A stretch of 64,000 nt of DNA, taken from the NCBI GenBank assembly GCA_945947915.1, contig CAMEZQ010000001.1:31493-95492 (forward strand). Reading direction: 5' to 3'. The translations under genes and the position numbers were made by a program. Shown one piece after another: positions 1 to 64,000 of this stretch. The DNA comes from an uncultured Clostridia bacterium. GTDB lineage: Bacteria; Bacillota; Clostridia; Oscillospirales; Butyricicoccaceae. Below the pieces are notes generated by a model, which did not search any database, was not told the origin of the DNA, and worked only from the letters and a program-made list of their open reading frames with translations. The stretch's first letter is position 1. Each line of letters starts with the position of its first letter.

Positions 1-933
1 GCGCTGCTGATCGGCAGACCGCTCATCGGCATGCTGCGGCGCATGAAATTCGGCCAGAAGATCCTGGAAGACGGTCCCACCTGGCATATGAACAAGCAGA
101 ATACGCCCACCATGGGCGGCCTGATCTTCATTCTGGCCATACTGGTGCCCGTGCTCGTCTGTCTGCCGGCCATGATCAGCACCGGTGAATACCGTCCGCT
201 GCTCATGCTGGCGCTGTCGCTGGTCTTCGGCGCCATCGGTTTCATTGACGACTACACCAAGATCAAAAAGAAGCAGAACAAGGGCCTGACGGCCGGACAG
301 AAGCTGCTGCTGCAGCTGGCCGCCGCGGCGCTTTTCATCACCGTCATGCGGGTGATGGGCTATCTGGAGCCGGTTTTGTACATCCCCTTTATCGCTCTTT
401 CCATCGACCTGCCCTGGATCGTTTATCTGCTCTTTGCCGTTTTCGTCATCGTCGGCTGTGACAATGCCGTCAATCTGACCGACGGCATCGACGGACTGTG
501 CGCCAGCGTCACGGCGGTGGTGGCCGCCTTCTTCACGGCGGTCTTCCTTTGGGCCGGCAGCCCGGCCCGCCTCTTTTCGGCGGCGCTGCTGGGCGGTCTG
601 CTGGGCTTTTTGTGCTTTAACCGTTTTCCGGCAAAAGTGTTTATGGGTGATACAGGCTCGCTCTTTCTGGGCGGCGCCGTCTGTGCCATGGCCTTTGCCT
701 GCAATATGCCGGTCATACTCATTCCGGTGGGCATCATATATATCGTCGAAACGCTGTCGGATATTATCCAGGTGGTCTATTTCAAGGCGACCCATGGCAA
801 GCGCTTCTTCAAAATGGCCCCCATCCATCATCATTTTGAAATGTGCGGCTGGAGCGAGCGCAAGATCGTCGCCGTTTTCAGCGCCGTCACCGTTCTGACC
901 TGCGTTCTGAGCTATATCGGCATTGTCCGGTAA
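1..933 (+). CDS. mraY: Phospho-N-acetylmuramoyl-pentapeptide transferase MraY (5' end outside window)
   Basis: Frame is open to the window edge. Polytopic protein with MraY motifs DNAVNLTDGIDGL, MGDTGSLFLGG and PIHHHFE. Confidence 0.93.
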   Translation, partial: ALLIGRPLIGMLRRMKFGQKILEDGPTWHMNKQNTPTMGGLIFILAILVPVLVCLPAMISTGEYRPLLMLALSLVFGAIGFIDDYTKIKKKQNKGLTAGQKLLLQLAAAALFITVMRVMGYLEPVLYIPFIALSIDLPWIVYLLFAVFVIVGCDNAVNLTDGIDGLCASVTAVVAAFFTAVFLWAGSPARLFSAALLGGLLGFLCFNRFPAKVFMGDTGSLFLGGAVCAMAFACNMPVILIPVGIIYIVETLSDIIQVVYFKATHGKRFFKMAPIHHHFEMCGWSERKIVAVFSAVTVLTCVLSYIGIVR

Positions 934-969
934 GCGGCGCGGGGGTTCTGTTTGCCCGGAGGTGTTTCC

Positions 970-2142
970 ATGGCTGTCCTGCATAAAGATACCGAGGTCC
1001 GCAGCCGCGAGATCCTCGAAAAACCCAAAAAAAAGTTTTCGGGCATTGACGAACCCTTCACCGTTCTGGTGCTTCTTCTGCTGCTCATCGGTCTGGTCTG
1101 CCTGTATTCGGCCAGTTATGTGACAGCCCTGCACAAGACGGGAGATTCCACTGCCTATATTGTCAAGCAGCTCAAATTCGCGCTGGCCGGCGTCGCGGTC
1201 ATGTTTGCCGCTTCCCGGTTTGATTATCATAAACTGCATTATCTGGCCATACCGATGATGGTGCTCTCCACGGCGCTGCTGGCCTCCATCAAAATCGTGC
1301 CCGCCATCTGGGAGACACGCAACCAGGCTACCCGATGGATCAATCTGGGAGTGTCCTTTCAGCCCTCCGAGATCACCAAGTTTGCCTTTATCCTCTTTTT
1401 TGCCAGCTGGGCCACCATTCAGGGGACCAAGAAGATGAAGCGCTTCCAGTACGGCATCCTGCCTTTTGCGATCTGCACGGGCGTCACGGCCATCATGCTC
1501 AGCTGGCAGCCCCATCTGTCGGCCACTGTCACCATCGCCGGCATCGGCGCCGTCATCGTCTTTCTGGGCGGCGCCAGCGTGTTCTGGTTCGTGCTGATGG
1601 GTTTTGGCGGCGCGGGGCTGGTGTGGTATTATCTCCAGACCCATCCTTACGCATGGACCCGCATCCAGGTTTGGCTCGACCCGTTCATCGATTTTCGGGA
1701 TAAGGGCTGGCAGGGGGCGCAGTCGCTGATCACCATCGCCAGCGGCGGCATCTGGGGCCTGGGCCTGGGGCAGGGCCGGCAGAAGCATCTGTATCTGCCG
1801 GAGCCGGCCAACGACTTTATCTTTTCGGTCATCTGCGAGGAGCTGGGCTTCGTCGGCGCGGCCGTCATCCTGCTGCTCTTTGCCGCACTGATCCTGCGCG
1901 GCTACTACATCGCTTCCAAGGCGCCGGATAAATTCGGCACGCTGCTGGTGGCCGGCATCATTTCGCAGATCGCCATTCAGACCATCTTCAACATCGGCGT
2001 CGTTTCGGGCCTGCTGCCGGTCACCGGCGCGTCCCTGCCCTTCTTCAGCTACGGCGGCACCTCGCTGCTGATGCTGCTGGGCGAAATGGGCATCGTGCTG
2101 GCCGTTTCCCGGCGCATCCCGCCCGACGACAAAAAGAAATAA
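970..2142 (+). CDS. ftsW: SEDS-family cell division/peptidoglycan polymerase FtsW/SpoVE
   Basis: Multi-TM protein with PSEITKF and LPVTGASLPFFSYGGTS. ATG at 970 lies 8 nt after GGAGG (957-961); the ORF-track start at 952 is a TTG. Confidence 0.9.
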   Translation: MAVLHKDTEVRSREILEKPKKKFSGIDEPFTVLVLLLLLIGLVCLYSASYVTALHKTGDSTAYIVKQLKFALAGVAVMFAASRFDYHKLHYLAIPMMVLSTALLASIKIVPAIWETRNQATRWINLGVSFQPSEITKFAFILFFASWATIQGTKKMKRFQYGILPFAICTGVTAIMLSWQPHLSATVTIAGIGAVIVFLGGASVFWFVLMGFGGAGLVWYYLQTHPYAWTRIQVWLDPFIDFRDKGWQGAQSLITIASGGIWGLGLGQGRQKHLYLPEPANDFIFSVICEELGFVGAAVILLLFAALILRGYYIASKAPDKFGTLLVAGIISQIAIQTIFNIGVVSGLLPVTGASLPFFSYGGTSLLMLLGEMGIVLAVSRRIPPDDKKK

Positions 2143-2161
2143 GCTGCGAGGGGAGAGAGCT

Positions 2162-3277
2162 ATGAAGATCATTTTTGCCGGCGGCGGCACGGCGGGGCAC
2201 GTCAACCCGGCACTGGCCATCGCCGATTATATGAAAAAGAAAGATCCCGGCTGCGCCATCGCCTTTTCGGGCGGCACTGGCGGCATTGAGGAACGGCTGG
2301 TGGGCCGGGCCGGCTATCCCATTTATACATTTCCGCTGTCGGGTCTGTCGCGCAGCATGAGTCCTGCCGGCCTGCGCAGGAATATCGGCGCCGTGAAAAA
2401 TACAGTTTCGGCCATTTCGGCGGCCAAAAAGATCATTCGCCAGCAGAAGCCCGATATCGTGGTGGGCACCGGCGGCTACGCCTGTTTTCCCATGGTCTAT
2501 GCGGCGCACCTCTGTGGCGTCCGCACGGCCATGCTGGAGGTCAACGCCACCCCCGGCGTCGCCCTGCGCCAGCTGGCCAAAAAGGCCGACTGCGTCATGG
2601 TCAGCTTTGAAGAAACGGCTGCCTTTTTCAAAGACACAAAAAAAGTGGTCTACACCGGCAGCCCCGTGCGGCAGGAGCTGATCGACGGGGTGGGCAAGCC
2701 TCACGCCAAACTCTTTGACAACGACAAGCCCACGGTGCTGTGTTTCTGGGGCTCGGTGGGCGCCATGTATATGAACAAAAAGATGGAGGAATTCGTCAGC
2801 CTGCTGGCGGAAGACGGCAGCTTCAACCTGATCCAGGCCGCCGGCCGGGCCAACTATCAGTGGATGCCCGGTGAGATCCGCGACCGCGGCGTTGATCTGG
2901 ACCACTGCGGGAATATCCGTCTGACCGAATATATTTACGATATGGCCGATGTGATGAATGCCAGCGACCTGGTCATCTGCCGGGCCGGCGCCAGCACACT
3001 GGCCGAGGTCTGTGCCTGCGGCAAGCCTTCCCTCATTGTACCTTCGCCCTATGTGGCCGACAATCACCAGGAGAAAAACGCCCGGGCGCTGGAGCGTGCC
3101 GGGGCGGCGGTGGTCGCGCTGGAGCAGGAGGTGGACGGCGCCGGGCTGTTCCGGCAGGCCAAGGCGCTGCTGGACGACCGTGCCGCGCTGGCCGAGATGG
3201 GCCGCAGGGCCCGGAGCCTGGCAAAATACGACGCCCTCGACCGGATTTACGCGGCCATCGTCGATACGGTGGGATAA
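2162..3277 (+). CDS. murG: UDP-GlcNAc:lipid I N-acetylglucosaminyltransferase MurG
   Basis: N-terminal G-loop GGGTAGHVNPALA, GT28 length (371 aa), and position after ftsW. Confidence 0.92.
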   Translation: MKIIFAGGGTAGHVNPALAIADYMKKKDPGCAIAFSGGTGGIEERLVGRAGYPIYTFPLSGLSRSMSPAGLRRNIGAVKNTVSAISAAKKIIRQQKPDIVVGTGGYACFPMVYAAHLCGVRTAMLEVNATPGVALRQLAKKADCVMVSFEETAAFFKDTKKVVYTGSPVRQELIDGVGKPHAKLFDNDKPTVLCFWGSVGAMYMNKKMEEFVSLLAEDGSFNLIQAAGRANYQWMPGEIRDRGVDLDHCGNIRLTEYIYDMADVMNASDLVICRAGASTLAEVCACGKPSLIVPSPYVADNHQEKNARALERAGAAVVALEQEVDGAGLFRQAKALLDDRAALAEMGRRARSLAKYDALDRIYAAIVDTVG

Positions 3278-3382
3278 AGGCGCTTTTATCCGCACGGTGC
3301 ATGCACCATAATGTCTGTTCTTTCATAGAATGTCGTAGCCTTTGAAGCTTGCTTAGGCAATCGAGCGAAAGGACGGATCGTC

Positions 3383-4663
3383 ATGGGTCTATTGAAGATA
3401 CGGGGCGGCAGGCCCCTGGAAGGCACGGTGGAGATCAACGGCGCCAAGAACAGCGTACTGCCCATTCTGGCCGCCACGCTGATCAACGGCGGCGTCAACG
3501 TGCTGCATAACTGTCCCGACCTGCGGGACGTGGCTTCGGCCATCCAGATCCTGGAGCATCTGGGCTGCAGGGTCAGCCGGGAGGGAAAGACGGTCATTGT
3601 CGATTCTTCGGTGGTCGACCGCTGCGATGTGCCCGACCGGCTGATGCGGGAAATGCGATCGTCGGTCATCTTTCTCGGCCCCATCATTGCCCGGTGCGGC
3701 GAGGCGCTGCTGCATACGCCGGGAGGCTGCGAACTCGGTCCGCGGCCCATCGACCTGCATCTCGACGCGCTGACCCGGCTGGGCGTATCCATACGCCGGG
3801 AGGGCGGGGCCATCCGGTGCAAGGCCGGCGACATGCGGGGGCGAGATATCCTGCTGGCTTTTCCCAGCGTCGGCGCCACCGAAAATATCATGCTGGCCGC
3901 CACGGCGTGCCGGGGCGTCACCCGCATCATCAACGCGGCGCGGGAGCCGGAGATCGAAGATCTGCAGCAGTTTCTGCGCAAGACGGGCGCCGCCTGCCGC
4001 GGCGCCGGTGAAAGCGAGATCACGGTCACGGGCGGGCCCACGGCCTTCGATACTGAACACCGCATCATGCCCGACCGCATTGAGGCGGCTACCTATCTGT
4101 GCGCGGCGGCGGCAGCCGGCGGGGATCTGACCCTGCGGAACTGCCAGCCGGCCCATTTTGGGACAGTCATTGAAAAGCTTTCCGACGGCGGCGCCGAGAT
4201 CACCGCCCGGGGCCGTACGGTGCGCATCCGCGTCCGGGAGCGGCTGCGGGCCATGCCGCTGGTGCGCACCATGCCCTATCCGGGCTTTCCCACCGACGGG
4301 CAGTCTCAGCTGATGGCGGCCGCCTGTACGGCAGCCGGAACGACGGTCTTTCAGGAGAGCATTTTTGAAAACCGCTACCGCCATGTGGGCGAGCTGGAGC
4401 GCATGGGGGCCAGGATCCGGGTCAGCGGGCGCATTGCCGTCGTCGACGGCGTCGAGCGTCTCCACGGCGCGCAGATGCAGGCCACCGACCTGCGGGGCGG
4501 CGCCGCTATGGTCATCGCGGCGCTGGCAGCCGAAGGGGAAAGCACCATCGGGGCCATCGAACATATCGACCGCGGCTACGAACATATCGAACGGGTGCTT
4601 TCCGGCGTCGGCGGTCAGATCGAGCGCGTCCGGCGGGAAGCGCCGGAAAAGAACGATACATAA
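3383..4663 (+). CDS. murA: UDP-N-acetylglucosamine 1-carboxyvinyltransferase MurA
   Basis: Active-site Cys loop TPGGCELGPRPIDLH, start MGLLKIRGGRPLEGTVEINGAKNS, 426 aa. Confidence 0.93.
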   Translation: MGLLKIRGGRPLEGTVEINGAKNSVLPILAATLINGGVNVLHNCPDLRDVASAIQILEHLGCRVSREGKTVIVDSSVVDRCDVPDRLMREMRSSVIFLGPIIARCGEALLHTPGGCELGPRPIDLHLDALTRLGVSIRREGGAIRCKAGDMRGRDILLAFPSVGATENIMLAATACRGVTRIINAAREPEIEDLQQFLRKTGAACRGAGESEITVTGGPTAFDTEHRIMPDRIEAATYLCAAAAAGGDLTLRNCQPAHFGTVIEKLSDGGAEITARGRTVRIRVRERLRAMPLVRTMPYPGFPTDGQSQLMAAACTAAGTTVFQESIFENRYRHVGELERMGARIRVSGRIAVVDGVERLHGAQMQATDLRGGAAMVIAALAAEGESTIGAIEHIDRGYEHIERVLSGVGGQIERVRREAPEKNDT

Positions 4664-4692
4664 CAGGAAGTAAAACGATCGGGTGATTTGAA

Positions 4693-5469
4693 TTGAGCAG
4701 ACCCAGGCCATACAAACAGGCAAAGCGGAATCGAAGGCGCAGAAAGCGAAGCTTCAGCTTCGTCGTGTCTTTTATTTGCTTTGCCCTGGTTTTGGCCGCG
4801 CTGGTTTCGGCCGCTGTCATCTTTTTCAAGATCGGCACGGTGGATGTGGTGGGGGAGAGCCGCTACAGCGCCCAGGAGATCATCGATGCCTCCGGGCTGC
4901 AGACCGGGCAGAGCATGTTTCTGTTCAATAAATTTGCCAGCATCAGCCGCATCTTTTCCGCCTGTCCGTATATCGACACCGTGCAGATGCGGCGGACGCT
5001 GCCCGACCGGATCGAGATCCTGGTGACGCCCTGCCAGCCTGCGGCGGTGATTCTGAGCGAAGGCGCCCGGTATATCATCGACGGCGGCGGGAAAATTCTG
5101 GAAAAGACAGATGAAGCCGGCGCTTCCGGCCTGCCGCAGGTGACCGGCGGGGTCCTGACATCGCCGGAAGTGGGAAAAAGGGCGGAATTTTTTGAAGAGG
5201 AAAGCGCAAAAGCCCTTTTTTCTGTATTGAATACCGCAAAAAACAATGATATACTAAATGATATAGGTGACATCGACATCTCAAAAGTATACGACATCCA
5301 ATTTGAATATATGGGCAGGTTTACCGTCCGGATCGGGTCGGCCGATGATATTGAGCGCAAGTTCAAGTTCGTTGCCGCCGTCATCGAGGCACTGGGAGAA
5401 CGCGAAAGCGGCGTCATCGATGTGTCCGACGGGCAGACGGGCTATTTCAGCCAGGGAAAAGTGAAATAA
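4693..5469 (+). CDS. ftsQ: Cell division protein FtsQ/DivIB
   Basis: Arg/Lys-rich N-tail, single TM (FSFVVSFICFALVLAALVSAAVIFF), POTRA-like region. Sits immediately upstream of ftsZ. The start is a TTG, so the 5' end is uncertain. Confidence 0.8.
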   Translation: MSRPRPYKQAKRNRRRRKRSFSFVVSFICFALVLAALVSAAVIFFKIGTVDVVGESRYSAQEIIDASGLQTGQSMFLFNKFASISRIFSACPYIDTVQMRRTLPDRIEILVTPCQPAAVILSEGARYIIDGGGKILEKTDEAGASGLPQVTGGVLTSPEVGKRAEFFEEESAKALFSVLNTAKNNDILNDIGDIDISKVYDIQFEYMGRFTVRIGSADDIERKFKFVAAVIEALGERESGVIDVSDGQTGYFSQGKVK

Positions 5470-5487
5470 TAATTTTGGAGGAAGATT

Positions 5488-6624
5488 ATGGGCTTCGCAA
5501 TTGAGACCGGTGAGGAAACCGGTGTTGTTATCAAAGTTATCGGCGTCGGCGGCGGCGGCGGCAACGCGGTCAACCGCATGGTCAATTCCGGGATCCACGG
5601 CGTGGATTTTATCGCAGTCAATACAGACAAGCAGGCGCTGAAGTTTTCGGCGGCTGACGTCAAGCTGCAGGTGGGCGAGAAGCTGACCGGCGGCCGCGGC
5701 GCCGGCTCCAAGCCGGAGATCGGCGAAAAGGCCGCCCGCGAGAGCGAGGATCAGATCCGCGAGCTGCTCAACGGCGCCAATATGGTCTTTATCACGGCCG
5801 GCATGGGCGGCGGCACGGGCACCGGCGGCGCGCCGGTCATCGCCGAGATCGCCAAGCAGATGGGGATTCTGACCATCGGCATCGTCACACGGCCTTTCTC
5901 CTGGGAAGGCAAAAAGCGCATCGAGCAGGCGTCGGCCGGCATCGAGGCTCTGAAAGAAAAGGTGGACGCGCTGGTCATCATTCCCAACGAGCGCCTCAAG
6001 CTGGTCAGCGAGCAGAAGGTCACGCTGAAAAATGCCTTTGAGATTGCCGACAGCGTTCTGCTGCAGGGCGTCCAGAGCATCAGTGAGCTGATCACCGTGC
6101 CCGGCATCATCAATCTGGACTTTGCCGATATTTCCACCGTCATGACCGACGCCGGCTATGCCCATATGGGCACAGGCCGCGCCTCCGGCAAGGAAAAGGC
6201 CGTGGAGGCCGCCAAGATGGCCATTCGCAGCCCGCTGCTGGAAACATCCATCGATGGCGCCAAGCGCGTGATCATCAACTTTACATGTTCGGAAGACATC
6301 AGCCTGGAAGAAGTGGAAGATGCCGCCGCCATGGTCCAGCAGGCAGCCCACCCCGACGTACATATCATTTGGGGCGCCGCCATCGACGATACCCTGGAGG
6401 ATGAAGTGCGTCTGAGCATTATTGCCACCGGCTTCGATACCGAGCCGCCCAAGGCGCCGGCCGCACCCAAACCGGCGGAAGCCGCCGTCGGAGAACGGGC
6501 TTTTTCCGAGGCACAGGCCAAGGCTGCGCAGGAACAGCCTGCAGCGGAGTCCAAAAAGAAAGATGAGGAGTTTGACGAGACCATCGACGTTCTCCTCAAG
6601 ATTTTCGACAGGGATAAGCACTAA
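5488..6624 (+). CDS. ftsZ: Cell division GTPase FtsZ
   Basis: Tubulin signature [20 protein letters not shown], disordered linker and conserved C-terminal peptide (IDVLLKIF). Confidence 0.97.
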
Positions 6625-6644
6625 AGTCGGGAATGTCATATTTT

Positions 6645-6680
6645 ATCCGCCGCAGGCACAGCCAGCGGCGGATATTTTTA
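6645..6680 (+). terminator. Putative intrinsic terminator/attenuator after ftsZ
   Basis: Stem ATCCGCCGC (6645-6653) pairs with GCGGCGGAT (6665-6673), 11-nt loop, followed by ATTTTTA. It ends only 22 nt before the next ATG. Confidence 0.5.
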
Positions 6681-6702
6681 ACAATGGGAGGGGAGAAGAA
6701 TC

Positions 6703-7920
6703 ATGGAGAAGAGAAAGCTGACATTGGATATTGAGGCTCGCCTGGGCAGCCAGACGGCCGACTGGAAGCTGGAAGACGGCGAGAATCTGACCTTTGGCAA
6801 AGTGTTCTCCCTACTGCTGGAGCAGCAGGGCCTGACCCGGTCGCAGCTGGCCGACCGCATGTCTGAAAGCCCGTTCAACCGGGACGAGGCCGGGGAGATC
6901 CGCGCCAAGCGCGGCTCTCTGGTGGATAAGCTGAAACGCTGGGCAGACGACCGGGCCATCCCCGATGACCGCGGAGAGCTTTTTCAGATCTGTATCCTGA
7001 TGGGGCTGCGCACCGAAGACGCGCGGCGGCTGTTTGAGCGCGGGCTGATGGCCTCCTGGGTGCATAAGGCCAACCGCGACGAGCTGATCTATCTTTTCTG
7101 CCTGGATTACGGGATGGATATCCATACGGCTTACGGGCTGATCCGGGACACCGACTTTCCGGAAATGCCGGCATCGCCCGACACGGAGGACGATTTGCCG
7201 CCGCAGACCATCACGCGGCAGGTGGGCGACGCCTACGAAGCGCTGCGGCAGCTGCTTCGCGGCATTGCGCCGGACAAGCGCGTGGCCTGCTTCAAAGAGT
7301 TTCTCCAGCGCAGCGAGGGGCTGTTTCACACCACGCGCCAGAAGCGCATGCGCATTTTCCGGGAATATTTCGAGAGTTACCGGAAGACTCACGCAACGGA
7401 GTGGGATACGGACGAAGCTGATCTGGACGGCACACCCATCGTCCGGGAGAAGATGGCCAGCATCATCAGCTTTGCCGACGATCTGCGTCTGATGCGGGTC
7501 CCCGACGCCGCCGACCTGCAGAACCTGCAAAGCGCCGAGGAACGACGGCAGATGAGCAGCCGCAAGCGCATCGCCAAACTGATCAACGACAATAAGCGGG
7601 GAGATGCCAACCCCATACGAAAAGTCATCCCCCGCTATCTTTCGGGAGAAAAAGATATCCCCAGGGATATTTTCATCAAAACCTATATCCTTTGCGAAGC
7701 CTGGCCGGATTATTACGACCTGTGCAGCCGCCTGCAGGAGGCCGGGTATCCCGATATTTATGTGCGCGCCGCCGACGGCTTCGATGCGCTGGTCTATCAT
7801 ATTTATGTGGCCAACGAAGCCATCGGCGCCGATTACGAAGCGGCCTATGAAGAGCAGGTCACCGAACTGATGACCGAGCTGCGCCAACGGCTGGACAGCG
7901 GCCAAACGCCCCGACTTTAA
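6703..7920 (+). CDS. Hypothetical protein with N-terminal HTH-like segment (405 aa)
   Basis: SD GGGAGGGGAG lies upstream of the ATG and codon usage is GC3-rich. The segment FGKVFSLLLEQQGLTRSQLADRMS resembles an XRE-type helix-turn-helix. The rest is helical with no motif I recognise. Confidence 0.75.
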   Translation: MEKRKLTLDIEARLGSQTADWKLEDGENLTFGKVFSLLLEQQGLTRSQLADRMSESPFNRDEAGEIRAKRGSLVDKLKRWADDRAIPDDRGELFQICILMGLRTEDARRLFERGLMASWVHKANRDELIYLFCLDYGMDIHTAYGLIRDTDFPEMPASPDTEDDLPPQTITRQVGDAYEALRQLLRGIAPDKRVACFKEFLQRSEGLFHTTRQKRMRIFREYFESYRKTHATEWDTDEADLDGTPIVREKMASIISFADDLRLMRVPDAADLQNLQSAEERRQMSSRKRIAKLINDNKRGDANPIRKVIPRYLSGEKDIPRDIFIKTYILCEAWPDYYDLCSRLQEAGYPDIYVRAADGFDALVYHIYVANEAIGADYEAAYEEQVTELMTELRQRLDSGQTPRL

Positions 7921-8063
7921 AACTCCGGCCGGCCGATGTCCCTGGCGGCGCGGCGGGGTATAATCAAACCGTGAAACCCAATCGAATCTCACGGAGGCGA
8001 GCGAAATGAAAGCCAGATACAGCCCAATACGAAGAAGTTACAGGAGCGTGGGGAGGTGCGGCC

Positions 8064-10877
8064 ATGCGTGAGGGGGAGACCTGCGCGGCAGTGCTGGACA
8101 GCCGCAGGCTGCGCCGGGATCACGATTTTGAAAGCCGTGTTTCTGAGATCCTGAACAGCCTTCTGCCCGAAGACCGCTGCATGATGCCGGTGGAGATGGC
8201 TGACGTTATGACGGTCTTCGACGGCGCCCGCGTCATCACCTGGAATACGTTGACGGGAGATCCCGAAGCCTGCGCCGCACGGGCGGCCGCCTGCCTCGGC
8301 CATGGGATCGACAGAATGCTTCTGATCCTCAACGGCGAAACGCTGGAAGATATCTGCTGTTTTCAGGAAGCGATCGATGCTGTCCTGGGGCCCGATGCCA
8401 TCGTCGCTTACGGGTTCAACTGCCGCCTGGAAGACGAACCCTTCCAGGTCCATATGCTTTTTCCGGCGCATGCCGATATCCGGGTCGATGCGCCGTTGCT
8501 GCTGCCGCCCGACGGCGTTCTGCGCAGCCGCAAGAACACCTATACCGGCCTGACGGCGTTTGACGCCGGCGGCACCAGCATCTGCTACCGCGCTGTTGAT
8601 GAAAACGGCGACCGTGTACTCATCAAAGAAACCTATCCGCTGTCACTGGGAACGGCCCTCCAGCGGGAGAACGACGCGCTGGTACCCGTCAGTACCGATC
8701 CGGAAATGCGCCAGGCCGTGGCCGCCATGCTGGGCAGCGCCGTCGAACGGACCATCCTGGAGCGGGAGCTGGAGAGCGACCTGCACAACCGCGGACTGGA
8801 GTTCTTTGCCAAAAATACCGATAAGTTTGAAGCCAATAATACTTTTTATACCGTTTATAACGATTACGGCCAGGGCACGTTGGCTGAGAAGCGGGGAAAG
8901 ATCCCCGTGCGCGAAGCGCTGGTGCTGACCGACCGGGTGCTGCAGCTTCTGGAGGAGCTGCACGGCGCCGGATATCTGCATCTGGATATCTCTCCGGAGA
9001 ATATTCTGCTGAGCACGGTCATCGACGGCGTCAACAGCCTGAAATTCATCGATCTGGGCAGCCTGATCGAGAAACGGTGGCTTGAGTTCTGCCAGAGCTT
9101 CCCATGCAAGGACGGCTACTCGCCCTTTGAACTGTTCAGCGCCGCCACCAGCGGCGCGGCGCGGCGGCTGGTGGGAGAACGCAGCGATACCTTTTCGGTG
9201 GCCGCCGTTTTATATAATCTGCTGACCGGCCGCACGGTCGACTGGTCGGTCTGCCGCCGGAGCAACCGCAAAATCATTCCGGCCGACGCGCCCGCCGTGT
9301 GCCTGTCCAAGAGCTGGCAGGTCTCCTTTGGTTTGGATGGTCATATCCATGCGGCGCAGATGACCGGATTGTCGCCGCGGGTCCTGGAGCAGCTCAACGA
9401 GTTTCTGAGACAGGCCCTTTCCAACAATCCCCATGTGCGCTTTCAAAGCGCCCGGGAGATGCGGGAGGCCCTGCACGCGGTCCTGCAGAGCCTGGACGAG
9501 CATCTGTATTATTTTGCCCGCATGGAAATGCCCGATGACTTTATGGACGCCGATATCCGCAAGGAAGAAGAAATGCTGGGCGGGAAAGACCACGGCAAAG
9601 CCGCCGACTGGCTCCGCCGCGGCATCCGGAACAAAAGCTATGCCGCCGAAGATATTCGCCGCACGCTGGAGTCGGGCAAAGGCGCCGTGCTCAACAAATG
9701 CCGGCTGGCCGAGTCCAAAGAGGCCGTGCGGGCGTATATCCGGCAATACGGCGGCACATATCAGGAGATCCTTTTCATCGATGAAAGCCAGTACAGCTTC
9801 GACCTTTTCAGCGGACAACTGAGCGGCCGCCACAGCGGTATGCACACCCTGGATTGTGATGAAAAGACCCTGATGGTGTTTTACGGCCGCCGGGAAGGCT
9901 TGAAAAACGGCATCGTCGAAATGGTCGACGGTCAGGGGCAGCCGGTCTATTCTCTGGAATTCGTGCGCCGCAAGGATACCAACCCCCATGTGATCCGTAT
10001 TCTGCCCTCCCGGACCAGCGGTTTGGTTTCGGCCGCTGCCGCCGGGTCGATGGTCGTCTTTACCGCACTGCCCGTCCTGCTCTGCCTGCTGGCCGGATAC
10101 TGTTTCCTCAAGTTCTACGATTCCTACCGCGCTGCCAGGCTGCTGAACATCATCCTGCATCCCGAACAGTACCCCATGAGCTACGGCTGGTCGATGCTGC
10201 GGGTCCGGGAGATCCTGGCCGACTGCGCGCTGCTGGGGCCGGCCGCCGGTGCGGCGGATCCGGTGTATGTGGTTTTCCCGGGCAGCCGGTCGCTGGCACT
10301 GCTGGAAGTCATACAGAGATGGGGGTTTCTCCCCGCCGGCGCCATGCTGCTTTTGACGCTGCTGGGCTTTTGGGCAAGCTGGAAAAAGGCGCGGCAGAGC
10401 CGGCTGTCGGCGGCGGCGTGGATGGTGATGCTTTCGCGCTGGCTGGCATACGTGATGGCCAATACGGGTCTGCTGTACCGGACGATCGGCGATCTGTGGA
10501 CCTCCAGGAGCGCCGTAGTTGTGAACATCCTTCTTTTGTCGCTGATCCTGATCTGGCCGCAGCTGGATCGGGTGCGGAAGAACAGGGATCTTCGATGGTC
10601 CGGCTGGCGCTGTTTTTACGGCGTCTTCGGACATTGGGTGTTCTGGATCATTTACAGGGCCGCTTGTTTCCGGTTGAGCGGGAGTATCGCATTTGACTAT
10701 TCGGGGCTGTTCTATCTGGCATGGTCGCTGCTTTTTGCCTCTGCTGTCGATGTTGTTCTGGAGCTGGGGGCGCGCCACGCGAAAGGCCGATGCTTTCTTT
10801 CCGAATGGCTGTTCCGCAAGCTGAAAGATGATGTGGAAGATGCTATATGGCTGGAAGAGGACGAAGCGGAAGAATAA
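8064..10877 (+). CDS. Membrane-anchored Hanks-type Ser/Thr kinase with FtsZ C-terminal-domain-like N-terminal module
   Basis: SD GGGGAGG lies 7 nt before the ATG. Kinase motifs: DAGGTSICY (Gly loop), VLIKE (beta3 Lys), HLDISPENILL (catalytic loop), FIDLGS (DFG-like), GYSPFE, SDTFSVAAVLYNLLTG. Residues ~41-135 resemble FtsZ_C (see findings). About 6 TM helices from residue ~655. Confidence 0.85.
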   Translation: MREGETCAAVLDSRRLRRDHDFESRVSEILNSLLPEDRCMMPVEMADVMTVFDGARVITWNTLTGDPEACAARAAACLGHGIDRMLLILNGETLEDICCFQEAIDAVLGPDAIVAYGFNCRLEDEPFQVHMLFPAHADIRVDAPLLLPPDGVLRSRKNTYTGLTAFDAGGTSICYRAVDENGDRVLIKETYPLSLGTALQRENDALVPVSTDPEMRQAVAAMLGSAVERTILERELESDLHNRGLEFFAKNTDKFEANNTFYTVYNDYGQGTLAEKRGKIPVREALVLTDRVLQLLEELHGAGYLHLDISPENILLSTVIDGVNSLKFIDLGSLIEKRWLEFCQSFPCKDGYSPFELFSAATSGAARRLVGERSDTFSVAAVLYNLLTGRTVDWSVCRRSNRKIIPADAPAVCLSKSWQVSFGLDGHIHAAQMTGLSPRVLEQLNEFLRQALSNNPHVRFQSAREMREALHAVLQSLDEHLYYFARMEMPDDFMDADIRKEEEMLGGKDHGKAADWLRRGIRNKSYAAEDIRRTLESGKGAVLNKCRLAESKEAVRAYIRQYGGTYQEILFIDESQYSFDLFSGQLSGRHSGMHTLDCDEKTLMVFYGRREGLKNGIVEMVDGQGQPVYSLEFVRRKDTNPHVIRILPSRTSGLVSAAAAGSMVVFTALPVLLCLLAGYCFLKFYDSYRAARLLNIILHPEQYPMSYGWSMLRVREILADCALLGPAAGAADPVYVVFPGSRSLALLEVIQRWGFLPAGAMLLLTLLGFWASWKKARQSRLSAAAWMVMLSRWLAYVMANTGLLYRTIGDLWTSRSAVVVNILLLSLILIWPQLDRVRKNRDLRWSGWRCFYGVFGHWVFWIIYRAACFRLSGSIAFDYSGLFYLAWSLLFASAVDVVLELGARHAKGRCFLSEWLFRKLKDDVEDAIWLEEDEAEE

Positions 10878-10883
10878 AAAATC

Positions 10884-10923
10884 AACGCCGGCGCACTGCT
10901 TTACCGCAGCGCGCCGGCGTTTT
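10884..10923. terminator. Bidirectional intrinsic terminator between kinase gene and flavodoxin gene
   Basis: AACGCCGGCGCACTGC / GCAGCGCGCCGGCGTT forms 15 bp with 1 mismatch and a 6-nt loop. Flanked by an A-run upstream and a T-run downstream. Confidence 0.8.
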
Positions 10924-10955
10924 GCTCTGGATGGGGTTTCTTGACGCAAGCCTTG

Positions 10956-11414
10956 TTACAGGGCGGCCAGCCAGGCCCGGAGGTCTTCCACGGCCAGCTC
11001 GGTTCCCTTGATGGAGAGCAGCGGCCCGATGTCGGCCCCGGGGCAGAGCTTCTGCAGGTCGGCCGCGATCTTGCCGGGACCGCCGCCGCCGTGGGTGCAG
11101 AAGGGGAGGATGCGCAGGCCGTCGGTGGATACGCCGGCCAGAAAAGCGGCCACGGGCGGCGCCATGGTGCCGCACCAGTTGGGGGTGCCCAGCAGCAGAC
11201 GGGTGACGCCGGTCAGATCGGGAATGTCGGCAAGCGGCGGCAGAAAGCCGTTTTGGATCTCCTGCCAGGCCTGGGCGGCCAGGGGTTTGTATTCGCCGGG
11301 ATAGGGGGCGGCCGGGGTCAGCGCCGCGCAGGGCGCGCCGGTCTGTTCCGCGATCCTGCGGGCTGCCGCGCCGGTGTTGCCGCCGTGGGAATAATAGACG
11401 ATCAGCGTTTTCAT
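10956..11414 (-). CDS. Flavodoxin
   Basis: MKTLIVYYSHGGNTGAAARRIAE FMN-binding N-terminus; 152 aa. Confidence 0.85.
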   Translation of the reverse strand: MKTLIVYYSHGGNTGAAARRIAEQTGAPCAALTPAAPYPGEYKPLAAQAWQEIQNGFLPPLADIPDLTGVTRLLLGTPNWCGTMAPPVAAFLAGVSTDGLRILPFCTHGGGGPGKIAADLQKLCPGADIGPLLSIKGTELAVEDLRAWLAAL

Positions 11415-11532
11415 AAAAGGGCTCCTTCCGTGTCGGCTGGATTTTGTATGTATTATGTATATTGATATGATATACCCGCGGACGGGGGCGGTGTCAATGC
11501 AAACCGCCGCTTTATTGAATTTTTCGTTGGCG

Positions 11533-11561
11533 TTGCCAGCTTCATCGATCTGATGTATAAT
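11533..11561 (+). promoter_or_regulatory. Sigma-A-type promoter upstream of ung
   Basis: TTGCCA (11533-11538), 17-nt spacer, TATAAT (11556-11561) preceded by TG. Confidence 0.55.
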
Positions 11562-11599
11562 GACAAAAAAGAGGATATTCCGACAGGAGGCAGCGCGGC

Positions 11600-12274
11600 A
11601 TGGTCCACATCGGCAATCAATGGGACGAGATCCTCGCCGAGGATTTCGCTTCGGAAAACTACGCCAATATCCGTAAATTTCTCAAGCGGGAATACGGCAC
11701 CTATACCGTTTATCCCGATATGTACGATATCTTCAATGCTCTGAAGACCACCGACTACGACGACGTCAACGCCGTTATCCTGGGGCAGGACCCCTATCAC
11801 GGCCCCGGGCAGGCCCACGGCTACGCCTTTTCTGTGCGGCCGGGCGTGGCCATTCCGCCGTCGCTGATCAATATCTACAAAGAGCTGCAGGCGGAGACCG
11901 GCATGGCTATCCCCGACCACGGCTGTCTGCTGGGCTGGGCCAGGCAGGGCGTTCTGCTGCTCAACACGGCGCTGACCGTCCGGGCAGCCAGCCCCAATTC
12001 CCACAGGGACTGCGGCTGGAGCCTTCTGACCGACAGCATCATTCAAAAGCTCAGCCAGCGGGAGCGGCCCATGGTCTTTATGCTGTGGGGGGCCAACGCA
12101 AAGGCCAAGCAGCGGCTGATCCGGAACCCCGCCCATCTGGTCCTGACGGCGGCCCATCCGTCGCCGCTGTCGGCCCACAACGGCTTTTTCGGCTGCGGAC
12201 ATTTCGTGCAGGCCAACGAATTTCTGGCCAAAGAGGGGCGCGCCATCGATTGGAGCGATCTGCCTCGGGAATAG
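11600..12274 (+). CDS. ung: Uracil-DNA glycosylase (family 1)
   Basis: GQDPYHGPGQAHGYAFSV and AAHPSPLSA motifs; 224 aa. Confidence 0.95.
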   Translation: MVHIGNQWDEILAEDFASENYANIRKFLKREYGTYTVYPDMYDIFNALKTTDYDDVNAVILGQDPYHGPGQAHGYAFSVRPGVAIPPSLINIYKELQAETGMAIPDHGCLLGWARQGVLLLNTALTVRAASPNSHRDCGWSLLTDSIIQKLSQRERPMVFMLWGANAKAKQRLIRNPAHLVLTAAHPSPLSAHNGFFGCGHFVQANEFLAKEGRAIDWSDLPRE

Positions 12275-13057
12275 GCCGTCCAGCGCCATGCGCGTATCGT
12301 CGATGTCTGCCGGCGCGATCTTGATATCGTTGCTAATGCCGACTGCGCTTCCGTTGATAGAGCCAGCGGCGCCTCCGCTGAGTATTGTTCCATCTGCACC
12401 AAGGATTTCAAGGTCGCCGCCGTGAACAAATACAGAAACGCCCAGGCGCTCAAGTTCTGTTTGCGTTGCTGCGGCATTTTTACTTCTGTCTTTATGCGCT
12501 ATTTCCGTAAAACGAACAGGTCGTCCAGATCCTCTTCCGTTATTTCCCGATCCATCTTTTCGAAGAACTCTGCAAGTCTGCCCTCTTCTTTCAGCTTCTT
12601 CATAAAATCTGCGTTCCGTTTTGCTGCTGTCTTTGCCTTCTCCGATGGTTTCCAATTCGGATCTCTCTGTATAATTTTCAGCAAATCGTCCATCTTTGTT
12701 CTCCTTCATGGAATACTTTTCTTCGATTGTACCGCCGTTTTCTCCAGACTGCAAGGCTTTGTCCTTCGGGCTGAACTTAACGTCCCGGTCAGACATCTCG
12801 GCCGCTTCAGACTTGACAGTATTTCCCTGCTGTGATACAATGACATCAAAAGCACCACCATGCAACGCGGCCTTATTGGCCGCCAACCTGGTCTCCCTTT
12901 TTTGGAGATCAATTGCATCGGCGGTGTTTTCTTTTATTCCTACAATGTCGTAAAGATATTTCTTGCCATTTACAGGAAAAGCAAACGAGCTGTCATAGCG
13001 ATACATTCCGTCTCGCGCATGGCGGCATTGCCGCTCAGGATGCGCTGTGAGAAACAA
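12275..13057 (-). pseudogene. AT-rich, frame-broken relic of a foreign (possibly phage/ICE) gene
   Basis: The region is visibly AT-richer than its flanks. Protein-like pieces sit in two frames. Frame A has DGMYRYDSSFAFPVNGKKYLYDIVGIKE...DVKFSPKDKA and ELERLGVSVFVHGGDLEILGADGTILSGGAAGSINGSAVGISND. Frame B has the 64-aa ORF at 12499-12693. There is no credible start: TTG at 13057 abuts the lgt terminator. There is no own stop either: the frame runs on antisense into ung. Confidence 0.5.
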
Positions 13058-13058
13058 T

Positions 13059-13086
13059 AAAGCCCCCTCCGTGCGGAGGGGGCTTT
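13059..13086. terminator. Intrinsic terminator downstream of lgt
   Basis: AAAGCCCCCTCC-GTGC-GGAGGGGGCTTT, 12-bp stem with a tetraloop. T-rich on the minus strand after the stem (TTTATTGTTTC). Confidence 0.8.
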
Positions 13087-13102
13087 GCTTTGCCTGTGGG
13101 CT

Positions 13103-14308
13103 TTACAGCTCCAGGACCTTTTTGAAGACGGCCTCAACATCGCTCTTTTCGGCGTGGCCCTCGAAGAGCTTGTCCTTTCCGACGAAGTAGGAGGGGACGT
13201 AGTAGTAGTCATACTGCTCGGCCAGCGCGGCTTCCTTGGCCTCGTTGACCATGGTGATGTGGATGTCCCGGTATTCGGGATGTTCTGCCATCAGTTCCTC
13301 CTGGAACCGGATGGCCAGCTTGCAGTGGGGGCAGTTGGGCAGCATAAACAGGGTCAGTTCTTTCATGGGGGATTCCTCCTTTTTTAGTTCGGCCGCGGCA
13401 TCGGTGGCCGTGTCGGCCGTGGGATCGTTGTGAGTGCGGTTTGCCTCCGCCGGTTCAAAGACCGGGATGCCGTCTGCCGCCGGCGCTTCGGCGCCGCGTA
13501 CGCGGAAGATGGGGCAGGACAGATACCGTTTGGTGCGGCGCAGCCAGAGCCAGAGTCCCAGTGCTGCGGCGAAGAGGACGGCCGAGAGAAGCTGGGAGAC
13601 CCGGATGCCGGTGGCGCCGATATACAGGCTGTCGGTGCGCAGGCCCTCGATGAGCATGCGGCCGAAGCCGTACCAGATCAGATAGAGCAGGAAAAGCTCG
13701 CCGTCGAAGCGGCGCTTTTTGGAGTATTTGTGGAGCAGCAGAAAGCCCAGGGCGTTCCACAGGGACTCGTAGAGGAAGGTGGGGTGGACCGGCGCGCCGC
13801 CGTTAATGGACATGCCCCAGGGCAGGGAGGTCGCGCCGCCGAAGGCCTCGCAGTTGACGAAATTGCCCCACCGGCCGATGGACTGGCCGATTAGAAAGCC
13901 CAGGCTGGCCAGGTCGAGAGGCGGCAGGATGCGCCTTTTGCGGAATTTGCACACCAGGCAGCCGGCGAGGATGGCGCCGATAAGGCCGCCGTAAATGGCC
14001 AGGCCGCCGCCGCGGATATTGAAAATTTCAGACAGGTGGGCCCCGTAGTAGCTCCAGCGGAAGGCCACATAATAGAGCCGCGCGCCCAGAATGGCGGCCG
14101 GCAGGCAGACGATGAGCAGGTCGAGGACGAAATCGGCGTCAAAGCCGAATTCCCGTGCGCGGCAGATGCCGTAGAGGGCGGCCAGCAGAAAGCCTGTGCC
14201 GATGATGACGCCGTACCACATGATATCCTGCCCGAACAGGGTAAAGGCCACGCGGTCGAGGGTCAGCGTCCCGTCAAACAGGCCGGGAAAAGCGATGGTG
14301 TTTTGCAT
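13103..14308 (-). CDS. lgt: Prolipoprotein diacylglyceryl transferase Lgt fused in frame to a C-terminal CPHC thioredoxin-fold domain
   Basis: Lgt motifs: GLAIYGGLIGAILAG, HPTFLYESLWN, GRMLIEGLRTD. The C-terminal 87 aa, MKELTLFMLPNCPHCKLA...YVPSYFVGKDKLFEG, is glutaredoxin/thioredoxin-like. Start chosen at the ATG at 14308 (MQNTIAFPG); the ORF-track start at 14470 is a TTG. Confidence 0.85.
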   Translation of the reverse strand: MQNTIAFPGLFDGTLTLDRVAFTLFGQDIMWYGVIIGTGFLLAALYGICRAREFGFDADFVLDLLIVCLPAAILGARLYYVAFRWSYYGAHLSEIFNIRGGGLAIYGGLIGAILAGCLVCKFRKRRILPPLDLASLGFLIGQSIGRWGNFVNCEAFGGATSLPWGMSINGGAPVHPTFLYESLWNALGFLLLHKYSKKRRFDGELFLLYLIWYGFGRMLIEGLRTDSLYIGATGIRVSQLLSAVLFAAALGLWLWLRRTKRYLSCPIFRVRGAEAPAADGIPVFEPAEANRTHNDPTADTATDAAAELKKEESPMKELTLFMLPNCPHCKLAIRFQEELMAEHPEYRDIHITMVNEAKEAALAEQYDYYYVPSYFVGKDKLFEGHAEKSDVEAVFKKVLEL

Positions 14309-14463
14309 GAAAAAATGTACCTTTCTGCGAAGTATAGTGCGGCGCAGGGCGGAAAAGGCGCCCTTGCCTATGGGGACATTATACAATGCCGCATCTGTGG
14401 GCGCAAGCGGAAAAAGCGCGTGGGCACGCGGAAAAAGACACGAAAAAAACTGAAAATCTTTGC

Positions 14464-14492
14464 TTGACAAACGAAAGATTTTGTAGTATCAT
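14464..14492 (+). promoter_or_regulatory. Near-consensus sigma-A promoter of ylxM-ffh operon
   Basis: TTGACA (14464-14469), 17-nt spacer, TATCAT (14487-14492). Confidence 0.7.
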
Positions 14493-14537
14493 ATCCCCGT
14501 TGTAAAGCTGACAGGCTTTACAGAAAGGGGAAAGGTC

Positions 14538-14900
14538 ATGAAAAGCGATACGTTCCATATGTCGATGCTCTTCGATTTTTATGGGGAACTGCTGACCGAT
14601 AAGCAGAAAGAGCTTTTCGACCTTTATTATAATGAGGATCTTTCCCTTACCGAGATCGCCGAGCACGCAGAGATCTCCCGCCAGGGTGTCCGCGACGCCA
14701 TTCAGCGGGCCGAGACCATTCTGCGCGACACCGAAGACAAGGTCGGCCTGGTCCGGAAGTATTCGGGCTATGAAGACAAGCTCCTCCGCATCCGTGAGGA
14801 AGTGAGCTATATCGCACAGGTCAACGCCGGTCTGCGGAACTATGAGATCGCCAAGCGGACGGAAAACGTTCTGGGTATGATCGATGAACTGTTGAAATAA
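14538..14900 (+). CDS. ylxM: YlxM/UPF0122 putative HTH protein preceding ffh
   Basis: LFDFYGELLTDKQKELFDLYYNEDLSLTEIAEHAEISRQGVRDAIQRAE, and position immediately upstream of ffh. Confidence 0.9.
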   Translation: MKSDTFHMSMLFDFYGELLTDKQKELFDLYYNEDLSLTEIAEHAEISRQGVRDAIQRAETILRDTEDKVGLVRKYSGYEDKLLRIREEVSYIAQVNAGLRNYEIAKRTENVLGMIDELLK

Positions 14901-14917
14901 AAGCCGGAGGGTACAGG

Positions 14918-16255
14918 ATGGCATTTGAAAACCTTGCGGATAAGCTGTCGGGCGTATTCAAAAAGCTGCGCTCCAAGGGCAGACTGTCCGAGGCCGACGT
15001 CAAGGAGGCGATGCGGGAGATCCGCATGGCGCTGCTGGAGGCCGACGTAAACTTCAAAGTCGCAAAGGATTTTGTGGCCAGGGTCAGCGAAAAGGCCGTG
15101 GGCAGCGAGATCCTGGAAAGTCTGTCGCCCGCCCAGCAGGTCATCAAGATCGTCAATGAAGAGCTGACCTCCCTCATGGGCGGCAGCCAGACCCGCATCC
15201 GCATGGCCAACAATCCGCCCACCGTCATCATGTTTGTCGGCCTGCAGGGCGCCGGCAAGACCACCAACATCGCCAAGCTGGCCGGGTATTTCAAAAAGCG
15301 GGAAAGCCGCCGGCCGCTGCTGTGCGCCTGCGACGTTTACCGTCCGGCCGCCATCGAGCAGCTCAAGGTCGTGGGCGGTCAGCTGGATATCCCCGTTTTT
15401 GAACAGGGGCAGGGCGACCCGGTGGAGATCGCCAGGGCGGCCTACGAGCACGCCAGACGGCACGGCAACGATATTCTGATGATCGATACGGCCGGCCGGC
15501 TTCACATCGACGAGCAGCTGATGGATGAGCTGAAGGCCATCAAGGCGGCCGTGCATCCCCACGAGATCATGCTGGTGGTCGACGGCATGACCGGTCAGGA
15601 CGCCGTCAACGCGGCGTCGGCCTTCGATCAGGCGCTGGGCATCGATTCGGTGCTGATCTCCAAGCTGGACGGCGATGCCCGCGGCGGTGCGGCACTGTCC
15701 ATCAAGGCGGTCACCGGCAAGCCCATCAAATTCGTCGGTATGGGCGAAAAGCTGGACGCCATCGAGCCGTTTTATCCCGACCGCATGGCCTCCCGCATCC
15801 TGGGTATGGGCGACGTGCTTTCGCTCATCGAAAAGGCCCAGCAGAACTTTGACGAGAAAAAGGCCGTCGATATGGAAGCCCGCCTGCGCAAGGGCAAGCT
15901 GAATCTGGAGGATTTCCTCGAACAGATGAAGCAGATGAAGGGCATGGGCTCCATGGAGGAGATCGCCGGCATGATCCCCGGCATGAATCCCAAGGCGCTC
16001 AAGGACGCCAAGGTCGACGAACGGGCGCTGGCCCGCACCGAGGCCATCATCCTTTCCATGACGCCCAAGGAACGGGAAAACCCCGACATTCTCAATTTCA
16101 GCCGCAAAAAGCGCATCGCCGCCGGCTGCGGCCAGCGGGTGGAGGACATCAACCGCCTGCTCAAACAGTTTGAAATGACCCAGCAGATGGTCAAGCAGCT
16201 TTCGGGCCTTGGCAAAAAACGCGGCAAAAAGGGCGGCTTCCGTTTTCCCTTTTAA
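14918..16255 (+). CDS. ffh: Signal recognition particle protein Ffh
   Basis: GLQGAGKTT, DTAGRLH, and a Met-rich M domain (MKQMKGMGSMEEIAGMIPGM). Confidence 0.97.
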   Translation: MAFENLADKLSGVFKKLRSKGRLSEADVKEAMREIRMALLEADVNFKVAKDFVARVSEKAVGSEILESLSPAQQVIKIVNEELTSLMGGSQTRIRMANNPPTVIMFVGLQGAGKTTNIAKLAGYFKKRESRRPLLCACDVYRPAAIEQLKVVGGQLDIPVFEQGQGDPVEIARAAYEHARRHGNDILMIDTAGRLHIDEQLMDELKAIKAAVHPHEIMLVVDGMTGQDAVNAASAFDQALGIDSVLISKLDGDARGGAALSIKAVTGKPIKFVGMGEKLDAIEPFYPDRMASRILGMGDVLSLIEKAQQNFDEKKAVDMEARLRKGKLNLEDFLEQMKQMKGMGSMEEIAGMIPGMNPKALKDAKVDERALARTEAIILSMTPKERENPDILNFSRKKRIAAGCGQRVEDINRLLKQFEMTQQMVKQLSGLGKKRGKKGGFRFPF

Positions 16256-16321
16256 GTCCGTCTGAAACAGGCAAGCAATGCAAATTGTGATAGATATGAA
16301 TTATATGGAGGTGAAACAGAA

Positions 16322-16561
16322 ATGGTAAAGATCAGACTGAGAAGAATGGGCGCCAAGAAGGCTCCTTTCTATCGTATCGTTGTCGCTGACTCCCGTTTCC
16401 CCAGAGATGGCAGATTCATCGAGGAGATCGGCACGTATAACCCCCTGACAAATCCCTCGGAGCTGAAGGTCGACGCTGAGAAGGCACAGCAGTGGATCAA
16501 GGATGGCGCGCAGCCCACCGATACTGTCAGAGCATTACTGAAAAAGGCCGGTGTTCTTTAA
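16322..16561 (+). CDS. rpsP: 30S ribosomal protein S16
   Basis: [25 protein letters not shown]; 79 aa. Confidence 0.97.
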
Positions 16562-16564
16562 ACT

Positions 16565-16810
16565 ATGGAAAGCGCAAATCTGAAGGATATACTTTCCTAT
16601 ATAGTTGAGAATCTCGTGGAGGATCCTTCGGCCATTTCCATTGAAGCGGTCGAGCAGGACGACACCATCACCTTTCAGCTGAAGGTCGCCGAATCCGACA
16701 TGGGAAAGGTCATCGGCAGGCAGGGCCGGATCGCCAAGGAGATCCGCACCATTCTGAAATCTGCCGGTTTGAAAGAGCACAAAAAAGTGCTTGTCGACAT
16801 TCTTGACTGA
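16565..16810 (+). CDS. KH-domain RNA-binding protein (YlqC-like)
   Basis: GKVIGRQGRIAKEIRTIL GXXG KH motif; conserved position after rpsP. Confidence 0.9.
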   Translation: MESANLKDILSYIVENLVEDPSAISIEAVEQDDTITFQLKVAESDMGKVIGRQGRIAKEIRTILKSAGLKEHKKVLVDILD

Positions 16811-16813
16811 ACC

Positions 16814-16846
16814 AAAACCCATCGAATCTTTCGATGGGTTTTTCTT
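16814..16846 (+). terminator. Intrinsic terminator inside the rpsP...trmD gene string
   Basis: AAAACCCATCGA-ATCTT-TCGATGGGTTTT, 12-bp stem, followed by TCTT. Confidence 0.75.
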
Positions 16847-16882
16847 ATAGCTTCGGCAATCGCCACGGCGTGCGGCTTTTAT

Positions 16883-16911
16883 TTGTCATTCCGGCGTATC
16901 TGTGATATAAT
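16883..16911 (+). promoter_or_regulatory. Promoter for rimM-trmD
   Basis: TTGTCA (16883-16888), 17-nt spacer, extended -10 TGATATAAT (16903-16911). Confidence 0.6.
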
Positions 16912-16977
16912 ATCGGCAATCGCCGCAGAGGGCGGCGGAGTTTGTATCCGGACAACCGTTAAACGATATGGAGATTT

Positions 16978-17481
16978 ATGGATAAGATCATTGAATGGGG
17001 CCGCGTGGCGGGCACCCACGGCGTGCGCGGCGAAATGAAGGTCACCCCCTGGGTGGATTTCCTGCCGCTGGCCCGGCAGGCGGAGTTTTTTGAGATCAAC
17101 GGAAAAAGCTATAAAAAGATCGCGGTGCGCGGGCACAAAAACATGGTGCTGCTGACCCTGGAGGGTGTGGATACCATGGACCGGGCCCAGGCGCTGCGCG
17201 GCGCCGTCATCACCACGCCCCGGGCGGCCATCGACCTGGGCGAAGGCCATTATTTTTACAGTGACCTCTATGGCTTCGAGGTTTACGATACCCGCCTGCA
17301 GCGGGTCATCGGCGTGCTCGACCGCATCGAGAGCTATCCCGGCGGCGACGTTTACTGCGTCCGCGGCCGGACGAAAGAGATCCTGATCCCCATCGTGCCG
17401 GCCTTCGACAAGGGGGCCGATCTGGCACAGCGCCGGGTCACGGTGACGACCATTGAAGGGATGACCGAAGATGAAGATTGA
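16978..17481 (+). CDS. rimM: 16S rRNA processing protein RimM
   Basis: GRVAGTHGVRGEMKV N-terminus, PRC-barrel C-terminus, overlaps trmD. Confidence 0.93.
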   Translation: MDKIIEWGRVAGTHGVRGEMKVTPWVDFLPLARQAEFFEINGKSYKKIAVRGHKNMVLLTLEGVDTMDRAQALRGAVITTPRAAIDLGEGHYFYSDLYGFEVYDTRLQRVIGVLDRIESYPGGDVYCVRGRTKEILIPIVPAFDKGADLAQRRVTVTTIEGMTEDED

Positions 17482-18193
17482 TATTATGACCCTCTTTCCC
17501 GAAATGTGCGAGGCCGTGCTGGGCGGCAGCATCATCGGCCGTGCCCGGGAGGCTGGGCATATCGAGATCCGCACCCATCAGATCCGCAATTACACGCTGG
17601 ACAAGCACGGCCGCACCGACGATTATCCCTACGGCGGCGGCCAGGGCATGCTGATGCAGTGCGAGCCGCTGTACCGCTGCCACCGGCAGATCACAGGCGG
17701 AGAGCACGTCCACACGGTGATGATGAGCGCCCAGGGCACGCGGTTCGACCAGGCCAAGGCGCGGGAACTGATGGAGCGCGGGCACATCATCCTGGTCTGC
17801 GGACACTACGAGGGCATCGACCGCCGCTTTATCGATAAATACGTCGATGAAGAGCTGTCGCTGGGCGATTTCGTGCTGACCGGCGGGGAGATCGCCGCCA
17901 TGGCCGTGGCCGACGCCGTCTGCCGCATGGTGCCCGGCGTATTGGCCGAGGACGCCTGCTTTGAGGACGAAAGCCACTGGAACGGCCTTTTGGAATATCC
18001 CCAGTACACCCGTCCCGAGGTGTGGCAGGAGATGCGGGTGCCCGAGGTGCTTTTGTCTGGGCATCACGAAAATATCCGCAAATGGCGCCGCAAGCAGTCG
18101 CTGCTGCTGACAAAGGCGCGCCGGCCCGACCTCTTTGAAAAATTCCAACTGACCCGGGAGGACCGGAAGCTCCTGCAGGACGACCGCATCTGA
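17471..18193 (+). CDS. trmD: tRNA (guanine37-N1)-methyltransferase TrmD
   Basis: IDIMTLFPEM, DDYPYGGGQGMLM, CGHYEGIDRR, SLGDFVLTGGE. Confidence 0.97.
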   Translation: MKIDIMTLFPEMCEAVLGGSIIGRAREAGHIEIRTHQIRNYTLDKHGRTDDYPYGGGQGMLMQCEPLYRCHRQITGGEHVHTVMMSAQGTRFDQAKARELMERGHIILVCGHYEGIDRRFIDKYVDEELSLGDFVLTGGEIAAMAVADAVCRMVPGVLAEDACFEDESHWNGLLEYPQYTRPEVWQEMRVPEVLLSGHHENIRKWRRKQSLLLTKARRPDLFEKFQLTREDRKLLQDDRI

Positions 18194-18230
18194 GCTTTCC
18201 CTATCCCATCCTTGTGTAAAGGAGCCTTTT

Positions 18231-19256
18231 ATGAAAAGAATCACAGCTATTCTGACGGCGGCCGCCGTCTTTCTGCTGACCGGCTGCGCCGGCGGCGTCC
18301 ATCTCAATTTCAGCGGCGTTTCCCCCTTCCGCAACATCCGGGACGGTGGGAAGATCGCGGCCATCGACAGTGCCGTGGCCGACTTTCAGAACGAAAGCGG
18401 CGTGACCGGGCTTTCGGTAGGCGTCATTGACGGCAAGGAGACCCGGTTTGTCAGTGCCGGAGGCATGGATGAGCACACCAAGGTGGAGATCGGCACCATG
18501 ACCCAGATGTTCACCGGCATGCTGATCGGCAATTTTGAAGCCAACAAATGGCTCGACCGCCAGCAGGTCGTGTCCGAGTGGTTCCGGTCGCCGGCCCGGG
18601 TGCCGGTCTGGCTGCCGGCCGATGCGGCCGAGGGAGAGAGCGGCACGGCCGTGCAGGTCTGGCAGCTGGCCACCCATACCTCCGGCCTGGGGGCGTTTGA
18701 TACCTTCGGCAAGGCCTACGCCACCGGCGGCATGCTGCACAATCAGCTGGACGGCGCGTCGCTGGCCTTTGAGCCGGGCACCCGGCAGGCCGATTCGACG
18801 CTGGGCTACGCGCTGCTCTGCGAGACCCTGCGCCAGTGCTATAACATGAACGCCAAATACACCAATCTGGTCAACAACCAGATCATCGTCAAAATGGATC
18901 TGCAGAATTCCGCCTTCGTCAGAGAGGACGCGCTGGCCGGCTACGACGGCTACCAGAGCACCGCCTACGACCTGACCAAGGTGGTGGGGTATTGCACCGG
19001 CGCCCTGGTCGCCGATGAGATGCTGACCAAGAATATCTCCGCCGCGCTGGAGGAAGTGGAGGGCCTGGGCCGCAGTCTGGCCTTTGACATGGACACGGCG
19101 GACGGCCGGACGGTGTATTATAAAACCGGCAGCGGCGACGGGACGGTCTCCTGCATCGCCTTTATTCCCGAGCTGCAGACCGGCGTGGCCATCAACGCCG
19201 CGGGCAGCGCCGATCTGATGCCGCTGGCCAGGGCTCTGCTGGAGGCCGTGCGGTAA
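18231..19256 (+). CDS. Lipoprotein with beta-lactamase/PBP4*-like fold and substituted catalytic motifs
   Basis: Lipobox LLTGC. Fold markers: LATHTSGL, FEPG, YKTGSG. SxxK is TMTQ and YxN is DST (see findings). Confidence 0.8.
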   Translation: MKRITAILTAAAVFLLTGCAGGVHLNFSGVSPFRNIRDGGKIAAIDSAVADFQNESGVTGLSVGVIDGKETRFVSAGGMDEHTKVEIGTMTQMFTGMLIGNFEANKWLDRQQVVSEWFRSPARVPVWLPADAAEGESGTAVQVWQLATHTSGLGAFDTFGKAYATGGMLHNQLDGASLAFEPGTRQADSTLGYALLCETLRQCYNMNAKYTNLVNNQIIVKMDLQNSAFVREDALAGYDGYQSTAYDLTKVVGYCTGALVADEMLTKNISAALEEVEGLGRSLAFDMDTADGRTVYYKTGSGDGTVSCIAFIPELQTGVAINAAGSADLMPLARALLEAVR

Positions 19257-19278
19257 GCCATTCCCCATACAAAACAGA

Positions 19279-19320
19279 AACGACCGGAAGGCCCATGATC
19301 GGGTCTGCCGGTCGTTTTTT
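19279..19320 (+). terminator. Intrinsic terminator after lipoprotein gene
   Basis: AACGACCGG...CCGGTCGTT stem followed by a T6 run. Confidence 0.7.
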
Positions 19321-19342
19321 GATGGTTTGCGGAACGGAAAGG

Positions 19343-20632
19343 TCACGCCTGGGCCTTTGCGGCCGGGCGGGAGGGTCTGCCGAAGAAGAAGATGGCACCG
19401 TAGAGGATCAGATAGAAGATGCTGTAGGAAATGCCGATGAGCACCAGAAATGCCTCGATGGGGGCGGCGGCCAGCCTGCAGTAGAGGAAAGCCAGCAGGG
19501 AGCAGGCCAGGAAGGCGCATTGGATGAAAAACTCCACCGACTGCTTGCGGACGATGACCAGCGCCTGGGTCAGCGGCTGCACCACCAGGCGAATGCCGTA
19601 CATGGGGGCCAGATAGATGGCGTAGACGCCCGACATCCGCCACTGTTCGCCGAAGAAGGTGGAAAAGAGCCAGGGGGAGAGCAGGCAGAGCAGCACGACC
19701 ATGGGGATGGCGATGGCCGTCAGCACGCCGGTGGTCACCAGCAGGGCGCGGCGGTAGCCGCCGGTCTGGTTGTATTCCTCGGCGGCGTTTTTGAAGAAGA
19801 GGATGCGCGCCACGTTGTTGCCGATGAGGGTGATGGGCACGTTGAGCATGCGGAAAGACAGGCCGTAGAGGCCGAAGGTGGCAAGGCCGTAGAGCATTTC
19901 AATAAAGAAATTGAGCAGCTGGAAGCAGGCCGTGCTGACGAAAAAGGCCGGCGCGGCAAAGAGGGGCTGGCGGCGGTATTTGACGGCGGCGGCCCGCATG
20001 CGCTGCCAGGTGACTTCCCGCAGCTTGTCCTTGCGGTACCAGAGGTACCGGGTGTGAAAATAGCTGCCCAGGGCTGTACCGGTCAGGTTGGAGGTATTGA
20101 GGCCCGGCGTGCTGCAGCCGAAAAAGCCCAGCCCGATCTGCATGGAATATTTGAGGGCCGACGACCAGACATAGGCCTTGGAGATCAGGTCGTAGTTCTG
20201 GAACCGGGTGTTGTAGTTATACATGACGTCGTTGACGCCGGTGAGGAACAGAACGCCGATGGTCAGCAGGGCAAAGGGACCGGCCGAAGCCCAGATCTCC
20301 GGCTTGAGCCAGAGATAGACGCAGTAGCCCACCGAAACGACGGCCGTCACGGCGGCACAGAGCACGAAGCACAGCCCCACCAGGTCATAGGCCTCGTCAT
20401 CGTTTTCAGCGGTGACGATGGCCGGCTCGTATTTGAGGCAGGCCACCGAGCCGAAGAGGGTGACGACGGTGACCATCAGGGTGTAGATGCCCATTTCGGC
20501 GTCGGTGTACAGGCGCGAGGTGAAAAAAGACGAGCCGACGACGATCAGCTGGCCCGCCAGCGAGCCGGAAAAGAGGGTCGCCACCGAGCGGACGAAGCGG
20601 TGCTGCAAAAGGGTATGTAGTTTTTTCTTCAA
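19343..20632 (-). CDS. Polysaccharide/oligosaccharide flippase (Wzx/MOP superfamily)
   Basis: 429 aa with about 12 TM helices. The N-terminus LLQHRFVRSVATLFSGSLAGQLIVVGSSFFTSRLYTDAEMGIY is typical of Polysacc_synt flippases. Confidence 0.75.
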   Translation of the reverse strand: MKKKLHTLLQHRFVRSVATLFSGSLAGQLIVVGSSFFTSRLYTDAEMGIYTLMVTVVTLFGSVACLKYEPAIVTAENDDEAYDLVGLCFVLCAAVTAVVSVGYCVYLWLKPEIWASAGPFALLTIGVLFLTGVNDVMYNYNTRFQNYDLISKAYVWSSALKYSMQIGLGFFGCSTPGLNTSNLTGTALGSYFHTRYLWYRKDKLREVTWQRMRAAAVKYRRQPLFAAPAFFVSTACFQLLNFFIEMLYGLATFGLYGLSFRMLNVPITLIGNNVARILFFKNAAEEYNQTGGYRRALLVTTGVLTAIAIPMVVLLCLLSPWLFSTFFGEQWRMSGVYAIYLAPMYGIRLVVQPLTQALVIVRKQSVEFFIQCAFLACSLLAFLYCRLAAAPIEAFLVLIGISYSIFYLILYGAIFFFGRPSRPAAKAQA

Positions 20633-20699
20633 AAGTATGAGACCTCCGATCTGCGGGGCGATGCCGCTGCATGGATATGTTCAGATCATTAACTAAAAT

Positions 20700-20728
20700 A
20701 TTATACTCCGGGGGCCGGATACGGTCAA
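20700..20728 (-). promoter_or_regulatory. Sigma-A promoter of flippase gene
   Basis: On the minus strand: TTGACC (20728-20723), 17-nt spacer, TATAAT (20705-20700). Confidence 0.6.
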
Positions 20729-20757
20729 GGGCGGAGCCGCCGCGGCTCCGCCCTTTT
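20729..20757. terminator. GC-rich hairpin downstream of DUF1540 gene
   Basis: GGGCGGAGCCG-CCG-CGGCTCCGCCC. The T-run (TTTT) is on the plus-strand side only, so orientation relative to the minus-strand gene is atypical. Confidence 0.5.
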
Positions 20758-20780
20758 CATTGAAAATTTACGTTTGCCGA

Positions 20781-21101
20781 TCAGCGGCTGCGGAAGGTGG
20801 CGCATTCGGTGTCGCCCGAGCGGTCGGCGCCGGCGCCGGAGATCTGCACCGAATCGGCAGCGCACATCATGTCCTTGTTATAGACACATTCGCGGGCGTG
20901 GCACTTGATGCGGGTCTCGGGACGGACGTCGGTGTGGCCCACGGCGTTGGTGGTCGAGGTCATGGCGGGGGTGAAGGAGCCGCAGCAGGTCTCGCAGGGC
21001 TTGCAGGCGGTGGAGCCGTCGACGTGGATGGCGGTCAGGGCGCAGAGATGGCTGCAGTTGTTGCTGCAGGTGGTGGCGCTGCATTTCAGTTCTGTCATCA
21101 A
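20781..21101 (-). CDS. DUF1540 domain protein (two Cys-rich repeats)
   Basis: CSATTCSNNCSHLCALTAIHVDG...CETCCGSF and CHARECVYNKDMMCAADSVQISG...TECATF fit the DUF1540 pattern. Confidence 0.8.
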   Translation of the reverse strand: MMTELKCSATTCSNNCSHLCALTAIHVDGSTACKPCETCCGSFTPAMTSTTNAVGHTDVRPETRIKCHARECVYNKDMMCAADSVQISGAGADRSGDTECATFRSR

Positions 21102-21173
21102 AGATTCCTCCTGTGTTTCGGCGTATGCCGGATTTACTTTTATATTCTTTCTCCTTTTGCCGCCGGATATGTG

Positions 21174-21202
21174 TTGAAAAAAGGCATAGGCTCATGTATA
21201 AT
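21174..21202 (+). promoter_or_regulatory. Sigma-A promoter of MATE transporter gene
   Basis: TTGAAA (21174-21179), 17-nt spacer, TATAAT (21197-21202). The palindrome CGGCGGCAG-A-CTGCCGCCG lies between the -10 and the SD. Confidence 0.6.
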
Positions 21203-21247
21203 CAAAAGCGGCGGCAGACTGCCGCCGAGAAAAAGGAGGGTTTTTGT

Positions 21248-22618
21248 GTGATCGACAAAAAGAAGATCAACCGCGATATCACCAAACTGGCCATTCCCGT
21301 AGTTTTGGAGAATATGCTCCAGATCATGGCCAATGTTATCACGGCCGCCATGATCGGCCGTCTGATCTCCAGTGATATTTCGGCCCAGGGCATCTCCCAG
21401 CGGGTCACTCAGATCTACTGGGCGCTTTTCCGCGGCATCGGCATCGGTGTGACGGTGGCCGCCGCCATCAGCTACGGCGCCGGCAAGCTGGGCCGCTGCC
21501 GCCGTATCGCCGAGCAGACCTATCTGACATTCATGCCGGTGGCCATTTTTTTCACCGTCATCACGCTGCTTTTCCCGCGGCAGCTGCTGGGCTTTTTTAC
21601 CGATGATGCCCTTATCCTGGCGCGCGGCGTTCAGTATACCCGCATTGCCGTATGGGCCGTGCCCTTCACCGTGCTGACCACCATCAACGCTTCGGCCTTC
21701 AACGGGCAGGGCAACACCAAAACGCCCATGTACATCGCCATCTTTCTCAACTGTGTCAATGTCGTCGTCGGCTATGCCTTTATTTTCGGCAAGCTGGGAT
21801 GTCCCGAGCTGGGGCTGATCGGCGCCGCCATCGCCTATGTGGTCTCCCAGGGGCTGGGCGGCCTTCTGGGCCTTTGGCTGCTCTATAAGCCGGGCGGCTT
21901 TTTCTCCCGCTGCCAGCATGGCGAGTCCTTCTGGAAGCTGGATTACGAATGCATCCGGGAGGTGGTTACCACCGGTATGCCGGCGGCCTGCGAAAATCTC
22001 TTCTGGCAGTTTTCGGCCGTGCTGCTCAGCAAGGCCATTCTGAGCTACGGCAGCGACTGCTATGCCGCCTATCAGTTGGGCCTGCAGGCGGAAATGCTGT
22101 GCGAGATGCCCTCGGTGGGCCTGCTGACCACGGCCACCCAGCTGGGCGGCAAGGCCATCGGCATGCGCGACCAGCCGCTGTTCGAGGCCTATTACCGGCA
22201 GCTCCTCAAGTTGGCCTCTTTCCTGGCCGTGCTGTCCTGTGCCGCCCTGTTCTTCTTCCCCGGTGTCTTCATGGGCTTCCTCACCAACAATCCCGCCCTT
22301 TACGCCATCGGCGTCAAGTACGTTTTTATTATGAGCTTTGCCCAGCCGCCCCAGGTCCTGTCCAAGATCTTCACCGGCATGACCCGCGCCGCCGGCTACA
22401 AGCGGGTGCCCATGACCATTTCCTTCATCGGCATCTGGTGCGTTCGCGTGCCGCTGGCCCTGCTTTCGGCCTGGGTCTTCCATCTGGATATCACCGCCAT
22501 CTGGTGGACCATCACCATCGACCAGATCTCCAGGATCCTGCTCAGTATCGCCATCTTTAAAAAGAAAGATATCGTCCACACCATCGACAGAATGAATCAA
22601 CAGGAGGCTATTGCATAA
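21248..22618 (+). CDS. MATE family efflux transporter
   Basis: ITKLAIPVVLENMLQ N-terminus, 12-TM pattern. GTG at 21248 lies 10 nt after AAGGAGG (21231-21237). The alternative ATG at 21194 is less likely. Confidence 0.88.
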   Translation: MIDKKKINRDITKLAIPVVLENMLQIMANVITAAMIGRLISSDISAQGISQRVTQIYWALFRGIGIGVTVAAAISYGAGKLGRCRRIAEQTYLTFMPVAIFFTVITLLFPRQLLGFFTDDALILARGVQYTRIAVWAVPFTVLTTINASAFNGQGNTKTPMYIAIFLNCVNVVVGYAFIFGKLGCPELGLIGAAIAYVVSQGLGGLLGLWLLYKPGGFFSRCQHGESFWKLDYECIREVVTTGMPAACENLFWQFSAVLLSKAILSYGSDCYAAYQLGLQAEMLCEMPSVGLLTTATQLGGKAIGMRDQPLFEAYYRQLLKLASFLAVLSCAALFFFPGVFMGFLTNNPALYAIGVKYVFIMSFAQPPQVLSKIFTGMTRAAGYKRVPMTISFIGIWCVRVPLALLSAWVFHLDITAIWWTITIDQISRILLSIAIFKKKDIVHTIDRMNQQEAIA

Positions 22619-22619
22619 A

Positions 22620-23855
22620 ATGAAAATGCACACCACGGAACTGCCGCGCACCATGGGCATCAGCCTGATCCACAGCGAGACCGACCCCGCTCTTTCTCTG
22701 GCGCCTTACAGCGATCTGGCCCCGGAAAACGTGGCCTTTGTCGAGCGCTTCCATCAGTCCATCCCCTTCTACCGGCCCACGCCGCTGGTCAGCCTGGAGA
22801 ATCTGAGCCGCCGTTTGGGCGTGGGCGGCATCTACGTCAAGAACGAATCCCTGCGCTTCGCCGAGTTTGGCCTCAACGCCTTCAAGGGCATGGGCGGCAT
22901 CTTTGCCGTCGGCCAGGTCATCTGCCGTCAGCTCGGCCTGGACCCCGAAACCACCACCTACGCCCAGCTCAACAGCCCCGAGGTGCGGGAAAAGACCCGT
23001 GACATGGTCTTTATCACCACCACTGACGGCAACCACGGCCGCGGCGTGGCGTGGGCGGCCCACCAGTACGGCTGCCGCTCCTACGTCTATATGCCCAAGG
23101 GCTCGGCGCCCAGCCGCGTCGAAGCCATCAAGCGTGTCGGCGCCGAGGACTGCATCGTCACCGATATGAATTACGACGACACCGTCAAGCTGACGGCCCG
23201 GCTGGCCCGGGAGAACGGCTGGCATCTTGTCCAGGATACGGCCTGGGCGGGCTACGAAGAGATCCCCCAGCTGATCGTCCAGGGCTATACCACCCTGGGG
23301 CACGAAGCCGTCACCCAAATGGAGGCCATCGGCGCCGGCGCGCCCACCCACGTCTTTTTGCAGGCCGGCGTCGGCTCGCTGGCCGGCAGCCTCATCGGCT
23401 ATTATGCCCAGCTGCTGCCCAGGCGCCCCCGCTTTATCATCGTCGAGCCGACCATGGTGGCCTGCTTCTACCATTCGGCCAGCATCGGCGACGGCGAGCC
23501 CCACGGCGTGCAGAGTGCCGAGAACACCATCATGGCCGGCCTCAACTGCGGCCAGCCCAGCATCGGCGTCTGGCCGGTCATCCGCGACCTGGCCACCGAT
23601 TACATCGCCTGCGACGACGATCTGACCGAGGAGGGCATGCGCCTGTACGCCAACCCCGTGCCGGGCGACGAGGCCATCGTTTCGGGCGAGTCGGCCGCCG
23701 TCGGCCTGGGGCTGGTCAACCGCATCCTGTCGGAGCCGGCGCTGGCCGCCTTCCGCGATACGCTGGGGCTGGATCAGAACAGCCGCATCCTGCTCATCTC
23801 CACCGAGGGCGCCACCGATCCCGTGGGCTACGACCGCGTGGTACACGGCAGATAA
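22620..23855 (+). CDS. Diaminopropionate ammonia-lyase (PLP-dependent)
   Basis: NAFKGMGG (PLP Lys), TTTDGNHGRGVAWAA, 400+ aa. ATG at 22620 lies 12 nt after CAGGAGG. Confidence 0.8.
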   Translation: MKMHTTELPRTMGISLIHSETDPALSLAPYSDLAPENVAFVERFHQSIPFYRPTPLVSLENLSRRLGVGGIYVKNESLRFAEFGLNAFKGMGGIFAVGQVICRQLGLDPETTTYAQLNSPEVREKTRDMVFITTTDGNHGRGVAWAAHQYGCRSYVYMPKGSAPSRVEAIKRVGAEDCIVTDMNYDDTVKLTARLARENGWHLVQDTAWAGYEEIPQLIVQGYTTLGHEAVTQMEAIGAGAPTHVFLQAGVGSLAGSLIGYYAQLLPRRPRFIIVEPTMVACFYHSASIGDGEPHGVQSAENTIMAGLNCGQPSIGVWPVIRDLATDYIACDDDLTEEGMRLYANPVPGDEAIVSGESAAVGLGLVNRILSEPALAAFRDTLGLDQNSRILLISTEGATDPVGYDRVVHGR

Positions 23856-23858
23856 ACA

Positions 23859-24593
23859 ATGGAATACGATCTCCGGACTGCCGAGGGCCTGCACCAGGCC
23901 CTCGCGGCTTTATCCGATGAAAAATACCGGGTATTCAACCAGAGTCTGATCCCCGGCGGCCGGCAGATGCTGGGAGTGCGCATGCCGCAGCTGCGGGCGC
24001 TGGCCCGCAGCGTCACGGCGGGCGACTGGCAAAGCTTTCTGGAAAACTGCCCCGACCAGTATCACGAGGACCGGCTGCTGCGGGCCATGGTCATCGGCAG
24101 CGCCCCTTGCGGCGAAGAAGAAAGGCTGGCCCTGGTGCGGGATTTCGTGCCGATGATCGACAACTGGGCCGTGTGCGACTGCTTCTGCGGCGGGCTCAAG
24201 GCGGCGCGGAAGCGGCAGGCGGAGTATTACGCCCTGGCCTGTGCCTTTGGCGGCAGCGGGCGGGAATACGAAATGCGGTTCGCCGCCGTGCTGCTGCTCT
24301 GCCATTTCGTCAACGACGCCTATATCGACCGGGTGCTGGAGCTTTACGGCCGGATGACGCACGAGGGCTATTATCTCAAGATGGCCGTCGCCTGGGGCCT
24401 TTCGGTCTGTTATGTACACTATCCCCAAAAGACCCTGGCGCTGCTGCAAAGCGGCCGGCTGGACGATTTCACTCACAACAAAACCATTCAGAAGTGCCGG
24501 GAATCCCTGCGGGTGTCGAAGGCAGACAAGGCCATGCTGCAGACGCTGCGGCGAAAGCCGGCGGCGGCTATGCCCGGCGCAGCTGCTCGATGA
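23859..24593 (+). CDS. DNA alkylation repair protein (AlkD-like HEAT-repeat family)
   Basis: YRVFNQSLIPGGRQMLGVRMPQLRALA and IDNWAVCDCFC are typical of the family. Confidence 0.8.
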   Translation: MEYDLRTAEGLHQALAALSDEKYRVFNQSLIPGGRQMLGVRMPQLRALARSVTAGDWQSFLENCPDQYHEDRLLRAMVIGSAPCGEEERLALVRDFVPMIDNWAVCDCFCGGLKAARKRQAEYYALACAFGGSGREYEMRFAAVLLLCHFVNDAYIDRVLELYGRMTHEGYYLKMAVAWGLSVCYVHYPQKTLALLQSGRLDDFTHNKTIQKCRESLRVSKADKAMLQTLRRKPAAAMPGAAAR

Positions 24594-24783
24594 CGGTGTT
24601 GATCTGCTGGGGCGGCACGCGGCCCCGGGCGTGACCGACGATCTGGTTCAGCGTCATATTGCGCCCCATGCGCATCATCATGCGGTTGTTCATGATGGCT
24701 GGGAAATTCTGCCGCAGAATGGCGGCCGCCTGCGGATTGCGCAGGATCTCGGCCAGGGTGATGTTTCCGTTTCTGAGATCCAT
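24568..24783 (-). CDS. Small hypothetical protein (71 aa)
   Basis: ATG at 24783 lies 10 nt after GGAG. Codons are GC3-rich. MDLRNGNITLAEILRNPQAAAILRQNFPAIMNN... The 3' end overlaps the convergent AlkD-like gene by 26 nt. Confidence 0.55.
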   Translation of the reverse strand: MDLRNGNITLAEILRNPQAAAILRQNFPAIMNNRMMMRMGRNMTLNQIVGHARGRVPPQQINTVIEQLRRA

Positions 24784-24873
24784 GTAAAAATCACTCCTTT
24801 CTGCCCATCCTATGCAGAAAAGAGGCCTATGTTTCCGGCGTTTCAACAGCCGGAAGCGGGAAGGAGAAGAGCC

Positions 24874-26463
24874 ATGAGAAAGCTTTATTTCGGCGGCCCC
24901 ATCCGGACGATGGAAGACGAGGGGCCGGGCCCCGACGCCGTGCTGACCGAAGGGGGACGCATCGCGGCGCTGCTGACCGGGGAGGCGGCGCGGGAAGTGA
25001 CCGATGCCCAGCCGGTCGACCTGGCCGGACGGGCGCTGCTGCCCGGCTTTATCGACGCCCACAGCCATTTTTCCGGCTATGCGGCCAGCCTGCTGCAGAT
25101 CGACCTGGACGGCTGCCGGTCGGCGGAAGAAGTGGCGGCGCGCATCGCCGCGTGGATCGGGGACAACCGGCCGCCGGCGGGACAGTGGCTGACGGCCGGC
25201 GGCTATGACCACAACGATCTGCCCGGCGGCCGCCACATCACCCGGTGGCAGCTGGACGAGGCGGCGCCCGAGCATCCGCTGCTGGTCAAGCACAAATCGG
25301 GCCATTTGGGGGTGTTCAATTCCAGAGGTTTGGCGGCGCTGGGCATCGATGACCAAAGCCCCTGTCCGCCCGGCGGCGTCATGGGCCGCCGCAGCGACGG
25401 CCGTCTGGACGGATATATGGAGGAGGCCGCGCTGCTGGCCCAGCTCCCGCGCATCCCCGGCCCGGCGCCGGAAGCCTATATGGCGGCGGTGGACAAGGCC
25501 CAGGACCGGTATTTCTCCTATGGCATCACCAGCGCCCAGGAGGGGGCCGTGCAGGGAAATCTGCCGGCACTTTATCAACAGCTGGTGGAAAACCGCCGGC
25601 TGCGGCTGTCGGTCACCGGCTATGCCGACCCCGGCAGCATGGCGGCACTGCGGCAGGCGCTGCCCCAGTGCGTCGGCGGCTTTTCCGGCAATTTCCGCAT
25701 CGGCGGCTATAAGATCTTTCTCGACGGTTCGCCCCAGGGGCGCACGGCCTGGATGCGGCAGCCCTATCTGGGCGGCGGCGGGACCTATACCGGCTATGGC
25801 ATGATGACGGAGGATGCCGTCTTTGACGCCGTGGCCCGGGCCTGCCGCGAGGGGGTGCAGATCCTGGCCCACTGCAACGGCGACATGGCCTGCGAGCAGT
25901 TCCTGCGGGCGGTGGAGCGTGCCCGGAAGGCCGGATTGGACCCGGAGGCCGTCCGTCCGGTCATGGTCCACGCCCAGCTGCTGGGAGCCGATCAGATGGC
26001 ACGGGTCCGGGATCTGGGCGTGGTGCCCTCCTTCTTTGTCGCCCACGTCTGGCATTGGGGCGACGTTCATATGGCCAACTTTGGAAAAACACGCGCCGAA
26101 AATATTTCACCGGCGGGGCTGGCGCAGGCCATGGGCATTCCCTATACCTTCCATCAGGACGCGCCGGTCATCCAGCCCGATATGATGGAAACCGTCTGGT
26201 GCGCCGTCAACCGCCGCACCCGGTCGGGCCGGGTACTGGGACCGTCGCAGGCCGTCGGCACCTATGACGCCCTGCGGGCTGTCACCATCCGGGCGGCGTA
26301 TCAGTATTTTGACGAAAAGGAGAGGGGCTCCATCGCGCCGGGCAAGGCGGCCGACCTGGTGGTGCTCGACCGCGATCCGCTGACTGCGCCGGCCGGCCAA
26401 CTGCGGGATATCCGCGTCTGCCGCACCATCAAGGATGGGCAGACGGTTTTTCAGGCGGAATAA
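24874..26463 (+). CDS. Amidohydrolase family protein (YtcJ-like, Amidohydro_3)
   Basis: LLPGFIDAHSHF metal-binding motif, 529 aa. ATG at 24874 follows GGAAGGAGAAG. The upstream part of the 683-aa ORF overlaps other genes and was rejected. Confidence 0.85.
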   Translation: MRKLYFGGPIRTMEDEGPGPDAVLTEGGRIAALLTGEAAREVTDAQPVDLAGRALLPGFIDAHSHFSGYAASLLQIDLDGCRSAEEVAARIAAWIGDNRPPAGQWLTAGGYDHNDLPGGRHITRWQLDEAAPEHPLLVKHKSGHLGVFNSRGLAALGIDDQSPCPPGGVMGRRSDGRLDGYMEEAALLAQLPRIPGPAPEAYMAAVDKAQDRYFSYGITSAQEGAVQGNLPALYQQLVENRRLRLSVTGYADPGSMAALRQALPQCVGGFSGNFRIGGYKIFLDGSPQGRTAWMRQPYLGGGGTYTGYGMMTEDAVFDAVARACREGVQILAHCNGDMACEQFLRAVERARKAGLDPEAVRPVMVHAQLLGADQMARVRDLGVVPSFFVAHVWHWGDVHMANFGKTRAENISPAGLAQAMGIPYTFHQDAPVIQPDMMETVWCAVNRRTRSGRVLGPSQAVGTYDALRAVTIRAAYQYFDEKERGSIAPGKAADLVVLDRDPLTAPAGQLRDIRVCRTIKDGQTVFQAE

Positions 26464-26467
26464 AAAT

Positions 26468-26503
26468 AAGGGTGCTTCCCAACGGAAGCACCCTTGCTTT
26501 TTT
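26468..26503. terminator. Bidirectional intrinsic terminator
   Basis: AAGGGTGCTTCC-CAAC-GGAAGCACCCTT followed by GCTTTTTT, with an A-run upstream. Confidence 0.85.
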
Positions 26504-27212
26504 ACCGGTGACTGGGCCGGGGGCCGTAAATGGCCGTGCCGATGCGGACGATGGTGGCGCCCTCCAGAATGGCTTCTTCAAAGCTGCCGCTCATGCCCAT
26601 GGAGAGGGTGTCCAGCGGCAGCGCCGGCAGGCGCGCGCGGGACTGCTCCAGCAGCCGGCGCAGATGGGCGAAGCGGCGGCGGACGGCGTCGCCGGTCTCG
26701 CCGGCCGGCGGAATGGCCATCAGCCCCCGCACACGGACGTGGCCGCAGGCGCAGGCAGCCTCCAGCAGGGCGGGCAGTGCTTCGGGGGAGATCCCCGATT
26801 TGCCCGGTTCGCCGGCCAGATTGATTTCCAGCAGGATCTCCTGGGTCAGCCCCTGCCGCAGGGCCTCCTGCTCGATGGCCTCAAGCAGCCGCAGGTTGTC
26901 GACGCTCTGGATCATAGCGGCACGGCCCACCACCTTGCGGACCTTGTTGGTCTGCAGATGGCCGATGAAATGGACCGGCTTGCCCAGATAGGCGCCGGCA
27001 TCGCCGTGAAGCAGCAGCTCCTGCATGTGATTCTCGCCGAAGAGGTCGATGGGCAGGGCGGCGCTTTCCCGGACGGTTTCACAGGTGCGGGTCTTGCAGG
27101 CGGCGCACAGCAGGACATCTTCAGGCTGCCGTCCGGCGGCACGGGCGGCCCGGGCCATGCAGCCGCGGATGTCGGCCACCGCCGCGTCGAGGGAACGGAA
27201 TGTGCTGTCCAA
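26502..27212 (-). CDS. PLP-homeostasis protein YggS/YlmE family
   Basis: LLCAACKTR (PLP Lys), HFIGHLQTNKVRKV, LSMGMSGSFEEAI. TTG start 10 nt after GGGAG. Confidence 0.88.
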   Translation of the reverse strand: MDSTFRSLDAAVADIRGCMARAARAAGRQPEDVLLCAACKTRTCETVRESAALPIDLFGENHMQELLLHGDAGAYLGKPVHFIGHLQTNKVRKVVGRAAMIQSVDNLRLLEAIEQEALRQGLTQEILLEINLAGEPGKSGISPEALPALLEAACACGHVRVRGLMAIPPAGETGDAVRRRFAHLRRLLEQSRARLPALPLDTLSMGMSGSFEEAILEGATIVRIGTAIYGPRPSHR

Positions 27213-27216
27213 AATA

Positions 27217-27768
27217 TCACATCTCCCGATAGGCGGCCCGGGGACCGCCGATGTATTTGGGCCGGGTGCGGGCGCAGAGCAGGATGGCCTGGCCGATGGT
27301 CTTCACCGACAGACGGACGGGCACGGCCACCCGGCGCAGGTGCATGCCGATGAGGGTGCCGCCGATGTCCATGCCGGCGTCGGCCGCGATGGCCTCCACG
27401 GCCACGGGGGCGGAAAAGGCGTTCCAGGCCGTGACGGCGAAGGAGCCGCCGGCGTGGGGCTGGGGCACCACATTGACCATCTCATAGCCCCGGGCCTCGG
27501 CGTCGGCGTGTTCGAGGATGAGGGCGCGGTTGAGATGCTCGCAGCACTGGACGGCCAGATGCACGCCCTTTTCCTGCAGTACCGGCCAGATGCCGGCAAA
27601 GGCCGCCTGTGCCGCCGCCATGGAGGAGCCGCGGCCGATGTGCTGCCCCACCATCTCGCTGGAGGAGCAGCCGATGACCAGCAGCTGGCCGGGGCGCAGC
27701 CCGGCCTGTTCCAGCAGCTCGGCGGCGGCGGTGCGGGCCTCTTGGGTGATCTGTTCATAAATATCCAT
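27217..27768 (-). CDS. TIGR01440/UPF0340 family protein
   Basis: LLVIGCSSSEMVGQHIGRGSS...VQCCEHLNRALILE. Start set at ATG 27768 (MDIYEQI). Confidence 0.8.
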   Translation of the reverse strand: MDIYEQITQEARTAAAELLEQAGLRPGQLLVIGCSSSEMVGQHIGRGSSMAAAQAAFAGIWPVLQEKGVHLAVQCCEHLNRALILEHADAEARGYEMVNVVPQPHAGGSFAVTAWNAFSAPVAVEAIAADAGMDIGGTLIGMHLRRVAVPVRLSVKTIGQAILLCARTRPKYIGGPRAAYREM

Positions 27769-27801
27769 CAAATTACATCTACCTTTCAAGGATGGCGGAG
27801 G

Positions 27802-29202
27802 TCACTGCACCTTTTTCACGATGCGGCTGCCCTGGCGCATGGCGTAAACGCCCCGCGTTTCGTCGGACAGCAGCTCGAAATTGACGTCGCCGAAGGGGCC
27901 GCGCCGCACGGCATAGCGGCTGCCGATGGTCATCAGGGGGCTGCGCCTGCCTTCTTCCACCACCACCGGCCGGCCGTTTTCGGCCTCGATGGCAAAGCCG
28001 GCGCCCTCGTCGGAAGCATACCGGCCGCAGGCCGAAGCCAGCAGGGCGTCGTCCCAGGGACGGTCATCATAGGCGGGCAGGCAGATCTCAGGATCTTCGC
28101 CAACGGCCAGCCGCATCAGAGCTTCGGCGGCCGCCGATACGGCTACCCCTTCGGTATTGCACAGGATGACGACGCCCAGCTCTTTTTCGTAGGACCAGGC
28201 CATATGGGAGGAGACGCCGGGCAGGCTGCCGCCGTGGCGGACCAGGGTATAGCCGCCGCAGGGAGTCACCATGAGGCCGAAGCCGTAATAGCTGCCATAG
28301 CCGTTGGTCTGGCGGGGCTTGATCATCTCGCGGACGCTGCTGGCCGCGGCCACACGGCTGCCGCCGGCGAACTGACCTTCGCCCAGATACATGGCCACAT
28401 AGCGGGTCATGTCGTGGAGGGTCGATTTCATGGCGCCGCCGCCGTTGAGGACGAAGGCGTTGTCCAGATTGTCGGAAGTGGTGCGGCCCTCCGGCCCCTT
28501 GACGTAGATGGCGGCGGCGTTGGGGTCCCGGGCCGGGGCCAGAAACTCGCTGGAGCTGCGGGTCATGCCCAGGGGCGCGCAGATGTGCGTTTTCACATAG
28601 TCGGCAAAGGAGCGTTCGCCCGACACCTGATAAATGATATGAGAGAGCAGGGCAAAGCCGTCGTTGAAATAGCTCATGGCCCGGCCGGGCAGGTCGATGC
28701 GGTCGGTCTGGGCCGTCATGCGCCGGGCCACCAGCCGGGTGCCGCGGTCTTCAATGGCCGGGTCGAAGGCATAGTCGCCGTCCCGGGCCGGATCAAAGCC
28801 CAGCTCCCGGGCCACGTCCTGCATCAGAATACGCTTTTGGGGATAAAAGCCGCCGCTGTGGCAGAGCAGATGCCAGATGCGCACCGGCTCGCCGGGGTCT
28901 GGGTCGGCGTATTCGGGGATGTAGCGGGAAATGGGGTCTTCCAGATGCAGAAGGCCCTTTTCGGCCAGCTGCAGGATGGACAGGGCCGTGAAGGATTTGG
29001 TGATGGAAGCCACGCCGAAGATGGTGTCGCCGTCGATGGGCAGGTTCTTTTCGGCGTCGCGCAGGCCGTAGTATTTTTCAAACAGGATATGGCCCTGCCG
29101 GTCGGTGACGGCGGCGGCCAGACCGGCGGCCTGGCCGGCCTCCATGATCGAGTGGATCAGGGCGTCAAACTGCGCCGTGCGCTGGGCGGAAAACGGACAC
29201 AT
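27802..29202 (-). CDS. Serine hydrolase, beta-lactamase/PBP4*-like (intact motifs)
   Basis: SITKSF (SxxK), YFND (YxN), HGGSLPG (HxG box); 466 aa. Confidence 0.85.
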   Translation of the reverse strand: MCPFSAQRTAQFDALIHSIMEAGQAAGLAAAVTDRQGHILFEKYYGLRDAEKNLPIDGDTIFGVASITKSFTALSILQLAEKGLLHLEDPISRYIPEYADPDPGEPVRIWHLLCHSGGFYPQKRILMQDVARELGFDPARDGDYAFDPAIEDRGTRLVARRMTAQTDRIDLPGRAMSYFNDGFALLSHIIYQVSGERSFADYVKTHICAPLGMTRSSSEFLAPARDPNAAAIYVKGPEGRTTSDNLDNAFVLNGGGAMKSTLHDMTRYVAMYLGEGQFAGGSRVAAASSVREMIKPRQTNGYGSYYGFGLMVTPCGGYTLVRHGGSLPGVSSHMAWSYEKELGVVILCNTEGVAVSAAAEALMRLAVGEDPEICLPAYDDRPWDDALLASACGRYASDEGAGFAIEAENGRPVVVEEGRRSPLMTIGSRYAVRRGPFGDVNFELLSDETRGVYAMRQGSRIVKKVQ

Positions 29203-29289
29203 ATAGATTCCTCCTTGTTCAAGATGGTGTTTGATTGGTGCTTTACACTCAGTCTAACACGGAAAAGCCCGGCGCGCAAGGCGGCAGAA

Positions 29290-29328
29290 CGCAAAGGCCC
29301 CTTGCCGTTATGGCAAGGGGCCTTTGCG
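29290..29328. terminator. 17-bp perfect hairpin between GT2 gene and serine hydrolase gene
   Basis: CGCAAAGGCCCCTTGCC-GTTAT-GGCAAGGGGCCTTTGCG. The T-rich tract is only on the plus-strand side, although both flanking genes are on the minus strand. Confidence 0.5.
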
Positions 29329-29365
29329 TGATTTATGTTTTGTAAGGAAACTGTGTGCGGAAGAT

Positions 29366-30550
29366 TCAGACCCCGGCGGCGGTGTTTCTGGCCAGACCGT
29401 GGGGCATTTCGCGCCAGACCCGGACAGGGCGGATCAGACACCAGAGGCAGATGGGCGCCCAGGTGGCCATGAAGATCCCGTAGGTGACGACGGCCTTGCC
29501 CATGCCGCGCCGGTCCATGCCGGTCAGACGGACGATCAGGGCGGCCAGCGCCGCCGCGCCCAGCCAGCCGACCAGCAGCGCCGCCAGAAGCCCCATGGGG
29601 TCGGTGTAGAGGCGCAGCAGCAGCGGCAGCAGAGAAAAGCCCTGGATAAAGGGGGTGAGCAGGAAAAAGACGAAGTCGGCGCACAGCGGTTCCCGCGGGC
29701 TGCACCGCACCAGCGCCGGCAGGTGGAGCCGGGCCGCGGCCATGATGCCGCTGCACCACCGTGCCCGCTGAGTCAGCGACTGGCGCAGGGTCAGAGGCTG
29801 TTCGTCGTAGGATACGGCTTCGGGCACCCACCATACCCGCTGGCCGGCCTGGGCACAGATGGCGGCAAACTCGGCGTCTTCGGCGATGGTCTGGGTATTC
29901 CAGCCGCCCAGGCGGCGGAGCAGATCCATGGATACGGCAAAGCCGGTGCCGTTGAGCTTGGCCGAAAGCCCCAGCGGCTGGCGTGCGTGGTTGTAAAAGA
30001 GGTTGAAGAGGCCGAAATAGAGGGCATAGCAGCCGGATATCCAGCTGTCGGCGGGATTGGAAGCCAGGCATTTGCCCTTGGCCACCTGGGCGCCGGCGCA
30101 GAAGGCGTCGTTCATGCGGCGCAGATAGGCGGCGTCCGCCAGGTTGTCGGCGTCAAAGACGCAGATGGCGTCGTAGGGCCTGTCCTTCAGTGCCGCCACG
30201 GCCAGGTGCAGCGCCGCGCCCTTGCTGCGCACCGAGGGGCCGCAGGGGAGGATGCGCGCGCCGGACGCAGCGGCCGCGGCGGCTGTGTTGTCGGTGCAGC
30301 CGTTGGGCAGCACATAGACGTCGAACAAATCGGCCGGGTAATCGCATTGCAGGAGCTTCCGCACCGTCCGGCCGATGACGGCTTCTTCGTTGCGGGCGGC
30401 GATCAATACGGCAAAGCGGGTGCGCGGCGGACAGGGCGCCAAAGGCGCCGGCCGGCGGAAAGCAAAGAGCGCGATGCAGAGAAAATAAAGGCTCAGGATG
30501 CCTGCCGGCATGGAGAGCAGCTTTTGCAGCAGTTCGGGCATGGAGTTCAC
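29366..30550 (-). CDS. Processive family-2 glycosyltransferase (exopolysaccharide synthase-like) with C-terminal TM helices
   Basis: AARNEE...FDADN (DxD), IAEDAE (TED-like) and the QRARW (QxxRW) processivity motif. TM helices at both ends. Confidence 0.82.
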   Translation of the reverse strand: MNSMPELLQKLLSMPAGILSLYFLCIALFAFRRPAPLAPCPPRTRFAVLIAARNEEAVIGRTVRKLLQCDYPADLFDVYVLPNGCTDNTAAAAAASGARILPCGPSVRSKGAALHLAVAALKDRPYDAICVFDADNLADAAYLRRMNDAFCAGAQVAKGKCLASNPADSWISGCYALYFGLFNLFYNHARQPLGLSAKLNGTGFAVSMDLLRRLGGWNTQTIAEDAEFAAICAQAGQRVWWVPEAVSYDEQPLTLRQSLTQRARWCSGIMAAARLHLPALVRCSPREPLCADFVFFLLTPFIQGFSLLPLLLRLYTDPMGLLAALLVGWLGAAALAALIVRLTGMDRRGMGKAVVTYGIFMATWAPICLWCLIRPVRVWREMPHGLARNTAAGV

Positions 30551-30628
30551 ATCCCTTGAGAGGACTTGGCTTTATTTGCCTGTGCTTTCAGCATACAGGG
30601 CCTTTTTTAAAATCCGGCAGGGAAAAGC

Positions 30629-30771
30629 CTTAAGATTTGCTTAAGCCCGCGGGATTAAGAAAATCTTAAAAACAGCGGCGGAAAAACGGCACTTTTTCGC
30701 CTTTCACGCGTCTGAATATTGAAAATATCCGCTTAAATAAATCTTAAGAAAGAAACGGCTTTCATCTTAAG
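30629..30771. promoter_or_regulatory. Phased CTTAAG/CTTAAA direct repeats in GT2 / response-regulator divergent intergenic region
   Basis: Hexamers at 30629, 30640, 30654, 30665, 30732 and 30743 form three pairs with 11-bp spacing. One more lies at 30766. Confidence 0.5.
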
Positions 30772-30810
30772 GTTCAGTTTGATACAATAAAAACGGGGGG
30801 ATGAGGAGAT

Positions 30811-31503
30811 ATGTACAACATTCTGATCTGCGACGACGAAAAAGACATCCGCGCCGCGTTGCGCATCTATCTGACCAACGAGCTTTACAATCTGATCGAG
30901 GCGGAAAACGGCCGGCAGGCGGTGGAGATCGCCGACAGCCGGGAGATCCATCTGGCGCTGATGGATATCATGATGCCCGAAATGGACGGCCTGGCGGCCA
31001 TGGAAAAGATCCGGGAAAAGCACAATTTTCCCATTCTGCTGCTGACGGCCAAAAGCGAGGATCACGATAAGATCATGGGCCTCAATCTGGGGGCCGACGA
31101 CTATATCACCAAGCCCTTCAATCCGCTGGAGGTGCAGGCCCGCGTACGGTCGCAGCTGCGCCGCTATACCAATCTGGGCGGCATGGAAAAGCCAAAAAGC
31201 GGCACGCTGACGGTGGGCGGCATCGAGATGGACGACGAGAAAAAGCAGGTGACGGTGGACGGCGAGCCCATTTCGCTGACGCCTATGGAATACAATATCT
31301 TAAAGCTGCTGATGGAGAGCCCCGGCAGGGTCTATTCCTCGGCCCAGATCTACCAAAGCGTCTGGAACGAGGCGGCCTACGGCTCGGAGAGCGCCGTGGC
31401 TGTGCATATCCGTCATCTGCGGGAGAAGATCGAGATCAATCCCTCCGAACCGCGCTATATCAAGGTGGTTTGGGGACTGGGATATAAAATGGAGAAGATG
31501 TAG
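30811..31503 (+). CDS. OmpR/PhoB-family response regulator
   Basis: Receiver domain (ILICDDE, LMDIMMPEMDG, LTAKS) plus winged-helix output (YIKVVWGLGYKM). Confidence 0.95.
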   Translation: MYNILICDDEKDIRAALRIYLTNELYNLIEAENGRQAVEIADSREIHLALMDIMMPEMDGLAAMEKIREKHNFPILLLTAKSEDHDKIMGLNLGADDYITKPFNPLEVQARVRSQLRRYTNLGGMEKPKSGTLTVGGIEMDDEKKQVTVDGEPISLTPMEYNILKLLMESPGRVYSSAQIYQSVWNEAAYGSESAVAVHIRHLREKIEINPSEPRYIKVVWGLGYKMEKM

Positions 31504-31504
31504 C

Positions 31505-33499
31505 ATGAAGCTGACCGAAAACCTTGCCGTTAAGATCACGGCGGTCTTCGTTGTGTTTTTCACGGCCATCGGACTGGTGATGGGGGCCGCCGGCACGGTG
31601 GCGGCCAACGAGCTGGGGATCTATGCCGACAGTCCCGACTGGTTCCAGAGCCAGAACTGTGCCGATCTGCTGCAGGAGCACGCCATGTCCGTTGCCTACG
31701 GCTACGCGGCGGAAGGCGCCGATTTTATTTTTTCCGTCCGCAGCGGCCAGAGCCGGTATGCGCCGGCCCGCACCAACCTGTGCTTTACCCTGGCGGACGA
31801 CGCCGGCAATATCGTCTGCGCCACCGGATCGCCCGACAGCGCCGCCGTTTCGATCTCTTATGTGTTCGCCGTCTATCCCGACGGTGCCATTGAATGGGCG
31901 GACGCCCAGACCGAACAGCAGAGCCAGCTGGTCACGGCCCAGGCCGATGCCCGGATCATGACCCTACGGTGCAGCCTGCCGGGCGCGCTGCGGCGCACCG
32001 ACGTCTTTTATTACACCTGGAAGGCCTACAGTATTCTGGGCACCTGGCGCGGCGTCCTGCCCTGGATCGCCGGCATTTCGGCGCTGCTGATGGCCGTGTC
32101 CGTGGTCTTTCTCTGCTGTGCCGCCGGGCATCACGCCGGCCGGGAGGGCATCAGCCTCAATCCCCAGGACCGGATCCCCTTTGACTTCTATCTGCTGACC
32201 GTTTTCGGCATGGCCTGCATCCCGCCCGGCCTGGGCATGCAGCTCTATTCCGAAGACCTGTGGGGCAGCGGCGGCCTCTATGTGATCGTCGCGGCCGGCC
32301 TGCTGGTGGGGGTGGAAGCCCTCATCTGCCTGGCGGCGCTGCTGACCACGGCCACACGCTTCAAAAAGGGCGGATGGTGGCGCAACACCGTCATCTGGCG
32401 GAGCTGCCATTTCTGCTGGCGTCTGGCGGCGGCCTGCCTGCGGGCCTGCCGGGATCTGCTGCTGGCCGTGCGGCTGGAGTGGCGGGTGGCGCTGGGCGTG
32501 GCGGTATTTCTGTATATCCTGGCGCTGTTCTGGGTGGACGGCGCCTACAGCGACGGCCTGCTGCTGGCGGCCTTCTGCATGAGCGCTTCGGCCACGCTGC
32601 TCTGCGTGCTTTTTGCCAACGGACTGCGGCGGGTGGTGGATGGCGGCCGGGCCATCGCCGGCGGCAGTGTGGATTATAAGATCGACACGACAAAGCTGGC
32701 CGGCATCCTCAAGCGCCATGGCGAGGACCTCAACTCCATCGCCGACGGCATGGGCATCGCCGTCGAGCAGCGCATGCGCAGCGAGCGCATGAAGACCGAA
32801 CTGATCACCAATGTCTCCCACGACATCAAGACGCCGCTGACCTCTATTATCAATTACGTCGACCTGCTCAAAAAAGAGCCGCTGGAAGGCAAGGCGCGGG
32901 AATACGCCGACACGCTGGAGCGCCATGCCAACCGGCTCAAAAAGCTGACCGAGGATCTGGTGGAGGCCTCCAAGGCGGCCACGGGCAATATCCGCGCCGA
33001 GCTGGTGCCGGTCAATTTCTGCGAGCTGATCAACCAGGCGGTGGGAGAATACAGCGAACGGCTGGAGCAGAGCGGCATCGAACCGGTGGTGGCGCTGCCC
33101 GAGCATCCCAAATACATTCTGGCCGACGGCCGGCTGCTCTGGCGCATCATCGAGAATCTGCTGAGCAACGCCGCCAAGTATTCCCAGCCGGGCACCCGGC
33201 TGTATATCTCTCTGGTGGACAGGCACGGAAGAGCCGTGCTGGAGATGAAGAATATTTCCCGCGATCGGCTCAATATCGACGCCGACGAGCTGATGGAGCG
33301 CTTTGTGCGGGCCGACAGCTCCCGCCATACCGAGGGAAGCGGCCTGGGGCTCAATATCGCCCGCAGCCTGGCCGAGCTGCAGAACGCGCGGCTGGCCATT
33401 GAGATCGACGGCGACCTCTTCAAGGTCTCGCTGGCCTTCGACCGGCTGGACGACCAGCTGGACTTTATCGATGAAATGCCCGCGGCGCCGGCGCGGTGA
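31505..33499 (+). CDS. Sensor histidine kinase with large multi-TM N-terminal region
   Basis: H-box SHDIKTPLTSI, N-box LSNAAKYS, G-box GSGLGLNIA; 664 aa. Confidence 0.93.
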   Translation: MKLTENLAVKITAVFVVFFTAIGLVMGAAGTVAANELGIYADSPDWFQSQNCADLLQEHAMSVAYGYAAEGADFIFSVRSGQSRYAPARTNLCFTLADDAGNIVCATGSPDSAAVSISYVFAVYPDGAIEWADAQTEQQSQLVTAQADARIMTLRCSLPGALRRTDVFYYTWKAYSILGTWRGVLPWIAGISALLMAVSVVFLCCAAGHHAGREGISLNPQDRIPFDFYLLTVFGMACIPPGLGMQLYSEDLWGSGGLYVIVAAGLLVGVEALICLAALLTTATRFKKGGWWRNTVIWRSCHFCWRLAAACLRACRDLLLAVRLEWRVALGVAVFLYILALFWVDGAYSDGLLLAAFCMSASATLLCVLFANGLRRVVDGGRAIAGGSVDYKIDTTKLAGILKRHGEDLNSIADGMGIAVEQRMRSERMKTELITNVSHDIKTPLTSIINYVDLLKKEPLEGKAREYADTLERHANRLKKLTEDLVEASKAATGNIRAELVPVNFCELINQAVGEYSERLEQSGIEPVVALPEHPKYILADGRLLWRIIENLLSNAAKYSQPGTRLYISLVDRHGRAVLEMKNISRDRLNIDADELMERFVRADSSRHTEGSGLGLNIARSLAELQNARLAIEIDGDLFKVSLAFDRLDDQLDFIDEMPAAPAR

Positions 33500-33554
33500 C
33501 GCCGGAAAACAGCCGGACGCGCAAAGAGAAAACGCAAAAGGAGGGAAAGGAGCC

Positions 33555-34142
33555 ATGCAGAAAACAGTCAGTCTGCTCAATACCATTGCCGTCATCCTGA
33601 CGGCGGCGCTGGTGGCCTTTGGTTTTTTCGGCTGGTATATGGGCTGGTTCCGTGACCTGGAAAGCATGCGTACCTTCGTGGCCGCCGCCGGCCCGCTGGG
33701 CCCGGTGGTGTTTCTGCTGCTGCAGATCGCCCAGGTGGTGCTGCCCTTTATCCCCGGCGGCGTCACGCTGATGACCGGGGTGCTGGCCTTTGGGCCCTGG
33801 TTCGGCTTCCTGCTCAATTACGCCGGTGTCGTGGCCGGTTCGATCATCAATTTTTATATGGCGCGGCGCTACGGCCACCGGCTGGTGCTGCATCTGGTGG
33901 ATGAAAAGACCTGGCAGAAATACATCGGCCGGCTGGACAACAGCCGGGGCTTTACCCGCTTTTTCGCCCTGGCCATCCTGCTGCCCTTTTTCCCCGACGA
34001 CACCCTCTGCCTGCTGGCCGGGCTGACCAATATGCGGGCCGATGTCTTTACCGTCATCCTGCTGGCGGGCAAGCCGCTGACCATCGCCGTTTACAGCGCC
34101 ATCTATCTGTACGCGGGCAGCCTGCTGGCTTTCGCCGGATAA
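33555..34142 (+). CDS. TVP38/TMEM64 (DedA-related, VTT domain) membrane protein
   Basis: LPFIPGGVTLMTGVLAFG and FPDDTLCLLAGLT motifs. ATG at 33555 follows GGAGGGAAAGGAG. Confidence 0.8.
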   Translation: MQKTVSLLNTIAVILTAALVAFGFFGWYMGWFRDLESMRTFVAAAGPLGPVVFLLLQIAQVVLPFIPGGVTLMTGVLAFGPWFGFLLNYAGVVAGSIINFYMARRYGHRLVLHLVDEKTWQKYIGRLDNSRGFTRFFALAILLPFFPDDTLCLLAGLTNMRADVFTVILLAGKPLTIAVYSAIYLYAGSLLAFAG

Positions 34143-34162
34143 CGCTGGCACAGAGATCATGC

Positions 34163-34194
34163 ACCCCCTGCCGCCCAAGCGGCAGGGGGTTTTT
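34163..34194 (+). terminator. Intrinsic terminator
   Basis: ACCCCCTGCCGC-CCAA-GCGGCAGGGGGT followed by TTTT. Confidence 0.85.
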
Positions 34195-34307
34195 GCAAAA
34201 AAATCTTTTCAATCCCGGCAGGGTATGGTAATTTAAAGATAGCGGCGCTCCCCATGGCTGCCGGCCGGAGGAGCGCGCGGGAAATCAGAAAAACGGAGCT
34301 GAAAACT

Positions 34308-35318
34308 ATGGATGGTTATGCAAAACTGATCGAAGAATACAGGGGCGGCCTTTTGGAAAACACCCATTACGGCTATATCTGCGTGGTCGACCGGGATTCC
34401 AACGTGCTGTACAGTGCCGGCGATATCAATACCAAGGTCTACTACCGTTCGGCCTCCAAGCCGGTGCAGGCGCTGCCCACCATCGCCCTGGAGCTGGACC
34501 GCAAATACGGCCTGACCGAAGCCGAGTGCGCCGTCATGGCTGGGTCCCATACAGCCCAGGACGTTCATGTGGCGGCGCTGGAGGGGATCCTGCACAAGGC
34601 CGGACTGCGGGAGGAGGATCTCATTATGAATCCCACGGTGCCCGCCGATACGGAGAGCAACGAAAACCGCATCCGCGCCGGCATCCCGCCCCGCAGGATC
34701 TATCACAACTGTTCGGGCAAGCATCTCTCCCTCATGCTGCTTCAGCGCCATCTGACCGGATCGGTGAAGGATTATCACCGCATCGATTCGCCGGCCCAGC
34801 AGACCGTGCTGGCCGCCATGGCATCGGCCAGCGAGGTGGAGAAGGAGCAGGTCACCATCGGCATCGACGGCTGCGGCGTGCCGGTCTTTGCCGTGCCCAT
34901 CAAAAACATCGCCTGCGCCTTTAAAAATCTGGCCTGCCCCGAAAAGATGCCCGACGCCCGCCTGGGGGCGGCGGCTGCCCGCTTCGTGCCCATGATCAAC
35001 CGCAATCCCATCATGCTGCGGGGCCGTGGGTTTATCTGCGGCAACATCAACCGCGATCCCAACCTCATCGGCAAGGGCGGCGCCATGGGTGTTTACGGCA
35101 TCGGCATGAAGAAGGAGGGGCTGGGCATCAGCCTCAAGATCGCCGACGGCACCGATTACCTCTGGCCCTTCCTCATCGCCGGCATCTTCCGCGAGCTGGG
35201 GTACAGCCGGCAGGAGACCTATGATATGCTGCTGGGCCTCAACAGCGGCATCATCAAAAACGACAACGGCCTGGTGGTGGGCGAGGCCAGAAACGTCTTT
35301 ACGCTGCAGAGGGCCTGA
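34308..35318 (+). CDS. Asparaginase_II-family (Rhizobium-type L-asparaginase-like) protein
   Basis: ENTHYGYICVVD...YYRSASKPVQALP and NCSGKH motifs as I recall for PF06089. Start set at MDGYAKL. Confidence 0.6.
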   Translation: MDGYAKLIEEYRGGLLENTHYGYICVVDRDSNVLYSAGDINTKVYYRSASKPVQALPTIALELDRKYGLTEAECAVMAGSHTAQDVHVAALEGILHKAGLREEDLIMNPTVPADTESNENRIRAGIPPRRIYHNCSGKHLSLMLLQRHLTGSVKDYHRIDSPAQQTVLAAMASASEVEKEQVTIGIDGCGVPVFAVPIKNIACAFKNLACPEKMPDARLGAAAARFVPMINRNPIMLRGRGFICGNINRDPNLIGKGGAMGVYGIGMKKEGLGISLKIADGTDYLWPFLIAGIFRELGYSRQETYDMLLGLNSGIIKNDNGLVVGEARNVFTLQRA

Positions 35319-35321
35319 GCC

Positions 35322-36110
35322 ATGGCCAGAACCTTTCAGGATCGCCGCGTGCTCATCACCGGGGGCGCCGGCGGCATCGGCCGTGCTCTGACGCTGGCCT
35401 TTGCCCGGCAGGGGGCCCAGGTCTTTTTCGTCGATGTGGACGAAACGGGCGGCAGGGAGACCGCCGTGGCCGCCGGCGGAAACTGCCGGTTTATTTTGGG
35501 AGATATTACCGAAAAGGATGTCCTGCAGCGGGTATTCGATATTGTTTCGGCTGGTGGGAAGCTGGATATCCTCGTCAATAACGCCTGCGTCAGCCGCGGC
35601 GGCATTTTGAGCGGCTGCACTTATGAGGACTTCAATTATGTCCTGCGGCTGGGTGTGACGGCGCCCTATATGCTGGCCAGCCTTTTCCGCGATCACTTCG
35701 CCGCCGGCGCCTCCATCGTCAATATCTCCTCCAGCCGCCATCTCATGTCCCAGGCCGACACCGAGAGCTACACGGCGGCCAAGGGCGGCATCGCGGCGCT
35801 GACCCACGCTTTGAGCGTCAGCCTGCGAGGGGTCGCGCGGGTCAATTCCATCTCGCCCGGCTGGATCGAGACCGGCGGCTGGCACCACGGCGAAGCCGGC
35901 TTCGCGCCCGACTATACGCCGGGCGACAAGCTGCAGCATCCGGTGGGCCGGGTGGGCCGCCCCGGCGATATCGTGGGCGCTGTGTTCTTCCTCTGCTCGC
36001 CGGCGGCGGGATTTATCACCGGGCAGGATCTGGTGGTCGACGGCGGCATGACCCGCCAGATGATCTATCATAACGATATGGGGTGGAGCTATGATCCCGA
36101 GCAGCAGTGA
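35322..36110 (+). CDS. Short-chain dehydrogenase/reductase
   Basis: ITGGAGGIGRA and SYTAAKGG (YxxxK). Confidence 0.88.
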   Translation: MARTFQDRRVLITGGAGGIGRALTLAFARQGAQVFFVDVDETGGRETAVAAGGNCRFILGDITEKDVLQRVFDIVSAGGKLDILVNNACVSRGGILSGCTYEDFNYVLRLGVTAPYMLASLFRDHFAAGASIVNISSSRHLMSQADTESYTAAKGGIAALTHALSVSLRGVARVNSISPGWIETGGWHHGEAGFAPDYTPGDKLQHPVGRVGRPGDIVGAVFFLCSPAAGFITGQDLVVDGGMTRQMIYHNDMGWSYDPEQQ

Positions 36111-36663
36111 GATTTCCGATATCCGCGCCCAAAAGGCGGCGCTGCGAAAAGAGATCCGCGCCCGGCGCCGGGCGCTGGATGCCGAGGCGCGAAAGGCATG
36201 GGACGCCTCCATCACAGCAAAGGTGCTGGCCCTGCCGGCCTACCAGGAGGCAAAGACGGTCTTTTGCTTTATTTCCTATGGCGGCGAGCCGGAGACCCGC
36301 GCCATCCTGCGGGAGGCACTGGCTGCCGGCAAACGGCTGGCTGTACCCCGCTGCCTGTCTGACGGCATCATGGAGGCCGTATGCATCGATGGCTTTGATG
36401 GGCTGACGCCCGGTATGTACGGTATTCCCGCGCCCCGGGAGGACCTGCCGGCCATTTCTTTCGACGAGATCGATTTTGCCCTGGTGCCGGCGCTGGCTTA
36501 TACGGCGGCAGGCGACCGGCTGGGGCAGGGAGGCGGCTATTACGACCGGTTTATGGAAAAAACGAACGCCTTTACCTGCGGCGTCTGCTACCGCCGCTTC
36601 CTGCTGGACAGCATCCCGGTGGAACCCTTTGACCGACGGCCAAAGCTGGTGATTTGTGAATAA
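36091..36663 (+). CDS. 5-formyltetrahydrofolate cyclo-ligase
   Basis: LGQGGGYYDRF signature, 190 aa. Overlaps the SDR gene by 20 nt and lies adjacent to glyA. Confidence 0.88.
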   Translation: MIPSSSEISDIRAQKAALRKEIRARRRALDAEARKAWDASITAKVLALPAYQEAKTVFCFISYGGEPETRAILREALAAGKRLAVPRCLSDGIMEAVCIDGFDGLTPGMYGIPAPREDLPAISFDEIDFALVPALAYTAAGDRLGQGGGYYDRFMEKTNAFTCGVCYRRFLLDSIPVEPFDRRPKLVICE

Positions 36664-36687
36664 TTGCTCAAAACCGGCCGGAATGGC

Positions 36688-36717
36688 TTGACCAAACCGT
36701 GCAAACTGGTATATGAT
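36688..36717 (+). promoter_or_regulatory. Sigma-A promoter of glyA
   Basis: TTGACC (36688-36693), 18-nt spacer, TATGAT (36712-36717). Confidence 0.5.
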
Positions 36718-36797
36718 ATAAGCAGTTGTTTTTTGTCCGTTCCGGACTGTTTAAGAAAAACGAATCACTGGAAAAAAGAATCAGGAGGTCACGCGCC

Positions 36798-38054
<1,257 letters not shown>

Positions 38055-38072
38055 TCTTTTGACAATATCCAC

Positions 38073-38106
38073 AAAAGCCATACCCGGAAAAGGGTATGGC
38101 TTTTGT
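38073..38106 (+). terminator. Intrinsic terminator after glyA
   Basis: AAAAGCCATACCC-GGAAAA-GGGTATGGCTTTT, 13-bp stem. Confidence 0.85.
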
Positions 38107-38168
38107 GCGCATTACCGGAGAATACCGGCAAAATAAATGAACGGATTGTAAATATTGGAAATTATCGG

Positions 38169-38197
38169 TTGACATTATGTGCAGCCGTCCATATAAT
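38169..38197 (+). promoter_or_regulatory. Consensus sigma-A promoter of MarR-ABC operon
   Basis: TTGACA (38169-38174), 17-nt spacer, TATAAT (38192-38197). Confidence 0.75.
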
Positions 38198-38206
38198 TAA
38201 AATAAA

Positions 38207-38240
38207 TTAGCTAAATATTTTAGCTAAAGGGGTTAGCTTA
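38207..38240. promoter_or_regulatory. Three TTAGCT(A/T)A palindromic boxes (candidate MarR operator)
   Basis: TTAGCTAA at 38207 and 38220, TTAGCTTA at 38233, with exact 13-bp phasing. They sit between the -10 and the marR start codon, and the last box overlaps the ATG. Confidence 0.55.
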
Positions 38241-38662
38241 TGAGATATTCAAAAGCAGCGGAGGAATTGTATGATCTGGGCCTGCAGGCCAACCGCACCG
38301 TCGAGTACGGTCTGGCGGGTCACACGGCCAAAATGGAAACTTTCATTCTTTGGTATCTTTCAAGGAATGACAACCGTGCCTTTCCAAAGGATCTGAGCCG
38401 GAGTATGGCGGCCAGCACCGCCCATGTTTCCACGGTCCTGCGGGGATTGGAAAGAGACGGTTATATCACAAGGGAGACCGACCCTTCGGACTGCCGCCGG
38501 GTCATTGTGCATCTGACCGAGCGCGGACTGGAAAAAAACCGGCAGCTCAAGGCGGCGCGGATCGAAAAGATCGGCGCCATGCTGGAGGTGCTGACGCCCG
38601 AAGAGGTCGATACCTATATCCGGCTCCGGAAAAAACTGCTGTCCGGAGCTATGAAAGAATGA
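38240..38662 (+). CDS. MarR-family transcriptional regulator
   Basis: Winged-helix segment LSRSMAASTAHVSTVLRGLERDGYITRETDPSDCRRVIVHLTERG. Confidence 0.9.
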   Translation: MRYSKAAEELYDLGLQANRTVEYGLAGHTAKMETFILWYLSRNDNRAFPKDLSRSMAASTAHVSTVLRGLERDGYITRETDPSDCRRVIVHLTERGLEKNRQLKAARIEKIGAMLEVLTPEEVDTYIRLRKKLLSGAMKE

Positions 38663-38734
38663 TCCCGCCGGCGGTTTGAGTTCGGCCGATGCACGGGCTG
38701 TGGACGGGGTCATGGATACTGGAAAGGAGCAAAC

Positions 38735-39721
38735 ATGAAGAAGTTCACGGCAATCGTGCTGTGTCTGCTGTGCTGCCTGTCACTGGCGGCCTGCGGCAGC
38801 CAGTCGGGAGGGGAGACCGTCAATATTTATTCCGCCAATTACGAAGATGAGATCGCCATTGAGCTGGAATATCTGAAAGAGAAGTTTCCCGATTACGAAA
38901 TCACCATCACCTATCTGTCGTCGGGCAAGCTGGCGGCCAAGCTGATGGCCGAGGGCGCCGATACGGAGGTCGACATTGCCATGTCGCTGTCCAGCGGCTA
39001 TGCCAGCCAGCTCAAGGAAGCCGGCCTGCTGCGCGCTTTCGACACGGAACTGACCTACAAGGACGGCTTTGCCGATCCCGACGGCCAGATCCATCCCAAC
39101 GGCGTCTGGGCCGGCGCCATCGTGGTCAACACCGATGTGCTGGCCAAAAAGGGGCTTGCCGCCCCCGCTTCCTACGCCGAGCTGATCGACCCTGCCTATC
39201 GCGGCATGATCGTTATGGCCGACCCCTCCAGCTCGTCGACGGGCTACTTCTTCCTGCACGGCCTGCTCAATCTTTACGGCGAGGAGGAAGGCTGGGCGTA
39301 TTTCGACGCGCTGCAGGAGAATATCATGCTCTTCACCGAATCGGGCTCCACACCGGTCTCGATGGTCGAGCGCGGCGAAGCGGCCATAGCGCTGGGCATC
39401 GACTACCAGGCCATGGAGCTGCTGGACGCCACCAGCCCGGTGGAGGTCGTATTTGCCGCCGAGGGCGCGCCCTACGACTATGATACGGCGCTGCTGATCG
39501 AGCGGAAAGAGGCGCCTTCCCAGGCTGTCCTCGATGTCATGGCGGCCATCACGTCGGCCGAGGGAAACGCCGTATTCAACAACTATAATCTTTCGGTGGT
39601 GGAAGGCGAAGACACCGCCGAGGGATACCCCGAAGGGTTCTATCTGATGGATATGACCGGCATTTCCGACCCCGACCGCAAGGCTGAGGTGCTGCAGCAG
39701 TGGAGCGCACGCTATGAGTAA
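38735..39721 (+). CDS. ABC importer substrate-binding lipoprotein (Fe3+/thiamine FbpA/TbpA-type)
   Basis: Lipobox LSLAAC, 328 aa, type-II SBP pattern (SSGKLAAKLMAEG). Followed by an ATPase and a double-domain permease. Confidence 0.75.
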   Translation: MKKFTAIVLCLLCCLSLAACGSQSGGETVNIYSANYEDEIAIELEYLKEKFPDYEITITYLSSGKLAAKLMAEGADTEVDIAMSLSSGYASQLKEAGLLRAFDTELTYKDGFADPDGQIHPNGVWAGAIVVNTDVLAKKGLAAPASYAELIDPAYRGMIVMADPSSSSTGYFFLHGLLNLYGEEEGWAYFDALQENIMLFTESGSTPVSMVERGEAAIALGIDYQAMELLDATSPVEVVFAAEGAPYDYDTALLIERKEAPSQAVLDVMAAITSAEGNAVFNNYNLSVVEGEDTAEGYPEGFYLMDMTGISDPDRKAEVLQQWSARYE

Positions 39722-40478
39722 CTACAAGCCTTATCTTTCGGTGGATGGGCTGGAAAAATCCTTCGGTGCCCACAAGGTGTTTGAAAACATCTGTTTTGAT
39801 ATCCAGCAGGGAGAGTTCATCTCCCTGCTGGGACCCAGCGGCTGCGGCAAGACGACGCTGCTGCGCTGCCTGATGGGGCTGGAGATGCCCGACAGCGGCC
39901 ACGTCTTTCTGGAAGACCGGGAGATCACCCGCCAGCGCTGTGACAAGCGCGGTTTTTCCATCGTCTTTCAGGATTACGGCCTTTTTCCCCATATGACCAT
40001 TTTTGACAACGTCGCATATCCGCTGCGACTGCAGAAGATGCCGCGGGAACAGATCCGCAGCCGGGTCAACGAGGCACTGGCATCTCTGGGACTGGAGGAA
40101 GCGGCCAAAAAATCACCGGCCCAGCTTTCGGGCGGCATGCAGCAGCGGGCGGCCATTGCCCGTTCGCTGGTCACGGGCAGCAAGCTGCTGCTGCTCGACG
40201 AGCCCTTTTCGGCATTGGACGCCATGGTCAAGGTGGAGCTGAGCGACGAGCTGAAAAGCCTGCAGCGGCGCTTCGGCATCACCATGCTGATGGTCACCCA
40301 CGACCAGATCGACGCCATTTCGCTCAGCGACCGCATTCTTCTGATGAACGAGGGGCATATCGTGGCAGACGACAGTCCGGGCGAGCTTTACCGGACGGCC
40401 GACACCGGCTTTGCCAAGAGCTTTTTCGCCGACCAGATCGACCGCCGGGTCCATCACGCGATGCAGCTCCGGAGGTGA
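39714..40478 (+). CDS. ABC transporter ATP-binding protein
   Basis: Walker A GPSGCGKTT, signature LSGGMQQR, Walker B LLLLDEP. Confidence 0.93.
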   Translation: MSNYKPYLSVDGLEKSFGAHKVFENICFDIQQGEFISLLGPSGCGKTTLLRCLMGLEMPDSGHVFLEDREITRQRCDKRGFSIVFQDYGLFPHMTIFDNVAYPLRLQKMPREQIRSRVNEALASLGLEEAAKKSPAQLSGGMQQRAAIARSLVTGSKLLLLDEPFSALDAMVKVELSDELKSLQRRFGITMLMVTHDQIDAISLSDRILLMNEGHIVADDSPGELYRTADTGFAKSFFADQIDRRVHHAMQLRR

Positions 40479-40482
40479 GCGT

Positions 40483-42096
40483 ATGGAAAAAAGCAAGAGA
40501 CCTCTGCCGCGGCGAACAGGCAGCCGTATGATCCTGCTGCCGCTGCTCCTGCTGGGCGCTTTCGCGCTGGTCAATCTGGTGCTGCCGCTCTGTACGCTGT
40601 TGGGCCGGTCGGTCGATTATGAGCCCTTCTGGGGCGGCTTTGCCCGGGTATTGCGCGGCACCACGGCCCGGCAGGCCGTTTTCAACTCCCTCTGGATCGC
40701 CTTCGTATCGGCAGCGCTGTCGGTGGCCTGCGCGTATTTTTACGCCTACATCGTGGAGTTCAAGCTGCACGGCCGGATGCAGCGGGCCTTCCGGCTGATC
40801 TCTATTCTGCCCATGCTGGTGCCCAGCGTCACCCACGGCATCGTCATCACCTATCTGTTCGGCAAAGCCGGCATCTTCACCAGCCTGCTTGGGCTGCAGG
40901 TGGATATCTACGGCCCGCTGGGCATCATCATCGGCAGCTTTTTCTACAGCTTCCCGGCGGCTTTTCTGATCTTCAGCCAGGCCTTCGCCAGCCTGGACGG
41001 CCGCCTTTTCGACAATACCCGCGCGCTGGGCGTCGGGCCGGTGCGCCGATTCTTCGACATCACGCTGCCCCTGACCCGCTATTCCATCTTTTCGGCCATG
41101 GCTGTCTGCTTTACCATGGTGTTCACCGATTACGGCGTGCCTCTTTCGGTGGGCGGCACCTATCCCATCCTGCCGGTGCTTTTTTATAAAAACGTCATCG
41201 GCCGTCTGGATTTCGACACCGGCGCCATCTACAGCGTGCTGCTGCTGGTGCCGGCGGTGCTGGTCTATCTGCTGGATATCCTCTGGTTCAGCAAAAAACA
41301 GGCTTCCACGGAAAATACCCGGCGTCTGGAGACCGGGCGCTTTCATATTTTGCAGAAGCTTGGATTCGTGCTGCTGACGACGGCCGTTGCTTTGTGCATC
41401 CTGGTCATCGTGCTGGTGCCTTTTGCCAATAACTGGCCTTACGATCCCAGCTTCACGCTGCGCCATTTCGCCGTCATTCTGCGCAACGGCAAGCTGATGC
41501 GCCTTTTGCGCACATCGCTTCTGGTGGCGCTGGGCACGGCCCTGGGCGGCACGGCCATTGCCTTTACCGCCGGGTATCTCTATGTGCGCGGCTCTGGCCA
41601 GCAGGGGGTACGCAAGGTGATCCATGGGCTGTACACGGCTACGCTGGCCATCCCCGGCCTGGCGCTGGGCCTGGCCTTTGCGCTTTTCTTCAAGGGAACG
41701 GCGGTATATAACACGCTGGTCATCCTGGTGGCTGTCAATATCATGCATTTTTTCGGCTCGCCCTATATGATGACCATCAGTCATTTCCGCCTGCTCGATC
41801 CCGACCTGGAGGACATCTGCAAGAGTCTGGGCGCCGGGCCGGTGCGCACTTTTACCGATGTCATCCTGCCGGCCAGCCGCCGCCTGCTCGTCGATGTATT
41901 TTCCTATTTTTTCACCAACGCCATGATCACCATTTCGGCGGTCTCCATGCTTTATACGGCCCGGACCATGACGCTGGCTGTGCAGGTGACGGCCTTTAAC
42001 GACCAGGGCGCCTACGAAAGCGCCGTGGCCGTGTCGCTGGTCATTTTGTGCATCAACATTCTGATGAAGCTGCTGCAGAACCGCAGGGCCAAATAA
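40483..42096 (+). CDS. ABC transporter permease, duplicated (FbpB/ThiP-type) membrane domain
   Basis: 537 aa with about 12 TM helices and two EAA-like regions. ATG at 40483 follows GGAGGTGAG. Confidence 0.85.
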   Translation: MEKSKRPLPRRTGSRMILLPLLLLGAFALVNLVLPLCTLLGRSVDYEPFWGGFARVLRGTTARQAVFNSLWIAFVSAALSVACAYFYAYIVEFKLHGRMQRAFRLISILPMLVPSVTHGIVITYLFGKAGIFTSLLGLQVDIYGPLGIIIGSFFYSFPAAFLIFSQAFASLDGRLFDNTRALGVGPVRRFFDITLPLTRYSIFSAMAVCFTMVFTDYGVPLSVGGTYPILPVLFYKNVIGRLDFDTGAIYSVLLLVPAVLVYLLDILWFSKKQASTENTRRLETGRFHILQKLGFVLLTTAVALCILVIVLVPFANNWPYDPSFTLRHFAVILRNGKLMRLLRTSLLVALGTALGGTAIAFTAGYLYVRGSGQQGVRKVIHGLYTATLAIPGLALGLAFALFFKGTAVYNTLVILVAVNIMHFFGSPYMMTISHFRLLDPDLEDICKSLGAGPVRTFTDVILPASRRLLVDVFSYFFTNAMITISAVSMLYTARTMTLAVQVTAFNDQGAYESAVAVSLVILCINILMKLLQNRRAK

Positions 42097-42125
42097 AAAA
42101 ACGCAGGCGCGCGCCTGCGTTTTTT
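42095..42125. terminator. Bidirectional intrinsic terminator
   Basis: AAAAAACGCAGGCGC/GCGCCTGCGTTTTTT palindrome. Confidence 0.85.
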
Positions 42126-42138
42126 ATGGGGTAAAAAA

Positions 42139-42888
42139 TTATTGATAGATGCCGGCTGTGACGAAGATGCGGCCTTTTTTGGAGCGGCCGTCGGAGGAGA
42201 GGATACGCGCCTTGCCGTGATGGCGGAGGGAAAGGATATCGCCCTCGCACACCGGCGCGTCTTTGTCCAGGCATGGAAAGTAATTGAGCGTCACCTCGCC
42301 CTGCTGGAACAGGGGCTGGCAGGCGCTGCGGGAGATGCGGAAGATACCGGAGACCACGGCGTCGGCCCGCATGGACTGGACGGTGAAGGTGACTTCACGC
42401 AAGTCGGCCGCGAAGGACGGCAGGCTGTCCAGCGTCACTTCAGAAAGAGAAACGCCGCCGCGGCCCACCCGTACCAGCGAATCGAGCACATGGGGCGTGA
42501 TGGCCGGCGTCAGGAAAAAATAGCCTGCGCCATCCCGCAGCAGGATGTCGCCGATACACTCCCGCTCGATGCCAAGATTCATCAGCGCGCCCAGGTAATC
42601 CCGGTGGGTGGGGGCCGCAAAGGGCGTCTGGGCCCGGATGGCCCGGAGATATGGGGAGGGATCAAAACTGCCGGCGTCCAGATAATCGGGCAGGAAGAAG
42701 GCCATGCGCCGCTCGGCATCGGGCCAGCCGCCGAAAAAATACGGCGTGCATCCCCATTGGCGGCGGGCGGCCTCCAGAGCCTCGGCCTGCTCACGGGGCG
42801 TGAGAAAGGCGGTGTTGGTAACGATGTTTTTGTTGACGCAGCGGGTATAAAGGTCCCGCAGCCGGGGAAAGATCTGACTCTCTTCCAT
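42139..42888 (-). CDS. ylmH: YlmH-like S4-domain RNA-binding protein
   Basis: NTAFLTPREQ...FFGGWPDAERRMAFF and the C-terminal S4 segment RADAVVSGIFRISRSACQPLFQQGEVTLNY. Confidence 0.82.
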   Translation of the reverse strand: MEESQIFPRLRDLYTRCVNKNIVTNTAFLTPREQAEALEAARRQWGCTPYFFGGWPDAERRMAFFLPDYLDAGSFDPSPYLRAIRAQTPFAAPTHRDYLGALMNLGIERECIGDILLRDGAGYFFLTPAITPHVLDSLVRVGRGGVSLSEVTLDSLPSFAADLREVTFTVQSMRADAVVSGIFRISRSACQPLFQQGEVTLNYFPCLDKDAPVCEGDILSLRHHGKARILSSDGRSKKGRIFVTAGIYQ

Positions 42889-43122
42889 ACATAGCCCTCC
42901 GGATCAGAAAGAAACCGACGGTTCCGCGGCGCGCTGATACGGCAGACGCAGATCCCGTGGGGATAATTTATTTTACCATAAAAAGGCGCGAGGAGAAAAG
43001 GGCGTTTTCAGCGGGACGACATTTTTAAAAAAGTGTCGTTATACATCAGACGAAATGATTTGGTATAATCGATATGAAACATTTATGCGGAACGGTCGTT
43101 TTGAGGAAAGGAACGGAGGACT

Positions 43123-43692
43123 ATGGATCGGCAGTCGGTGAATCAGGATACAAAAACGCGCATTGCAGAGTGTTTTAAAGCGTTGGTGGTGGAAAAGGGA
43201 TTTGAAAAGCTCAAGGTGCGGGAGATCACCGACCGCGCAGGTCTGACCCGCCCGACCTTTTATACATATTTTAAAGATAAATACGAGATCATTGAATATA
43301 TTTTTGAAACGGAAGTGGCCGAGCCGGTGCGGCCCTTCCTGGACAAGGGCTTTTTGCGGGAATCGGTTTTGTACTTTCTGGTGCAGCTGGAAAAGGATAA
43401 GGCCTTTTACCGGGAGATCGCGCAGTTTGAAGGCCAGAATTCTTTCGCCGACTGTCTGCGTCGCACGGCCGTAGACGGCGTCCGGCGCTATATGGGAGAT
43501 AAGATCAAAAGCCAGGAGCGCGGATTATATACCACCGAGAATATGGCCCGGTATTTCAGTGCCATGGTGGAGTTTATCGTCGTGCGCTGGCTGCGGCAGC
43601 GGGATCCGGAGCTGACCACCAACATGGCCATGGAGATCTATGACCTGCTGATGATGAAGAGCCCGTATGATCTGCTGAATGGCAATATCTGA
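43123..43692 (+). CDS. TetR/AcrR-family transcriptional regulator
   Basis: N-terminal HTH segment KVREITDRAGLTRPTFYTYFKDKYEI. Confidence 0.9.
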   Translation: MDRQSVNQDTKTRIAECFKALVVEKGFEKLKVREITDRAGLTRPTFYTYFKDKYEIIEYIFETEVAEPVRPFLDKGFLRESVLYFLVQLEKDKAFYREIAQFEGQNSFADCLRRTAVDGVRRYMGDKIKSQERGLYTTENMARYFSAMVEFIVVRWLRQRDPELTTNMAMEIYDLLMMKSPYDLLNGNI

Positions 43693-43772
43693 TCCCAGCT
43701 GTCAGCGTTGGGTACTGCCGGGCATTTTTGTGCCGAGGCGGCTGGAAAGCCGGCGTAAAATATGACAAAAAG

Positions 43773-43809
43773 GCAGGACTGTCGTTTGGATCGGCAGTCC
43801 TGCTTTTTT
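43773..43809 (+). terminator. Intrinsic terminator after TetR gene
   Basis: GCAGGACTG...CAGTCCTGC followed by a T6 run. Confidence 0.75.
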
Positions 43810-43905
43810 GTCGTTTGCCGGCAGACAGATGACATCTTCTGCATATTTCTTCCGGCTCGCTTGTAGGATAAGATGAATACAGATACAGAAATGGAGGCAG
43901 AAAAC

Positions 43906-45324
43906 ATGACAACCAAGGAGAAAGCCGAACGCGCGCTGGCAGGCAAGGCCCTGGACGGCGTGCTTGGATATATCAACCGGGACAGGCGGAACAACCTGCT
44001 CAAGCTGGTCGACGTGGCCGAGAAGATCGCCGGCGATATGTTCGCGCCGGAATCCTATGCGGGTGCCCGGGAGCTGATCCGGGAACAGGATGGCAAATGG
44101 ATCGGATATGTCGACCGGATCCTGGATGAGCTGGACCCGCAGGTCATTCGCATGACGGCCCTGAACCTGGGCTATCAGGCGGCTTATCTGGGGACCAAAA
44201 CCATCCGGGAAAAGCGGGCCGAGCATCAGTGCAATATACCCTGGCTCATTCTGATGGACCCCACCAGCGCCTGCAATATGCACTGCACCGGCTGCTGGGC
44301 CGCCGAATACGGTCACAAGCTCAATCTGACGCTGGAGGAGATGGACAGCATCGTCACCCAGGGCAAAGAACTGGGCATTTATTTTTATATGTTTACCGGC
44401 GGCGAGCCGCTGGTGCGGAAGGCCGATCTGATCCGGCTGTGTGAGCGTCATCCGGAATGTGCCTTCCACGCCTTTACCAACGGCACGCTCATCGACGACG
44501 CTTTCTGTGCCGAGATGCGCCGAGTGGGCAATTTTTCCGTTTCGGTCAGCCTGGAGGGGTTTGAAGCGGAAAACGACGCCCGCCGTGGCGCCGGCAACTT
44601 CCGGGCCGTGATGGACGCCATGGCGCGCATGAAACGCCACGGTCTGCTCTTCGGCGCTTCCATCTGCTATACGCGGCAGAACATCGACGCCGTCACCTCC
44701 GACGCCTTCCTGGATCAGATCGTCGACGCTGGCTGCCGGTTTGCCTGGTATTTCCACTATATGCCGGTAGGCAGCGAGGCCGCTGTCGAGCTGCTGCCCA
44801 CGCCGGAGCAGCGGGAATACATGTATCACCGGGTGCGTGAGATCCGCGGACGCAGCGGCGGAAAGCCGATCTTTACGATGGATTTTCAGAACGACGGCGA
44901 GTTTACCGGCGGCTGTATCGCCGGCGGACGCAATTTCCTGCATATCAACGCGGGCGGCGACGTTGAGCCCTGCGTTTTCGTCCATTATTCCAGCGCTAAT
45001 ATACGGGAGGTCTCTCTGCTGGAGGCGCTCAAGCAGCCCCTGTTTATGGCCTACCGCGACGGACAGCCCTTCAATGGCAATCATCTGCGGCCCTGTCCCA
45101 TGCTGGAAAACCCCGAGCATCTGCTGCGTATGGTCCAGAAGACCGGCGCCCATTCCACCGACCTGCAGTCGCCCGAAGCCGTAGAAGATCTGTGCGGCAA
45201 ATGCCGCGCCTATGCGGAAGGCTGGCGTCCGGTGGCCGAACGGCTGTGGCAGGAAAATCCCCATTATGTCGAGCGGTATGAAAACTACAAAAAAGTCTAT
45301 ACGCAGGCAAAATCGGAAGAATAG
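43906..45324 (+). CDS. Radical SAM protein with C-terminal auxiliary Cys-rich (twitch/SPASM-like) region
   Basis: CNMHCTGC (CxxxCxxC), GGEPL, GGCIAGGRNFLHINAGGDVEPCVF. Start set at MTTKEK, 12 nt after GGAGG. Confidence 0.85.
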   Translation: MTTKEKAERALAGKALDGVLGYINRDRRNNLLKLVDVAEKIAGDMFAPESYAGARELIREQDGKWIGYVDRILDELDPQVIRMTALNLGYQAAYLGTKTIREKRAEHQCNIPWLILMDPTSACNMHCTGCWAAEYGHKLNLTLEEMDSIVTQGKELGIYFYMFTGGEPLVRKADLIRLCERHPECAFHAFTNGTLIDDAFCAEMRRVGNFSVSVSLEGFEAENDARRGAGNFRAVMDAMARMKRHGLLFGASICYTRQNIDAVTSDAFLDQIVDAGCRFAWYFHYMPVGSEAAVELLPTPEQREYMYHRVREIRGRSGGKPIFTMDFQNDGEFTGGCIAGGRNFLHINAGGDVEPCVFVHYSSANIREVSLLEALKQPLFMAYRDGQPFNGNHLRPCPMLENPEHLLRMVQKTGAHSTDLQSPEAVEDLCGKCRAYAEGWRPVAERLWQENPHYVERYENYKKVYTQAKSEE

Positions 45325-45356
45325 CCGAATGCTCTGTCTCCTGCTTTCATAAAATC

Positions 45357-45403
45357 AAAACGCCGGCGGCCCGGAGGAATTTCTCCGGGCCGCCGGCGTT
45401 TGT
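45357..45403. terminator. Bidirectional intrinsic terminator (18-bp stem)
   Basis: AACGCCGGCGGCCCGGAG-GAATTT-CTCCGGGCCGCCGGCGTT with A/T-rich flanks. Confidence 0.8.
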
Positions 45404-45417
45404 ACGGCTGTAAAGAG

Positions 45418-46320
45418 TTATTTTCTGGACTTGAGTTCCTCCAGCAGGTCTTCCAGCTTGTCCAGGCTGGCAGGACGGCTCAGACGGGCCGAGGGATGGC
45501 GGCGGCGCAGGCGGGCCTGGTCGGCGCGCAGGCGCTGGGCCAGCTCGATGCAGCGGCGGCGGGATTCCTGGGTGCGCTGCCGGCTTTCCTCCAGCCGCTC
45601 GGCCAGCTGGGGATGCTCCTGAGCCAGCCAGGCGTCGGTCTGGGCGCGCAGGGCCGAGATGCGCTCCTCGCTGCGCAGCTGCCGCTTGAGCATGCGCATC
45701 TCCCGGGCTTTGCGGTCTTCTTCCAGACGTTCGGAAAACTCGGCCTGCAGCCGCTCCAGTTCGTCGCGGGCGCGGTCGAGGGCCAGAATGACTTTGCGCA
45801 TGTCCAGCGCCTCCTTGGCGCTGACGGCGGTGTCGGCGATGAAAAGCGCCGAGAGCAGGCCGGCAGCCAGCTGCAGCGGACGCTGGGGCAGACCGGCGAC
45901 CAGGCGCTCGATGGGAGCGTGGACCCAGCGGATCAGCAGCACGGTCAGCACGCCCCAGAACAGGGAAGAGGTCAGGCAGATATAGCCTTTATACTGAAAA
46001 GGCTGGTCGCTGTAATCCCAGTACCGCACTTTGAAAAGCTGCTCCATGGCCCAGCCGGTGAACAGCTCCAGCAGGGTCGCGCCGATCATGCCGAAAAGAT
46101 AGGTCAGCAGCAGGCTGTCCCGCACCGGCATGGCAAAGAGCAGCATGGTCAGGGCGCCGAAGCCGTAAATGGGGATCCAGGGGCCGTGCAGAAAGCCGCG
46201 GTTGACGAACTTTCGCTGGCAGACGGAAACGTAGGAGGTCTCCCAGATCCAGCCGCAGACGCAGTAGATATAAAAGAAAATCAGCCATTGATAAAACGGA
46301 TATTGCCGCAGAATATGCAT
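45418..46320 (-). CDS. CmpB-like membrane protein (putative ABC-transporter type IV family) with long C-terminal coiled coil
   Basis: YIYCVCGWIWETSYVSVCQRKFVNRGFLHGPWIPIYGFG is typical of PF06541. The last ~130 aa are Arg/Glu/Leu-rich heptad-like sequence. Confidence 0.7.
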   Translation of the reverse strand: MHILRQYPFYQWLIFFYIYCVCGWIWETSYVSVCQRKFVNRGFLHGPWIPIYGFGALTMLLFAMPVRDSLLLTYLFGMIGATLLELFTGWAMEQLFKVRYWDYSDQPFQYKGYICLTSSLFWGVLTVLLIRWVHAPIERLVAGLPQRPLQLAAGLLSALFIADTAVSAKEALDMRKVILALDRARDELERLQAEFSERLEEDRKAREMRMLKRQLRSEERISALRAQTDAWLAQEHPQLAERLEESRQRTQESRRRCIELAQRLRADQARLRRRHPSARLSRPASLDKLEDLLEELKSRK

Positions 46321-46401
46321 AAAACACCTTTCCTTTACCGGCCGTGCGCGGGAAGGACGGCCGCTGTATGGAGGAAAGCATATCGTTTTTTTCTTTTTTT
46401 G

Positions 46402-46722
46402 TCAATAAACAGAATCGTAATTTTGTCCAACGCGTCCGGCCCGGGCGCCGGCCGCCGGCTTGATGGGAAGCCCCCGGCACTCCAGGTATTTGCGCCGCGT
46501 GGCCTCACCGCCCCGGAGGTGGCGTTCTTCCTTATTCTGCCGCAGAACTTTCTGCACAGCCTCATACAGCGGACGGTTGATCTTGTAAAGCGTGCGGGTC
46601 ACGTCTTTATGCACCGTCGATTTGGAAACGCCGAAGGCCGCGGCGGCGGCCCGGACGGTGGCGTTGTTTTCGGTGATATATAAAGCCAGCGCCACGGCGC
46701 GTTCTTCTGGATTGCCTTTCAT
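46402..46722 (-). CDS. spoIIID: Sporulation transcriptional regulator SpoIIID
   Basis: VRAAAAAFGVSKSTVHKDVTRTL and HLRGGEATRRKY match the SpoIIID HTH and basic region. Confidence 0.9.
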   Translation of the reverse strand: MKGNPEERAVALALYITENNATVRAAAAAFGVSKSTVHKDVTRTLYKINRPLYEAVQKVLRQNKEERHLRGGEATRRKYLECRGLPIKPAAGARAGRVGQNYDSVY

Positions 46723-46897
46723 GCCTCTTCCTCCCGAATGATCTCAAATACGCTTTGGTCCATGGATATGAAGCGGGAGAGCCGATTATGCGGCGCGCGG
46801 CGTTTTTGTCATTTACAAGGGCGCCGATCCTTGTTATACTTGGTGTGTACAAATATAAAACAATATAGGATAGAATCATAAAGGAGTGTTTTTTAAA

Positions 46898-48091
46898 ATG
46901 AGTCGTACAGTGGGCACCGTTTCCAGGGGTATCCGCGCCCCTATCATCCGCCAGGGCGATGATCTGGCCCAAATCGTCACCGACGCCGTGCTGGAAGCTG
47001 CCGCAGCCGAGGGCTACGGCATCCGCGACCGTGACGTCATCGCCATGACCGAGGCCATCGTCGCCCGCGCCCAGGGCAACTACTGCACGGTGGACGATAT
47101 CGCCGCCGATGTCCGCGCCAAGCTGGGCGGCGGCACGGTTGGCGTCATCTTTCCCATTCTGAGCCGCAACCGTTTTGCCATCTGCCTGCGGGGCATCGCC
47201 AAAGGCGCGCGCAAGGTGGTGCTGATGCTCAGCTATCCCTCCGACGAGGTGGGCAACCATCTGGTTTCTCTCGACGCGCTGGACGAAAAGGGCATCGATC
47301 CCTACAAGGATGTGCTGAGCCTGGAGCAGTACCGCGCGCTGTTCGGCTATGAAAAGCACCGTTTCACCGGTGTGGATTATGTGGCCTATTACGAAGAGCT
47401 GATCCGCGACAGCGGCGCCGAGGCCGAGATCATTTTTGCCAACGATCCCCGGGCCATCCTCAGCTATACCGATCATGTGCTGTGCTGCGATATCCATACC
47501 CGCGCCCGCACCAAGCGTCTGCTCAAGGCGGCCGGCGCTGCCTGCGTCTTTGGCCTGGACGAGATCATGAACGCGCCGGTCAACGGCAGCGGCTGCAACG
47601 AGCAGTACGGCCTGCTGGGCTCCAATAAGGCCACCGAGACCCAGATCAAGCTCTTCCCGCGGGACTGCCAAGTGCTGGTGGAGGAGATCCAGCGGCGTCT
47701 GCTGGAAAAGACCGGCAAGCACGTGGAAGTCATGGTCTACGGCGACGGCGCCTTCAAAGACCCCGTCGGCAAGATCTGGGAGCTGGCCGACCCCGTGGTC
47801 TCGCCTGCTTACACGGCTGGCCTGGAGGGCACGCCCAACGAGCTGAAGCTCAAGTATCTGGCCGACAACGATTTTGCCCATCTGTCGGGCAAGGCGCTGC
47901 AGGAAGCCATCCAGGCCCAGATCCGGCAGAAGGACGCCGATCTGGTGGGCAAGATGGCCTCTGAGGGCACGACGCCCCGCCGGCTGACCGATCTGATCGG
48001 CTCGCTGTGCGACCTGACCTCCGGTTCGGGCGACAAGGGCACCCCCATCGTCCATATTCAGGGCTATTTCGACAATTATACCAACGAATAA
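46898..48091 (+). CDS. CofE-like (F420-0:gamma-glutamyl ligase family) protein, extended length
   Basis: GDDLAQIV and DRDVIAMTEAIVARAQGN resemble the CofE N-terminal motifs. LLGSNKATE...LFPRD resembles the CofE DxSN/LLP region. ATG at 46898 lies 11 nt after AAGGAG. Confidence 0.55.
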   Translation: MSRTVGTVSRGIRAPIIRQGDDLAQIVTDAVLEAAAAEGYGIRDRDVIAMTEAIVARAQGNYCTVDDIAADVRAKLGGGTVGVIFPILSRNRFAICLRGIAKGARKVVLMLSYPSDEVGNHLVSLDALDEKGIDPYKDVLSLEQYRALFGYEKHRFTGVDYVAYYEELIRDSGAEAEIIFANDPRAILSYTDHVLCCDIHTRARTKRLLKAAGAACVFGLDEIMNAPVNGSGCNEQYGLLGSNKATETQIKLFPRDCQVLVEEIQRRLLEKTGKHVEVMVYGDGAFKDPVGKIWELADPVVSPAYTAGLEGTPNELKLKYLADNDFAHLSGKALQEAIQAQIRQKDADLVGKMASEGTTPRRLTDLIGSLCDLTSGSGDKGTPIVHIQGYFDNYTNE

Positions 48092-48105
48092 GCAGCTGTT
48101 GACAC

Positions 48106-48139
48106 AAAAAAGAAGCACCCCGCGGGGTGCTTCTTTTTT
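48106..48139. terminator. Bidirectional intrinsic terminator
   Basis: AAAAAAGAAGCACCCC-GCG-GGGTGCTTCTTTTTT. Confidence 0.85.
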
Positions 48140-48148
48140 ATATGAGAT

Positions 48149-48427
48149 TCAATACAGACGATCAAGCAGGAAGAAGAGAAGGACCGACAGCAGGGCGGCC
48201 AGAGGCAGGATAAAAAAGCAGCCGCTCAGATAAAAGCCGCGGGTGGGCTTGCCGCCGTTCTGCTCCAGCTTTTGAAAAAAGCCAAACTCCTGCAGGTCGC
48301 GGTCGGAGGCGTCGGGATCGTCCCAGTCATCCCAGCCGCCGCCGTCTGTCTGCCCGTCCGGACCGGGCTGCCCGTCCGCCGCCGGCAGGGTATCCCGCAA
48401 GTCTTCAGAGGGCCGGGGATCAGGCAT
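48149..48427 (-). CDS. Small acidic tail-anchored membrane protein (92 aa), translationally coupled to ABC-F gene
   Basis: Its ATG overlaps the ABC-F stop as ATGCCTGA (48427-48420). Pro/Asp/Gly-rich N-half (GGGWDDWDDPDASD) with a single C-terminal TM (FFILPLAALLSVLLFFLL). Confidence 0.55.
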   Translation of the reverse strand: MPDPRPSEDLRDTLPAADGQPGPDGQTDGGGWDDWDDPDASDRDLQEFGFFQKLEQNGGKPTRGFYLSGCFFILPLAALLSVLLFFLLDRLY

Positions 48428-50024
48428 GGCGGTGGGCCTGGCTTTCCAGATATTCGTCATAGGTGCAGCGCCGGTCGATGACGCCGGTGGGGGTGATCTC
48501 GATGATGCGGTTGGCGATGGTCTGGATGAACTCGTGGTCGTGGGAGGTGAAGAGGACGACCCCCTTGAAATCCCGCAGGCCGTTGTTGACGGCCGTGATG
48601 CTTTCCAGATCCAGATGGTTGGTGGGCTGGTCGAGCACCAGCGCGTTGCTGCCGAAAAGCATCATGCGGGAGAGCATGCAGCGCACCCGCTCGCCGCCCG
48701 ACAGTACCTTGGCCGGCTTGTAGACCTCGTCGCCCGAAAAGAGCATACGGCCCAGGAAGCCGCGCAGGAAGGTCTCGGTGTCTTCGGTGGGGGTGTACTG
48801 GCGCATCCATTCGATGAGGTTCAAGTCGCAGTCTTCAAAATAGGGGCCGTTGTCCTTGGGCAAATAGGAAACGGTGATGGTGCTGCCCCACTTATAGGTG
48901 CCGGCATCGGGCTGGCTCTCGTCGTTGAGGATCTTGAACAGCTCGGTGACGGCCAGGGGATTCTCGCAGAGAAAGGCCACCTTATCGCCCCGGTCGAGGC
49001 GGAAGGAGACGTCCTGCAGCAGGGGCAGGCCGTCCTCGCCCAGTTTGCTGATGCTGTTGACGGCCAGAATATCCTTGCCCGGCTCGCGGGTGGGGGTGAA
49101 GCCGACGAAGGGATAGCGGCGGGAAGAGGCCGGCATTTCCTCCACGGTGATCTTGTCCAGCAGCTTTTTGCGGGAAGTGGCCTGCCGCGACTTGGATTTG
49201 TTGGCCGAGAAGCGGGCGATAAAGCTCTGCAGTTCGGCGATCTTTTCCTCGGCCCGCTTGTTCTGGGCCTTGAGCAGGCGCTGGACCAGCTGGCTCGATT
49301 CATACCAGAATTCGTAGTTGCCCACATACATCTGGATCTTGCCGTAGTCGATATCGACGATGTGGGTGCAGACGTTGTTCAGAAAGTGACGGTCGTGGGA
49401 GACCACCAGCACGGTGCCGGGATAATCAAAGAGGAAATCCTCCAGCCAGCGGATGGCGTCGATGTCCAGCTCGTTGGTGGGCTCGTCCAGCAGGACGATC
49501 TCGGGATTGCCGAAGAGGGCCTGGGCCAGCAGCACCTTGACCTTGTCGCTGTCGGGCAGGGTGGACATCTGGCTGTAAAGAATGGATTCGCTGAGGCCGA
49601 GGCCCTGGATCAGCCGGGAGACGTCGCTCTCGGCTTCCCAGCCGCCCATTTCGGCAAAGCGGGTCTCCAGCTCGGCCACCCGCATGCCGTCTTCGTCGGA
49701 AAAATCCGGCTTGGCATAGATGGCGTCTTTTTCCTTGCCGATGTCGTAAAGCTCGCGGTTGCCCAGAATGACCGTGTCGAGGACGGTGTATTCGTCAAAG
49801 GCGAAGTGGTCCTGCTTGAGGACCGACATACGGGTGTGGGGCGGCATGGAAACGGTGCCGGTGGTCGGCTCCAGCTGGCCCGAGAGCAGGCGCAGGAAGG
49901 TGGATTTGCCGGCGCCGTTGGCGCCGATGATGCCGTAGCAGTTGCCGTCGGTGAATTTCAGATCCACGTTTTTAAAGAGCGTCTGCCCGGGAAAGGCGAT
50001 GCTCACGTCGGAAACGGTTAACAT
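48420..50024 (-). CDS. ABC-F family ATPase (YbiT/YkpA-like translation factor type)
   Basis: Two ABC cassettes (GANGAGKST, LSGGERVR, etc.), no TM domain, 534 aa. ATG at 50024 follows AGGAG. Confidence 0.9.
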   Translation of the reverse strand: MLTVSDVSIAFPGQTLFKNVDLKFTDGNCYGIIGANGAGKSTFLRLLSGQLEPTTGTVSMPPHTRMSVLKQDHFAFDEYTVLDTVILGNRELYDIGKEKDAIYAKPDFSDEDGMRVAELETRFAEMGGWEAESDVSRLIQGLGLSESILYSQMSTLPDSDKVKVLLAQALFGNPEIVLLDEPTNELDIDAIRWLEDFLFDYPGTVLVVSHDRHFLNNVCTHIVDIDYGKIQMYVGNYEFWYESSQLVQRLLKAQNKRAEEKIAELQSFIARFSANKSKSRQATSRKKLLDKITVEEMPASSRRYPFVGFTPTREPGKDILAVNSISKLGEDGLPLLQDVSFRLDRGDKVAFLCENPLAVTELFKILNDESQPDAGTYKWGSTITVSYLPKDNGPYFEDCDLNLIEWMRQYTPTEDTETFLRGFLGRMLFSGDEVYKPAKVLSGGERVRCMLSRMMLFGSNALVLDQPTNHLDLESITAVNNGLRDFKGVVLFTSHDHEFIQTIANRIIEITPTGVIDRRCTYDEYLESQAHRHA

Positions 50025-50252
50025 ATACTTGCTCCTGTCTGTCAGATCGAGACGATCGGATGTTTTTTGTAGGGCCTTTGGCATGCGCGGACCTGCGCGC
50101 GAGCCAAAGGCCCTTCTATTGTACACGAGAAAGGGGATAAAAGCAACCGGAGGTTTTGCGGCCGGACAGTCACACATGGCCGGCTTTTTCATAAGATAAG
50201 ACAGGAAGTTTTCCATGGACTTCCATGTCCCGTGAAAGGAGAAACCGACGGA

Positions 50253-51011
50253 ATGATCGTCAAATTAAATCATGTCTGCCTGACATATCAGGCGCCGGAC
50301 GGAGAGATCGAGGCGCTGCGGGATCTTTCCTTCGGGATCGCGGAGGGTGAGTTTGTCAGTCTGGTCGGCCCATCGGGCTGCGGCAAATCGACCCTGCTCT
50401 CCATCATCGCCGGTATCGAGCGCCCTTCCTCCGGCACCGTGCTGCTGGACGGGGAGGATATCCTGTCGCCCTCGCCGCGCATTGGGTATATGCCGCAGAA
50501 AGACCAGCTTTTTCCATGGCGCACCATCTGGGGAAACGTCCTGCTGGGGCCTGAACTGCGGCGGCAGAACTCCCCGGCAAGGCGGGACCATGTGCGCGGC
50601 CTGCTGGAGCGTTACGGCCTGGCCGAATTTGCCGGGAAGACCCCCGATCAGCTTTCCGGCGGCATGCGTCAGCGGTGCGCGCTGATCCGCACGATGGCGC
50701 TGGACCCCGACCTGCTGCTGCTGGATGAGCCCTTTTCGGCGCTGGATTATCAGACCCGCCTGGCCGTTTCCGCCGATATTTACGGCATCATCCGTTCGGA
50801 ACACAAGACGGCCCTGCTGGTCACCCACGATATTTCCGAGGCCATCAGCCTCTCCGACCGCATCGTCGTCCTCAGCCGCCGGCCGGGACGCATCAAGGCG
50901 GTGCATACCCTCGATTCCCTGCGGGGCCTGCCGCCCATGGAACGCCGGGACCACGATGATTTCCGTCTGTATTTCAACGACCTGTGGAAGGAGCTGGATC
51001 TCAATGTCTGA
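50253..51011 (+). CDS. ABC transporter ATP-binding protein (NitT/TauT family)
   Basis: GPSGCGKST, LSGGMRQR, LLLLDEP. ATG at 50253 lies 11 nt after AGGAG. Confidence 0.92.
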   Translation: MIVKLNHVCLTYQAPDGEIEALRDLSFGIAEGEFVSLVGPSGCGKSTLLSIIAGIERPSSGTVLLDGEDILSPSPRIGYMPQKDQLFPWRTIWGNVLLGPELRRQNSPARRDHVRGLLERYGLAEFAGKTPDQLSGGMRQRCALIRTMALDPDLLLLDEPFSALDYQTRLAVSADIYGIIRSEHKTALLVTHDISEAISLSDRIVVLSRRPGRIKAVHTLDSLRGLPPMERRDHDDFRLYFNDLWKELDLNV

Positions 51012-51840
51012 GCAAAACAACCGCGGGCTGCAGCCCGTCCCCTCGGCCGGACGCCTGCGCTGGCTGCGGGAGCGCCGCCGCACCCGGTGGGCCGTACAGA
51101 GCCTGCGGTTTGTGCTGCTGGCCGGCTTTTTCATCCTTTGGGAGCTGGCGGCCCGGCGGGGGTGGATCGACGCCTTTATTTTCAGCAGTCCCTGCCGCAT
51201 CTGGCAGACGCTGTTCAGCCTGGCCGGCTCGGGCGATCTGTGGCTGCATACGGGCACTTCGGTGCTGGAAACGGTGGCCGGATTCACGCTGGGCACGCTG
51301 ACCGGCATTCTGATCGCCACCCTGCTGTGGTGGAGCCCATTTTTGGCCCGGGTCCTCGACCCCTATCTCGTGGTGCTCAATTCGCTGCCCAAGACGGCGC
51401 TGGGGCCGATCTTCATCGTATGGATGGGCGCCGGCGCCGGCTCCATCATCGCCATGACGCTGGCCATCTCCATCGTCGTCACCATTCTGGATATGCACCA
51501 CGGCTTCGGCTCCACCGACCCCGAGAAGATCCGGCTCATGCGCACGCTGGGGGCCGACCGCATGCAGATCTTCCTCAAGCTGGTGCTGCCGGCCAATTTT
51601 ACCACCATGGTCAACGCCCTCAAGGTCAACGTGGGCCTGTCGTGGGTCGGCGTCATCATGGGGGAGTTTCTGGTGTCCAAAGCCGGACTGGGGTATCTGA
51701 TCGTCTACGGGTCCCAGGTCTTTCAGATGGATCTCGTCATGACAACGGTGCTGATCCTGGCCGCCGCGGCCGCGCTGATGTATCAGTGCATCCTGTGGCT
51801 GGAGAAGGCATTGAAAAAATATATGGGAGTGACAATATGA
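51004..51840 (+). CDS. ABC transporter permease (NitT/TauT family)
   Basis: 6-TM BPD_transp_1 pattern with an EAA-like region (LMRTLGADRMQIFLKLVLP). Overlaps the neighbouring genes. Confidence 0.88.
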   Translation: MSEQNNRGLQPVPSAGRLRWLRERRRTRWAVQSLRFVLLAGFFILWELAARRGWIDAFIFSSPCRIWQTLFSLAGSGDLWLHTGTSVLETVAGFTLGTLTGILIATLLWWSPFLARVLDPYLVVLNSLPKTALGPIFIVWMGAGAGSIIAMTLAISIVVTILDMHHGFGSTDPEKIRLMRTLGADRMQIFLKLVLPANFTTMVNALKVNVGLSWVGVIMGEFLVSKAGLGYLIVYGSQVFQMDLVMTTVLILAAAAALMYQCILWLEKALKKYMGVTI

Positions 51841-52832
51841 AAAAAATCTTTGCTGTGACCGTCGCGCTTCTGCTGGCGCTGCTGCCCCTTGGCGGCTGCG
51901 GAAAGGAGGCACCCCAGACGCTGACCGCCGTCCGCCTCTGCGAAGTCACCCATTCGGTCTTCTACGCGCCCTTCTATGCGGCTCTGGAGCTGGGGTATTT
52001 TGAAGAGGCCGGCCTGGAGATCGAGCTGACCAACGGCGGCGGCGCCGACAAGGTCATGACGGCCGTGCTGGCCGGGCAGTCGGATATCGGTCTGGCCGGT
52101 CCCGAAGCCGCCATCTATGTCCTGAAAGAGGGGCGGGAGGATCACCCCGTCATTTTCGGGCAGCTGACCAAACGCGACGGCTCCTTCCTGGTGGGCCGCA
52201 GCCCGGCGGAGGACTTCGACTGGGCCGACCTGCAGGGCGCCCATATCATCGGCGGCCGCAAGGGCGGCGTGCCGGAAATGACGCTGGAATACGTCCTGCG
52301 CCAGAAGGGCATCGTGCCGGGGGAAGATGCGCTGGTCGATACATCGGTGCAGTTCAACATGATGGCCGGCGCCTTTACGGGCGGCACCGGCGATTATGTG
52401 GCCCTCTTCGAGCCGACGGCCACCGAGGTCGAGCAGGCCGGCAAGGGCTATATCCTGGCCTCCATCGGCCAGGAAAGCGGCGAGATCCCCTACACGGCCT
52501 TCTTTGCCGCCAGGAGCTATCTGCGGGACCAGGGCGACGTTATTCAGAAATTCACCGACGCCGTCGCCCGGGGGCAGGCGTGGGTGCAGGAACATACGGC
52601 GGCCGAGATCGCCCAGGTCATCGCGCCCCAGTTCCCCGACAGCAGCCCGGATACGCTGACGGCCGTCACCCAGCGCCATAAGGACATCGACGCCTGGAAT
52701 CAGACGCCGGTCATGGAACAGGAGGCGCTGGAGCGTCTGGAGACCGTCATGGAAACGGCCGGCGAGCTGGACGGCCGGGTGGATTTTGATACGCTGGTGG
52801 ATAACAGCTTTGCCCAAAAGGCCGTCAAATAA
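51837..52832 (+). CDS. ABC substrate-binding lipoprotein (NMT1/THI5-like)
   Basis: Lipobox LGGCG. ATGA overlap with the permease stop. YAPFYAALELGYFEEAGLEIEL is typical of the NMT1/SsuA-like fold. Confidence 0.82.
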   Translation: MKKIFAVTVALLLALLPLGGCGKEAPQTLTAVRLCEVTHSVFYAPFYAALELGYFEEAGLEIELTNGGGADKVMTAVLAGQSDIGLAGPEAAIYVLKEGREDHPVIFGQLTKRDGSFLVGRSPAEDFDWADLQGAHIIGGRKGGVPEMTLEYVLRQKGIVPGEDALVDTSVQFNMMAGAFTGGTGDYVALFEPTATEVEQAGKGYILASIGQESGEIPYTAFFAARSYLRDQGDVIQKFTDAVARGQAWVQEHTAAEIAQVIAPQFPDSSPDTLTAVTQRHKDIDAWNQTPVMEQEALERLETVMETAGELDGRVDFDTLVDNSFAQKAVK

Positions 52833-52834
52833 GT

Positions 52835-52870
52835 AAAAAAAGACCGATGGCTGCGCGCCGTCGGTCTTTT
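52835..52870. terminator. Bidirectional intrinsic terminator
   Basis: AAAAAAGACCGATGG...CCGTCGGTCTTTT. Confidence 0.75.
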
Positions 52871-52887
52871 GCCGTGCTTAATATTAT

Positions 52888-53517
52888 TTACCGGCCGCCG
52901 TAGGTCAGGCGAAGGACCTGCCTGGGCGTGTCGTCCGACAGGGTCAGGCTGTCGCCGGCCGAATGCACGCACAGGTTTTCCGGCCAGAGGGAGAGGAACG
53001 GCTCGACGCCGTCTACCGCGTCGTGGCCCATGGGGCCGTCCTTGTAGTGCATGGGGATGATGACGCGGGGCTGCAGGGCGTCGCACAGCGCCTTGGCGCC
53101 GGCTGCGTCGATGGTGTAAAAGCCGCCCACGGGCACCAGTGCGGCGTCCAGGCGGCCGACGGCGGCCAGCTGTCCGGTCGACAGGGGATGGCCCAGGTCG
53201 CCGAAATGGGCTACGCGCAGGCCCTGGTATTCGATGATGTGGATGGTGTTTTTGCCCCGCTTCTGCCCCTGGCAGTCATCGTGGAAGCATGCCACCTTCT
53301 GGACGGTAAAGGGCACGGGGCCGTCGAAGGGGGTCAGCTCCACCGCCTCGATATAGCCATGGTCGCCGTGCAGGTGGCTGCAGCAGACGGCATTGGCCGT
53401 GGTGTGCAGTTCAGGATAGCCCCGCACGCCGGTATAGGGGTCGAGCACCAGCGCGGCACCGCCCATTTCCAGACGGAAGCAGGAAAGGCCCAGCCATTGA
53501 ATTTTCATTTCTGCCAT
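52888..53517 (-). CDS. MBL-fold metallo-hydrolase
   Basis: HLHGDHGY (HxHxDH). Start set at MAEMKIQ after AAAGGAGG. Confidence 0.85.
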   Translation of the reverse strand: MAEMKIQWLGLSCFRLEMGGAALVLDPYTGVRGYPELHTTANAVCCSHLHGDHGYIEAVELTPFDGPVPFTVQKVACFHDDCQGQKRGKNTIHIIEYQGLRVAHFGDLGHPLSTGQLAAVGRLDAALVPVGGFYTIDAAGAKALCDALQPRVIIPMHYKDGPMGHDAVDGVEPFLSLWPENLCVHSAGDSLTLSDDTPRQVLRLTYGGR

Positions 53518-53586
53518 AAGAGGATACCTCCTTTGATTGGATGAGATCATATCTGTGACCGCCGGCGCGGGAGCGCGCCTGAAGGG

Positions 53587-54129
53587 TCAGAACTGTTCCT
53601 GCCGCAGGGGCGTGCCGTCCAGGTCCTTCCAGATGAACAGGCCGTTTTCCAGGGTCATATACCCGTGCCGGCTGTCCTGCTTGGGAATGGATACCGAGCC
53701 GGGGTTGAGATAGGCAAAGCCCTCATGTCGGACGCAGGCCGGGATATGGGTGTGGCCGCACAGCAGGATGGCGCCCTGGGGCAGAGGGGGCGGATTCTGT
53801 TCGCCGTATACATGCCCGTGGGTGGCATAGATGGTCAGACCACCGTCGGCTATAAGGGCGTAATCGGCCAGAATGGGGAAGTCGAGCACCATCTGGTCGA
53901 CCTCGGTGTCGCAGTTGCCCCGGACACACAGGATCTCGTCCCGCAGGGGATTGAGGGCGGCGATGACCTCCTTGGGGGCGTAGCCTTCGGGCAGATCGTT
54001 GCGGGGGCCGTGATAGAGCACGTCGCCCAGCAGCACCAGGCGGTGGGCGCCCTCCCGCCGGTAGGCCTCCAGCATCCGGCGGCAGTAAACAGCCGAACCG
54101 TGCAGGTCCGACGCAATAAACCATTTCAT
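53587..54129 (-). CDS. YfcE-like metallophosphoesterase
   Basis: SDLHGS, GDVLYHGPRN, GNCD, GHTH. Confidence 0.88.
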   Translation of the reverse strand: MKWFIASDLHGSAVYCRRMLEAYRREGAHRLVLLGDVLYHGPRNDLPEGYAPKEVIAALNPLRDEILCVRGNCDTEVDQMVLDFPILADYALIADGGLTIYATHGHVYGEQNPPPLPQGAILLCGHTHIPACVRHEGFAYLNPGSVSIPKQDSRHGYMTLENGLFIWKDLDGTPLRQEQF

Positions 54130-54172
54130 AAGCGATTTCTCCTGATCGTATTTCTGCGTTTTGATCCGCGCG

Positions 54173-54592
54173 TCAGAAGCCCCAGAGCTGTCCCGCCTGG
54201 GCAAGATATTCCAGCAGGACCGGCCGGTTCTCATCCAGCAGGATCTCACATTCTTCGTTGGTGGCCTCAAGGGGGATCAGCTCCCGGTCGACGGGAATAT
54301 GATATTCCTGCTGCAGGCCGGCAAAAAGGGCGTACACCGAAGCGCCGCCCAGCAGCCGGGGACGGATCTCCAGCGCGGCATAGTCGCTGGCATACATCCG
54401 GATGACGCCGTGAAAGCTGAAAAAGCCCGGGGCTTCCATCTCGATGTGGTCGGCGCCGGACGGCAGGGCCGCCCGGTATTGCGCGTACTGCCTGCGGGGC
54501 AGCATGGCCCACAGGGCCGTATAGAGCACCAGCAGGGCGGCACAGAGCGCCAGCGTGCGGACGTAAAAGGGATGGGGTGCGTGTTGTTTCAT
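54173..54592 (-). CDS. Hypothetical membrane-anchored protein (139 aa)
   Basis: Single N-terminal TM (VRTLALCAALLVLYTALWAM), GC3-rich codons, no recognisable motif. Confidence 0.55.
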   Translation of the reverse strand: MKQHAPHPFYVRTLALCAALLVLYTALWAMLPRRQYAQYRAALPSGADHIEMEAPGFFSFHGVIRMYASDYAALEIRPRLLGGASVYALFAGLQQEYHIPVDRELIPLEATNEECEILLDENRPVLLEYLAQAGQLWGF

Positions 54593-54677
54593 TCCTATTC
54601 TCCATGGGGTCGGGGCGGGTACCGGCAGCTATAGTATAACATATCCGGCACGCCCGCCGCAATCTCCGCCGCGCCGA

Positions 54678-54992
54678 TCAGTCGGCGTCTTCGTCCAGGG
54701 CTTCGATGAGGAAGCTGACCGGGCGGAAGCCGTCGTTGCAGGAGATCATGGCCGAGCGGCCGCACCGCATCCAGCCGTCGTAAAGATCGGACGCGCCGTG
54801 GGAGAGGGCCATCACAAAGGGCGACATGCTCTCCCAGGCGCTGAGACAGAGGCCTTCCGGCCGCTGCCAGCCGTTGGCCACAAAGACCTGCCCTTCCCGC
54901 AGGTCGCAGGCGTGTTGGATGGGGTTTTCATAGGCGGCGATCAGATCGTCGTAGCGGGCCGTTTTCATAACGGTGATGCGGCATTTTTTCAT
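54678..54992 (-). CDS. TIGR04076 family protein
   Basis: MKKCRITVMKTARYDDL...GLCLSAWESMSPFVMAL...ISCNDGFRPVSFLIE fits TIGR04076 as I recall it. Confidence 0.7.
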   Translation of the reverse strand: MKKCRITVMKTARYDDLIAAYENPIQHACDLREGQVFVANGWQRPEGLCLSAWESMSPFVMALSHGASDLYDGWMRCGRSAMISCNDGFRPVSFLIEALDEDAD

Positions 54993-55181
54993 ATGTATAT
55001 CCTCCGGATTGTTGGTGGAAAGGGGTCCTGCGGCTATTTTACCATGCCGGACGGCCGGATGCAAAATATTCCCGGCTTTGTGATTTTCATCACAGACTGA
55101 CGCCGGCGGGTCAGGTGTATAATCCTAAATAAGAAAAAGTAAGTTTCTGATGCTGAAAAGAATATTTAATGGAGGGAAATT

Positions 55182-55931
55182 ATGAAAAGACTGGAAAATA
55201 AAGTTGCGATCGTCACCGGCGGCAGCCGCGGCATCGGCTTTGCCACCGTACGCGCTTTTCTGCGGGAGGGCGCCGCGGTCATTCTCTGCGCCAGCCGGCA
55301 GGAAACGGCCGACAAGGCCGTGGCCCAGCTGCGTGAGGAGTTTCCCGGCGCTGTGGTCGAGGGAATCATCCCCAATCTGACCGATTACGCCGACGTCAAG
55401 GAGGCTTTCGGTAAGGTCATCGAGAAATACGGCCGTGTGGACATTCTGGTCAATAACGCCGGTATGTCGGACAGCACACCCTTTGTCAATTACACAGACG
55501 AGCTGTTTGCCAAGGTCATGGGCCTCAATGTCCAGGCCATGTTCAACTGCACCCATGCCGTTGTGGGGCAGATGGTCGACCAGGGAAGCGGCGTTATCCT
55601 CAACACCTCTTCGATGGTCAGCCTCCACGGACAGCCCAGCGGCATCGCATATCCCACCTCCAAGGCGGCCGTCAACGGCTTTACCAACTCGCTGGCCCGC
55701 GAGCTGGGCCCCAAGGGCATCCGGGTCAACGCCGTTGCCCCCGGCATCACCGAAACCGATATGATGAAATCGGTGCCCAAGCAGGTCATTGATCCCCTGA
55801 TCGCCGCCGTTCCGCTGCGCCGTCTGGGGCAGCCTGAGGATATTGCCAATGCTTTCGTCTTTCTGGCATCCGACGAGGGCGCCTATATCACGGGCGTCGT
55901 CCTGAGCGTCGACGGCAAGGCGCGTTCCTAA
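55182..55931 (+). CDS. SDR-family oxidoreductase (FabG-like)
   Basis: VTGGSRGIGFA, NNAG, YPTSKAA. Confidence 0.9.
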   Translation: MKRLENKVAIVTGGSRGIGFATVRAFLREGAAVILCASRQETADKAVAQLREEFPGAVVEGIIPNLTDYADVKEAFGKVIEKYGRVDILVNNAGMSDSTPFVNYTDELFAKVMGLNVQAMFNCTHAVVGQMVDQGSGVILNTSSMVSLHGQPSGIAYPTSKAAVNGFTNSLARELGPKGIRVNAVAPGITETDMMKSVPKQVIDPLIAAVPLRRLGQPEDIANAFVFLASDEGAYITGVVLSVDGKARS

Positions 55932-55965
55932 GGACGGAAAAAGGCACAGACAGAATCAAACAAAT

Positions 55966-55997
55966 CAAAGAGGCCGGATCCTGGATCCGGCCTCTTT
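55966..55997. terminator. Bidirectional intrinsic terminator
   Basis: AAAGAGGCCGGATCC/GGATCCGGCCTCTTT. Confidence 0.8.
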
Positions 55998-56006
55998 TGC
56001 GTAAAA

Positions 56007-56666
56007 TCAGAGCAGCGACAGGCGGCGCAGGCCCTCGCTGTCCAGGATCTCCACCGTGCCGCGGGTCAGGCGCACCAGGCCTTGGTGCTGGAAATGCTGC
56101 AGGATGCGCGAGATCACCTCGCGGGCCGTGCCCAGATGGCCGGCCAGGCGTTCGTGGGTGATGTGCAGGCAGGCGGTCTGTTCGATCCGGCTCTCCTCCA
56201 GCAGAAAACCGGCCAGGCGGCTGTCCAGATGTTTCCACAGAAGCTGGCTGATGCAGGCGGTCATGGTCAGAAGCCGGCCGGACAGAAGCTGGCTGTTCCA
56301 GCGGGCCACCGGCAGGGAATGCTCCGCCAGCTGGGTGAAGATCCGGGCCGGCAGGGTCCACAGGATCGTTTCGCGCTCCGTTTCGGCCATGATGTCGAAG
56401 GGCAGATCGGGCAGCAGAAAGGCGGCGGGCAGAATGCACACTTCGCCGGCCTGCAGGCGGTAAAGGGTCATTTCCTGCCCGGCGGCCGACAGCATATAAA
56501 TGCGCAGCAGGCCCTTTTCGATCAGCATGACGCCGAGCGGCTCGTCGGCCGTTTCCCGAAAGGCGGCGCCGGAGGCCACCGGCAGGCGCTGGGCATGCTG
56601 CTTCAGCAGGGTGCGGTCCTTTTCATCCAGCTCGTCCCAGAATGGCAAAAAATCAGTAATAGGCAT
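56007..56666 (-). CDS. Crp/Fnr-family transcriptional regulator
   Basis: cNMP-binding-like beta-roll followed by the HTH segment HERLAGHLGTAREVISRILQHFQHQGLV. Confidence 0.88.
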   Translation of the reverse strand: MPITDFLPFWDELDEKDRTLLKQHAQRLPVASGAAFRETADEPLGVMLIEKGLLRIYMLSAAGQEMTLYRLQAGEVCILPAAFLLPDLPFDIMAETERETILWTLPARIFTQLAEHSLPVARWNSQLLSGRLLTMTACISQLLWKHLDSRLAGFLLEESRIEQTACLHITHERLAGHLGTAREVISRILQHFQHQGLVRLTRGTVEILDSEGLRRLSLL

Positions 56667-56701
56667 CAGATGTTTTCCTTTCAGCGCGGTGGGCAAACAG
56701 C

Positions 56702-57607
56702 TCAAAGATGGCGCGGTGTTTGGGAAATGGAGGCGTCCAGCCGGCGCTTCTCGGTTTCGTAAATACGCTCGGCAAAGGCGCGGATCTTGTTGCAGATCCA
56801 CATATCGGCCGTCGTGCCTTCGGTGTAATCGGCCTCGGCATACATGTGGATGCGCCCGTCCATCCGCAGCTGCTCCACCTGGCGCAGTGCCGCAAGGTCG
56901 CCTTTGGGATAGATGGCAAAGGTGGTGCCGCCGTTTTTGTTGACGAGGGAAAAGGCCGGGATATCGCTGGGGCCGTCGGCGATGTAGATCATATTCTCAA
57001 AGGACACCCGGCGCAGGGCCGCCGGCATTTTGGAATTGACGTCGATATGGGGATTCTGCGGCACGCCCTTGTTGATCTCAAAAAGGGCGCGGGTCTTGGA
57101 GGTATTGTCGATGGTGTAGCCCAGCTCGCTGATGACCCGTTCGCCGCCGGTGGTGTCTTCGATGAATTCACAGCCCCAGACGGCCTCCACGTGCTGCATC
57201 ACGGCCGAGCCGCGGATGACAGCCGCCATGCCGGTGCTGACCACATAGTGCTCGACCTTGATATCGTGCTCCCGGTAGGCCCGGTCCTCGGCCACCAGCT
57301 GTTTGGTGCGCTCAAAGATCTCCGGAACGCCGGGATAAAAGACCAGCTCTCGGCCAAAGGCCTCCAGCATGGCGTTGTTCAGGCCAGGAAAGACGCCGCG
57401 CCGGGTGCAGTTGATGAAGTGGTTGAGGTAGATGGTCTCCCGGTTGACGCGCACGCCCTGCTCCCGCATGTATTTGTCGGGCAGGGCGTTGACCTCGGCC
57501 CAGAAGGCGTTGGGATCGACGCCGTATTTTTTGAAGATCGGGTCCTGCATATAGCCGTTGACCAGCGTTTTGTCGAAATCCCAGATGACGGCGATGATGT
57601 TTGCCAT
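56702..57607 (-). CDS. HAD-superfamily hydrolase
   Basis: Motif I WDFDKT (DxDxT) and motif IV IADGPSD; 301 aa. Confidence 0.78.
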   Translation of the reverse strand: MANIIAVIWDFDKTLVNGYMQDPIFKKYGVDPNAFWAEVNALPDKYMREQGVRVNRETIYLNHFINCTRRGVFPGLNNAMLEAFGRELVFYPGVPEIFERTKQLVAEDRAYREHDIKVEHYVVSTGMAAVIRGSAVMQHVEAVWGCEFIEDTTGGERVISELGYTIDNTSKTRALFEINKGVPQNPHIDVNSKMPAALRRVSFENMIYIADGPSDIPAFSLVNKNGGTTFAIYPKGDLAALRQVEQLRMDGRIHMYAEADYTEGTTADMWICNKIRAFAERIYETEKRRLDASISQTPRHL

Positions 57608-57809
57608 ATTCCTGCAGCTCCTTTCCTGCGTATCCGGTGGGAGACTTTTTGGTCCTTATTTTTTTATTATACAGTTCACCGGAGAGATGCGCAATGCGGA
57701 GAGAAAAATTAACAGGAGAATTTTAGAATTCTTTTAGAACTGCCCGCTTTATTCCGCGATCGTGTCATGGTAAAATAAAGAAAAATCTTAGGATACGGAG
57801 CATTCAGCT

Positions 57810-58685
57810 ATGCAGAATTTAAAAACCGGCCTTGTCCTGGAGGGCGGCGCCATGCGCGGGCTGTTCACCGCCGGCGTCATCGACGTTCTGATGGAGCACG
57901 GCGTTGCCTTCGACGGCATGATCGGCGTTTCGGCCGGCGCCGCCTTCGGCTGCAATTACAAATCCAACCAGCCCGGGCGGGTGGTGCGGTATCTCACCAA
58001 ATATGTGTCCGACCCCCGTTACGGCGGTCTGCGCTGCTGGCTGCGCACGGGAGATCTTTTCAACGCCCAGTTCTGCTATCACGAGATCCCCGACAAGCTG
58101 GATCCCTTTGACGCCGAGACCTTCCGGCAGTCGCCCATGGCCTTTTATGTGGTCTGCACCGACGTCCGCACCGGCCGCCCGGTCTATAAAAAGTGCGACG
58201 TCATGGACGAGACCGGCGTGGAGTGGGTGCGGGCTTCGGCCTCCATGCCGCTGGCCGCCCGCGTTGTGGAGGTGGAGGGCTATAAGCTGCTGGACGGCGG
58301 CCTGGCCGATTCCATTCCCCTTCGCTGCCTGGAAAACCAGGGCTACGGCCGCAATGTGGTCATTCTCACTCAGCCCGAGGGCTTCGTCAAGAAAAAGAAC
58401 CGGATGCTGCCGGCAGTGCGTGCCGCCCTGCGGCAATACCCCAAGGTGGCGGAGACGCTGGCGCGCCGCCATACGGTCTATAACGAGACCCGGGCCTATA
58501 TCGCCATGCGGCAGCGGGAGGGCGCCGTTTACGCCGTCTATCCCGACGCGCCGCTGGAAATCGGCCATTACGAACGGGATCCCGAACGCCTGCGGGCCGT
58601 TTATCAGCGGGGCCGCGCGGCGGGCGCACAGCACCTGGAAGCGATCTGCGCATTTCTGGAGCGCCCCGCGGCAGAAAGAATATGA
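57810..58685 (+). CDS. Patatin-like phospholipase
   Basis: EGGAMRG oxyanion motif, GVSAGA (GxSxG), LLDGG (catalytic Asp). Confidence 0.9.
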   Translation: MQNLKTGLVLEGGAMRGLFTAGVIDVLMEHGVAFDGMIGVSAGAAFGCNYKSNQPGRVVRYLTKYVSDPRYGGLRCWLRTGDLFNAQFCYHEIPDKLDPFDAETFRQSPMAFYVVCTDVRTGRPVYKKCDVMDETGVEWVRASASMPLAARVVEVEGYKLLDGGLADSIPLRCLENQGYGRNVVILTQPEGFVKKKNRMLPAVRAALRQYPKVAETLARRHTVYNETRAYIAMRQREGAVYAVYPDAPLEIGHYERDPERLRAVYQRGRAAGAQHLEAICAFLERPAAERI

Positions 58686-58712
58686 TGTTTCCTATGGGAA
58701 ACCGGCATAGAA

Positions 58713-58746
58713 AAAGAACCGGCCTTCTGCGGAAGGCCGGTTCTTT
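58713..58746. terminator. Bidirectional intrinsic terminator
   Basis: AAAGAACCGGCCTTC-TGCG-GAAGGCCGGTTCTTT. Confidence 0.85.
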
Positions 58747-58769
58747 GGATCACGGCGGAAGGGAAACGG

Positions 58770-59714
58770 TCAGAAAGTGACCAGTTCCTTGTCGGGGGCC
58801 GGGCCGGGGCTGGGCTCCAGCTGTTCGATGTAGAGCATGGGGCCGCGGCCTTCGTAGAGGTCAATGTCCTCCACGGCCACCCGGGCAGTCACCCAGACCC
58901 AGTCGCGGGTGTGTACTTTATCCACATAGGCGGGCCCCATGCAGATCAGGCCGAAGAAGCTGATGTCTTCGGCACAGCAGACCATGGCGTGTCGCCCGGC
59001 CACAAAGCTGCCCCGGGGGAAGCGCTTGTCCTTGGCCACGCGGCCCAGGAAGCGGACAATCTTGCCGGCATATCGGTCGGGGTGTTCCAGAATATCCACA
59101 TACCAGAAGCCGAAGTCCTCATCGGCCACGTCCAGCCGGTCGCCGGACAGGTCGAAGGGGCAGATGGTGCCGTCGTCGTATTCCTCGTCGGTGCCGTCCC
59201 GGTAGGAGAGGAAGATCTCGGCCCGGCGGTTGACCATTTTCAGGTTGCGCTTGCGCAGGGCGGCGGCCAGCTCCTTGGTGCAGCGGTTAAAGACGATCAT
59301 ATCGGCACCCATGAGCTTTTCCATCATAATGGCGCCCATATTTTTGACGTACAGGTCAAAGGTGGCGGCGTCGACGGTGACCACCAGCTGATAGATGACC
59401 CAGTTGGCCGGCATGTTCTGCTCGAAATTGGCCAGTGACCACATGCCGTTGTATTCGATGACGATCTGGTCGGGCCGGTAATCCCGCTCCAGCTCGTTGA
59501 GCCGGAAGACGTTGATCTCCTCTTCCGATTCGATGGTCTCCATCACCACGTTGTGGGCGGCCAGCTCCAGAGGATCGTATTCCTCCATGCCTTCCTCGCA
59601 GAGGAGCAGCAGGGTGCGGCAGTCGTCGGTAAAGCTGCTGCGCAGGGTCTCCCGGGCGAACTGGGTCTTGCCGGAATCAAGAAACCCGGCAAAGATATAT
59701 ACGGGTATTTCCAT
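58770..59714 (-). CDS. G3E-like P-loop protein lacking CxCC, with DUF1980-like C-terminal CC-motif domain
   Basis: Walker A AGFLDSGKT. No CxCC motif. The C-terminus GKIVRFLGRVAKD...FVAGRHAMVCCAEDISFFGLIC resembles the TIGR03943/DUF1980 C-terminal domain. Confidence 0.7.
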   Translation of the reverse strand: MEIPVYIFAGFLDSGKTQFARETLRSSFTDDCRTLLLLCEEGMEEYDPLELAAHNVVMETIESEEEINVFRLNELERDYRPDQIVIEYNGMWSLANFEQNMPANWVIYQLVVTVDAATFDLYVKNMGAIMMEKLMGADMIVFNRCTKELAAALRKRNLKMVNRRAEIFLSYRDGTDEEYDDGTICPFDLSGDRLDVADEDFGFWYVDILEHPDRYAGKIVRFLGRVAKDKRFPRGSFVAGRHAMVCCAEDISFFGLICMGPAYVDKVHTRDWVWVTARVAVEDIDLYEGRGPMLYIEQLEPSPGPAPDKELVTF

Positions 59715-59723
59715 GGCGTCCGG

Positions 59724-60926
59724 TTATGCTCTGTGGGCGAAGAGGGCCTGCAGCGCCTCTTCCTCCAGCTTGGAGCCGATGACGCACAGGCGGCCGGTAT
59801 AGTCGGCGCTGCCGGTGCGGATCTCCGGCTCGCCCGGCGTATAGTCGAAGTGATACCAGGTGTTTTCGGCGTCGGCAGCCGGGACGATGCCCTTGGCGCG
59901 CAGGACCATGCCGTAGCGCTTGCTGTCGTCCAGTTCGGTCAGGATATGCTCCAGATCGGCCTTGGAGAAGGGCAGCGGCGATTCATAGCCCCAGCTGGTG
60001 AAGACCTCGTCGGCGTGGTGATGCTCGTGGCCGCAGCCGCAGGAGCAGGTCTCGCCGTGCTCGTGCTCATGGTCGTGATGATGGCCGCAGGAGCAGCCTT
60101 CCTCGTGCTCATGCTCGTGGTGATGGCCGCAGGAGCAGCCTTCTTCGTGCTCGTGCTCATGCTCGTGCTCATGCTCGTGCTCATGCTCATGCTCATGATG
60201 ATGGCCGCAGGAGCAGGTTTCCTCGTGCTCGTGATCATGCTCGTGATGGTGGCCGCAGGAACAGCCTTCCTCGTGCTCATGCTCGTGGTCATGGCTGTGC
60301 TGCAGCTCATGCAGGACTTCATCGGCCAGCGAATGGCCGTCCATGGCTTCCAGGATCTTCTGGGCAGGCAGCTGATCCCAGGGGGTGGTGATGATGGGGG
60401 CCTTTTCGTTGTGCTGGCGCAGCAGCTCGACCATGGCCGAGACCTTGTCGGGGGTCATGTTCTGGGTGCGGCTGAGCAGGATGGTGCCGGCGTATTCCAC
60501 CTGGTCGGCGAAGAATTCGCCAAAGTTCTTGAGGCAGATCTTGCAGCGGGGACCGTCAACGACAGCCACCGAGCTGCCCAGCTCCATGGGAACTTCCTCA
60601 CCGGCGCGGAGAACGGCCTTGGTGACGTCCGACAGCTTGCCGACGCCCGAGGGCTCGATGATGACGCGGTCAGGGGCAAATTCAGTGACCACCTGCTTGA
60701 GGGCCTTGCCGAAGTCGCCCACCAGCGAGCAGCAGATGCAGCCCGAATTCATTTCGGTGATCTGAACGCCGGCGTCCTTAAGGAAGCCGCCGTCGATGCC
60801 GATCTCACCGAATTCGTTTTCGATCAGGACGATCTTCTCGCCCTGCAGCGCTTCGGCCAGCAGCTTTTTGATGAGCGTTGTCTTGCCAGCTCCGAGAAAA
60901 CCGGAGACGATGTCGATTCTTGTCAT
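59724..60926 (-). CDS. COG0523 (CobW/ZigA-like) metallochaperone GTPase with His/Cys-rich repeat insert
   Basis: GFLGAGKTT Walker A and the GCICC metal motif. There is a ~98-aa His/Glu/Cys repeat before the CobW_C-like end. Start set at MTRIDIV. Confidence 0.88.
   Translation of the reverse strand: MTRIDIVSGFLGAGKTTLIKKLLAEALQGEKIVLIENEFGEIGIDGGFLKDAGVQITEMNSGCICCSLVGDFGKALKQVVTEFAPDRVIIEPSGVGKLSDVTKAVLRAGEEVPMELGSSVAVVDGPRCKICLKNFGEFFADQVEYAGTILLSRTQNMTPDKVSAMVELLRQHNEKAPIITTPWDQLPAQKILEAMDGHSLADEVLHELQHSHDHEHEHEEGCSCGHHHEHDHEHEETCSCGHHHEHEHEHEHEHEHEHEHEEGCSCGHHHEHEHEEGCSCGHHHDHEHEHGETCSCGCGHEHHHADEVFTSWGYESPLPFSKADLEHILTELDDSKRYGMVLRAKGIVPAADAENTWYHFDYTPGEPEIRTGSADYTGRLCVIGSKLEEEALQALFAHRA
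60015..60308 (-). repeat. In-frame tandem repeat encoding five (E/T)(G/C)CSCG-HHH-(E/D)H units
   Basis: Protein residues ~216-313: HELQHSHDHEHEHEEGCSCGHHHEHDHEHEETCSCGHHHEHEHEHEHEHEHEHEHEEGCSCGHHHEHEHEEGCSCGHHHDHEHEHGETCSCGCGHEHHH. The DNA shows reiterated CTCGTGCTCATG units. Confidence 0.9.
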
Positions 60927-61101
60927 ATGGATTTCCTTTCTGCATACATGCATTTTTTATTCCCTTCTATTTTAGTCCGATCCAGAAAAAATGCAAGGGT
61001 GTGGAAGAAAAAGTCGGGCCGCGGCAGCGGGCGCGTGGACAGGCGCGCCCCGCCGCGTTATACTGGACCTGAAAATATTCTGTCCGAACGGAGATATTGT
61101 T

Positions 61102-61866
61102 ATGAAGATCACCTGGTACGGCACGGCCTCATTGGCGGTGGAAACGGTCGAAGTGGCGCTGTTGTTCGACCCCTTTGTGCCGGCGCGGGGCAGCAAAGTC
61201 GAAATCATGCCCGGCGATTACGGGGCTTTTACGCAGATCCTGCTGACCCACGCCCACCTCGATCATATTTCCAGCCTGCCAGCGCTTTGTGCCTGCCGGC
61301 CCCGGGAGGTGTGGGGCACGGCGGCGGCCGGCGCGGCAATGAAGGCGCTGGGGGTGACCGGCGCCCGTTATCACCGGCTGACGCCGGGAGACCGCCTTTC
61401 TTTCGGCGATCTGGAGGTGACCTGCTGCCCGGGCCGCCACATCCGGTTCGATCCGGCGCTGGTGATGCACACCCTGTGGAGCTCCGAAATGTTGCGGTAC
61501 GGCTATAATATCCTGCCGATGCTGCGCACCCATCTGCGCTGCCGAGAAAGGGGAGAAACGGTGGTCTATCAGATCGACGACGGCGGCCGGCGCGTCCTGC
61601 TGCTGGGCAGCATGGGGCTGGACCCGGATTTTGACTATCCCCAAAACGCCGATCTGCTGGTCCTGCCCTATCAGGGCCGCAGCCGGCTGCTGGAGCCGGC
61701 CATGGAGGTCCTCCGGCGGCTGGCGCCCAAAGCCGTCCTGCTGGATCATTTCGACAACACTTTTCCCCCGCTCAGCCGCGAGATCGACACCGGGGAACTG
61801 GTGCGGGCCCTTGCCGGACGCCTGACGGTGGTGCGGCTGGAGCACGGCGGCAGTCTGACGCTTTAG
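61102..61866 (+). CDS. MBL-fold metallo-hydrolase
   Basis: LLTHAHLDHISS (HxHxDH). Start set at MKITWYGTAS. Confidence 0.85.
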   Translation: MKITWYGTASLAVETVEVALLFDPFVPARGSKVEIMPGDYGAFTQILLTHAHLDHISSLPALCACRPREVWGTAAAGAAMKALGVTGARYHRLTPGDRLSFGDLEVTCCPGRHIRFDPALVMHTLWSSEMLRYGYNILPMLRTHLRCRERGETVVYQIDDGGRRVLLLGSMGLDPDFDYPQNADLLVLPYQGRSRLLEPAMEVLRRLAPKAVLLDHFDNTFPPLSREIDTGELVRALAGRLTVVRLEHGGSLTL

Positions 61867-61892
61867 GGCGGCGCGCGGGGAGGGGGAGAAGA

Positions 61893-61925
61893 AAGACCGG
61901 ACGGCCAGTGCGGCAGTCCGGTCTT
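61893..61925. terminator. Weak hairpin between convergent genes
   Basis: AAGACCGGAC...GTCCGGTCTT, 10-bp stem, 13-nt loop, poor U-tract. Confidence 0.4.
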
Positions 61926-61943
61926 GATTGAAAACGCAGGTGA

Positions 61944-62984
61944 TCAGAAGGTCAGGATATCATGGGCCAGCTGTTCGGCGTCTTCCATGCGGGTGCACCA
62001 GCTGGTGCAGAAACGGACGGCCGTGTGGGCGTCGTCCATCTTTTCCCAGGTGGCGTAGGCGTATTTGGCCGAAAGGGCGTCGAGCACCGTGTTGGGCAGG
62101 ATGGGGAACTGCTGGTTGGTGGGCGAGTCGCAGAAGAAGGGGTAGCCCTTCTGGATGCAGGCGTTCCGGATCACGGCGGCGGCTTCGTTGGCGTGGCGGC
62201 CCAGCTCGTAATAGAGGCCGTCTTCAAAGAGGGTCTCGAACTGGATGCCCAGCAGGCGTCCCTTGGCCAGCAGGCCGCCCTTCTGCTTGATCATATAGGG
62301 GAAGTCCTCCCGCAGCAGGGGGTGGCACAGCACCAGCGCTTCGCCGAACAGGGCGCCCACCTTGGTGCCGCCGATGTAGAAGGCGTCGCACAGCCGGGCG
62401 ATGTCGGGCAGGGTCAGGTCGCTGCCCGGAGCCGTCAGACCATAGCCCATGCGGGCGCCGTCCATGTACAGGTAAAGGCCGTACTTCCGGCAGACCTCGT
62501 GCAGGGCCGTCAGCTCCGCCTTGGTATACAGGGTGCCGATCTCGGTGGGATGGGAGATATACACCATCTTGGGCTGGACCATATGGATCTGGGTCTCGTC
62601 GCTGAAGTGGCTGTCCACGGCTTTTTCCACCTGGGCGGCCGTGATCTTGCCGTCGGCGGAGGGCAGGGTGAGGACCTTGTGGCCGGTGGCCTCAATGGCG
62701 CCGCTTTCGTGGATGTTGATATGACCGCTCTGGGCCGACAAAACGCCCTGGTGGGGGCGGAGAGCGGCGGAGATGACGGTCAGATTGGTCTGGGTGCCGC
62801 CCACCAGCAGCCAGACGTCGGCATCGGGGTTGCCGCAGGCCTCCAGGATCAGCGCGCGGGCACGGTCGCAGTGGGGGTCTTCGCCATAGCCGGCCGTCTG
62901 CTCGAAATTGGTGTCGGACAGGCGCTGCAGGATGCGCGGATGGGCGCCTTCGTTATAGTCACAGTTGAAACGGATACGGTTCAT
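61944..62984 (-). CDS. Low-specificity threonine aldolase / beta-eliminating lyase family (PLP)
   Basis: FNCDYNEGAHPRIL, GGTQTNL, FYIGGTKVGA (PLP Lys). ATG at 62984 lies 8 nt after GAAGGAGG. Confidence 0.85.
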   Translation of the reverse strand: MNRIRFNCDYNEGAHPRILQRLSDTNFEQTAGYGEDPHCDRARALILEACGNPDADVWLLVGGTQTNLTVISAALRPHQGVLSAQSGHINIHESGAIEATGHKVLTLPSADGKITAAQVEKAVDSHFSDETQIHMVQPKMVYISHPTEIGTLYTKAELTALHEVCRKYGLYLYMDGARMGYGLTAPGSDLTLPDIARLCDAFYIGGTKVGALFGEALVLCHPLLREDFPYMIKQKGGLLAKGRLLGIQFETLFEDGLYYELGRHANEAAAVIRNACIQKGYPFFCDSPTNQQFPILPNTVLDALSAKYAYATWEKMDDAHTAVRFCTSWCTRMEDAEQLAHDILTF

Positions 62985-63039
62985 TGCCGGATCCTCCTTC
63001 ATATAAAAATAATACAATAAAGAATGATGGAATGCGGGA

Positions 63040-63885
63040 TCAATAGGCCACAACGATGCCGCCGTCGAAGGCGTAGAAGGTGCTGAGGCCGCCGGTGGGC
63101 AGGATCTGGATCTCGGTGATGCCGGGGCACTTTTCCAGGATCAGCTTTTTCACTTCCAGAGCGCGCTCGGGACAGTTGCAGTGGGAGATGCAGAGGGGCT
63201 TTTTCTCCCGGCCGGCAGCTTCCATCTTCAGCTCCTGGCTGTGGACGTGGTCGACCGTGCGGGCCAGGGCGTTGCTGATGCCGCGCACCTTGCCCAGCGG
63301 CAGGATATTGCCGCTGCCGTCTTCGCCCATGATGGGACGGATCTGCATGAAGGTGGCCAGCTGGCCGGAGAACTTGCCAATGCGCCCGGCCTTGATGAGA
63401 TAATCCAGGCTGTCGAGCACGAAATAGGTGCGCATGCTGTGCAGATAGGCTTCACCCTGGGTGACGATCTCGTCAAAGGAAAGGCCGCGACCGATCATGT
63501 CGGCCAGCTCAAAAGCCAGCCGGGCTTCGCCTGCCGACGCGCTGCAGGAATTGAAAACGTGGACCCGGCCGCTGCCGGTTTTCAGCTCGGTGCCGGCCAC
63601 AGCGCTCTGGTAGGAGCCGGAGAGATTGGCCGAGAGGGTGATGACGAAGCAGTCGTCGTCGCCGCTCATGGCTTCGGCGTATTCCAGGGGAGAGGGGCAG
63701 GAGGTGGTGGGCTGCGCCTTGGAGCCGCGCATGGCGGCGATCAGCCAGACGGTGTTGAGCGTGCCGTCGTCGGTATAGCTTTTGCCGTCGATATTGATGC
63801 GCAGGGGCACGTGGATCAGAGGGATGTTTTCCACGGGGAGGCTGCGGGCGTCACAGCAGCTGTCGACGATGATCTTGAAAGACAT
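63040..63885 (-). CDS. DegV-family fatty-acid-binding protein
   Basis: FKIIVDSCCD N-terminus, 281 aa. ATG at 63885 follows AAAGGAG. Confidence 0.88.
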   Translation of the reverse strand: MSFKIIVDSCCDARSLPVENIPLIHVPLRINIDGKSYTDDGTLNTVWLIAAMRGSKAQPTTSCPSPLEYAEAMSGDDDCFVITLSANLSGSYQSAVAGTELKTGSGRVHVFNSCSASAGEARLAFELADMIGRGLSFDEIVTQGEAYLHSMRTYFVLDSLDYLIKAGRIGKFSGQLATFMQIRPIMGEDGSGNILPLGKVRGISNALARTVDHVHSQELKMEAAGREKKPLCISHCNCPERALEVKKLILEKCPGITEIQILPTGGLSTFYAFDGGIVVAY

Positions 63886-63950
63886 GATGATTCTCCTTTG
63901 CATTGGACGGCGCGGCGGCAGCCGGCCGGTGGATATGATGGGAAGAGGGT

Positions 63951-64000
63951 CTAATCGTTGCCGTAGTCGAATTGGCTGCTGATGGCCTGCAGCCGGGCGG
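63951..64000 (-). CDS. 3' end of an unidentified minus-strand CDS running off the window
   Basis: Open frame ...ARLQAISSQFDYGND-stop (TAG complement at 63951-63953) with GC3-rich codons. Too short to identify. Confidence 0.3.
   Translation of the reverse strand, partial: ARLQAISSQFDYGND

Follow-up and report, generated by a model that had tools for sequence, protein, structure and literature searches.

A membrane kinase encoded beside ftsZ carries a diverged half-FtsZ module that suggests docking by subunit mimicry

What might half of an FtsZ be doing at the N-terminus of a membrane kinase? The question is raised by a gene at 8064..10877 (+ strand) of the window, the 64-kb stretch of Clostridia DNA analysed here. 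Its 937-aa product combines, in order, an FtsZ GTPase-activating-domain (GAD)-like module, a Hanks-type kinase, an uncharacterised domain and a six-helix transmembrane (TM) domain. The first-pass annotation had placed this ORF two genes after ftsZ, which is where it lies; the peptide then singled out is residues 41-135, and the FtsZ segment set against it belongs to the product of 5488-6624.

The kinase gene and its neighbourhood

The ORF starts with an ATG preceded by GGAGG at 8052-8056, 7 nt upstream, and an alignment gives the same start site in the full-length homologues. Canonical ftsZ (5488..6624, +; 378 aa, Pfam Tubulin and FtsZ_C domains at 168.7 and 112.4 bits) ends 1.44 kb before the kinase start, with a single gene, X (6703..7920, +), in between. 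The product of this ftsZ is the presumed binding partner of the kinase module and the possible evolutionary source of it. The kinase gene is the last of a dcw-type division cluster, mraY-ftsW-murG-murA-ftsQ-ftsZ-X-kinase, and is surrounded by division and housekeeping genes, with no other defence genes close by. It is followed by a 16-bp GC-rich, terminator-like hairpin (10884..10921) with its T-run on the minus strand, located between the kinase gene and a convergent flavodoxin gene (10956-11414, -). Two further ORFs, 10941-11465 (+) and 11453-13057 (-), overlap the real flavodoxin and UDG genes and were dismissed as largely high-G+C artefacts. A promoter scan of 5300-11500 gave no sigma-70-like site, and Rfam had no match in the entire window.

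The kinase family is very small, comprising four lineages of uncultured animal-gut Clostridia, with kinases only 33-48% identical. The order ftsZ-X-kinase is kept in all four, and the position after ftsZ is atypical, as first supposed; among fairly close relatives and inside the conserved dcw cluster, such synteny is weak evidence for function. Gene X encodes a soluble 405-aa protein and equals the kinase family in rarity, with only 6 homologues among 5.8 billion proteins. Their alignment has 60 invariant columns, and protein X has no match in Pfam, PDB, NCBIfam or PADLOC. By eye only, its N-terminus has a helix-turn-helix look. Protein X is a candidate partner or substrate of the kinase. Outside the family, the closest kinases, 26-31% identical and with the HLDISPxN loop in common, are kinase-STAND-TPR proteins, as judged by NACHT/NB-ARC and TPR matches. 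These lack the N-terminal module, and ftsZ, ftsQ and X are all absent from the 5-8 kb around them; thus module and ftsZ neighbourhood go together.

A remote homologue of the FtsZ C-terminal domain

Profile comparisons and a predicted structure identify the kinase N-terminus (aa 1-138; 8064..8477, +) as a strongly diverged homologue of the C-terminal GTPase-activating domain of FtsZ, without the GTP-binding domain. In an hmmsearch of 177,635 PDB sequences with a 7-sequence family profile, FtsZ took the top six places (E 0.005-0.03), and the matches align to residues 223-329 of M. jannaschii FtsZ, the correct region. Comparison by hhalign with five FtsZ proteins from the same genomes gave a score of 37.2 (P=4.9e-5, probability 68%) over 85 columns, module 29-113 against FtsZ 206-302; 200 column shuffles scored 12.4 +/- 2.2, with a maximum of 22.6, and the reversed profile 13.3. 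The AF2 model of the module, built on only 7 sequences, has a pLDDT of 85 and a pTM of 0.80, and FtsZ accounts for 50 of its 50 top Foldseek matches in the PDB (E 2.7e-5 to 1e-3, TMq 0.51-0.62). A strand (10-17) and a helix (22-33) are predicted, followed by equivalents of H8, S7, H9, S8, H10, S9 and S10. Model, Foldseek, profiles and shuffles all point to the GTPase-activating fold. Helix 22-33 aligns to the end of the FtsZ core helix H7, and the profile alignments place the module start within the H7 equivalent. The fold predicted for the module, with its elements in the order end of H7, T7 loop, H8 to S10, is that of FtsZ_C (PF12327), and the T7/H8 motif x-x-[DE]-x-A-D-x-x-T-V and the S9 motif PDAxxxxG are recognisable. 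In contrast to FtsZ, the module lacks the GTP-binding domain, the flexible linker and the C-terminal peptide, has lost the T7 Asn, has a shortened H9-S8 loop, possesses an extra N-terminal strand and sits N-terminal to a kinase. In agreement, Pfam found no Tubulin (PF00091) GTP-binding domain, with its GGGTG(S/T)G signature, on the 937-aa protein.

The alternative that the likeness is chance, or a common small alpha/beta fold over-read by eye, we consider extremely improbable, even though several searches gave it some ground. Pairwise BLASTP of the kinase N-terminus against the neighbouring FtsZ was not significant (E>1), and hhalign puts the probability at no more than 68%. Pfam gave no match, FtsZ_C included, at E<=10 for the N-terminus encoded in the window; FtsZ_C (gathering threshold 27 bits) did recognise 1 of the 7 family members (E=0.0017). 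The module is ~15-20% identical to FtsZ_C and under the Pfam cut-off, which implies remote homology beyond the current Pfam model. When 1.84 billion representative proteins were searched with the module profile, only family members, fragments and spurious matches came back; FtsZ stayed below significance, which it cannot reach in a database of that size, and the one spurious match inspected was a tandem-repeat protein. Against chance, however, independent profile and structure methods all pick FtsZ, and the correct region of it, and the shuffled and reversed controls fall far under the real score. Other similar alpha/beta folds are 2-4 orders of magnitude worse: YjgF and RusA, from a viral structure library in which the module model found nothing significant, reached E 0.02-0.3 and TMq 0.25-0.4. 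The profile alignment also reproduces most, if not all, of the register originally drawn by eye (ADxxTV, the hydrophobic strand, LE(D/E), PD-x-x-I-x-x-G). Profiles, fold search, shuffles and synteny therefore agree with the first-pass annotation on an FtsZ C-terminal-domain-like module fused to a kinase. As to its descent, the module profile scores local FtsZ proteins (18.8-20.6 bits) and archaeal FtsZ (19.7 bits) alike, and so carries no signal either way on a duplication of the neighbouring ftsZ.

The fusion had been thought undescribed, and this stands: in the literature searched, the only kinase/FtsZ-like fusion is the planctomycete FtsZl1 with an N-terminal kinase (Makarova and Koonin 2010, PMC2875224). 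In both, one bacterial polypeptide joins a Ser/Thr kinase domain to an FtsZ-superfamily domain. FtsZl1, however, retains the GTP-binding half without a detectable FtsZ-type C-domain, whereas the present protein has the C-terminal half alone. The domains also come in another order, a coiled coil replaces the six TM helices, and the genomic context there is VWA/OmpA rather than the dcw cluster.

A polytopic membrane kinase

The module is followed by a linker and a Hanks-type Ser/Thr kinase domain (aa 139-470; 8478..9473, +), recognised by Pfam Pkinase (PF00069) at 41.2 bits against a cut-off of 31.7. The active-looking core noticed at the outset (VLIKE, HLD, PEN, IDLG) is in place, and score and catalytic motifs are both those of a Hanks-type Ser/Thr kinase: a Gly-rich loop GGTSICY (169-175), VLIKE (185-189, with Lys188), Glu233/237, the catalytic loop HLDISPEN (306-313; 8979-9002), IDLGS (329-333, DLG at 330-332) and SPFE (353-356). 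All 8 aligned sequences keep K188, E233/E237, D308, N313, D330 and SPFE 353-356 unchanged. Among solved relatives, PpkA comes out best (E=4e-7); it is an annotated Ser/Thr kinase, and the N-lobe aligns with it. Ser310, in place of the usual catalytic-loop Lys, recurs in the PpkA loop HRDISLDN (D-I-S-x-x-N). On residues, Pfam score and the PpkA parallel, the kinase looks catalytically competent.

Next comes a conserved cytoplasmic domain of ~180 aa, predicted alpha/beta (aa 471-648; 9474..10007, +), with 25 invariant columns, an invariant EILFIDE(S) stretch (9765-9788, +) and no sequence match in the PDB. The AF2 model of residues 468-937 is poor (pLDDT 60.6) and of only moderate confidence over this domain, for which Foldseek gave nothing below E=0.1; for the model as a whole it gave nothing below E=0.3, with faint AAA+/STAND-like rows only. 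The likeness of EILFIDES to a Walker B motif, together with the NACHT domains of the relatives, had prompted the idea of a decayed STAND NTPase. This was rejected: while the kinase-STAND-TPR relatives have a P-loop NTPase after the kinase, the mid domain has no NACHT/NB-ARC match, and hhalign against their post-kinase region gave P=0.23. A search with an alignment of the C-terminal half came back empty, missing even the family itself, probably because it was swamped by TM-like words.

Hydropathy and AF2 helices delimit the membrane domain (aa 649-905; 10008..10778, +). In line with the first count of about six, six TM helices are predicted, the hydrophobic segments between 655 and 901 being 655-682, 756-773, 783-804, 817-834, 850-869 and 881-901. 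The first outside loop, of ~70 aa, bears a conserved CALLGP motif, and the Lys/Arg-rich loops are on the kinase side; the positive-inside rule predicts an N-in/C-in topology. A 7TMR-DISM sensor (PF07695) was discarded, the score being 20.8 bits (E=4e-4) where 29 are required, and the hydrophobic segments six instead of seven. The cytoplasmic tail (aa 906-937; 10779..10874, +) ends in the acidic stretch DDVEDAIWLEEDEAEE, and its acidic character is conserved in the family; its resemblance to the FtsZ C-terminal peptide is too weak to claim. Taken together, motifs and hydropathy identify the gene product as a polytopic membrane Hanks-type Ser/Thr kinase.

Two known kinds of kinase come to mind. 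The first comprises the Gram-positive division kinases PknB/PknA, PrkC and StkP, which are likewise membrane-bound Ser/Thr kinases, the present one being encoded with division genes; PknA and StkP are reported to phosphorylate FtsZ and other divisome proteins. However, those kinases cross the membrane once and are directed to the septum by extracellular PASTA repeats. The present kinase has no such repeats; it crosses six times by prediction, carries the FtsZ-derived module at its N-terminus and has a non-RD catalytic loop, HLDISPEN. A PASTA kinase was rejected on the absence of a PASTA match, the six TM helices and an NCBIfam PknB_PASTA_kin score of 42.5 bits, against 450, over the kinase core only. 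The second kind is the anti-phage kinases, since among PADLOC models the kinase domain scores best against defence kinases: PD-T4-6 (63 bits), MkoA and mad6. Membership of such a system (PD-T4-6, Mokosh MkoA, MADS mad6, BREX PglW) was rejected on scores below cut-offs and the absence of partner genes nearby.

The defence scores and the kinase-STAND-TPR proteins as closest relatives nevertheless bring in a second view of the module, which we judge quite unlikely. As an integrated decoy or sensor, it would bind not FtsZ but attackers of the FtsZ C-domain (MinC-, MciZ- or SulA-like proteins, phage inhibitors), and the kinase would thereby be switched on for a checkpoint or anti-phage response. 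In the FtsZ C-terminal domain, MciZ, MinC and MipZ all target H10, the S8-H10 loop and the T7 region (PMC9897490), exactly the elements that the module has. FtsZ with a phage protein bound to it is a known trigger of an immune protein (PMC13423816). In contrast, the PADLOC and NCBIfam matches cover the generic kinase core only and are far under curated cut-offs (MAD6 31 vs 460, PglW 25 vs 990), and in all lineages the gene is in the core dcw cluster and not in a defence island. That the module is a bait imitating the FtsZ surface attacked by phage or host division inhibitors, whose binding would switch on the kinase and guard the division machinery, seems to us more doubtful still; if true, the module would parallel, in bacteria, the integrated decoys found in plant immune receptors.

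Docking on FtsZ and its alternatives

The distribution of conserved residues provides additional clues. Two stretches of the module have stayed closest to FtsZ: a T7-loop/H8-like motif, PVEMADVMTVFD (aa 42-53; 8187..8222, +), aligned to the FtsZ T7-loop segment, and the S9-like strand PDAIVAYG (aa 110-117; 8391..8414, +), aligned to FtsZ PDVHIIWG and the second-best-conserved stretch in common. Asp47 is one of only four invariant module residues; its FtsZ counterpart in the alignments is the second catalytic Asp of the T7 loop (S. aureus D213; for the roles of N208, D210 and D213 see PMC8936486). The first Asp of the T7 NxDxxD is Glu in the window, Asp in three lineages and Gln in one paralogue (Asp/Glu in 4 of 5 lineages), and the T7 Asn is lost throughout the family, with Pro, Ser or Gln instead. 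The downstream paralogue in one lineage reads QAQIED, having lost the first T7 Asp as well. The H9-S8 loop, which in FtsZ bears the SPLLE motif, is shortened, and Arg17 and Cys70 are invariant in the family without an FtsZ counterpart.

In this context, we put forward, tentatively and on sequence and model evidence, that the module, acting as a mimic of an FtsZ subunit, attaches to the FtsZ GTP face and so holds the membrane kinase on FtsZ. As the next subunit would, the half-FtsZ module would bind the nucleotide-bearing ("top") face, either of a single FtsZ monomer or of the subunit that ends a protofilament, using its T7/H8 and S9 face as docking surface. Once docked, it would hold the membrane-anchored kinase at FtsZ and let it phosphorylate FtsZ, protein X or other division proteins, while the 6-TM domain would anchor the kinase and may supply membrane or envelope input. 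Since the module itself lacks a top face, an occupied filament end could not be extended, and docking would also cap that end, the opposite of the one targeted by MciZ, MinC and MipZ. The S9 backbone and the T7/H8 region are part of the FtsZ longitudinal interface (PMC8936486), and the fact that just these stretches are best conserved counts in favour of docking; the loss of the T7 Asn, and of the first Asp in one paralogue, counts against it. The two FtsZ domains fold independently (PMC7327170). Plant ARC3 (FtsZ-like, middle and MORN domains) offers a precedent for a regulator built from an FtsZ-like domain: it too is a non-filament protein with an FtsZ-derived domain, and it binds FtsZ and regulates Z-ring assembly (PMC12232670). 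ARC3 is, however, eukaryotic, chloroplast-located and soluble, has no kinase domain and shares no evolutionary link.

The rate of evolution bears on all these readings. Mean pairwise identity between lineages is 20% for the module and 54% for the kinase, and dN/dS between close strains is about 0.37 against about 0.08; the module is thus constrained, though less than the kinase. Fast evolution is expected of a bait under conflict, but a dN/dS below 1 speaks against one. FtsZ identity among the same genomes is 70-90%; given the highly conserved FtsZ GTP face, a module face fitting it would be expected to be better conserved than seen, which counts against docking. Fast divergence under relaxed constraint also agrees with a relic or exapted domain, a rather unlikely alternative, in which the FtsZ-derived module no longer touches FtsZ, has a regulatory, dimerisation or autoinhibitory role or binds protein X, and the site beside ftsZ reflects only where the fusion arose. 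The lost T7 residues, the shortened H9-S8 loop and the family-specific Arg17 and Cys70 are consistent with such a fate. Moreover, in the rest of the kinase sub-family the fusion partners are unrelated sensor or scaffold domains (STAND, TPR), which makes N- and C-terminal additions interchangeable accessories. A relic, however, does not readily account for the most FtsZ-like stretches being interface elements and not just hydrophobic core, for the invariance of Asp47 or for the strict co-occurrence of module, X and ftsZ adjacency.

Under subunit mimicry, the outcome would resemble that of MciZ, MinC, MipZ and SulA, namely an occupied FtsZ longitudinal interface, with capping or sequestering as the result. 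Those inhibitors, however, are unrelated to FtsZ in sequence and bind the C-terminal-domain ("bottom", plus-end) face, whereas a GAD-only mimic would take the "top". The characterised FtsZ end-binders and inhibitors described in the literature searched (MciZ, MinC, MipZ) are all unrelated to FtsZ and attack the C-terminal-domain face. If true, then, a natural GAD-only protein would be the first regulator acting by subunit mimicry, and it would address the opposite, nucleotide-bearing face; capping of the other filament end, or even GTP hydrolysis triggered in the terminal subunit, could follow. The reach of the finding is limited by its hosts, no more than four uncultured Clostridia lineages of animal guts, and by a function inferred from sequence and models. 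The isolated 138-aa module could nonetheless serve to probe the polarity and treadmilling of FtsZ filaments. For these bacteria, the presence of the module suggests that the kinase holds on to FtsZ by posing as the subunit that would come next in the division filament; a kinase, a membrane domain and such a module within a division operon would be a simple means of coupling phosphorylation signalling to FtsZ by physical contact.

The kinase gene and its neighbourhood

The open reading frame at 8064-10877 (+), encoding the 937-aa kinase protein, is genuine: it has an ATG start with a GGAGG seven bases 5' of it, and full-length homologues share its start point. It is the last gene of a division-and-cell-wall cluster on the plus strand, preceded by a Glycos_transf_4 (MraY-type) gene (31-933), ftsW (952-2142), murG (2162-3277), a murA-type gene (3383-4663), ftsQ/divIB (4693-5469), ftsZ (5488-6624) and a gene with no known domain, which we call X (6703-7920). 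No ftsA was found between ftsQ/divIB and ftsZ, in the window (4693-6624) or in any of the related loci (L001, L003, L006, L009). Downstream, a flavodoxin gene (10956-11414, -) is convergent with the kinase gene, followed by a uracil-DNA glycosylase gene (11600-12274, +) and lgt (13103-14470, -). Between the two convergent genes lies a 16-bp GC-rich hairpin (inverted repeat, 10884-10921) of terminator-like appearance, its T-run being on the minus strand. Two further open reading frames, at 10941-11465 (+; 174 aa) and 11453-13057 (-; 534 aa), overlap the flavodoxin and uracil-DNA glycosylase genes on the opposite strand and are largely artefacts of a G+C content of 60%, an account that does not cover the first part of the 534-aa frame (~12300-13057, -). 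The lgt frame is listed at 455 aa versus 387-401 aa in relatives, and its TTG start may have been called too far upstream; its residues 372-446 give weak glutaredoxin/thioredoxin-like matches (E ~1e-3, below cut-offs), and the protein may carry a C-terminal thioredoxin-fold extension.

The kinase protein belongs to the Hanks superfamily and is classed neither as a PASTA kinase nor as a complete FtsZ. Its kinase domain scores 41.2 bits against Pfam Pkinase (cut-off 31.7), and Lys188, Glu233/237, Asp308, Asn313, Asp330 (DLG) and SPFE are invariant. At the level of sequence, these features bear out the apparently active kinase core of the first-pass annotation and establish predicted catalytic competence. 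The catalytic loop, HLDISPEN, is of the non-RD type. Most Hanks kinases have a Lys where this loop has Ser; since PpkA, a Ser/Thr kinase and the closest relative with a solved structure, has HRDISLDN there, the Ser is not evidence for a pseudokinase. The mid domain that follows (residues 471-648) is conserved and has no detectable relatives. Beyond it, the membrane domain of about six helices proposed earlier is present as six hydrophobic helices, whose Lys/Arg-rich loops face the kinase side; therefore, on a reading of the positive-inside rule, the N- and C-termini would both be cytoplasmic. A conserved acidic stretch ends the protein.

Relationship of the N-terminal module to FtsZ

Within the N-terminus of the kinase protein (residues 1-138, hereafter the module), residues ~41-135 had been likened by eye to the C-terminal, GTPase-activating domain of FtsZ. 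As a single sequence the module gives no significant BLASTP match to the neighbouring FtsZ (E>1) and none in Pfam at E<=10, and the family comprises just seven homologues among 5.8 billion proteins searched. When a profile built from seven family N-termini (A2) was run against every PDB sequence, the six best matches were all FtsZ (E 0.005-0.03). A2 aligns to residues 223-329 of M. jannaschii FtsZ, a region that takes in the last part of helix H7, the T7 loop and the C-terminal domain. Pfam FtsZ_C matches one family member (E=0.0017), the kinase protein itself falling below threshold. Aligned by hhalign to five FtsZ sequences from the same genomes, A2 scores 37.2 over 85 columns (P=4.9e-5), against 12.4 +/- 2.2 (maximum 22.6) for 200 column shuffles and 13.3 for the reversed profile. 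AlphaFold2 run on A2 yields a confident model (pLDDT 85, pTM 0.80) with the element order strand, helix, H8, S7, H9, S8, H10, S9, S10, and a Foldseek search of the module against PDB returns FtsZ in 50 of the 50 top rows (E 2.7e-5 to 1e-3, TMq 0.51-0.62, 103-142 aligned columns). A search of a viral structure library placed YjgF- and RusA-like proteins among its best rows; their small alpha/beta folds resemble that of the module, but they score just E 0.02-0.3. The match is therefore specific to FtsZ, and a likeness due to chance or a generic fold is very improbable. Profile and fold searches, with a real score above the shuffled controls, thus establish that the module is homologous to the FtsZ C-terminal domain; the domain architecture of the protein is likewise shown.

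The GTP-binding domain is missing from the module, and the stretches that match FtsZ best are the T7-loop/H8 motif and S8-H10-S9. The former reads PVEMADVMTVF in the window and SIDLADLQTVM, QLDLADLKTLV or SIDMADIKTCM in other lineages; the latter ends in PDAIVAYG, versus PDVHIIWG in FtsZ. In FtsZ, the upper subunit supplies three T7 residues, N208, D210 and D213 in S. aureus numbering, that make the GTPase site of the lower one complete, and its S9 backbone likewise touches the lower subunit (PMC8936486). Asp47, equivalent to D213, is one of only four invariant module residues; at the D210 position, four of five lineages have Glu or Asp and one paralogue has Gln. The T7 Asn has been lost, and the H9-S8 loop, which bears the SPLLE motif in FtsZ, is shortened. 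With the module profile, local FtsZ proteins score 18.8-20.6 bits, no higher than archaeal FtsZ (19.7), so these scores speak neither for nor against an origin by duplication of the adjacent ftsZ.

Between lineages, mean pairwise identity is 20% for the module, 36% for the mid domain and 54% for the kinase, making the module the fastest-evolving cytoplasmic part; FtsZ in those same genomes is 70-90% identical. Among close strains, dN/dS is ~0.37 for the module and ~0.08 for the kinase (small counts). Constraint on the module is thus present but loose. Compared with its homologue in strain P0002 (L084, 2259-5090), the gene at 8064-10877 shows mosaic divergence: module and kinase differ very little (dS 0.01-0.03), whereas divergence in the mid, membrane and tail parts is much greater, at dS 0.20-0.64, which suggests within-gene recombination between strains.

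Family distribution and synteny

The family is limited to four species-level lineages, all uncultured Clostridia, represented by two named MAGs from goat cecum and colon and otherwise by MAG and metagenome/read-archive assemblies. Comparison of synteny among these relatives found the order ftsQ-ftsZ-X-kinase conserved in every lineage. One lineage has two tandem kinase paralogues after ftsZ-X (L003, 7088-9988 and 10001-12715; likewise L004, L005 and L006), of which the upstream one keeps the FtsZ-like T7 motif QLDLAD; in the downstream one the motif reads QAQIED and the module has diverged furthest. X, a soluble protein of 405 aa, is as rare as the kinase family (six homologues), always lies between ftsZ and the kinase gene, and has 60 invariant columns across 9 homologues and no match in Pfam, PDB, NCBIfam or PADLOC. 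On visual inspection, the N-terminus of X (TFGKVFSLLLEQQGLTRSQLADRM) resembles a helix-turn-helix.

The next-closest kinases (26-31% identity) stem from a range of metagenomes and MAGs, both gut and environmental. Each has an HLDISPxN loop and begins at the kinase domain with no FtsZ-like module; where checked, they are kinase-NACHT/NB-ARC-TPR proteins. ftsZ, ftsQ and X were not found near them. Thus module, X and ftsZ neighbourhood appear together in one small clade. Defence-library matches concern the generic kinase core only and fall far under curated thresholds. A wider bacterial sub-family of Hanks kinases shares the loop HLDISP[DEGN]N (L012-L082; e.g., L062 4941-7817, L020 4666-7560, L052 4650-7553), with hosts among gut Firmicutes and Alphaproteobacteria (Yoonia, Hyphomicrobium); six were checked, five giving mostly weak NACHT/NB-ARC/AAA-type (STAND-like) NTPase matches and two TPR repeats.

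Possible role of the module

The first-pass annotation took a fusion of FtsZ_C to a kinase to be apparently undescribed, and our literature search found none. The nearest fusions are known from planctomycetes, where four FtsZl1 proteins carry a kinase domain at the N-terminus (PMC2875224); in these the GTPase half of FtsZ is joined to the kinase, whereas here it is the C-terminal half. The closest functional analogue is plant ARC3, a Z-ring inhibitor in which an FtsZ-like domain has been reused (PMC12232670).

We tentatively put forward, as a reasonable possibility, that the module mimics an FtsZ subunit. Its T7/H8/S9 face would meet the nucleotide face of FtsZ, either as a monomer or as a terminal subunit, placing the membrane kinase on FtsZ, with X and FtsZ as the obvious candidate substrates; that end would also be blocked, the module having no top face. 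That the module is weakly conserved and has lost the T7 Asn counts against such docking. It is also conceivable, if somewhat unlikely, that the module was exapted as a regulatory domain no longer binding FtsZ, a reading favoured by the loose constraint on the module and opposed by the invariance of Asp47. MciZ, MinC and MipZ attack the corresponding part of FtsZ, within its C-terminal domain (PMC9897490), and the module might be a decoy or sensor for proteins of this kind, which we hold to be rather improbable. Subunit mimicry remains our preferred reading. The taxonomic range of the family is very narrow. Its parts are known ones, combined in a way not described in the literature searched, and the hypothesis for its putative role is clear and testable.
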